Counted from the first letter of the whole stretch, positions 1-48,769 are shown. The stretch: DNA of 48,769 bases, filler included, from Sphacelaria rigidula (GCA_964200075.2; 3 parts of 3 records of this genome joined end to end with filler, not necessarily neighbours in it), one strand, 5' to 3'. Notes: generated by a model from the sequence alone, not told the origin. Made by a program: numbers and translations.

Positions 1-219
1 TTTTGAGTTGAACCTCATTTTATTTTTCAACCCCATTTTCGAAAATCGGCTGTTAGATGGCAACTCGAAAAATATGTGTCCACCGACCCCATCCTCAACA
101 GTGTTGAGTAAAAACATAATATACCCAAATGCCATTGTAGTGCCCCCCCTGCTTCCTTGGCTGTCCGTACTTGACCACATGGGGATTCCTACGCGCCCCC
201 CTGCTCAATTTTTTCGGCA

Positions 220-1316
220 CCTCGCCATGCGTAACAAAGTGTTCACCGACAGAGCCGGTGGCAACGGTAGCTGCAGCGATTGTTGTTATGGTGTTGGCGA
301 TGCTGTTGGCACTGTCGGCAACAATGATATCGGTCGCGGAATCGCCGGAGGTGGTATTGAAAACAGTGTCGACGGCGGCGGTGATGTTGTTGACACGGTC
401 CGTGGTGTTGACGGCGGCTGTGGTGTTGTCGGCTATGATTTAGGGACTGGGAAGGTATGAGGTTGTCGCGTGTGATGCAAACACGGGACTGTTGGAGCAG
501 AAATAGAAAGTGTAGTGGCAGTAGTAGGTGGTAACCACTGTGACGCGGCAACGGGGAAAGGTGACGGTAGTGTCGGTGTGTCGGCGGCCTTGGCATCGCG
601 ATGAATGTTGCTTCCCCCCACACCGCCGTCGAGCGACACCGCTATGAGAAATGGCTGACGAGGCAGCGTCCACGCCACGCTGTTGGTGATGTCCATTTCT
701 CGTTGTGGTCGGCCATCCGTGGAGGGTCGTCGGTTGGGGGTCAGTGTTATGTCCTTTCTCTTCCCCTCACTCAAATCCTAAACACTTGAAAGCCGAGTAT
801 AAGAATATTTGCGAGAAGAGTCGACAATCACACGTTGTGGGGTAGAAACGAAATTCGAGGGAATACTACTGACACTAACTCGTTGTGGAGCAGGAGCAGA
901 GTCTAGGGGAATCTTACTGACACTCACTCGCTGTGGAGAAGAAGCAGAAATCGAGGGGATGTTACAGACACTAACTCGCTGTGGGGCAGAAGCAAAATTG
1001 GGGGAAATCTTACTGACACACACTCCCTGTGAAACTGAAGCAAAATCGGGGGGAGTCTTACTGACACCCACTCCCTGTGAAATGGAAGCAAAATCTGGGG
1101 GAATCTTACTGACACTCACTCGCTGTCGGATGGATGCAGAATCAGTATCACTGTTAGTGGCGACAACAGTAGTGACTAATGGAATTTGTCCGTAGGTCGA
1201 TGGCAGGCTTGTGGCAAATTGTGATGAAGAACGCCCATTGTAGTCGAAACATAGCTTGTCGTCGAACAGGTGTACACCTTTCTCATCGCAGATTACTCGT
1301 TGAGTCTTTTGAGCCC
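220..1316 (-). pseudogene. Ty1/Copia pol remnant, downstream part (post-protease segment and P/T/S-rich linker; integrase core not seen)
   Basis: Minus frame RAQKTQRVICDEKGVHLFDDKLCFDYNGRSSSQFAT resembles the segment after the Copia protease. ITNSVAWTLPRQPF..DGGVGG and a Pro/Thr/Ser-rich tract follow. It appears to continue the Copia at 14836-16192 across element A. Confidence 0.55.
823..1140. repeat. 48-bp tandem repeat (~6.5 units), in frame on the minus strand as 16-aa QRVSVSKIPPDFAS.. units
   Basis: Units start gaca(c/a).. at 823, 871, 919, 967, 1015, 1063 and 1111. Confidence 0.92.
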
Positions 1317-1577
1317 TGTAGCCAAATGATACCAAGCCGTAGGTTTCGGTGTAGTCACATGGATGATTCGAGCAGTGACAGGGGACAAGGGATCCTTGAT
1401 AGATGACCCTTTCCCGTGTGGCCCCTTGCTGTCTATCTCGTGATGTTATCTGTTGAGCATCACTCCGTGACAATAACAATTTTGAATAAAGGGCTTGTGG
1501 AGCACGAGGCCAGTGATACTGGAGGGGTCCCTCGTTGAAAGTGATTTTGTCCAGATCGTCTGGCAGAGGCTATAACA
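1317..1577 (+). repeat. 5' LTR of element A
   Basis: Runs TGTAGCC...GGCTATAACA; the end is an inverted repeat of the TGTTGTAGCC start at 14679. AATAAA at ~1485. The first ~154 bp are ~84% identical to 14682-14835. Confidence 0.8.
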
Positions 1578-1580
1578 TCT

Positions 1581-1702
1581 TGTGATCATCCACCACCGAA
1601 CTAAGCACCAGACCACTGCCTGTATCATTCCTCAGCTGCACAGCCATCATATTGCTGATCACCACCTCGACAACCCAGCCAATCCCAGCACCATATCACC
1701 CA
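1581..1702 (+). repeat. Inverted copy of Copia sequence 15905-16051, lying where the PBS of A is expected
   Basis: 1581-1690 is the reverse complement of 15942-16051 (6 mismatches in 110). It is followed by ccatatcaccca, the reverse complement of 15905-15916. Confidence 0.9.
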
Positions 1703-1823
1703 GTGTTGCCCGCAGTCGGAAGGAGACAACTTGAAGCGCACAACAGTGGAGGACGCTCCGTGGGCTGGTCGACGCACAAGTTCGGTAAGAGTCTCTCCGT
1801 GAAGTGATTGAATCCTAGACGAC

Positions 1824-2883
1824 ATGGCTCAAGTGGCGGCAGCGCCGCTGGTGTTAGGTGAGCCACTAGACCCGCCGAAGTATGGCGAGGTGTGGACCGA
1901 GCAAGCATGTAGGGTTTTCTACGCCAAATATCTCGACTACATACAGCGTTTGTACCTCGTAAATGCTAAAGGAGTTGTAAGGCATGCTAGGGTGAGCATG
2001 GGTCAACTCATCCCTACGTAAATTCATCAGTGCTTTGAAGGCATGTACAAGGACCGTCGGGCTATGACCCCCGAAGAACTGCTAGATGCTGTGAAGCAGC
2101 ATGCCGGGTACACCACAACCGGCGGCAAGCATGATACTGCGCAAGCTGCAGCAGACCTGCGTAGAGTTCTTACGATGCAGCAAAGCGGTGGAACATCCGT
2201 CAAGGGTCGAGCGATGATGGTCAACTCATCAATAGAAACGATTTTCGCTGAAACCCTCAGGGTGCAAGCCATGTACCGTGCGGAGGACAGAAGCTGGTTG
2301 CCAGGCCCGGCCGAGTCGGTTCCCAAAGCGTTGGTAGACGGGAGTTCGCCTCCGGAATTCAAGGCTTATGTCAGAAGCGTACTGAAATATGTAGACGACT
2401 GGAAAAAAGACTCCGACGGTGGTGTTCAAACAAATATTTGATGCCGCCGACCACTGGAAGTTCATTGAGGTGCATGGCTGGCGCGATTCTGCGGCAAGTG
2501 CAGGTGGTGCACGCCGCAAACAACAACAGCAACAGAAACAGCAGCCATCTTCGCGAGCATTGTTCACTCGTGCGTGTTACAACTGCAACGACAACACACA
2601 CTTGATTAAGGACTGCCCCAAGGCGCGAACTCAAGGCGCGGCACAGGGCAATGCGCAAGATTCATCAGGGTCTCGGGGCGGTCCTCACGGTGGACGGGGC
2701 CGTGCCAACCACGAACGCGGGCGCGGCGGCCGCGGTAGCAAGCAATCGGCGGGGGATGGTGATTCCTCCGCTGCTGTTTCGTCCACTACGTCATCAGATA
2801 GTGACTCTGGATCTTGTGGCTCGTCCTTGTCGGGCCGACAGTGTACGTGGGGAATGCAAAAGCTTTGGTGGGGAGTGCTGTAG
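1824..2883 (+). pseudogene. gag: gag of element A with CCHC zinc knuckle (stop codon and frameshift)
   Basis: ORF pieces 1824-2021, 2043-2441 and 2419-2883. CYNCNDNTHLIKDC knuckle at ~2575-2616, followed by an RG-rich tract. Confidence 0.85.
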
Positions 2884-3054
2884 CAAATAGTTCGTAACCC
2901 CTCGGCCAGGCAGGATTCGTGTCTGGTGCATCTCCTTCCGCTGCGACGGCTGTAACAGCGCCGTCTGCATATTCGGCGGCGTGGCCTGGGTGGACCGCCG
3001 ATTCTCAATTATCGATGCCAAGTGCTGAAGCCCAGCCCTGGCGTCAGGTGATTC

Positions 3055-6000
3055 TTGGGTCCTTCTGCAGGCGTGGTAACTGTCGATCGCAAGGCGGAAT
3101 TTTTACGCGCAGATTTTTCCTTGCCTGGTTCCGTAGGTTCGTTCATGGTCTGCGTTATTCTGGATTCTGGATCCGCGCTCACGTCGATCGGTGTGGGGTT
3201 GCTAGAACAAATGTCTTCAGAGTTTGGCAGACTCAGCTTCAGATCCCGTTCGAAAATGGACCGCAAACGGTACAGAACGCCACGGGTGCTTCCGTGACGG
3301 TAACACATAAAACCGTGCCGATTGCTGTTAGCGTGCGTACGCCTTGGCGAGCTGTGGAGTTACAGTCCATCACGTTCGCTGTCATGCCCGGCAGGGACAA
3401 CGTGGTTCTGTTTGAAATGGCGACGAGGTAGGAACTCGGGATTGATTTGTATCCGCTGGTGCTGGATAAGTTACGCCCGCGTGCTGTGCCGGTGCAAACC
3501 GGCGTGGAAAACCCCAGCTATTATGCTGCGAGGCATGTGACCATATCCATAAGGTCATTTCAGAGCTTCAATGAGAAGGAGGCTCCTGCGGATGAAGTGG
3601 TGAAGCGCTTGGTCGATCGGGAGCCTGGCATGTTCATGGACCCAGCGGAGGAGAAAGGTGCAGGAGAATGTGCGCTAGAGGATGGCGTGCAGCAGGCCGA
3701 GCTGAAGGGGCTGAGCGCCGATGGCGAACATTTTCTGCGTAATATTTTGGCTCGTCGCGTGGATACCTTTCGTCGTGCGCTGCGTGGTGACCCGCCAGCG
3801 CGCGTAGAGCCCATGAGGGTGCAATTAAAGCAACAGGCAAAGGCTTCGAAGGCCAGGCCCCGACGTGATGATTCAGTGAAGACCGGGTGGCTTGCTTCAT
3901 ACATTGCAGCCTTGGTGGCGTTTGTGCCAGTGACTAGGAACACCCAGGCTGTGTGGGCGAGCCCGGCGATGGTGGTGCCGAAGAGGGACACATTCCGTTT
4001 GGCAGCGACTATCAGGCGGTGAACGCGCAAGTGGAACAGTCTCCGGGGATGATGCCAAGCCAAGAAGACATGCGGAGGTTGCTGGGAGCCCAATGCTCCG
4101 GCAAGTTGGACCTGCTACAGGGGTATTGGCAGATGCCTCTGGCGCCTGAGGCTCAGGAGATCTTGATGGACGCCACGTCTGACGGTTTTTTTACGTCTAC
4201 GCGTGTCCCGCAGGGCGTGTTGAACGCCACGGCGTATTTCGAAGGTATGCCGACTGAGATTTTGCGAGGTCTCAACTGTAAAGTGTGGGTAGATGATTTT
4301 TTCTATTTTGCTGAACCCGACGAAGCACCCTTAGCTTTGCTTGACGAAATTCTTGGACGCTTGGAGAGTATTGGTCTTTTCGCCTCTGCGCATAAGTGCA
4401 CTTTTTTTGCCCGCGAAGTGGTTTGGCGTGGTAAGGTGTACCCCAAGGGTACTGTTTCGCATGATCCCGTCCGCGTACAAGGTTTGAGCAATATGCGACG
4501 TCCTCAAACCGCTAGTGAGCTGATGCAGTTTCTGCAGGCGGTGAATTGGTTGCGGATTTCGCTCCCCCATATGGCCGAAGTAGTTGAGCCGCTTCGTGTG
4601 TTGTTTTAAACAACTTATGGTCGGGGCTTCGCGTCGAACCAAGCGAGTGACGCGTGCTCGTATCATCCCGGAGGACGCTTGGACGAAGGATCGTGTGCGG
4701 GCATGGCGTGCTGCGCAAGACTTGGTGGCGCAAGCGGTGCCGCTGTATCATCCTCGTCCAGGGTGCGTTGTTCTAATGTTCCCAGATGCTTCGGATTTCC
4801 ACTGGGGTAGATTTTGAACGCAAGTGCCTGTCGCAGAGTTTAGAAGTGGCATTGCGCTCGAAAACATGTCACACGAGCCGTTGGCGTTTTTGAGTGGTAG
4901 CTTCAAGGGTTCACGGTTGCGGTGGGCGACAGTTGACGAAGGAGGTTTCGCGATAGTCAATACATTTCGAAGACTGGAGTACTTGCTTTGGGGTAGTGTT
5001 CGCATTTTCACCGACCATCGCAATCTGAAACACATTTTTAACCCCGAAGAGTGTGTCACATCGGTGACGAAGGCCATGGCGCAACGACTTGAAAGTTGAA
5101 AAGGAGTGCTCGGCCAATATCGGTATGCCATTGAACACATTCTTGGAGAGCGCACTTGTTGGGGAGATTTGTTGCCTCGCTGAGTGAAGGTTCCTACCGT
5201 GCCTTTTCGCTCTATTGCCGTGTACAGCCTATGTCATGCCGATGATTCGCTGCCCTCGTTAGATGTCATTCGTACCACACAGCGCAAAACAGTCGGCGAC
5301 GGTATTTATTCTTCTTCCAACGACTTTCGAGCAAGCCGCCTTGGCTGACGATGGTCTGTTCCGCGTGCGTGTTGGCAGTAGTGATGTTTTGTGGATTCCG
5401 TCGGATGCTAAGGCTCTACAAACTCGATTGATGCTGTGCGCTCACATGCCGTCGGCTGGTCACCGTGGTGTGGCGCCGACTCTGCTTCGTTTGAAAGAAT
5501 ACTGTGTGTGGCCTTATATAAATTCCCACGTTCGCGAGTTCGTTCGCCAGTGTTTGCATTGTGTAGACACTCGTGCTGGTGCGATTGTACCTCCCCTGTA
5601 TGACGATACTGTGCATGGTACCGCGCCAGGCGAAGTTGTTTCCTTTGATTTTCTGTACGTCGGGAAGAGCGCACCTGAAGGTGCTAATGGTTTGCCTGAT
5701 GAGGATGGTTTTCGGTACGTTCTGGCCATCATGGATGATTTGTCAAATTTAGTTTAGTTGAAGCCGACCGAGGCTTGCACCGCCGAGGTTACGGCTAAGC
5801 ACTTGCTGCATTGGTGCAAGACTTTAGGGGTGCCGCGTGGGTGGGTTAGTGATACCGCCACGCACTTCGAGAATCACGTAATCGCGCAGCTGAGCGACGT
5901 GCTCAAGGTACAACACCAATTTGCTGTTGCGTATATCCCTTGGTCAAATGGTGCTTGTGAGCGCATGGTGAAAGAGGTTGTTCGTGCGTTACGGTCCATT

Positions 6001-6592
6001 TTGTCGGAAAAAATACGGCTGGTGTATGAATGCGTTGATGTGTCATCAGCCTCTCAGTGGGCATTGAATACTTCTTTTCGTGAACGCTACCGTAACACTC
6101 CATATTGTGTGATGTTTGGGCGTGCGCCGCGTACAGCGTTTTCCGCGCTGGCTTCTTTCACTGGCGGCGAGTGGAACGTCGATGAGATGGATGCTGATAC
6201 GTTGCGTGACAAGGTTCGAGACGTGGTTGACGAGTAAGTTCGGTTTTTCAAAGAAGTGCAAGCTGCTGTCGCCGTGTCTCGCGAGACCAAGCGAAAGCTT
6301 GCTCAGGGACAAGCTGTGTTACCCAAGTTTGCAGTGGAAGATTTCGTCTTGTCCGTAGGCAAAGTGTGACGCCCAGGTTGATGTCCACATGGACGGGTCC
6401 GAGCCGATCACGCTCACGTGTATTCGGTGCAGAACACTGTTTCTGGCGCCGTACACTCGGCACATGTCGCTCGTTCGCGTTTTTATGCTGATTAGCAGTT
6501 GCACATCACTGCGGAAATAAAGGATGTATTCCAGCATTCGTATTCTCAACGTGAATGTGGGATGGATGCTTAAGTGCACGTCGCTGAGGGTG
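3055..6592 (+). pseudogene. pol: pol of element A: aspartic protease, RT, RNase H, integrase (many stops and frameshifts)
   Basis: Protease ILDSGS. RT KLDLLQGYWQ, RVPQG and VWVDD. RNase H FPDASDFHWG and IFTDHRNL. Integrase zinc finger AH..GHRG..CLHC and core SFDFLY / VSDTATHF / SNGACERMVKE. Confidence 0.95.
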
Positions 6593-7008
6593 TGTTACGG
6601 CAGATATCGGCTATACCAATAGTGGACGTTTCGAAGCACACATGGCATGTGCAATAGGTCGTATTCCATTCGCATATTAGTGTTATTCTCCAGTATGAGA
6701 TGTTACGTGCCCAGTCTCTCACAACTTTTAGCTACCTAGCCAAGCCTAACAACAAAGCTATCAGCCACCACTTGGAAAACATCTTGCTTGCAAGCAAGTC
6801 AAGGGCCCTCTCTGCACACGAAAGTGAGTCTTGCTTGGCCTTATGATGCAGTGCTGGTCGGACTCAAGGGTCTGTTACTCACGAGTTCAAAGGTCGTTCC
6901 TCTCGACTTCAATTGCTCATTGTCGCCAGTCGCTGACCTCGGGTCATCCCTGGCCGGGTGTTTTCTTTGAGAGTAAGGCCTGTATCACCTCGTGATCAGA
7001 CCACGACA
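6593..7008 (+). repeat. 5' LTR of element B
   Basis: TGTTACGG...CCACGACA followed by TGG. The first ~215 bp are ~93% identical to 14012 onward. Confidence 0.88.
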
Positions 7009-7023
7009 TGGTGACCAACCGAG
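7009..7023 (+). promoter_or_regulatory. Primer binding site of element B
   Basis: TGGTGACC.. directly after the LTR CA end, complementary to a tRNA ending ..GGTCA-CCA (tRNA-Trp-like; inferred). Confidence 0.65.
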
Positions 7024-9600
7024 AAGATAAGCAGCACTGCATAGTCGCATCGCTGTAGAGCTGCACTGTTTCGTGTTGTGTCTGCGTACGGTGTAGAATC
7101 ATGCTTTCTATTCAAGCTTGAGGTCTGCCAAGCACCGGCCAGTGTCTTTCGGGCCAAAAATTGTCATGCCGTTTGGGTTGTTGAAGCAACCATCGAGCCG
7201 GCCAGATCGCAGCTGTCTTGTGCTTTGATATTTCCCACGCCAAAGTGGAACTGTAAGTACACCCTGTCGTGCACCCTTATACATGGACCTGCGTGTTCAC
7301 GGCGTGGTAACCCGCGCACACCATCGCTACAACAGATTGCTGCTGACAGCATGCGTTCGCCTGTACACGAGCTTGCGCTGGAAAACGAGCGAGTTTCGAA
7401 AATTCTGTTCACACCTCTCAGTACAGTACACATTCTTTCATAAGAGTTCTGGATGTTAATGTACAGTACAGCGTGCGCATTGTGTACTAAGTGCTTTGTA
7501 GGCTGCAGGTAAGTGCTGTTGTCCCACTATAAGAGAGTGAAGTGAAGTGGCCCGAGTCGGTAAGCGGCGAACATGCGTGCGCAGAGTACACATGGCCAAC
7601 AGTTGGGGGTAAAGTCCACCTGGAGGTAGGTATATATAAAGGCTGTTGATTGCTTGCGAGCAGTCAAATATTGGGAGTCCGCACTCCGCGTGCAATGTGC
7701 GCGGTTCAGATGTGTCTTTCATGTCACACTCCCATTAGATGTGGTGCCGCGGTACCTACCCATATTAGCCAGGTACGTGATCGCACTGTGTTTGCACTGT
7801 ACTGCATGCGGGGGCAGCGTGTTTGCGCTGTCTGCAATTTCGTACCAAAGAACCCTGAGCGCACAAACAGGACTGCTCGAGCAGTTGTTCAGATCATTCT
7901 ATGTGAGTCCGAATGAATTTCTGACCAACATGCGGGGCATCTATGCTGGAGTCATCCTGGGGGCGAAACATGTTCAACGCCCGGCAAATGACGATTGGCC
8001 CCTAGTATGATTGATTGATGTGCGGCATTGTAAAACGTTAGTGCGCGGGTCAGGTCGTTTGGATTCGCTTCCGCTCCTCGCCACAACATGTCGCCACTGC
8101 ATTGCCATTGTGTCGCCACTACACTGGGATCTTCTTATCGGCCTATCTTTCGACACATCATATCGTCTCTTCACTACATGGGACCGTCACTACACTTCAT
8201 GGGACCGTCACTACATGGGTTTCGTCACGTCGGGAAATTGGGGGCAACCAGTGCCGTTGCTCGGCAGCAGTAAACACACCGATTGTACAGTTATTATATG
8301 CGTGGCTCACACCTTGATCATGTCGTTTTGTCCACCCTTCCTCTACTGTAGCGTTGCGTTTGACTCTTCCCTTCACAGTGACCCATACTTTATTTTGTTT
8401 TATTCTATTCTATTCTATTATATTATATTCTATTTGTATCTACTATTTCACGTCTTTATCTGTTTTGGAGGTTTCGGAATTGCACACGAACATCGTAAGA
8501 GTACGCACTAATACTAAACCCCCCTGGCCGCCCATGCCGCTTTTGCTGTTCGATTTTTCTCGCTCCTGTCGCCCCGAACGTACCTGCGCAATGCCGCGAG
8601 TCATACCATGGGCGTTGGTATCGCATCATACCATGTCAATGATGTTGGGCTTTCCCTCTTCTGTTCTTTGTTTTTTATGTTCCTGATTTTTTCCCCGCTT
8701 CCTCTGTCTTCTTTTTTTTTTTCAATCATTGGTCACTACTATACTGTTCTTATTAGCGGCCTTTTTCGTATGTTTTATTTTCTCCCGCTTGCCCTCCTCG
8801 ATATTTTTATTTTGTGATTAGCCATTTCTTTTCTACTCCGCCACTGTTCTCTTTTTGCGGCTTTCTCTATACGTTTTTTACATTTTTCCCGCATTTAGCA
8901 GTCGTAGTCCACGATGCATTCTTTACGAAATTTTCTCCCTTCACGGGCTCGTTGGAACTTTTGCCCCTTTTGCCCCCCTGTCTGCCTTATGATACCCCTT
9001 GATTTTCTGCCGTTTTTCTCCTCTCTTCCTACACTCTCAGTTATATTCTCTCTCCACTCCCCGTGGCAATTTTACTCTACAGCCATCTCCGCTATTTGTT
9101 ATTTCTACTTTCATGTTGCAAGCGTACAACCCCGCCCATCCATGGTGTTTTTTTGGCAAATATTTTGCTAGAGCCATTGCCTGACGCACAAAAGTACACC
9201 CCAGCTACATCTGTCTTGAGAAACATGCGATGGCAAACTCCAGGAACGACCACTAAGCGCGACGAAAGCCAAGTCGGGATAACGGGTGAGATCGGGCATC
9301 GACAGTGGCTTCACCAATCGTAGCCAATGGCGGTTTGCTAGACATCTGAGAAGATGATGTAACCATATATCGGGGAGGTTGTAGCGTGAGGTTAACAGGT
9401 GAGTGAATCGGAGAAACGGGAGCTGGTAGGCGTCCTGCTGGGCTCACTGGACACTGGGCTGTTCTCCGCGGACCCGAAGCAGGTTCTGGTCACCATCAAC
9501 GGTGAGCTACAAATACCCCTTGTTTGAGAGTACTGTACTCCATTCGCAGCAAATCAACGCCACTTTTTTTGTCGAGTAGCGTCACGTAGCTCCCCAAGTG

Positions 9601-9848
9601 GACACTTTCTACGATAGCCCCCGCCCCAAAAGTGCATGGTTTTGGGAGGGAAAATCTTCACGTAAATCGAAGTGGGAAAAGCCGAGCACAACGAGCAGCC
9701 GGGAATTTCCACGCTTGGGTTCGTTCTCGCCAATGTTGCCAATACGAGGCGCTTCATGCAGCCTGAACCCAAACATCGGGCGCTTTATGGTCATCTGTTT
9801 CGTGACACTTTTGGCTGGTTTCGGGGGGGGGCTATCGTAGAAAGTTTC
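9601..9848. mobile_element. ~250-bp MITE with ~22-bp terminal inverted repeats
   Basis: gacactttctacgatagccccc at 9601 pairs with gggggctatcgtagaaagtttc ending at 9848. No TSD resolved. Confidence 0.7.
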
Positions 9849-10121
9849 AGTGGTCGATCCGAGACCGCCCGAACAGCACCCATCAAGGTTCCGTAACAGG
9901 TGTGAGTACTGGTCATTCCGCACAGTCAGCGAAGGAACGAAGGTAGGCGATTTGCTCTCCGCAGGGGGGGGGACGCCTACGTTATCCGCTGACCTCCAAC
10001 TGGACACAGTGGCGAATGATCGTGCTCTGTAGACCCTTACCAACGCATCCAATCTGACGGCCAGCAAGGAGACCCTTTGAAAAAACGGGTGCAATCGGAC
10101 CTGAGGGGGTCGTACTCACTT

Positions 10122-10212
10122 GCTGCTTGCCTTAGTCGTTTGACCATTGAACACGCATCCCTTCCGAGACGGAGCACTGCTCCTACTCCTAATGGAGACA
10201 CTTTCAACATTC
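10122..10212 (+). repeat. Dispersed ~90-bp repeat, second copy at ~23274-23362
   Basis: gtcgtttgaccattga..acgcatccct..cgagacggagc..cctactcctaat.gagacac is shared between the two copies. Confidence 0.8.
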
Positions 10213-10429
10213 CGGCTCTCTTCCATATTTTGCGAAAAAAACCTTTGACATATCTAATACATCAGACAATTTCATGCCACCTTCGTTCACGTCCCATATT
10301 TCCCCCTCTAGCACGTCCCGTTCCTCCTTGTATATTCCACATTTTGCCATTCCATGACTTCTGCTCTCTATTGCTTTGCCACAGAGGTAGTTCTGTCTCT
10401 CAACCTCCTCCTCCTTCCGATTGCTGGTA

Positions 10430-11017
10430 TACTTCTTTCTTTTTTTCTGTTCCTCCTTTTTCTCAGAGCGTGTTTCAGTTTCGTTTTTCTTGGGTACGCC
10501 TATCATGAGACCACGGCTGGATATGTTTTCATTCCAATACCCTCTCTCAACCCCCGTATATCTCCAGGTGCTGTTTCTCGTCTACCTTACGTCCGAGCGC
10601 TCCTTTTTGTTTCCCTCATTTTTATCATGATGCTCACTTTTCGGGATACATCTGTCAATCCTGGTGTCTGAGTGCGGGTCTCTGAGGATCACGTTCATCC
10701 TTCCTATCTGTGCCTTACCCTTTTTTATTACCTTGTTTATGTGTGCAACCCAAGAACAGTGTTCTGATATCTCTACGCCAAGGTATGTACATCGGTCTAG
10801 AATCGACAGCTCCTCTCTTCCCCACTTCCACCTGAACTCCAGTGGATTTTTTTCATCCTCGTTACAGACGAGTATCGCGCATATTTTCAAATTCGCATAT
10901 CGCATATCCACTCTTATTCGCTGTTCGCTATCACTCTCCATTGCTTAGTGTATTCTTGCGTCTTGTCTATCTGTTTTTGCAATCCTTCTACTGTTTTTGA
11001 AATCCCCACAGAATCAT
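10430..11017 (-). mobile_element. LINE (non-LTR retrotransposon) fragment: RT C-terminal part plus 3' end
   Basis: NDSVGISKTVEGLQKQIDK..YTKQWRVIAN and WKWGREELSILDRCTYLGVEISEHCSWVAHINKVIKKGK are typical of the post-DD LINE RT region. The 3' motif tttcagtttcg..ccacggctg at ~10474-10520 recurs at ~32117-32171. Confidence 0.85.
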
Positions 11018-11019
11018 TG

Positions 11020-12640
11020 GACCTGAGGGGAAAACGACTGCCGAAACGGTAGGCGAGAGGCGATCTGAGTACCCAATAAAAGCGATACCTGGGAGTCGAT
11101 GCTGAGGAGCTGCCGGCGGTTATTAAAGTAACGATTAGCACCCGAAAATTTAGCAGTAGGCGCCACCCTTTCCACGATGCGTGACCGCTCCCTTTCGTCA
11201 ACAAACACGAAAGACACCAGGCAAGATGTGCTGTCATGCCGTTGCAGGAGGCCCAAGAGATCAAGCAGTCGCCAAACGGCCATCAGGTAGGGGCATGCGA
11301 TAGATCCATGGGACGAGGTGATCAACTTGCCAACAATCGAGGTAATGTTGCACTCACATACACATACATCTGCAGGCACTTAACGTCGCTTCTCGATCAC
11401 CAATTGATTTTTCACAGCCATCACAACAAGTCAACGGAGTAGTCAGTGCCACTGCAGTATGTGTCTAACTTCCGGTGCCCCTCAAAAGATTCGCTGAACA
11501 GAGGCGAAGACTTGAGCGTGAGGGTAGTCACCGATTTGAGCAGGTGACTTGGAAGAAGGCATCGCTTTCCGAAGCGTCAGATCTCCCACGTAGTAAGGAC
11601 GTAGTCGTAAGACCAGGAGGATGACTACTGGATATGTTGTCAGAGCTTTCCAAGTCATATGGGGTGAGGACGTCTCATTGGCTCCTTGAACCATGCGCAC
11701 ATTGCTTGACATGCTGCTCCCCTCCCGGAGTTCCCGTGTCAACGCAAAACCAATATCTAAGCTGACTTTCACTTCTATCACAAGAAGCAGAACCGAGTTT
11801 ACAACTGCACCCTTTCGTATAACAGAGCGAATAGCATCTATGCGAGGTAAGACTGGTGATAGATCCGGAAGGTGAGATCTCAATGTCGGGATGGCAACGG
11901 CAGGAAACTGCAGCCCTAGTACACGGTACATGGAAAGTTGGCAAGGATAGATGACGGCACGCGGTCTGGAGGTGGTGATGGAAGGACAAAAAATACGTAC
12001 GCGCAAGATAGTCCGCCATAGGTCGAACCGTATACCGTCACCCGCCCCACCTCAGATATTCAATCACTGACGGGTCCGCCTAGTTTGCTTGAACACCAGA
12101 CTTCGAGGTGACGCCAACCTTTAAACCCCCACACCCCACCTCCTGACCCTGAAACACCGTCGCGAATCTACACCCAGAAAAAAAAAAAAGAGGTTGGGAA
12201 TAGCGAGCAAAGGTTCAGGATGGAGCAATGTCAGAGGAGCTACCAGGAAGCAGAGTCCGGGAAAGCCTGATGTTTCCACGAGTGGACGGGTTCCACGCCC
12301 TTTGGCATCTGCACCACCCAGCCAAGGCATCAAGTATGTCATCCCGCCCGAGCACGCCATGTCCCTCTGCAGCGCAGTGATGTTCTGAACTTGTTCCCCA
12401 TAGGTTTCGCATTCCGAGAGGATTTTGACGGAGCTCAGCAAAAAGGACATGTGTTCGACGACGGTAAACGCTTCGGAAGAGTGATGAGACGACGAAGACT
12501 GCGTGGAGTCTTCGAATGAAGAGCTCCAGCAAGTGGCCCAGACGAGCGAGCCGATGGCATTGAGCGAACAAAGCAGAGAAAAACATTAATACTGCACAAA
12601 GGAAAGAGCAGGAGATGGTTTTGTGGTGCATTACAGGAGC
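11020..12640 (-). mobile_element. Possible Penelope-like retroelement debris
   Basis: Weak motifs only: CRCHPDIEISPSG / DAIRSVIRKG, VPAD..CNITSIVGK, CPYLMAVW and AQCHRLAR. Confidence 0.25.
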
Positions 12641-14011
12641 GAGCAGCGCTTTGTATTAGTATTTTATCCTTTATATAGTAATGAGCAGTAGTTCAGTACT
12701 GTTGGAGCAACTGTTCTGTATTCACTTTTTTTTCTACTCTCTTGGGGTCTGTTTTCACTCGTGTTTTCCCGTTGATCATGGGCTCGGTTACATATCTTGT
12801 ACCGTTCCCGGCTTTATTTTCTCACCTTACAACGTTTGATTTTGATTTGTTTTTTTGGGGGGGCGCCGTTTCGATTTGTTTGCCTCGTTTTTTTCGGATC
12901 AGAATTTCCTCCTCAGGCCCTCATATTTTTTTTCTCTGTTCGGTTTTCTAGTCTGGATCTTATTTGTTCTTTATCCTTCAGCCGTTTTGCTTTCTCTTGA
13001 TTTCGTAGGACCTGATCCTATTTCTCGTGTCAGTCCTTTTGGTTTGTTCATGTTTCACGAGTTGTTTTCTCGTACTATGGACGTGGTATGTTCTTTCTAG
13101 TTTCCTTCATGTTTTAGTTTCCTTTTTCTCCTTCTTTTGTTGTGGGCTGGTTCATTCCTCCAGCATTATTTTTTGGATTCTCTTTTCCTTCCCACCTTTT
13201 CGCGGAGTTGATCTTACTCCGCTCTTCGTTCTATTCCCGGTCTTGAATTTTTCATGAAAATTATTTATTTCGTGGTTTTGTCAGACCTGATCCCACCGTT
13301 TATTTCATGCACCCGGTTCATTCATCACGTTTCTTCGTCCTCGGAGAACGTTGATCTGATTTTTAGGGTGCCCCACCCCTTTCGAGTAGAGCAAATCATA
13401 TCGTAGAGTAAGCATTGTACAAAGAGGGTGGGCACCGAGTACCTGCTTGGACACTGTACCATGACGGAACTGTTGGTCTAAGATTTAGGAGTCCCCCGGT
13501 GTCCAGTAGGTCAGTTGCTGCTGATCGGTTAAAGAAAATCCTACGCACCCCCATCAACCAGTAATGCTTTCTTGGGGGGTTTTCAGTGGGTCAGCTCTTT
13601 TTGGGAGTCCTACACTACCCAGGATTGATGTAAATCAATCAAGGGTGTCTAAGCGCCGTTACCATCGGAAAATAGTCGCCGGCTATTCTCCGTGGTTTCG
13701 GTTCCCAGTGTAACTGGGATCCCGGGACGACATAGCACATGCGAAAGCATCCGCTATGATCCGAAAGGGCGTGAGAGATTTTTTCCCCAAGCGATGAAGC
13801 TTTGTCCTGAAAGCCAGGTTTTGCCCATCCTTCCGATTTCATGACAAGTGTTTTCCGCGCTTAGTCTCGGCCCCGAAATTCTGCGGTTTTCTCGTCGTTG
13901 ACGTGATCTTGAGCTGATGGCATACAGAGTTGAGGGAATTCCCCCGGTGTGCATCAAGCTGCGACTTTCTTTACCTTCCAGTAGCAGCGTGCACAAAGCA
14001 AGGGAGGGAGG

Positions 14012-14419
14012 TGTTACGGCAGATATCGGCTGTACCAATAGTGGGCGTTTCGAAGCACACATGGCATGTACAATAGGTCGTGTTCCATTTGCATATTAGT
14101 GTTATTCTCCAGTATGAGGTGTTGCATGCCCAGTCTCTCACAACTTTTAGCTACCTAGCCAAGCCTAATAACAAAGCTGTCAGCCACCACTTGGAGACAT
14201 CTCGCTTGCAAGCAAATCAAGAGCACTTCTTCTGCACGTGAAAGTAAGGTTGTGTTTTGCATCATGTATGCAGTGCTGGTTGAACCGAACTCTTCGGTGA
14301 GTCTCTGGTTCAGCACAACTGCTTGCCTGCAGTAACGGTTACGCTGGCCGCTGGTGTTTCACCACCCCCAGCCTATGTCCCACGAGCTTGATACGCCACC
14401 CTGAGACTCGACAACGACA
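14012..14419 (+). repeat. 3' LTR of element B
   Basis: PPT immediately upstream, TGTTACGG start, ..CAACGACA end followed by the TSD GGTG. Confidence 0.85.
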
Positions 14420-14600
14420 GGTGACAATGGTGATGTCATTGTACTGGTCGATCGGGATGGGTTCAGTGCTGAAGAACGCACGTGGGAGTCTTTTAGCAAG
14501 ATTTATTCTTCTGCGCCTGAATTTGATTGAAGGGACTGCTTCAACTGCGGTTGACTCGGACGCTGACAAGTAAATTAGCGTCGGAGTATGGTATTTCCTT
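14420..14600 (+). pseudogene. C-terminal half of the element A chromodomain
   Basis: Removing B rejoins VHVAEG|DNGDVIVLVDRDGFSAEERTWESFSKIYSSAPEF, matching the chromodomain LV.W.GF..EE.TWE pattern. Confidence 0.85.
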
Positions 14601-14678
14601 GTGGTCTGGCGTATGCGATTTCGCCTTGGGTTTGTTGGTTGTCAAGCTCGTTATTTTGTCTCGAACTCGCTTTGAGGA

Positions 14679-14835
14679 TGTTGTAGCCAAATGATACCAA
14701 GCCGTAGGTTTCAGTATAATCGCACGCATTATTTGAGCAGTGGCAGGGAACAGGGGATCCTGGATTGATGGCCCGTTTGTGTGTAGCCCCTTGCTGTCTG
14801 GCTCGTGTTGTGATATGTTGAGGATCACTCCGTGA
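14679..14835 (+). repeat. 3' LTR of element A, truncated on the right
   Basis: TGTTGTAGCC start; homology with 1317-1470 stops at cactccgtga. Confidence 0.8.
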
Positions 14836-16192
14836 GCAGTACACTAGTATCTTCAGTAACTGGGGAGTTGTTGCCATATGATTGATGGAATCTTAAGTTG
14901 AGAATTCCGACTGCCTTGACCAGTAGTACTATACCATTCCCTAAAACAAAAATTTATTTCCCCTTATAAAACAAAAATTTATTTCCCCCCTGGGGGGAGA
15001 CGAGTATCGAAAACGTCGGCCATGTTGCCTGTCTGTGGTGTGGTGCGATGCACCCGAGTCTGCGATCCATCGTTCTGAATCAAAAGCAGGCAGAGGTTTT
15101 GTCTGATGCAGCATCCTATCCCTCACATCGAAATTATCTCAACTGAAAACTGGCGCTCCTGGGGAGGCATAAAGCGCCATATACATGCTATTACCAGGGT
15201 TATCAGCATGCGGGAGCTCGGCGGTGGACGTAGGATGGGGGGTTATCGGATGGGAATGTGGATCGGATGACCCGTAGGGATAGAGTGAAGAGTATGGTGG
15301 TGATTGTGCAGCGGAGGAGGGTCCATGGTGGAATTGGTCGGGCGGTGGAGTTGGTGATGGGTGATATGACGGCGGTGCAGTCGATGAGGAATGATGTTGG
15401 GATTGATCGAATATGCTCACCCTCAAGGATTATAATTGTAACACGCAGGGGGGCTGATCAATTTTGCCCGCACCATTTGTTCCGCAGAAGTATAACCTGT
15501 ATTCAGGGGCTTGTACCTCGGCTAGGGATCGGGTATAGACGGCCTAGTGCAGGTATTGTTGAAGTCGGAGCATTCGGTGGATAATCGGGATACTCATGTG
15601 ATGACGTATGGTTATTTGTCATATAGGCACCATAGTGCGTGATTGTACGATGACGTGTCGTGAATAGGGGATACGTCACCCATGTGTATTTCCGGAAGGA
15701 GGGATATGCCCCACTTGTTCAGTGTGTGTGGTTTTTACTGTGTGTGTGTCTATTTCAAGGGTATATTTTGAGTGTGCTCCATGGGTAAATTCCATACATG
15801 ATTTTTCGCTCCAACTGGTCATGACCGGCCAACCGCTTTTCCTGACGACGCGCCCGGAGCTTAATGTATCCGATTAGGGACTGACTGGGTTGTGGGGGCG
15901 GTGATGGGTGATATGGTGGTGGTGTAGCTGATGAGGAATGATGCTGGGATTGGCTGGGTTGTCGAGGTGGTGATGAGCAATATGGTGGCTGTGCAGCTGA
16001 GGAATGATACAGGCAGTAGTCTGGTGCTTGGGTCGGTGGTGGGTGATCACAGAACAACAAATTGTGCGAATTGAGGTTTAACTCCGAGATGAGGCTTAAG
16101 CCTAAAACAGTGCCTTCCCCACATTTTCAGCGACGGTGCCGAATGACGTTCTTGTCGACCTCGCGCCCATCCCATGCCTCGCTCATCTTTCT
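14836..16192 (-). pseudogene. Ty1/Copia remnant, upstream part: Pro/His-rich gag linker and aspartic protease
   Basis: ERWIADSGASHHTT protease motif at ~15035-15076, then GNGIVLLVKAVGILNLRFHQS..TSVLLTE. PPPYHPSPPP-type repeats lie upstream. Confidence 0.75.
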
Positions 16193-16292
16193 NNNNNNNN
16201 NNNNNNNNNNNNNNNNNNNNNNNNNNNNNNNNNNNNTTAATTAATTAANNNNNNNNNNNNNNNNNNNNNNNNNNNNNNNNNNNNNNNNNNNN
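16193..16292. other. Assembly gap spacer
   Basis: 100-nt run of Ns with TTAATTAATTAA in the middle. Confidence 0.99.
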
Positions 16293-17140
16293 AATATATT
16301 CGTGAGATTGAGAGTAGCGGATCGCATTGAGAGGGGTTTCCTTCGAACCTTCGAGCAAGGCGTGCAGTTTCGATTAATACGGCTTAGACAGGATGATGAT
16401 CAATATTATCGTGAGATCAAAAGTACAAGATATGACTGAGAGTACGATTTTACTCGAAAGAGGAGACATGTCTTTCCGGTTGATGGGCGAAAAGCCTAGG
16501 TTGGACGTCCGAGATGTTGATGTCTGGCTCATCATACAACTGTCGTGAGATGAGAGCAGCTGTGATTCTGATGTGAAAATGTTCCGTGTCGGAAGTCACT
16601 GTTGTTTCGGACGACTGCGTTCTGTTGGCCGGCGAGGAATGTTGAGTGTGAGATGTTGAATCACCATCGATCTGGAAGTACGCACGGACGAGATGGACTG
16701 CTCTCGCGCCGAGGCTCACGGTTTCGACTTTCCGGGAAAATATATTCAGACAGCGTATGATGAGAAATACGCTGATGGAAGCACTCCGACGGCACATCTT
16801 CTGGACATCAGGCGGGCAATCTTTCTTCCAGGGCGAGAATTGGGAAACTCTATATTTGTCACCTGGTTCGGTATTATTCCGTCACCGGTATTGCCATCAG
16901 CCGGTGCTAAAGAACAGTGTACGAACCCACGAGGGGTTCACAGAAGTGATGACACACCTTCTGTGCCAAGAAAAGCACATTCATCCTCACGTGTCGCAAC
17001 GAACAGCACACACCAATCACAACACTGGCACAGGAAAAAACACACCCGATAAGCAAAACAGCTGCACACGAATTTTGACCACTCAACAATAAAGATGGTG
17101 CAGAGGGCCTGCTTGAGACCCGTCTTGGCACATCAGTTCT

Positions 17141-17302
17141 CCATCGAAATTGTGCCGTGGAAAACGAAAATCCCGATCTGATGGGCCGTAATTTCAACCG
17201 TCTTCAAAATTTTCGACTGCCCTTGACACATGAGTTTTCGATCGAAATTGTGCGGTGGAAAACAAAAATCCCGATCTGATGAACTGTAAATTGTGCGGTG
17301 GC
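17141..17302. repeat. Local duplication of a ~50-bp motif (~98-bp spacing), probably transposon subterminal repeats
   Basis: atcgaaattgtgc(c/g)gtggaaaac(g/a)aaaatcccgatctgatg at 17143 and 17241, with a partial third copy at ~17288. Confidence 0.75.
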
Positions 17303-18268
17303 AAGCAAAATACTCTCATGTAAAAATGCCTTTTAGGTCCTTCTTGACGTTCGTCGTTTTTGGCCCTGAAAGAGAGCTAGGCGGAGTTTGACACATCGGA
17401 ACGAGTGGCCCAACTTGTTGAGACGGTTCCACGACATGGTCGCGTTTTCCATCGGCCGCAGTTTTATTTTGCCCGAACAAGCTTTTTTGCCCAGAGACGG
17501 AACGTCCAGAGGAAAATGGCAGCTTGTTCTAGGTTTTACCGTTCTTGATTGCTGGGCAAAAATATAAGTTTGGCGAAATACCAAAGTGCGGCTCCCGAAA
17601 CACGTGGAACCGGTGTGGTGCAAGGTCTTGAAAAATCAATTGAAGAAATGAATGCAGCTGACTAAGTTTTGGCAACCCTGTAGTGGAGTGCTTGCCCCGA
17701 CACACGCGTTTCTTGTGGATGTCCGGTGTATGGGGCTGGCAGAGACTACTATGCGCCGGCTACCCTCGTTGACACCTATTTGCTACCAGATACCGCCAGA
17801 GTCTAAGAGCTCAGCAGCAGCTATTTCCCAGCGTGCAATGTACACGCCGTGCTGTATATCCTCTTGGACGGTATGCGTTGTTGCAGTTCTGGGGAGAGGA
17901 GTGCAACACCGGCTGTGCACGTACATGAGGAGAGAGAGAAAACATGGGACTCCTTTGCTGCTTTTCTTGGTGTTGGTGTTTGTGTTGACATTCTCTTCGC
18001 TGCGTGTGCTGAGCGTCTTGAAAATAGCACGCACCTCTCCACATATGAGGTACAACGATGTTTTGAAGAGGTTGGGTGTCTAGGATACCACTGGGGGTGA
18101 GAAGTGTCCAATCAGTTGATGAAATAGTTTCAGTTCCGAAATTCCCCTCTGAGGCTTGACACGCTTTCTGTAGAAGCTTGTCACTGGAGCCTTCGATATC
18201 CCCAAGTAAGATATTAGCGTGTAGCTGTAAACATACGACAGTGCTACAGGCAAGAGAAAAGTAGGCCT

Positions 18269-19489
18269 TAGTTCCGTATGCGCGCATGAAGTTTAGCATA
18301 ATTTCGGTGTTTGAGCTTGAATACTCGTAGGCCTGTTTAGCGCGAAGCTTATATCGGGTTAATACGCTTGAGACGCTCAACTTGCTTGAAACACGCACAA
18401 ACGCGCATAAAATTGCGATACTTTTTGCTCGCCAGTGCTCCTTGTGGCGTAACTCGTCACCGCACAGGCCGACAGGCGTCAGTCTTTGTTCAGGCTCCAA
18501 TACTTGATACTTCCAAATTTCCATAGTCATGTTTCGTGTTCCTATTTTGTTGCCGGTCTGATGAGCAAACTGCTCCAGTTTTAATCTAATAGACAAAGTA
18601 CTACGTTGCTTTCAAAAATATGACAAAAGGCTGGATAAACAATACGCTTGTACTAAATACATGAAGCAGCACGCAGGCTACACCGGGGACGAGGTCGGCC
18701 AGCTTGCTGTTTTCCCGTTTGTAATTGACGAGGTCATGACGGGCCTACTGTCCGAGAACTACGACCTTTTGGTCGCAGCCTCTGGCGCGCACTCGGAGTA
18801 CGGTTTGCTGTCGTTTCGGGATGACAACAAGAACAGGCTTCCCAGTTGGAATCTCGTGGCGATGGATGTTGTACTTCTCCAGCCATCGTCCGCGTCCATG
18901 GAGCGAGTGTTTTTTGAGAGGGTACTTGAACTCCCGGCACGAGAAAGAGTTAGGTGACCGGATCGAATCCGCGGTTATGATGAAGTACAATCGGTACCGG
19001 TAGTTCGACAAGATTTTCAATTTCGACTGACGGTAAATGATGAGGGGGGTGGTGGTAGCTTTCAGCTTGTAGCTTGCTGGGCGAGAGGCCAAAAGCCGCA
19101 ATACCCTGTGCCTAGAGGCTGTAAAACCCTATTGTTATATCAAGTATCACAAGTGTAGTGGCTTTTGTTATTTCGGTACGTGGGTTAGGGTGTAGGTGTG
19201 CAAGTTGTGGTCTCCAAACTCAATAACTGGAGAAAAGCTTCATTTTTTAATTATACATTTTCAACAAAACTTCGAATGCCCAACTTGTCGTCTTATCCTC
19301 ATGCTAGAAGGCGCGCCTCGTGAGGGAATATACTACTGCCACAACGCCACAACAAGGACGGGAATAAGGCGCATAAAGCGCCCCTAATTTGCGCCAAAAA
19401 GGCTTCGAATGGGGCTTGAAAACAAAATAAAAGCTTATGAAAAAACAAAATGGAGCCAAATTCAAGATGGAAACGCGCATGCGGAACTA
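18269..19489 (+). mobile_element. Internally deleted hAT-like DNA transposon
   Basis: 16-bp TIRs tagttccgtatgcgcg (18269-18284) and cgcgcatgcggaacta (19474-19489), one mismatch. Encloses a transposase C-terminus. TSD not clean. Confidence 0.75.
18661..19003 (+). pseudogene. hAT transposase C-terminal dimerisation domain fragment (frameshifted)
   Basis: LPSWNLVAMDVVLLQPSSASMERVF, then after a frameshift LRGYLNSRHEKELGDRIESAVMMKYNR. Confidence 0.8.
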
Positions 19490-19813
19490 GAGCCTAGAGG
19501 AAAGCACACACAGAACAAATAAAATACTCAAGTTGAAATCGATAATGAAACTCAATCAACGCTAGACTTCTCTCTCGCACAAAACCATTGTTGTACGTAC
19601 ACTTACTGCTGCAAGTGAGTGGAGTGTCCCTGGTATGGCTCCCTTTCTTGACTTCGGTAACTTTGTTCTGGTTTCCATCTTAACTATTGTGCAAAATAGG
19701 CGTTGTCCCTGTTGTTTGAATGTTGGTTCCCCTCACAAGTTCAAGCCACTTGCTGACTGCTAACTCAGCTTCTGGGCGATCACGGTGTGATTGCTGTTCG
19801 TGTCGCTGTACAG

Positions 19814-20023
19814 GGTCCGCGGCAAATGATCGGTCGGTGCTTTGCGGGTTTTACGACACCAACGGCGGCCCCGAGTGGCTCGAAATGACGCGGAGAAACT
19901 GGAAAACAGCTGAGGACCTATCGCGTTGGTCTGGCGTTACCGTGAATGCGGAGGGGCGTGTTATCAAGCTGGATCTGTCTGGTGGGAACTTTGGTACAAT
20001 GTTCGAATCCAACAACTTGACGG
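19814..20023 (+). CDS. LRR protein exon: plant-type LRR N-terminal cap plus first repeat
   Basis: tgtacag|...ttgacgg|gtgag, 210 bp, phase 1 at both ends. Encodes DRSVLCGFYDTNGGPEW..NWKTAEDLSRWSGVTVNAEGRVIKLDLS..NNLTG. Confidence 0.92.
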
Positions 20024-21318
20024 GTGAGCGAATACAACGAACACCACTTGCTGCAGTCATGCAGGCCGCGATGTGTTCGGTCGGCCCTTGCCATGACCTG
20101 CCTTGGTGACGGTAGTAGCAGGCGGATTGAGCACACGACCAATACTTCCCCAGTTACTTTTGGAAAGCCACGACGAACCTTTTTATCACGCGTGTTACGG
20201 CCTTGTCGTGGATGGGTCTGGTTCAGGCCGTCGATAGGCCGAGCATGCAGAACGACGTGAGATCGGGTGCGAGCGGTTTGTTCGTACTCTGTCCTTGCTG
20301 CCTGTAAGTCAATGGCGTAATCATTGGCAAAGTGTAGTGGATGATGACCGGTGTTCGGTTGGCGTACATAGACGGGGTCGACCTGCCCCTTCCGTTTTCT
20401 ACACTTTGAAAATATCTGGATATTGCAGTGATGTTGGGACTCTCTCACCGAAGTGTGTGAAGGGATTGCGTGAGTGATGCGCTACAGGGTGTATGCCTCG
20501 GACGGAGTCATTTCAAACCACGTCGTCCATGTACAGGGCTCTGGCAACCGACAGATGTTACACACAGTTTGATGCTCAGAATCGCTCCATCGTGGTTGAC
20601 CCAAAAGGCGTCCAGTGATTCTCTGAACTCTCGTGAACAAAGTTACACGAATATCTACTTTTTTGTTTCACTATCCAGTCCTATCATGCTTCGGCTCTGT
20701 CGGTTAGTCTTGCCTTGGCTTGGCTTGCCCTGTCCTGACTTGTTCGGTATGCCGACCGTGTGTAGTTTCCGTATTTTGACTTTCGGCCTGTCACGACCCG
20801 AATATCATGTAGCCGATGACGTTCTATACGCTTGATGTCCTAACCACCATAGTACTTGCAGGCCACCATGAAGTGTTGGCCTCCTCTGGACTTGAATGAA
20901 CACAAGGTTGGCCTCCCCACCGCGGGGAGCGGAGCACCGGGTCTAATTTTGTAGATGATAGGGGCTTCGTCCAGGGCTCCACCATTTGGTTCTATTCGTC
21001 CACTCTCACACTGGCGTTCATGTTAGCTTCAATGCTTCAATACAACTACTCGCTACTTGTCCTGGATACGAACACTCTGAGGTGCTTACACGCCACGTCG
21101 TTCGGCACAGATGTATAGTACTGTATGGCGCACAAACTGAGAGAACGTGCCTGATCCCGCTAATCGCCGGGTGCTGAGGAGTCCTCCCGTGCGTAAGATT
21201 GGATCCCCTCTGACTGGATTTACATTCACCACAAATGACTGAAGAGCGTTGCTACGAATGTGCTGTATCTGGATATCTGAAGGCAGCTCCATGCGTGTCT
21301 CGCCTTCGTAATGTGCAG

Positions 21319-21390
21319 GTTCACTACCTGCGAAGCTTGGGGAGCTGGATGCTCTCGAGGAGCTGAACTTGTCTTGGTGCCAGTTGACGG
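21319..21390 (+). CDS. LRR protein exon: single 24-aa LRR
   Basis: tgtgcag|72 bp|gtgag, encoding GSLPAKLGELDALEELNLSWCQLT(G). Confidence 0.93.
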
Positions 21391-23844
21391 GTGAGAGTCT
21401 GGATGAAATCACTGTTATCGTCTCTCCCCAGAAATATAAAATATATACTGGCAATGGTTGGAAATTTGAAGGTGTAGGATGAAATTTTTCACTCGGTGTG
21501 TGCTGAAGGGACCACGGGCGTGAACATAGTAAATTACTTTGTACTCGGCCTCCGACATCGAGATATGACAGGCACGGTCATGATAATTGCTCCGGAATAA
21601 CCGACCTCTCACGTACTACGAGGTCTGTGTCGGCCTTCCCGTTTGTTCAGATCTCCAGTGCGACACTTTTTTTTGTGAAATTCCGACGTGTACATTGTGA
21701 GCGCTGGGCATTCTGATGAAGACACCGTAGTTTTGTCTGGTCGGACCGGTTGATACAGTACCCGAACAAATTGTGGTTTTTGTCCAACTGCATCTTTCGT
21801 TTTTTCGATCCTGCCTCCCTCTTTTCTGTCTCGAGAGTTGCTGTTTGACGATGAAAAGCAAAATTCCCTATAATAATAGCATTACCTTGCTCTTCGCGTA
21901 ATGGGCTGACGGCGTGTTGAGTTTTGTTGTATTTGCGATGGCGTTGCATCGAGTTCAGCAGGTCAGTCGAGGCAGCTCTTTTCAATGCGGCCATCCCACA
22001 GAATCTTTCCGGCAATTTAAAGGCCACTGATTGGTTCAGGTACCTGTTCGTCCCCTATCACCCTTAGGACCTTGAACGAAATCCCAGCTACGTTACCCTC
22101 TTCAGTTGTCCATGGTGGTCAGTATGATTCGGCGTGTGCAACTATTGAATAGAAACCCCAAAGCCTTCACTTATCAATAAATTTCGAACGTTCATTCTCA
22201 TTAAGCCTGTATTGATGTACCCCTCAGCTTCAAATTCTTGGTAGCAAAGTTTCAATTGGTATTTCCTATAAATGGTGACGTTTGAAATGCAGTATGGTGA
22301 GGGTTTTGGGTGATGGGTGCCTCGAAGGTTTCTTCCCATGGGTTGTATTCGAAATATATCATCACCATTTAAAACAGTTGAAGAAATATGATTCTAACAA
22401 GATCGGTTGGAAGCATCTCTGGAACATCTTTTCCCGGAAATATGCCATGTTGAGGTGGGGATAATAACCTGGAATTATTTGTTCCGTTATATAATGTCTT
22501 CTTGTTGTTCTGTACTCTAAACTTCCGCTCTGGTCATGTGATGCGGATGCCTCTTGTCGTCATAGGCCAACTATCCAAAATAGTCAAGATGAGGGAATAA
22601 AACGAAGATCAAGTAGGACCCCGAAACCTTGACGCAAAAACGATCCTGCAGAACAAAATCATACTAACCCCATGAGGTTTAGTGCCGCAGGCGACCATTC
22701 GGACTACTGCAGATCAAACCTAATGCTCCCGCTCGGCACGTCATTCTATAGTTCCACAGTCAGTAAAAGTAGTCAATTTTATGTTCGACAAAAAACACCA
22801 GGTTTTGGAGATGGAGATGTTGGTGATGATAGAGCCTATCTGCGTCTTGGAGGTGCAATTTTACTCGTGGGTTACCATTCAAAATATTGTCACTTTTCAG
22901 ATAATCTTGGAGGTTTTCCTCGTTGCATAGTAGCAGGTGTAAGTTCATTTCCAGATATTTTTGTTGTATAAGCGTTCGAAAATTTCAGCGCCCCGGGTGG
23001 TGTAAATTAAAAGATCCTACTGTCGCCGTTAGAGAGGAAAGAACGAGGGTTCAAATCCCTATGCGTGGTGTTTTTCCTCTGAGGTATCCGATTTCCATCG
23101 TCGGAAGCGTTTTATCAATAGTACGTCATCAATAATGCGAGAGTAAGGAGTAAGGAGTAAGGTTGACTGAGTTGGTTTGACGAGAGTTGATGCGGTGCGG
23201 GAGCGCTGACAACGATGAGGGAGACCAAAATGTAAGGCGTGGAGCGGGGCGGAGGGGGAAGGCATACTAATGTGTTACTTGGCTTGGTCGTTTGACCATT
23301 GACCACGCATCCCTCTCGAGACGGAGCGCCGTTCCTACTCCTAATAGAGACACCTCCAACATTTAGGTACCATTAGGCGTGTACCGGGGATACATGTAGA
23401 GATGACGCAATGTTGTAGTTGTGTTGGAGATATGTCAGCCGTCGTGTTCACCGGAAAACGCGTCACGTTGTGGACACGCTCCAACTCGCACAGTAAACGG
23501 CTGAGCTGCGATCGCGACAGCAAAGGCATTCCAAGATAGTATCATCATGCTGAACCCTTCTGCTTAGGTATGTCTTTTTTATTCACAGGTGAATGCATTC
23601 GTAGTTTGTGCTGGGAGGGTCTTGGAGATGTACTCTCAAACCAGGGGTAGGTTATTTATCCCACGCTTCAAGTCAGTGTCGAAACGTTTGGACTTAAGGC
23701 TTGAGCCGCACACGGAGACACGCTCGCAAATCATACAGGGTCAGACTCGGCTCACCAGCGTGGCACGTTGAAGGTAGCGGCGTTAACATCTGTCTCAACC
23801 CCGTTCATATTTGGACGCAAAAATTGCGCTCAAATTCGTGCTAA

Positions 23845-24326
23845 GGCCGGATTCATAGCACACAGATTTTTGGCCAACGGGATCGTTCACTTATGAGACG
23901 TTTGACCCACCATTTGATCCCCAAACAGGGCAAACCGCCAACACACGTCTTGGACACTTTGCATCACCCCACAGAGAGGAGCCCTGTCTGCTTCACAGAT
24001 TTGCTTGGCTCCGAGGTTTCGAGATTGGCCGCTGAACAAACATTCGTGTTCAAAAATCTGTGCTTGCCGTCCCCCGCCAGTTTGCCCAAAAATATGGGGA
24101 GATCGCCGTAAATTTTATTGCACACGGATTATTGTTTAGCGGCCGCTTTCGAAACCTTGGAGGCGAGCGAATCTGAAAAACAGACTAGGCCCCTCTCTGT
24201 CGGGTGATGAAAAGTGTCCAAGACGTGTGTTGGCGATTTTCCCTGTTTTGGGATCAAGAAGTGGCTCAAACATCCCAAAAGTGAACAATCTGTGAGCCAC
24301 AAATTTGTGAGCCATAACACCCGGCC
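23845..24326. mobile_element. PIF/Harbinger (Tourist)-like palindromic MITE in an LRR intron
   Basis: GGCCGG...CCGGCC ends with ~200-bp inverted arms; flanks TAA and TGA. Confidence 0.8.
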
Positions 24327-26024
24327 TGAACAGTCTTGCCAGACAGCTCGCAACCTGCGTCCACAGCCTTGTTTATTCCCTCGTTTCCTTGATTTTGGTT
24401 TTGCTGATTTTGCACGGCCTCCTCACCTGAAGCCATGCAGAAACAGCGGGCATTCTCCTTCTCGTTTCAATGTTTTTAGCAGGACCAGTACTTTCTTAGA
24501 TGTATCACGGGATCATGTCTGTTCTCCTATCCTTTCCGTTCCTTCCTGTTATTTCTTCGTCTTCGTGTGTGGGCGTTTTTCTCCTGTTTGTCGTTGAGTT
24601 TACTCCGTGCGGGTATGTCCAACGATCAGTCAATATTTGTTATCTTTGGGCATACTTAACGGAAACGGACACATATTCCTGTCCTGTCCTGTCTGTCGTT
24701 GACTTTTCTTGCTGGCAAATTTAGCGATTTCTCGATCTCATACTTGACCTCCCTTTCCCGCTTCCACTTCCCTATCTTGGGGTCGTATTCGTGTTGGTGT
24801 CTCTCTCCCGCGGAGTTTGCGGGTGAGAAGTTGTACCCGCGAAATGTGGAGTCTACATAAAGGAGGTGTGACCTGATTGAACACATTTTTTTTCCGTACG
24901 ACGCGCTCACCCGGCCATGTAGCAGGGGACTGATCGTTTTTTTTCGGGATCCCAACCTGCCGTTTGGTCTTTTCCTCCTCTTTCCTTCCTTCCTCCCTCC
25001 ATTATACTCCGGAAGGTTTGTCCTTTCTCACCTCGTTTCCTTTTACTCGAAAGTAGAATGACGTTCCCGTTTTTACATGGTAAACAGTCTATCCTATTGC
25101 CCTATTGCCCCGACTGTGTTGATGGCTTCTTCAGGTCTGACAACCACTTGATAGAATCAGTTGGTCATATGTGGGAAGCTTTATTACTAGCAGTAATTGG
25201 TTGTTGGGTACTGGGTATGTCCACCACGCCCCCCCCCCCCCCGCCCGCCCCACGAGTAGTGCATTATTGGTTTGTCCGCTGCTGCTGTATTTGTCCTTTG
25301 TTCTCAATCAAAACGTGTTTATGTAGGGTAATGATGTAGATATTGCTTCTTGTGATCGTCGCTACGTGCCAGTGGTGTAAGTGGTGCCTCGTGCTCCAGT
25401 CTAGGCGGAGGAGAGAAGGTAGGTACTACGTCCGAATCCTGACAGCAATCGATAATTCATTTGACTGGTCTTCTCTTCGACGCTTGTAGATGTGAGTTAT
25501 GGGACAACGAGCGAGGCGAGGGCCTAAAAAGCGCTGATCCACTGCTCGACACAATCAATCTGGAAGATACGTACTGTACGGGGGAATAGACCGGTCGATT
25601 CCCTGAGACAAAGCATTCCTGACGATGAATAGGGAGGAGAGGGTCGAGGGTCGGCAGTAAACCGAGAAACGACAGACGGTTAAATTGCCACGCAGGAAAT
25701 TTTGATGCATAGATTAATCGTTTTGGCCGTTGAGTAAAATGTGAATCTGCGATCTTTTGTTTTGAGAAAATCAATGATACAAGCCATGAACAAGTCGTGA
25801 GGTACAACCAGCCGAATCGAAAATTAAGTAGAGCGCAGACATGAAATAAGACGTATTGGGTGCAGCTTGGACGTTCCGGATGACGTTTTTACAACGAATA
25901 TGAACATTTTCATATTTTCGTTCAATGACGAGACTTCAGATCGCGGCGTTCGATGTTCGTTGCTTGTTTGTCGCTTTGGTATCTGATTATTTTGATTTCT
26001 CGATATATATGGCACGAAGAAATT

Positions 26025-26053
26025 GGTTAGGATTAGGGTTAGGGTTAGGGTTA
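26025..26053 (+). repeat. Interstitial telomere-like (TTAGGG)n tract
   Basis: ggttaggattagggttagggttagggtta. Confidence 0.85.
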
Positions 26054-26151
26054 TGAACTAAACATAATTAATGTCCAAGTATTTTCCAAGTTATATACAT
26101 ATCTAGATACAGCATATAACATTCTAAATGTATTTATCCGATCTATATTTC

Positions 26152-26223
26152 AGCGAGCGACGCGATTCCAACGCGCGACTTTAACCTTGGCAAGGTTAAG
26201 CTCCACCACTGAGCTACACTCGC
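26152..26223 (-). tRNA. trnG: tRNA-Gly(GCC) pseudogene, bacterial/plastid type (probable NUPT)
   Basis: GCGAGTGTAGCTCAGTGGTGGAGCTTAACCTTGCCAAGGTTAAAGTCGCGCGTTGGAATCGCGTCGCTCGCT folds as a cloverleaf with anticodon GCC. The T-loop reads TTGGAAT instead of TTCGAAT. Flanks are AT-rich. Confidence 0.85.
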
Positions 26224-26507
26224 CACGCGCCTGTATACCTACATGAAGTATGTAGCATATTTGGTACAAATTTATTGTTTAATTGTTTTTAATTTTTGGT
26301 TAATATTAGCTTTTGATGTGCGTCCTACATTTAGCGGGCGTGTTTATGGAAGCTGGAAAGCAATACGTAGCAACAGGGGCAGTGCCATGATCAATCTATC
26401 TTCGACTCCTCAAGTAATGTTGCTGCGTCGCCCTGGTGGTTCATGTTGTACGTGTAGGTCGGGAGGGTCAGGGCGGAAGGGAAAGGGTTGATATCCAGAT
26501 TGTAATC

Positions 26508-26870
26508 TGACACATGCTTTTACTTCCCGAGGAGTATGTGATACCTGTCGCTGAAACTGTGCTCTTGTGAGTAGCGGGAAATTGCTGACGGAAGATGACG
26601 CTGTGCGGGGGAGTGTTGATCCAACCCGCGATACGAATGTACCGGCCATGTAGAAGGAGAGATGGGTTGGGCATGATGCAGGCTGTACTGTGACACATGT
26701 TTTTACTTTCCAAGGAGTATGTAATACCTATCATTGAAACCGCGCGCTTGTGAGTAGCGGAAAACCGCTGACGAAAGGTGACGCGGTGCGGTCGGTGCTG
26801 AGTGTCGATCCAATCCGCGATACGAATGTACCGGCCGTGTACGAGAGATGGGTTGGGCATGATGCAGACT
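26508..26870. repeat. Two-copy tandem duplication, ~183-bp unit
   Basis: tgacacatg..aggagtatgt..ccgcgatacgaatgtaccggcc..gagagatgggttgggcatgatgcag at 26508 and 26691. Confidence 0.88.
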
Positions 26871-27560
26871 CGTCTGGAGGAAGGGGGACGCTTGTAAGTA
26901 TAAAGGGCGGAACAGAACATGGCAGTGCATCAACGCTTTCTCGTATTTCCGTCCACGGACGTTTTTGTCATGCCATATGCTCACAAAAAATCGGGCGGGA
27001 CGTTTACGGCCACTCTTTCATCAATCCAGCGGATGGCATGAGACAGGCACCCTATCTCTGCTACAACGCACCGCGCATTCACAACGGCACACCACACAAT
27101 GAGGCGACATGACATGCACTTACGTGGCTCAAACCCGCCAGCAACGACATCTTCCCCGACGATGCTGCTGTGCACTTGCTGTGCCTTGGGTGTATACCGT
27201 CTACTGTTGTCGGGCTAGACACGTGTCGCACCTTGTGTATGTCGACTCGGTGTCTCTCAACTAGGACATGTCCCTGCTGCATGTGGTGCGTGTCAATAGT
27301 GATATTGCGACTGATCTCAGTCGCATTTCTACGTGAGCATTACAGCATTTGTATCCACGGTTGGTCGCCCCCCGTGTCGCTCCTGGATGTGGCTATACCG
27401 AGATCCGCTTCTCACGGCTTTTTGGGGATGGCGTGTTCGGCACTTTATCGACACGTGGTCTGTTTTATATTCGCACTTCAGTGGCCATGGCACTGTTCGT
27501 TGGTGACCGTACGTGATGTGGTTGTGTTCTGTCCTTGTTGTGATCCCCCCCCCTGGCCAG

Positions 27561-27632
27561 GCGAAATCCCGCGGGAGTTGGCACGCCTCGGTCGTCTTCG
27601 GAAGCTGTACCTGAACAACAACAAACTAACTG
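27561..27632 (+). CDS. LRR protein exon: single 24-aa LRR
   Basis: ctggccag|72 bp|gtgagt, encoding GEIPRELARLGRLRKLYLNNNKLT(G). Confidence 0.93.
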
Positions 27633-28149
27633 GTGAGTCAAAAGTCGAGTAAGTGCCGCGACGGAGGCCGTGTTGCTTTGCAGGTTTGTTGTGTATGTGG
27701 CCGGTGTTGGAAGCAAGTCTTTCGACGACCGTCACGTGTCGGTTTGATATTTGACTTTCCCGTCGTCCGTCGTACGCACGATACAAGCACAGACAGCTGT
27801 GGAAATATGAGATACAGTGCATGGTTCAGGTATTGTGCCGTAGGTGGTACGTGTGTTGGATCACACGGGCTACGGTGGCGAAGTTCAACGTCCTTCCGTC
27901 TGCAGGTACCACATTTGTGGCCCATATTGCAAACGTTGTGTACCAAGACGCTCTGTTGTAATCCAAACACAGTTCGTCATGATTCAACGGAAGAAACTTG
28001 GGACATCTTCCCATGCGGTTGGTCGAAACATCCTACTGTACCTGTCGGAAAGATGAGGATGTGGTCGTGTCGAACGAGTTTTCCTGCAGTAAGTTCCGTG
28101 GGATGGTATCATCTTACACCACTGTAAATTTGTGTCGTCCTGTACGAGC

Positions 28150-28495
28150 CGGCCCCCCCGGTTGTTCAGTTGATGATCTCGACACTAGTGGGCCATGGGT
28201 TCAAATCTCGGAGCGATCGGGGATTTGTTTCTCACGCAATGCCTAACAGTGGAGAGCGACCATGTCGTGTCGGTACACAAACTTCGACGTAATGGTCGAC
28301 GAGAGGAAGGGACTGCAACCCCCCCCTCGCAATAAAGAATAAAAGGCAAGCACCGCAGAAGGAAGGTGAAACACTAGAACCAAGAGAAAACAAGAAGCTT
28401 CTGTGTTGGCCTTCCTCCTCTGTGACCCCGGCTGGTTCGCCCACATATATTAAAAAAGTGTAGACCGGCGTCCAGAATAGATGAAACGACAAAAC
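28150..28495 (+). mobile_element. tRNA-derived SINE copy
   Basis: B-box GGTTCAAATC at 28198-28207; the body is homologous to the reverse complement of 31660-31965. Confidence 0.75.
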
Positions 28496-29739
28496 ACACT
28501 GTGAAGCAGCCCCCGCAGTGTGTTCACTTGCTCTGTGTGTTGTGAGTTTTGTTCGAGGTTATGCCTTTCAATGTAATATGCGAGCATGTAGAGAGCATGC
28601 GCGAGTGCACAAACGAGTTGGTGCAGAGAAGGCGCATTCCTGTGATTCGCGCCCACTTTGGAAGAAGTTGGCCGTGTCTTGTAATGGATTTCAGGCCGTT
28701 GGTTTTGACGTACGTGGTGTACATTTATCGAACACTGCTCTGTGAGTGGTTTTGTTCACCAACCGAAGTGTCATCCCCTTGTGCGGTGTTGTCTAAAGCT
28801 TTTGCAGGCGTCCGGTGGTCCGCAGCAAAGCTGCAGGGGTAGATGGTTCAGAGTACGTTGTTGGTTTTTCCATCTCCGTTTGTTTATATTCGCTAGCGTC
28901 CCATCGTCTCGAAAACAAAATTGGAGTTCCTGACGGCGGTACTTTACTGACACATGAATACACATAATAAATGAAGTTAGAATTCCTGACGGCGTTGCTG
29001 ATACGTACGTACCCGAGTAGGCAGTACAGCGTCCGCTCTGACGGATTGATGCTATGTACACACTACAAGGCTATCGCTCTACAGGACTGCAAGAACAATC
29101 ACTGTCAGGTCGGAATGAGTGCCAAGGTCGGAATCAAGATGACGTACCGTATCGCCCTGTCCGTCGTCTTGGGCCATATTCTCCCCTACGGTAATATCTC
29201 GCCGCCCATGCTAGTTCGTCATACCTCATCGCTTTCCCCTTTCATCACCATTCCAAGGGTGGGTGTTTATCTCGTTATCTGTACATACCCGTAGCCCGCG
29301 AAGCGGTAAGTTCTTGACTCGACACGGTTTTTTGTTTTGAATTCGCTACACCCTTGTGTTGATCGGCAAAATCGTGGAAATCGGCGAATCAGCACTGATT
29401 TCACCCGATGTGCACTACCGCTGTACGTTACCGCTAATCGACGAATTTGTCATCCGATGTAAAATGGGACTGTGAAAAAAATATTTACTCCCCGCTTGAG
29501 CTCATCGGCGACTTTTATTTTTTTTCCGTTCGTGCTCATCGATGAATCTGTCATGTTTTGATCCGACTAGGGCTGCACCTGTACGTTGGCTATGATCGGC
29601 GAATTTGTAAAAGTAATTAATTGGTGCGTTACGACGCGACATACACAGTCGTGCGTGGTGATCGATTTTTTTCTTTTCCTCGCGCCATTTGTTTCGTTGT
29701 TGTCCTCAACGATGATTTGGGAAGTTTTGACTCTTTCAT

Positions 29740-30170
29740 GGTGCAGATTGTGATTCGTTGAATTTCACTGACGATCCGACGTGAACAGCCGGTATAAAAT
29801 CATGCTCATTGGCTGATTTATCGAATTTTACTCCCCGCTCGTGGTCGTCGGCGAATAGGTAAATTATCCCCATGTTTTGGTGCAGATTTCGATACGTTGC
29901 ATTTGTCGGTTGAGCCGACGTGTATAGCCGCTCTACAATCGTGCTGACGGTCAATTTTTTCAAACTTTACTCTCCGCTCCTGGTCATTGCGGATTTGTAA
30001 ATCGGCCCTATTTTTTGGTGCAGATTGCGATACGTCACATTTTTCGGACGAGCCGACGTGTACGGCCGCTACACGATCGTACTTCTCGGCTATTTGTTTC
30101 GATTTTTACACCCCGCTCGTCCTCGTCAGCGAACTGGTGAATTCTCCCTCCGACGGACGAACCGATTTGT
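29740..30170. repeat. Degenerate ~139-bp tandem repeat (3 units, more diverged copies upstream to ~29350)
   Basis: ggtgcagatt..gat at 29740, 29879 and 30017; tttac(t/a)c.ccgctc at ~29827, 29966 and 30106. Confidence 0.75.
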
Positions 30171-30962
30171 CAAACTGTCTCGCCAGCACGCAACCCGTGC
30201 CCCATAACTATTTCCAGCGCCCTTCAACACAGGCTCAGTTGTGCTACACATGTATATGTCGCCCTCACTCATTTCCATCAACGTTCCGAGTTGAGTGTAG
30301 TGGCTGAGAACGGTTTTCCTACCGAGGGGAACTTCAAGGCACAGTTTTCATGGCTACCTCCCGCAAGGGGTCGACGGGGTAATACTTCCGTTTTCCTGGG
30401 TGCTGCCATCCTGCGATGCCGAGGACGTCGGATACGATCTAGCTTGCAGCTTGCACTGATTGATGGGGCTCTTGGGACCTGAGGCGACCTCCTCGGCCTC
30501 CTCAGCACGGCAGGCTGGCAGCACCCAGGGAGACGGACGTATGTCACTGTCGACCCCTTGTGGGAGGTACCTATAAATCCCTGACCCTGTGTGAGTTCCC
30601 CTTTGACGGGAAACCTCCTCTTACCGACTGACTGCACAAGCCGCTTGATCGGGGACGATAATGGATAATACTCGGGTTGTCAACAAAATATACCTGCGCT
30701 CCTCTTTTGCGAAGGACCGCCGGTCTGTTCATTCTTTTTTTTTCTCGAAACACTTGCGCCTGCCGCTGTTCCGATTTCGCGGAAATTATCTTTTATTACT
30801 CAATTACTTTTTGAACCATTTTCTTTCCCCATCGTCCAAAAAACAAACTATTAATCCCACATACCACAGCAATCATATATCCTATCCCATCTCAAACCTT
30901 TACATACTGATTGGGCGAGAAACGAAAAAGCCTACGAAAAGATATTGCATGCTGAAAGAAGG

Positions 30963-31284
30963 TTCAAGCCCAAAATAGTGCTTCTCCACACTCTCAGTGA
31001 TGGTGCGCGATGACTTTTTTGTCGGCTAAATGCCCCTCGATTGCGTAAAAACTTTCTCAGCGCATTTTACCGACTATATGAACTTACAGCACTGACCTGA
31101 ACAGTCAATTCTCCTTATATCACACCCGAAATCAGGAGAAATGACGGTTTCGGTCAGTGCTGTAAGCTCACATAGTCGGTAAAAGGCGCCGAGAAAGTAT
31201 GTACGCAATCGAGGGGCATTTGGCCGACCAAATAGTCATCGCGCACCGTCGCTGAACGTGTGGAGGAGCACTATTGGGCTTGAA
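30963..31284. mobile_element. Foldback/palindromic MITE (~150-bp arms, ~18-nt loop)
   Basis: ttcaagcccaaaatagtgc..aattctcct pairs with aggagaaat..gcactattgggcttgaa. Confidence 0.85.
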
Positions 31285-31342
31285 TTGAATCTTATTTCAG
31301 CATACGATCTTATTTCATAGACTTGTCTGCTGATACTTCCGA

Positions 31343-31376
31343 CCCTGACCCTGACCCTGACCCTGACCCTAACCCT
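31343..31376 (-). repeat. Variant telomere-like tract (CCCTGA)4 CCCTAA CCCT
   Basis: Read directly from the sequence. Confidence 0.8.
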
Positions 31377-31659
31377 TGGATATAATTGCAAGTTTCGCTC
31401 AAACAGTAGACCTGGAGACATATCCACACTCAATGGTTTGTACTCGATTCACTTGATATCAAAATGTAGAAAGTTGTGAGAAAATGTATGGTTTGGGGTA
31501 GGTGATATATTGAGGTGAGGAGTCTGGCTGTATTATTTCCTGGACCATACACATACAAAAATCTTGTCACGTGCACGTGTTTTCCTTCGCAACAGTGTGG
31601 CTTTGTGCAAGACCTTTTCCACCGAAGCCATGTGTCGGAGGCCGGCCATATATACATAT

Positions 31660-32010
31660 TAGCGTTGTGTCATCCCGCCTATTCTAGACGCCGATGTACA
31701 CCTTTCGGTATATGTGGGCGACGTGGGCGCGTCAGCCGGAGTCACACAGGGGAGAAGGCCAACACGGAAGTTTTTTCTTCTTTTCTGTTGGTACCTCACT
31801 TTCTACAGTGCTTGCCTTGTTTTTTATGGCGAGAGAGGTTCGGCATACCCTCCTTTTGTCGACGGCCAAGTCGAATGTTGTGTACCCACGACTTGGTCGC
31901 CCTTCACTGTTGGGCATCGTGTGAAACAAAATCCCAGATGGTGTGACTGCACCGAGATTTGAACCCATCACCCAACCGTCAGAAGGTTTCGAGGTTTACC
32001 AATTGAGCCA
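31660..32010 (-). mobile_element. tRNA-derived SINE copy
   Basis: A-box TGGCTCAATTGG (31999-32010) and B-box GGTTCAAATC (31956-31965) on the minus strand. Confidence 0.8.
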
Positions 32011-32039
32011 TATATATCTATATTTATATTTACGTACGT

Positions 32040-32190
32040 ATATAATTCTTCTGTTTTCTGTTGTCTACTCTGTTCTGTTCTACCTCTTGTGTTTCTCTTA
32101 TTTTGTTGGATGAGTATTTCAGTTTCGTTTCGTCTGGGGTACGTCTATCATGTCACATGTCACCACGGCTGAATCCCTGGGGGGTCAGTT
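32040..32190 (-). mobile_element. LINE 3' end fragment
   Basis: Shares tttcagtttcg..gggtacg.ctatcatg..ccacggctg with the LINE end at ~10474-10520. Confidence 0.6.
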
Positions 32191-32483
32191 TTAAGGCGAC
32201 AATGTAGCAAAGAAACCGAGATGAACTCAAGGAGTGTAGCAGCATCGGTACTAAACCCATTGCAAGTTGTGTAGTATCCGACCCTCCCTCCCCAACATCG
32301 GAATTCACGTTCGTCATCTGTTGTTGTGTTTTATTTCAGTGTTTCGACACCAAAGTCAGGTACCTGACCTGAGCTCTAGAACTAGATTCGCCGAGCTGAA
32401 AACGAAACTAAAATAGTTGGTGACACATCCCGAGCTGGATAGAGTAAGTAGAGTGGTTGGTGTGGATCCCCCCCCCCCCCCCC

Positions 32484-32583
32484 NNNNNNNNNNNNNNNNN
32501 NNNNNNNNNNNNNNNNNNNNNNNNNNNTTAATTAATTAANNNNNNNNNNNNNNNNNNNNNNNNNNNNNNNNNNNNNNNNNNNN
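32484..32583. other. Assembly gap spacer
   Basis: 100-nt run of Ns with TTAATTAATTAA in the middle. Confidence 0.99.
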
Positions 32584-32974
32584 CCTCGTTGTAACTTATC
32601 AATCACCAAAGTATAAATCATCGCGTCGCATTACCCGTGACCCTCCTATAAACGAGGTCGGTCACATGCGGCAGGACTCGCAAAAAAAAGTAGGCCAGGT
32701 GTTTCAGACCCGAGGATCAGGAACGTTGGAACACTCGTGGCGAAATTGCCGACACAGACGCAGAAACCAAAACCAAAATAACTATAAAACCAGGGACACG
32801 CTGGGCAACAGCGAAAACGAAAATCCGCAACATGAGGCAGAAAAACAACACGTGGCAACCGTCCTTGAAAATGGGAGCAGTTATCGTGTGTATGAAGCAA
32901 GCAGGGTCAAAGGTTTCAGCCAAGGTCAAAACATTTCAGGCAAACCCATGTCAATATAGAACTCAACGTGGCAC

Positions 32975-33310
32975 GCACACAAAAAGGGAACACGTCATTG
33001 CCGATCCTGCAGTGGAGAGCGGTATGCGTGTACGGAGCGGTTGGGCAAGAGCGCAATTTTTCCAGACGGGGAGGTCAGGTATATGCAGCGCTCGCTTCTA
33101 AAAATCTCAACCGAACAGACAAAAATAAAAATAAAACACCGACAACATATGACGCAAAAAGAAGGCACGTCATTACCGATCCTGAAGGGGGAGGCGGCAT
33201 TCGTGTGTGGAGGGATTGAACAAGAGCGCAAATATTCCAGACGTGGGCGTCAGGTATGGCTAGCGCTTGCTCCGGAAGCTCTTCCATCAAAACAAACAAA
33301 TCAAAATGAA
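32975..33310. repeat. ~177-bp tandem duplication in the A-rich region downstream of element C pol
   Basis: cacgtcatt(g/a)ccgatcctg..caagagcgcaa..ttccagacg..gtcaggtat at ~32991 and ~33167. Confidence 0.8.
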
Positions 33311-33915
33311 GACCATGTAATAACAAAGCAAGATAAGATCTGCGTACAATGAAAAAATGAAGAAATAAATAACTCGTGGCAACTGTTCCAGTAGCGGAAT
33401 GGCTGTGAATGTACGGCGCGAAGGACGGAGGTTCAAGGTTCCAGACTGTTCAAGGTTCCAGACTCGGGATTAGGAATGGAACGGTCGTCACTTGTACTTC
33501 GCCAGATGAACCCAGGATTAACCAAGAAAATTACCCATTGAATAAAAAAAAACGAAAACATATCACGAGGCAAAAAGAGAAAAAAAGAAGAGAAGAAGAA
33601 CAAAGAAGAACAAGGACAAGAACAAATCGAAACAATTGGCGCAAAGGCAACGAAAACCGAAACACAAAATCAGGATCCAAAGCAACAAAAACAAAACACA
33701 AGACAAAAAATACAAGATACAAAAACGAAAGACCACATACCAATTACAAAACACAACATCAACCACCACAAGCACGGGGCTAATTAGTACGAAAAAAAAA
33801 TGAAGGGAGGGAGGGGGGGGACACATGGTTTTCCAACGACGCTACGGTGCAAGACAAGCGACTCGAACGCGGTACACTACGCAAGGTGAACGGGGAAGCG
33901 GACTCGGATGCGGCA

Positions 33916-35850
33916 TCATGAGTCAACTACTTCCCAAGCGGTGCCCGTGTTCCGTAGAACGGCTGTTTCGAGTTCGCCTTGGTCGTGTCGTTGGAGGCGC
34001 CAGGATCCCCTCCAAGCGGTCGGCTCCTCGGTGTAGTACGCATCATCCAAGCGAATCTTAAGGGGGCTCGGGTCATCAAGGAAACGGATAAAGTAGGAGT
34101 GGTCAGATGCAGGATCGACCGAATGAATTTTACCCAACCACCACAGTGAATCCAAGGCCTTACACCAAAAATACGCTCCTTTCGGCAATCGCTTTCCGTG
34201 AAAACACTGCATGTATTGTGAACGCGAAAGGAGGCTATAGCCTGTCACAACAAACCGCGCTGAGTGTTCACGTGCCAGTTCCCGAGCGGCAGCTCCCTTG
34301 CGCATCGACCTATATCTCTTATTCAACAAGCAGTGTTGAATGGTATCTCCTACCCAGTACAGTAACATTTCCCGACGAATATGACGCAAATCAACTTCAC
34401 GCTCCCATGTAACACGCATGATACCCTTCCAATGTGTCTGATACATTACCGCTATCTTACCTCCACGACCGCGAACCAGTTGATGACCCGAAATCCTATT
34501 TACCTCAACGCGTTCTAGGGGTGCATCCGCATCCTCGACTGTCATATGATACGGCGGAGTTTTGATCGCATACTTGGTCAACACATACTGGCTAAGCCCT
34601 ACCGGCAGTTGTTTCGGCATGTCAGAAGAGTCATGAGGGGAGATACACGGTTTGCATCGTAGCATCGAGACGCGATTTTTCGGTTTCAACCCAGGTTCAT
34701 CCGTGGGAAAATCTAAATACAAAAGTTTCGTTCCCACCGGACTCTTGTCGGGTGCGGTAGCGCTTGGACCAACAGCTAAAATTTCCCAAGGACCAGTCCA
34801 ATTCAAGGATAGTTTTGCCTTCAACACTTTATCCAAAGATGATGATTTTGAGCTAGCCCCTTGATTGATGGTCTTCGCAGCGTCATACATCCATGCCCAT
34901 TGGCCTACCTTCCACACCGGGCGGTTATGCACCATATCATCCGACAACGAGTTCGCCCTGGCCACCTTGGCCAAATTGATTTGGTTCTGTTCTCGTACCA
35001 CTTCATATGCAAGACGAAGACGATTGCTAACCGACAAATGAACTCTGCAATATCACGATCCAGACTCTGATGTCCACCTGGATTTTTGCGTTCGAATACC
35101 GTTAAAGGTAACCTAGGCATGCGTCCAATATGAATTTCATTCGGCGACAATCCCGTAGCGGCATTAACTGAATTGTTGTAGATCATCTGGACAAGGGACA
35201 GGTGCAGATCCCAGTCCATCTGTCTCTCATTTGGTACAGCAGCAGGCATCTGTGGCATCGTGTGGTTCACTCGTTCCGTTCCACCATTGTTGGAAGGGTG
35301 ATATGAACTAGTAAAAATGCGATGGGCACCCCAAAGGTCACTGACGGCGGCTGAAAGTTTGCCTGAAAAATGCGGGCCGTTGTCCGATAGTAAGCGTTTG
35401 GACACACCCCACAGTGGGATGTACATGTAGAAAAGGATGTTGGCGGTATCTTACGCGGTATAACTATTGGGGGGAACGGCGTGCATCACCGCATGTCGGC
35501 TAAATCTATCCGTAAACAACAAAATATACTTATTTCCACTATCCGTCAGGGGCAAAGGACCAAAAAAGTCTCACGAAACTACTTCACCTAGCCCGTTTGG
35601 GAGTGGCATGGAAACAATCGGCCAACGAACTGTTTGGCGTGAACGTTTTCGCGCCTGACACAAAAGACAACGCCTCACCCACCAACGACAACACTGATCC
35701 ATACAAATCCACCAATAAAAACCTTCCAACATCTAGGAGGTCCTAATGGGGCCTAAATGAGCGATACCTGTGAATGGCATTCGTGTAGAACCCATGGGCG
35801 CAGGAGCATCGGAACATAGACGCGAATGGGTTCATCACCTAGCAAGCGGG
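33916..35850 (-). pseudogene. Element C integrase with GPY/F-like motif, chromodomain and an extra C-terminal domain
   Basis: Core LLSDNGPHF and NGGTERVN; WTGPW; chromodomain-like VNRISGHQ..MYQTHWKG..TWERE at ~34388-34510; GAYFWCK..WWLGKI..YFIRFLDD at ~34072-34179. Confidence 0.9.
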
Positions 35851-36623
35851 CATGTTGATTTGTAGGCTCCCCCCTGGGGAAGGCTGCTGTGGGCCGGCGA
35901 ACTAACAGAACTACTCCATCATCATCCGTATGTAGCATACCTTTCCTTAAAAGCTTAGTAACTTCATCCTGGGTGGGCGCTTTGAGATTCCCGACTGGCA
36001 AAAGGATGTCGGTTTCTGAGAATGGACATGGACAACCTTTAGATAGATAATGGATAGCTGATTTACAAGCAGGTTCTGCCTGTTGTTCCCGGGTCCAATC
36101 CTTGTGGGAGAAGAGAGTCAAACGTTTCTTGAATACACCATCTGTTGAAGCGTTTACTTCGTGTGGGGTCGGTTCGGGGCGGGGTTGGCACGAAGCGGTG
36201 ATATCGGAATCAAGGGTGAGCCTACCAGTTGGTGTACTCTCAGACGGAACGTTAACATCTACTCCTGCGTCGATTAGCGTGGAGGGTGTTGTGGTGATGT
36301 TTGCAATATCATCACCAATGGAGGGGGGCACAGCCGTGGTTTCGGTTTTGGGTGGCAGGGGCGGCACGGTCGGGGTCGAGTTTTTGGGGGCCTTGCGTCG
36401 CGGAGGCTGCGGAGGCGCAAGGAAACTATCGGGGACCGGGGTGGGGGCAGGGAGGGGAAGGTCAGGACCAGATACGGCTAATTTGGTGGCCGTTTTGGCG
36501 GTTCGCCGTCCACGAGTCCTACTCGAAATCAAATCTCGAACTTGAACTGGTAAGACGGAGTCAGGAAAGGACGGTTCTACACCTGCTGCGAAAATCATGC
36601 GCTGGCCAGTTGCACGAAAATGA

Positions 36624-39200
36624 TCATAGCCAACAGTATTCGTAGTGGGCAGTCCATTCCAAACTGAGTACAACGATTGAGGTTGCAAGCTGCTTATGAA
36701 AAGCCGGCGTTTCTCTCAGTGAAAGTGGTGTGTAGAGATCTCTATGTCCATTTCTTCTTATGAAAGACACAATGTCTTCGGTGGGATCGGTGACACGTCC
36801 CATGGTGGATTCATCGATAGGTTGAGCTGGTGTGGGCAAGCGTGACAGGAAGTCGGCGCTTGCAATCTGGGGACCTGTGCGGTACTTCAGTTGAAAGTTG
36901 TAAGACGACAGGATTTCGAACCAGCGTTGGACCCTAGTGTTGTGTTCCGCCATTTTGGCAAGGCTTTGCAAAGACTTGTGATCGGTATACATCAAAAACA
37001 GGATGTCATACAAATACTGACGCAGACGTCGCACGCCCCAGACAACTGCGCCGGCCCCTTGTTCCATGACAGACCAATTCTGTTCATTCGGGAAAGTGGT
37101 GCGACTCAGATAGACAATGGGACGAACAGTAACATCGACTTGCTCCTGTTCTAATGCAGCCAAACCCAATTTTGGAAGAATCTGTGTGGAGCCGGAAAGG
37201 GCGGGAACCCTGCTCCGCGGCCGACCAGTCGAGGAAGACGAGAATAGGCGGGCGCGAAAGGGTGTCAAGGAGGCGGCGGACGGTTTTTTCCATTTCCAAT
37301 ATGAACACAAATTTCACCCCTTTTTTGAGGAGGGTGGTGAGGGGTTTTAGCTTTTGGGCAAGGTTTGGCAAGTACTGTATGTAGTAGCTTAGACCTCCCA
37401 ACAAGGAACGCAGTTGAGAAATGTCCCGTGGCATGGACATATCGGAGAGTGCGGCGACCTTGTCGAGGATTGGGCTACGACCTTCGGGGGTGATGCAATG
37501 ACCCAAGAACTCAATCTTCGTGGCGCCAATGCGGGATTTGGAGGGTGCGAGGTTCAAGTTGTGTTGTTCAAACCGATTGAAGGATGATGCCAACTGTTTG
37601 ACGTGTTCAGCCGGTGTGGAGTCGTGGCATACCGCGTCATCAAGGTACATATGGCATTTGGGCAATCCATCAGTTACACGGAACATTACACGTTGAAACG
37701 CCCCAGGAGCTCCGGCGGCACGTCGGGGTGTAACCAACCACTCGTACAAACCTGATGGCGTGCAAAACGCTGTCAGTCCAATGGAATTTGAATCCATCAC
37801 GAGCTGGTGGTAGCCGTACTGCATATCAAATTCGAAAACATTTTACCCCCGCCAAGAGAGTCAATAATGTCATCAATCCGTGGAAGTGGCAGCCGGGCGA
37901 TTTTGGTGACAGCGTCCAATCGTTGATAATTGACCGTCAGTCTGATTTTGCCATTCTCCTTACGGGCGATTACTAAAGGCGAGGACCACGGAGACGTTGA
38001 GTGCTGAATCAAACCGGCAGATAAGTAACCATCGAGAATTACCTGGATCTTATCCGCTAGGAGGGGGCTCGTACGGTACGGACGCATAGCGCTAGGCGGA
38101 GCGCCATCAGGAATCTTGATATTAAAGGGTGTCGTGGTACATCAACCTAAATCCAAGGGTGCCGTAGAAAACCGTTCAGAATATCTAATCAGGATGGATC
38201 TCAATCTATCGATTACAGTGGGTGTCCAGTCGTCGCCAGAAATATCAAACACAATATGCCGTAAGTGAGGGGGAATGTCATCCTACAACTTTTGAAAACT
38301 GGCGCGTTGTTCCGAAGAAAATCTATCCAGTAATGCAGTTGGAGTATGAGGGTCAGGCGCATCTGGTGGGTTTGTCATCACCATGGGATCAGACATGTGT
38401 AGCGGAGGAGGGCCCGTGGATTTCGGGGGGTCGGTCGGCGACTTGTTGTTCGCCGGGGGGCACACATCTGACAGGGCGGTTCGTATGAGAGGCGCTTGAG
38501 CATAACCCAACAACCGATCGTTGAGTATATCGAAACATGCAGGGGACGTGAGGTAAATGGCCTGCCTACCTTCGTGGACAAAGACTTTGGTCTGTTCAAA
38601 CGGACCAACCTGTGGTTGCTCAGGCTTGAGCGACTCGACCAAATAATGTCCTGTGCGGGCGGGCGATTCATTGCGTCTCACGAGGTTCACCTGAATTAGT
38701 TAGGGGTCACGAGAAAGCGAGACTACAGGTTCACCAACATAGTATAGACGGAAAGCATTACCGGTTTGCGTGGGGTCATCCTCGTAAGCATGAGCTCCCG
38801 AATCAGTGTCGAAGTGACCCAGAGGCAGTTTGCCTGTGACTGGATGGTTCGGGACAGGTGTGTCCGTCGTATACGTATGTCTGGAAAAACGAAGCCAACT
38901 ATCTCGTCCCAACGAAACATCAAAAGACATGGAACCGTCGGGCACCATTAGTCCCAATACGGACAACCGAGCAGTGGGAGTAGTATCCTGGTAGAATTGT
39001 ACACTTAGTCTCACCGATTGATTGACCGTAAGAGATGTGGAGGAACCAAACCCACCAAACACACGAGGGTGCACGGTCGACAGACAATGCTCGTCCGCCG
39101 CGCCCGCGTTGATCATCTGTGCGTGGTGTTTCACCCTTAATGGCCAACAGAGGGGGCGAATCGTCACTGTGCAAAGCGGGAGCAATTACATAATCCAGCT
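36624..39200 (-). pseudogene. pol: Element C protease, RT and RNase H (frameshifted)
   Basis: Protease FDVSLGRDSW. RT STSPWSSPLVI, LPRIDDI, GYHQL, TAFCTPSGLYEW and YLDD. RNase H FRLHTDSS and YTDHKSL. Confidence 0.93.
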
Positions 39201-42200
39201 TGGTCGGAACAGGGGACGATTCATCGGGGCGCGGTGTTGAGGTTGATACGCCAATCAACTCAATACCATCACTAGTCAGGGCCAACATGGGAGGTTTCGG
39301 AGATGATTCGTCAGGACGCGGGGTTGGTAAAGCTGTACTGTCCAACCCGGCGTCTATTGAAGGGGCCGACGTGGGCGAGTTAAGAGACGAGTCGTCTTGC
39401 GTGACACTTTGTTTGCCTGGTAGCGATTGAGGTGCCTTCATGACTAGGATGCGAACGTCCATCAGTCGGCGAAGTCTCTGTCCCTACAGGCGGCAACGCT
39501 CATCGGAAATGGGTTCTAACGTAGTGCACGCGGGGTGGTTAGCGAGCAGTAAGGATCTGGTCGAAATCTGGGGAGTACCGGCCTGTTCCACTCGAAATTT
39601 TTCATCTGTTTGAGCCCACACGCAATCTCTTCCTTGGAGTTCACGTGCGCTTGCTACATCAGGGTTATGTACATGATCATCTGGAGAAGCCCGCCAAGGG
39701 TGACGCGTGTAGCGCACGAAAGGGTTGGCGACTCCAGGAGCTATTGAAATGAGTTCTCGGGCAGTCGAACCTAGGTCACGCTCTTGGCGCACCACCTGAG
39801 TCGCTGTCACTTGGGCTTCCATTCCAACCTGCTAGGCGACGGAAAGCATGGGTTCTCTGCGGTTGCGACCCTTCAAGGAATAATTACGCTCATCAAATAA
39901 AAGGGAACCGGGTACCGTAGTTTTTGCGGAACTCGGTAGGGTGGTTAGCCGGGCACTTGAGCAGTTGAGGGGTGCTCGAGTGTGTGGCTTTGAGTTTCGT
40001 GTTCCCCGATGAACGGTCGGAGCAACAGTGTCTATCCTACCAGAAGATATTTCAGCTCCTGATGCGTGAGAAACTGCACTACATGACTTCCTCTCCTTCG
40101 AAAGGAGGGGATTCGAAAGAACATGATTAGTACCTGATGAATGTAAAACTGGGTGATCAAATTCAGGGTTAAAACGTTGGGTTTGGTCACTGCTCAATTG
40201 CTAGCCATGCAACGGTGCACGGGCTTCGACTGTCTTGGAACCCTTCAAGGCAGTGTCAGCATATCCAGGGAACCCACACCACATGGTTGAACCCGCGGTG
40301 GCCACCGCTGATTTGTGCGTGTGATGTGTGTGACCTGGCCGAGCGAAAACAAATGGTTGACATAAAAATGTTGGATACTTCTGCAGTGAATTACCGGTCA
40401 GTGTTCATTTCTAATTCGGGGATTGTCTCAACCAATGAGAAATCAATTACAGAAGTAGAAAATAAACAGGCTGGCGGCGGGGCTTAGGTTTTGGGCTAAG
40501 CAACGCGTCCTGGGTGATCCCGCTGTATGCTATTTGGAATCTCCGGAACTTGTAGAACGTTCCCAAAAGGTTGTCAAGTTGTGAAGTGAGCATCAATAGT
40601 GTGTGGATACCGCCCTGGCGGGGTTCAGCCGCGGCACTAGGTCCACTCATGTGAAACGTCTACAGTTTTATGACTGAGCCGGTGCATGTGATTGAAAGTG
40701 TGCGAGGTTAGGTGGGTCAGGCGGTGAATCAGTTGTCGCTTCTGGAGCGGAGCAGGCGACCGTACGAACGCAGTTGTGATTGCCAGACTTGCCAACATAG
40801 TCCAAAATGACGCGAAGCTTCCAAGTGTTTTTTTGTCAACAGCTTATATTCTTGCTCCGCCATTTCCAGAGCCTTCGTGGATTTGCGTATCGTGCGTTCT
40901 AGTTCATTCTGTTCTGTTCGCTTTTGTTCGGGGTGGACATCTACATTATGGGAGGCCTGAGCGGGCTCCTGGACCCTTGTAGATACCTGTAGGCGGGAAA
41001 ATTCCAACTCTCTGTGCTCGAGTTCCATGTGGTGTGCGAGATCGTTACTGTGGATCTGATTCCATCACGCTGTTCGTTCAGCCACTGAGAAGTTGTACCA
41101 ATGGCGCGGTGGAATGAAGGCTGGACGCTTTTGCCGAAGCCGGTCGTGTGTTTCGTCACGCGTGGGCACGTATTGTTCCAATGTGGGCGACGTTTCAAAA
41201 GCCAGAGTGGGGCGATCAGAGGATTCAGCACCGGTTTGGGTGCGGAGGTTATTGTCAGGAAAGGTTTTCGTAGCATCAGGGCTCACGTGGAGAGAGGACA
41301 TCTGAGAAGGAAGAGTGGGAATACTGTCAGCGGTTTGGGTGGCTGCTTGGTGTGTAGTGGTATGTTCACTGAGGGAGGGGGGGTGAGCATGGGGAGGACA
41401 ACTACGGTCCTCATCGAAATCGTCAGCGACATCTCTGAAAATGTGCCCTGCAAGAACGCTATCATCGTCGTCGAAACAGTCCGGTTCGTTGTTGTCAACT
41501 GTCTCACTACGCATGGTTTGGGTTGACTTGTATGGTTGTTCACCATTGTCTGTAGGGATCGCACCGTTTTTCGTGGCATCGTGCTTCGATGAAGTCGAAG
41601 GGCTGTTGATATCAGACATTGCTTGTACACCTGCGCAATTTGCGCTAGACCGGTAACGTAGTGATGCGGGGGCTGAAAAGTGAATGTTTCGTCGTGGGAG
41701 ACAGCACAGTTGTTGAAGACTGAGGCGGAGCGAACAAAAATAAAAGAATTAGAGTGGCAGGGTACTGTCGACCGTTTTCGATCGACATGTAGGGCCGCGC
41801 ACTCCGCACATGTAGCGGTCTATCACCTTTTTCATCAGGTGCAGACGAAAGGAAAACAAAATGTCGAGGGCACACAACAAACCGTATGTGTGTGTGTGTG
41901 TTGGTGGACAAAGTGTAGCAGCAAAGAGAGAAGGAAGAAAACGAAAGTTGTCACAATCGACATATAGTGGCTGTCATCAGCGCAACAGCGCATTGGACAA
42001 ACTTGCATGCCATGAAGGGATATACGCGTGGGACGCAACGAACCGCAACGTCAAACCGCTCAGTTCTGTCGTGTAAACATGTTGAGGTTGAGAAAAAAAA
42101 AAACTACCGGATGCCGTGTTTCCAGAGGCAATACCAGCGCAGCTGGCGATACTTATTACAGTACCGCGTAGTTCGCTGAAAATAGCCGAGTCGGGGGTCG

Positions 42201-44841
42201 ATGACGTATCATCGTGCAGGTAAATAGTCAATAAATGTACAAGCGCAACCGTAATACAAATATGTAGTGCAGTACAACAGCAGCGTACAAAGCACCAGAC
42301 AGCAAAATGCTGTGTGGCACAGTACAGTACCTATGATCTTTGCGTGGTGCAGCGGGGGTAGCTGGCAGTGCAGTACGATGTCAATTTGTTCGTATCACAT
42401 GAAGAAACCCCGACACAACGTTATACTCGCGTCGTGTTCATATCTACAATACAATATAGATGACTTCGTTCAGATAGTGCACAGTACCAACGTATGCTAC
42501 AGCACGGCACCTCACCGTCCGCAACATAGTGCCCGCCGAGACCATTTGGAACTCAGACGGTACTGTACTGTGGTCAGTACTTCAATTCGGAACAATATTT
42601 CAACGCGAAAGGTACGCGGCATTCTGGACGATCAAGTATGTACTGTAGTGCGTGTTGGTGGGGCGGCAATCAAACTTTAGTGTGCCCTGGTGCCGTGTGA
42701 AAGTGAAAAGAGTACAGAGTCGAGGGCTTGTGTACGAGTAACACGAGCCTCGCGCCTTGCCGTGTTCAATCATGCTCGTTTACATGCAACATCTTTAGTG
42801 CGAGTCCATCATGTCGCATCGATATAATTCGGTGCGCATGGTGGACCAACGTTCCGTGTTTGGACGAGGGAAGTCGTATGCACAGCGGGCGGGGATTGAA
42901 ATAGCCCGCGAACTCCCTACCTACAAGCCTGAATCGGCGTGTGTTGGGACACATGTCGGTCGATTCGGTTGATACAGAATCGACGGACTGTGGGCAGGAG
43001 CGCTTGCGGAGGCAGGTGATCGGGGGGGCGTTGACGAAGCTACGGGTCCGTGAGAGGCGTATCTAAACAAGGAACGTGTGAGCGGCTTTATTGTCCGGGA
43101 ACCGTCCGTGGGTGAAAAAGGACACAGAACTTCAGATCGAGTGTGCATGAAAACGCTATGCGTTCTCTGTGCAGTGTATAACGTTACCAGAGAGCACATC
43201 CGCCAGAGTGGGTTGGCTTGTACCGTCGATATGACCTGCAGGTTGCGGGGAATATGCTTGTGCAGTAAAAGAGGGCTTGCGGTTGCGTTCGTACCTGAAG
43301 CGCCCCATGGTTCGGTCGCCACTGCCTGAGACCAACGTGGGTACTGTATGACACGTCGAATCCTTGAAGCTAACTCGAGTCGGGAGGTCTGTCAAACTCC
43401 GAGTAAAAGAGAAAATAGCTGCCCAAGAAGCTGTCGAATTACCCGCGTGTGTTACACCGATGATCGTGTACACAAATATCAAGTGAAAACAAGGACTGAA
43501 ATTACAAGAGCTTGAAAAGCAAACAAACAAACGTAAGCTTGTGTTCGGCGGATGCGTGCACAGCCGCCGGCGAGAGAGAAACCCTACCGCTTGAAACAAG
43601 CTACCTCTGAAGCCCCATGAATGTCGACGTATTCGTTAGCAGAGCAAGCCACAACCCAAGATGGGTGAGTATGTGATCCACTGGTCCTGTTTTCAGCTCG
43701 TTAACTCAAACAGTAGGTTTCTCTCGCACACGGCACTCGTCAGCAGCTGACGGCTGTTATTGAAGGTAAGCACCGAGCTTCTTCAGAAAAGGAAAAGCAA
43801 ACGACACAAGAGGGATTATGGTATACGTTACTCACTTCTTGAGAATGGCTTGCCGGCCAGAAAGTGAGACGCCGCGCAGAACAGATGAAAAGCTGGTGGT
43901 CCTTCTTGTGCTTAGTTCTACGGTAAGTCTTTCTCTGGCAGGTGGATCGCAAGTGGCCGGAGGTGGGAAGCAGGGCTATATCCACTGTTTTCCCCACACC
44001 TCCTGCCTCGCTTACAATTTGCCATAATACCCTCACGAAGGCGCGTGCCTTGGGTGGGCGCGTGCCCCATACAGCCAATCGGGTACAAGCAATCCAACTA
44101 CAAAATCAGGCTGACGTGCCGTGCTGTGGCCAATCAAAGCGCCCGGAGTAACGTGCGTTATTGCCCGGCCGTAATGCGCAGACCGGTCTGTAGGTTCCTC
44201 AATCAAGGATCCAAAACACACATATCTACATTACCAATTACACATTCGCCTAGAATCTTTTCGTACCCGCCGATCGTATGTAGATCAATCGCAGTATTCC
44301 TGTACTAGTTTACTTCAGACCCTCAGTCATTTACCATCACAAATGTTCATTAAGTCCGCTGGATGGTGGTAGGTCCCCTGAAAAGCAGCTGACACTTCAA
44401 GATTGGGAAGTCTGCAGACCTGATCAGTTTGCAGCAAACAAGACCAGCTCAAGGCGTGTAAAAGTCGCGAGGAGTTTGAGAGGTAGAGTCGAGGAGGTTC
44501 GGGGGCAGTGCTAGGGCGGGCTGTGGTATCCCTCGTGCGTGAGGTGCGGGGGATTGATCAACAGCTGGCGAGCCCAAGAGCGTTCCAGAAAAAGCGGCGC
44601 AATTACGGCCTGGTGGAGCCAGCGAGGGTTGCGTGTTCCACGCCTTGCCAGGTACGGTCAGGAAGAGGAGTCTAACGACTACAAGACGTGGTGAGAACCG
44701 CGTGAGGAAGAGGCGTGTGTGGTCGTCGTTGTAAAGTGGTACAGCGCGTCTCGGTGTAAGATGAGGGCTGTTGTTCCTGTGAGTGGGAGGCGACTTCATT
44801 TTTAAAAAAAGGCGGCGTGGAGTGCTGTACTGCTGATCGAA

Positions 44842-45300
44842 ATGTTCAAGGCGCAGGAATATGTCATTGTCGATGGTCGTGTTGTTCCTGTACTGGCGCT
44901 GGAGATGCCGTACTACGGTCTCAAGTTCTCGGGCGAGAAATCGGCCGCTTTTTTTACGCAAATACGAGCAATATTTGCGAGATGTAGATCAGGTGAACGC
45001 GCGGTGAATAAATTCTCTGGAATTTGACGTTCGATGACGTTTCCGGTTTCATGCCGATAAAGAGTCGAGAGACTTGTTTTGGGCAAATATTTGAGATTTT
45101 GGCGCTAGTTATCGCTTTGTAACTCGAAGTGGTGCAAGTAGCGTGATTGCATGTTCATGATGGACGATACTTTCTTGGAATCTCTGGCGAGTTGTTCGGA
45201 AGTGGGGCAAGCTTGTATGGAGCTGTTGTCAAAAGCAGCGGAAGATATTGCCATTCTTTGCGGAAACCGACAGTACTACCAGGCACCAATGATGTCTGAG
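44842..45300 (+). pseudogene. gag N-terminal fragment of an A-related Gypsy
   Basis: PVLALEMPYYGLKFSGEKSAAF, then after a frameshift LRKYEQYLRDVDQVNA, parallels A gag PLDPPKYGEVWTEQACRVFYAKYLDYIQRLYLVNA. Confidence 0.6.
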
Positions 45301-45372
45301 TTTGTCAAGCTCTGATGTAACTACTTGTTGGTAGTAGAGAGCTTTGGGGGCGCTGTAGAATCTGGCCACTAT

Positions 45373-45603
45373 TGTTACCTAAGGTTAGGGACATTGTGTA
45401 GGTGGAGTTGCGGGTCTGATTGCCGGACTCTGTGGTGGGTGACCTCCATGACTTGAGGCTTGGTTCTGCTACTCTGGTGAAGAGAGGCTATGGCCCTGTT
45501 CTCCTGTACTATGCTGAGGGTTAATAGATGGATAACTAAAGCTGCTGAAGTCCATGTGTCTGTGGTGAGAGGAGTCCACATGGTGATCTGATCTTGAGTG
45601 ACA
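45373..45603. mobile_element. Candidate solitary LTR
   Basis: TGTTACCTAAG...CTTGAGTGACA imperfect inverted ends; no TSD. Confidence 0.45.
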
Positions 45604-45916
45604 GAAGGCAATGAAGCGGGCAACGCAAATAATGCCGGCATGGGCGTCAACGGCCGATCGCGGGGGGGTTGGACATTGCCGTCCATGACTCCAGCTGCAC
45701 CTTCATGAGTCTCCATGTCGCATAGCCGCGAAAGGATGTGGCGACACCCGAGGGGAGGGCAATATTCGGAGTACGGGACCGCTCCAGTCGTCAGCAAACC
45801 TGATCTCTCACCTGATATGTATGTTATATTAGAAATAAAAATCCAGATTTATGAAGAACGGGGGATCGTGGTTGAGATGCGGGCACATGGGTGGGATTTT
45901 TGAAAGGTGCGTTTAA

Positions 45917-47327
45917 TCCCGTGACCACGAGGGTAGGTCACCTGCTGACTCGGCATTGATTTCAGTACAAAAACGTCTGCCCGATCCAGCTGGATTGCCC
46001 GCATTGCTGTCTACGGGTTAACCCCGAGATCGCGAGGGTAGTCCATCTGGATCATGCACACTTTTTTCGAGAGAAAATGATGCCAAGTCACAAATGACCA
46101 ACTCTCTGCGTATAAGGGTTAACCCCTAACCCCTTGATGGCAAGAATAAAGAATAGGGCATATGTTGAATCGGCATCAATTTTACTCGAAGAAGGAACGC
46201 GTGATCCAGATGGACTACCCTCGCGGTCTAAGGGACGGCGAGAGTAGGTCGTCTGTTGAATCGGCATCAACTTCAGTTGTAAATAGTATGCATGATCCAG
46301 ATGTACTACCCTCGCTGTCCGAGGGTTAAACCGTGCTGCGGGTAGTCCATCTCGATGACGTATATTTTCTTCTAGTAAAAATTGATGCCGATTCAGCAGG
46401 TGACCTACCCCCCTCAGTCTAAGGGTTCAGGTGCGTGCTTCAGCGTTGAGAGCATGTCGACGAGGTTTATTCGTGCCCATAGGAGTGGGCTGTCATAAAT
46501 GAACGAGTCTAGCGATGGAAAGTTAGGTGGCGGCTGCCGCGGACCCTCCCAACGCGGTGTTGACGACAACATGTCACCGGGGTGAGTTTTCAGTCCAGCC
46601 CGTTGTTCGTGTTAAATACATCGTGGGGTGTGTGACGACCGTTTTTATCGACAAATGAAACAAATGGGAGAAGGTCTGGAATGCCCGCATTTACCTAAGG
46701 CTCTTTATCATCCACATCTACCGTTGCTGTTAGATATCCCCTCACAGATGTTGCTGGTCTCGTCGTTGCTTGCCTGCGCGGGAAAAATAAAGGCCAGGGT
46801 TATGCTACCTGTCCGTGTATGGCGTTCATAGTTGTGATAAACATATTTCTCACAACCTCTCGGTGACACGGGGGGGGAGGGGGGAAGTCGGGCTGGCTAG
46901 GACGTGATCGATAGCCTCTCTCGCGATGCTCAGCACCACACATTGGCAAAAATACTGTGTGCGGTTTCAGATAATGCACTCCCGGCCTGTCCTCTGGCTT
47001 CACAAACCAGTACAGTTAACCCTTAGACCGCGAGGGTAGTCCATCTGGATCGTGCATACATTTTTCAGGTAAAATTGATGCCGGTTCAACAGATGACATA
47101 CGGTCGCTGTCTAAGGGTTACCCTTAGACAGCGGTGCGGGTAATCCATCTGGATTTCGCGTATATTTTTCAAGTGAATATTGATGCCGATTCGGCAGGTG
47201 TCCTACCCTCGCGGTCTAGGGGTCAACCCCTATAGACGGCGGGCGCAGCCCATGTGGACGATGAATACTTTTCTGAAGTGAAAATTGATGCCGACTCAGC
47301 AGGTGACCAACCCTCGCGGTCGAAGCG
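45917..47327. mobile_element. Array of eight ~100-bp piggyBac-like MITEs joined mostly through TTAA, split by ~590 bp of unrelated DNA
   Basis: TIR consensus CCCTTAGACCGCGAGGGTAG / CTACCCTCGCGGTCTAAGGG. TTAA at 45913, 46018, 46119, 46326 and 47016. Orientations are mixed. Confidence 0.85.
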
Positions 47328-47618
47328 TTCTAGCAGCGTTTACCACTTGGGAGGGTGCTGTGGTTGATTTTCAGTGCGACTTGATTTCAGTGTGAACAGC
47401 GAAATCCGGAGCTTTCATGGGGCATTACTCCAAGCGTGCTGATAGTGCGGACAAAACGCATTTTTGTCAAAATCGTCGCCGGGGGCGCCGAGTTGAGGTC
47501 TCTAAACGCACCCTTTGCTAGTGGTGGATGTAAATGTGATTATCAGGGTCACGTTTGATGGTGTTGACTTGTCGGTTAGGCTTTCGGTTATGCCCCTGTA
47601 AACGGGACGTTTTATGCT

Positions 47619-48530
47619 CAACACTATGTTCGTGAGATTCAGAGTGTAGTTTCAGATTCAGAGCCAGGATTATAAACGGAAGAACTGTTTTCTTCGTGGC
47701 CGATTCCTTTGCGAAACAGTTCGAAGGATTTCAAACGAAAGAACTGTTTTCTTTGTAATTATCATTATTTCCGCACATAAGTCCGATCTCGCGAACCCGT
47801 GGTCACAGACGTAGGCTCGCCTTTCCAATACCGTCCTTGCTATTCCACCGAACACATTACCAAGATAAATAAAAAATAAAAAATAAGAAGAGCGACGCCA
47901 CGAAAACCGGTGAGAAGTAGCTCCCCCGAGTTCAACGGGGAGAGAAAAGAAAGAAAGAAAAACAAGGAAACAAAAAACAAAAGCCAGATCTGTCAAACAT
48001 GTACACCGAAAGAAAGTAAGAGAAATAATAAAGGACAAAACAGGGAAATACAGGTGACACACGGAGAGTAGTATGGCCACCATGTTAGGGGTTCAGCTCG
48101 AAAAACAAAAAAACAAAAACAACCCCAGGCACCCACATATACGACTACCACAGATGTTCGGAGAAAGAGCAGCAGCGAGTGTACTGCTCGAATGGACTAC
48201 AGGTTACTCTTTAGAGGTCCTCGGTCGGCATCGGGGGACCTCCTTCGCTTGACGTGCTTCGATCCAAGCTGTCGTATATGAACTAGCCCCCTCCTCTAAA
48301 ACTCGAGGCCACTCGGACACATTGTGATCGATTCTTGTGCGAAACAGTTCGCGTCACTAATCAACCAATCCGAGTAATGAACGTGCGTGTTTTCACAGCC
48401 TCCAATGTTGGTTGGTTAGTGACGCGAACTGTTTCGCATAAGAATCGGCCACGAAGAAAACAGTTTTTTCCGTGTGAAATCCTGGCTCTGAATCTGAAAC
48501 TACACCCTGAATCTCACGAATATAGTGTTG
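47619..48530. mobile_element. Palindromic MITE interrupted by a ~600-bp insertion
   Basis: 47619-47723 is the reverse complement of ~48425-48530. gattc..tgcgaaacagttcg is repeated at 47702 and 48330, flanking the insert. Confidence 0.75.
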
Positions 48531-48769
48531 TTCCCGTTGGAGGTGTAAAAAACAAAGTCTTTCTTGTTCGACAGTCGTTAACCCTATTGGGACCGGACTT
48601 CGAGAACGACCAATGAGGCTGATCGGGAATGACGTGTCTGGCGTCAGCACGAAACAGGGCCGTGTTGCTGAAACCCCGCGTATGTAACCTCATGGTTGTT
48701 ATGACCAAGACCGAAAGTTTCATCCAATCTGTTTTCATGTGCAGGGTGCGCATTAGGTTGTGTGCATCT

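Follow-up and report, generated by a model that had tools for sequence, protein, structure and literature searches.

A chromodomain followed by a Tudor-like barrel on the integrase of a brown-algal Ty3/Gypsy family: a putative chromatin tether

Chromovirus chromodomains tether integrase to chromatin, and lentiviral integrases borrow the PWWP domain of LEDGF. A stretch of 48,769 nucleotides from Sphacelaria rigidula (the window; coordinates count from its first letter) raises the question of whether a single retrotransposon integrase can carry two such domains in a row, and if so, which fold the second one adopts and what it would read. An earlier note, made from the sequence alone, had described a Gypsy integrase with a chromodomain and, behind it, a PWWP/Tudor-like module, and had proposed that the two form a dual reader of histone methyl-lysine.

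The open frame and the pol remnant

Minus-strand frame 33916-35052 spans 378 codons between two stops without interruption; the translation of 33916-35037 (P0001, 373 residues) provides the residue numbers used here unless a model is named. The long open frame continuing past a chromodomain is indeed there: a chromo-like block occupies approximately residues 179–229 and is followed by 144 more residues of P0001, and the peptide that had been quoted from this frame lies at residues 287–323 of the translation. The frame forms the 3′-terminal part of a disrupted Ty3/Gypsy pol, which is composed as follows:

33916..39134, minus strand: the whole recognisable Gypsy pol remnant (tblastn; P0312 residues 244–2059 on 39122-33949, P0302 residues 80–1838 on 39134-33937)
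36624..38141, minus strand: RNase H and reverse-transcriptase remnants in several frames (Pfam; tblastn of P0302 and P0312)
35040..35759, minus strand: integrase zinc-finger and catalytic-core remnant with three in-frame stops (tblastn of P0165)
34645..34908, minus strand: integrase C-terminal region, KLSLNWTGP... to RCKPC, in frame with the reader-type domains (aligned and conserved in alignment A1 and in 18 C-termini)
34351..34503, minus strand: chromodomain, residues 179–229, three strands and a C-terminal helix, with a cage that looks degenerate (model fold)
34201..34320, minus strand: helical linker (residues 240–257), then a short strand and helix (residues 267–279) before the barrel (model 1, conservation)
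33985..34173, minus strand: predicted Tudor-like five-stranded β-barrel, residues 289–351, with conserved LWWLG, RFLDDPGP and GSWCLQ.H motifs
33955..33972, minus strand: short helix 3′ of the barrel, residues 356–361 (H192-197 in model 1, H117-120 in model 2)

Pfam recognised RT_RNaseH (E 1.8e-22 on 36624-37313) and RVT_1 (E 4.5e-14 on 37084-37842) in the window, and rve was not detected on its integrase fragment. When the intact relative P0165 was compared with the window by tblastn, its residues 80–319, corresponding to the integrase zinc finger and core, aligned to 35759-35040 at 76% identity, and its residues 320–689 to 35040-33931; a frameshift at ∼35040 splits the integrase core from the C-terminal frame. 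The integrase C-terminal region at 34645..34908 is presumably the GPY/F module. Within the window, no LTR pair or direct repeats were found to flank the pol remnant, beyond whose 3′ end a run of Ns (32484-32583) may hide that end; no second copy of the chromo-Tudor module was present there, and for NADAR there was nothing below E 0.7 and, upstream of pol, no match at all. At two positions conserved in the family, 292 (Y in 67 of 98 sequences) and 347 (C in 60 of 82), the window copy departs from the consensus. This copy is a pseudogene, a dead fragment; claims on the module therefore concern its family.

That family is abundant. Contigs of four public runs matched the 1137-base stretch of the open frame at 80% likeness or more in 2430, 1996, 105 and 54 pieces, and all 30 bins of the stretch were covered, a sign that copies of the family are very numerous in that organism; the RNA nature of the runs, including the two smaller ones (105 and 54 pieces), is a guess. 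Nearly all family contigs differ from the window at 121 positions; the 40 of these that were classified comprised 20 synonymous and 20 non-synonymous differences, the latter including positions 292 and 347. Codon positions 1, 2 and 3 accounted for 16, 6 and 18 of the 40, respectively, a split that may be read as a weak hint of constraint.

Conservation and predicted fold of the tail

With residues 170–373 as query, 13 of 720 candidate proteins scored E ≤ 1e-3; the top one, from Sphacelaria rigidula, is 89% identical. The tail alone (residues 230–373), scored against 1.84 billion cluster representatives, matched 236 of these at E ≤ 1e-3, of which 75 reached ≤ 1e-10 and 5 reached ≤ 1e-30; of the 8000 candidates scored in a profile search, 129 proteins had E ≤ 1e-5. 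All sources named among the matches are brown algae (Sphacelaria rigidula, Ascophyllum nodosum and Nemacystus decipiens); a metagenome scan yielded two loci at ∼50% identity. Two proteins other than pol, P0040 and P0044, share the module from approximately the GY.LV strand onward, and the ESM Atlas gave no usable match for the N-terminal part of P0040.

Longer fused forms were absent from the word search at E ≤ 1e-3, and the near-full polyproteins P0312 and P0302 were found by cluster look-up. In P0165 (693 aa), Integrase_H2C2 (8.4e-14), rve (5.8e-9), the chromo-like block and the tail follow one another in a single frame. Precomputed domains were rve and H2C2 in P0203, P0204, P0210, P0232 and P0233 (642–799 aa) and rve only in P0211 (610 aa), and all six cover 95–97% of the 209 residues of the module. 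P0312 (2071 aa) and P0302 (1849 aa) both contain RVT_1, RT_RNaseH, Integrase_H2C2 and rve in that order and end in the chromodomain and the Tudor-like module. The relatives carry everything expected of a Ty3/Gypsy integrase, that is, the H2C2 finger, the DDE core and the C-terminal region, downstream of reverse transcriptase and RNase H, and the domain order is identical throughout the alignment of 18 C-termini.

How well individual residues of the tail are kept was read from a 99-sequence alignment (A2), whose members are 24–89% identical to the window sequence and many of which are decayed copies. The W/WW/Y/F positions, the conservation of which had been set beforehand as a test of the idea, are retained by most of them: W291 in 85 of 98 sequences, W299 in 82 of 96, W300 in 88 of 97, an aromatic residue at Y315 in 84 of 97 (70 Y and 14 F) and F319 in 76 of 96. 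An aromatic residue stands at all five of these positions in 48 of 93 sequences. Similarly conserved are G302 (84/96), R318 (80/96), D321 (77/96), P323 (80/95) and W346 (65/83) and, in the linker, R246, A250, R252 and R256, which are kept in 71–77 of 86–90 sequences. Eight barrel positions are at least 70% aromatic, and their mean top-residue frequency is 0.79, compared with 0.54 for the remaining barrel positions.

The fold was predicted with AlphaFold2 from alignment A2 for 209 residues (P0001 residues 165–373; model 1). Mean pLDDT was 90.0 and pTM 0.80 (78.9–90.0 across the five models), and the elements were, in order, three strands with one helix, a long helix, a short strand–helix pair, then five strands and a final short helix; the linker elements (H76-93, E103-105 and H108-115 in model numbering) lie in blocks with a pLDDT of 95–97. 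A second model of the tail alone (residues 240–373, from a 64-sequence alignment) reproduced the same elements at a pLDDT of 84.9 and a pTM of 0.76. With both models, Foldseek placed the Tudor domains of PHF19 and PHF1 first (probability 1.00, TM on target 0.62–0.71, rmsd 1.9–2.5 Å over 47–52 columns, 31–33% identity), at an E for the barrel of ∼3e-3, which is short of the tool's 1e-3 line. Judged by their titles, 34 of 50 VIA entries for the tail-only model were Tudor-type or other Royal-family entries, and several extended Tudor domains aligned over 75–83 residues, including the leading helix. The tail is thus predicted to form a five-stranded SH3-like β-barrel of ∼60 residues, and these Royal- and Tudor-type matches run against the refutation that the earlier note had named, the lack of any SH3-like barrel hit.

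Sequence comparison points the same way. The family profile, run against PDB sequences, matched the PHF19 Tudor at E 0.0065–0.0089 and that of PHF1 at E 1.5, and the other four of the eight matches were SH3 domains of ASAP1 (E ∼1–2); the single window sequence matched the PHF19 Tudor at E 0.068. No Pfam family reached its gathering score on the tail, and none of the Pfam Tudor families matched any of the 99 members at E ≤ 0.1. Below threshold, Agenet matched 8 of the 99 (best E 0.0018) and SH3_VIII-1_N 11. The ESM Atlas returned low scores only, with Spin/Ssty and PTM_DIR17_Tudor, both at 0.76, as leads and nothing more.

Two readings of the tail can be weighed on these data. That it is non-functional read-through, or a frame open by chance in a decayed element, would suit the window copy, a pseudogene disrupted upstream by stops and a frameshift, and is refuted by the conservation and the fold: the tail is conserved in hundreds of relatives down to ∼30–40% identity, intact long ORFs end with it, and it folds at a pLDDT of 85–90, so that we consider this reading barely conceivable. 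Nor is it probable that the tail is a PWWP domain reading H3K36 methylation and DNA in the way of LEDGF and DNMT3. PWWP barrels have a helical bundle packed after the barrel and a P-W-W-P-type motif at the start of strand 2. In the models of the algal tail, a single short helix follows the barrel; the family motif is L-W-W-L-G, with L and G where PWWP has its prolines; and Pfam PWWP matched 0 of 99 members at E ≤ 0.1. Because, in addition, the Polycomb-like Tudor ranks above all PWWP entries, both by Foldseek with either model and by profile, we call the tail, as modelled, a Tudor-like barrel of the Royal family that carries a helical extension at its N-terminus, and not a PWWP domain. Of the two labels in the PWWP/Tudor-like module proposed earlier, Tudor is favoured over PWWP, with PHF19, PHF1 and MTF2 as best matches by profile and fold.

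Candidate reading surfaces

The block behind the integrase matches chromodomains by fold, with a three-stranded antiparallel sheet and a C-terminal helix. Its sequence stays below the gathering score of the Pfam chromodomain profile PF00385 (25.1 bits): the window protein had no match at E ≤ 1, and 6 of the 99 members matched below threshold (best E 2e-4; 17.1 bits for P0031), while P0205 carries a precomputed PF00385 label. By motif mapping, the three cage positions of HP1 are taken to correspond to residues 177, 203 and 206. Position 203 is W in 31 of 35 sequences. At position 177, 14 of 16 sequences have V, I, L or M, one has R and one F; at position 206, L or I occurs in 21 of 36 and F in three. 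Since 177 and 206 are mostly non-aromatic, the canonical cage looks degenerate; having apparently lost two of its three cage aromatics, the chromodomain may serve mainly as a scaffold or second contact.

For the barrel, HMMER alignment with PHF19 was used, whose cage we take to consist of four positions. W300 and F319 fall on two of these, and D321 aligns with the acidic residue that follows the third. Opposite the first cage tryptophan of PHF19 stands a small residue, A294, and the fourth position lies outside the alignment. Further conserved aromatics in the barrel, namely W291, Y292 (consensus), W299, Y315, Y335 and W346, could complete a pocket. The barrel, some of whose conserved aromatic and acidic residues line up with part of the cage in PHF19, is a better candidate for a reading surface than the chromodomain. 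The dual reader of the earlier note is thus borne out as a two-domain architecture, by fold and conservation, and is not supported as far as dual reading goes, with one of three chromodomain and two of four PHF19 cage aromatics in place.

A proposed chromatin tether among brown-algal Gypsy elements

Fusions of chromodomains and of Tudor domains to brown-algal Gypsy integrases were published in 2025, as separate lineages (PMC12477816). In the accessible parts of that account, Ectocarpus has four Gypsy lineages, all with reader domains fused to integrase, which were identified by InterProScan or HHpred and inspection by hand. Three of them, ECR-1 among them, have a C-terminal chromodomain, and these chromodomain lineages are described as unrelated to chromoviruses and Chronos; the fourth, Gypsy-10_Ec32, has a C-terminal Tudor domain, is termed the first transposable element with such a domain and has a homologue in Tribonema minus (PMC12477816). 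NADAR occurs in only one of the four, the Gypsy-12_Ec32 lineage, in which it is N-terminal and the chromodomain C-terminal (PMC12477816). P0312, which aligns to 39122-33949 of the window at 38–61% identity, has an N-terminal NADAR domain (YbiA-type, E 2.9e-36), and this points to the NADAR/chromodomain lineage as described in Ectocarpus (PMC12477816). P0302 has no NADAR match, and its N-terminus may be cut. The literature yielded no report of an integrase with a chromodomain and then a Tudor or PWWP domain, with the reservation that the supplement of PMC12477816 may already show the tail; the chromodomain with its Tudor-like tail appears to add a further form to the reader-integrase fusions lately described in brown algae.

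With a probability of roughly 60%, we propose that the integrase of this family is extended by the chromodomain and the Tudor-like module so as to be tethered to chromatin. The analysis shows the modelled fold, its conservation, an in-frame fusion retained by intact relatives and a high copy number; beyond these, we infer that methyl-lysine is bound, that a particular mark is recognised and that insertion is targeted. The two domains of the compact extension (chromodomain, long helix, short strand–helix pair and five-stranded Tudor-like barrel) would form one rigid C-terminal tether on the integrase. After reverse transcription, this tether would hold the integrase-DNA complex on nucleosomes, or on a chromatin protein, bearing a particular mark, with the barrel as the more probable reading surface, and integration would thereby be biased to chromatin with that mark.

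Which mark this could be is suggested by analogy. H3K9me and H3K27me3 are the usual ligands of chromodomains, and H3K36me3 is present in Ectocarpus. According to PMC12477816, as far as the account could be consulted, DNA methylation, H3K9me1/2/3 and H3K27me3 are absent from Ectocarpus, whose repeats are associated with H3K79me2 and H4K20me3. The absence of H3K9me and H3K27me3 would fit a chromodomain without a ligand cage, the second reader having taken over. From the likeness to PHF1 and PHF19, H3K36me3 is a candidate ligand of the barrel. Tentatively, a more specific scenario may be entertained, in which the family kept a chromodomain with a decayed cage and added a reader, related to the Polycomb-like Tudor, of a mark that brown algae do have; the rigid bivalent unit would then steer fresh insertions into one particular chromatin state, such as that of transcribed gene bodies and introns. 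The mark could be H3K36me3, with H4K20me3 and H3K79me2 as alternatives. If this scenario holds, the module in P0040 and P0044 would mark either the host donor or a second chromatin-binding protein encoded by the element.

A Tudor- or SH3-like fold need not read histone methyl-lysine. It may instead bind nucleic acid (compare the SH3-like C-terminal domains of integrases and the Shuguo PWWP), a protein with methyl-arginine (compare extended Tudor domains) or another host protein, or it may serve integrase multimerisation. We consider this unlikely for the algal barrel: its closest matches in sequence and fold are readers of histone H3K36me3, the conserved F-x-D-D after strand 3 sits, in the HMMER alignment, at the aromatic-plus-acid position of PHF19, the module is fused directly after a chromodomain, and reader domains are reported, in the part of the account at hand, at the same position, in the same element superfamily and in the same algae (PMC12477816). 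We likewise doubt that the element simply belongs to the published Tudor lineage Gypsy-10_Ec32, with a chromodomain unmentioned by the authors as the only novelty. The reported Tudor-ended Gypsy element of Ectocarpus, together with its Tribonema minus homologue, would agree with that (PMC12477816). P0312, on the other hand, combines NADAR and a chromodomain, both of which are assigned to the Gypsy-12_Ec32 lineage, whereas the Tudor element is listed as a separate lineage and NADAR in one lineage only (PMC12477816, as described there); a chromodomain in Gypsy-10_Ec32 probably would have been reported, because reader domains were inspected by hand.

Nowhere in nature is it clearer that transposons select insertion sites by chromatin state than in integrases with fused reader domains. 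Brown algae are an independent multicellular lineage, and for Ectocarpus transposon targeting and silencing are described as an open question (PMC12477816, in the parts accessible). Two Royal-family domains in tandem, one apparently without a cage and the other close to H3K36me3 readers, offer a testable probe of it: the family could reveal the marks that define "safe" or preferred chromatin in brown algae, and how integrases swap and stack reader domains. Given its abundance (2430 and 1996 contig pieces in two runs), statistics on insertion sites should be feasible. The finding extends what was described in 2025 for Ectocarpus Gypsy elements with a fused chromodomain or Tudor domain, and does not overturn it.

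Among known systems, the Gypsy-12_Ec32 lineage shares with the present family the brown-algal Ty3/Gypsy background, the chromodomain after the integrase and, in P0312, NADAR at the N-terminus of Pol; compared by description, only a chromodomain is given there, whereas here a Tudor-like module of ∼130 residues follows. Gypsy-10_Ec32 has in common a Tudor-type domain at the C-terminus of a brown-algal Gypsy Pol and is set apart, again by description, as a separate lineage in which Tudor replaces the chromodomain and to which NADAR is not assigned. In sequence and fold, the best match of the barrel is the Tudor domain of PHF19, PHF1 and MTF2 (PDB 4bd3, 6wau, 4hcz, 6wat, 5xfr), over ∼50 residues. 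The algal module adds a leading helix, strand and helix and the conserved GSWCLQ.H fifth strand, and it is fused to an integrase, whereas the domain of PHF19, PHF1 and MTF2 is fused to PHD fingers.

With chromoviruses and other chromodomain-integrase fusions (MAGGY, Tf1, CRM, Chronos and ECR-1), the family shares a chromodomain directly after the integrase C-terminal region and a presumed role in target choice; we know of no chromovirus with a second Royal domain after the chromodomain. The group II chromodomains of plants lack the first and third cage aromatics, and the one-aromatic cage of the present family resembles theirs. In contrast, ECR-1 of Ectocarpus keeps all three cage aromatics, as far as its description goes (PMC11541908), where the present family, by motif mapping, keeps one. 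The tethering of lentiviral integrase by the PWWP domain of LEDGF/p75 is a parallel in that a Royal-family barrel would in both cases link an integrase to marked nucleosomes. There, the barrel belongs to a host protein and acts in trans; here, it is part of the integrase, in cis, and is closer to Tudor than to PWWP.

Occurrence of the Tudor-like module outside pol

The Tudor-like module that ends the polyproteins of this brown-alga Gypsy family is an autonomous unit, deployed in more than one protein context, because it is present both in the non-pol proteins P0040, P0193 and P0044 and in P0088. The first three, which are mutually homologous end to end (29% over 672 residues), carry the module at their C-terminus, where it is preceded by coiled-coil-like and Arg/Ser-rich regions. 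These non-pol proteins comprise 612–832 aa and are encoded outside the window; they are devoid of a chromodomain, and a Pfam search with them returned no match. P0088 (626 aa) consists of 430 residues of other sequence followed by the chromo and Tudor-like modules. The non-pol carriers may represent a host gene that donated the module, an ORF of gag-like type, or part of a different transposon. In P0029, a predicted gene of Nemacystus decipiens, TIMP and WSC domains are joined to the Tudor-like module; a real fusion is disfavored here, as the gene model is probably a chimera with a transposon fragment.

A second Gypsy-like remnant and other repeats

Apart from the copy of the family studied, the window contains the following elements:

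2900–6400 (+), remnant of a second, different Gypsy-like element with RVT_1 and Integrase_H2C2 matches
6586–6858 and 14004–14280 (+), pair of 278-bp direct repeats, 89% identical and 7.4 kb apart
29712–30098, three tandem copies of a ∼139-bp repeat, 65–75% alike
46017–47313, cluster of direct and inverted repeats of 85–180 bp

In the second Gypsy-like remnant, RVT_1 was matched at window 3938–4606 (+; E = 1.1e-11) and Integrase_H2C2 at 5263–5754 (+; 3.9e-11); its identity to the family studied was only 24–27%, and no chromo/Tudor module was detected downstream of it. The 278-bp repeats may belong to another element, either as its LTRs or as solo repeats.

Regions flanking the integrase and the polyprotein N-terminus

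Two further regions of pol adjoin the integrase in the window copy:

35753–36715 (−), long proline-rich spacer that links RNase H to the integrase zinc finger
34645–34700 (−), conserved stretch D..G......RV...RCK.C..P.D, found by alignment (residues ∼113–131 of P0001, the C-terminal frame of the broken pol)

In P0312 and P0302, both intact relatives, the spacer, to which no Pfam family corresponds, comprises ∼400–450 residues; such a length is unusual in a Gypsy pol. The strongly conserved stretch, which separates the integrase C-terminal region from the chromodomain, contains two near-invariant cysteines.

No trace of a NADAR domain was found in the window copy, where 39134–40500 is the place of the missing part. 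The polyprotein of family member P0312 begins with a YbiA-type NADAR domain (E = 2.9e-36), and an N-terminal NADAR is reported for one Ectocarpus Gypsy lineage (PMC12477816).
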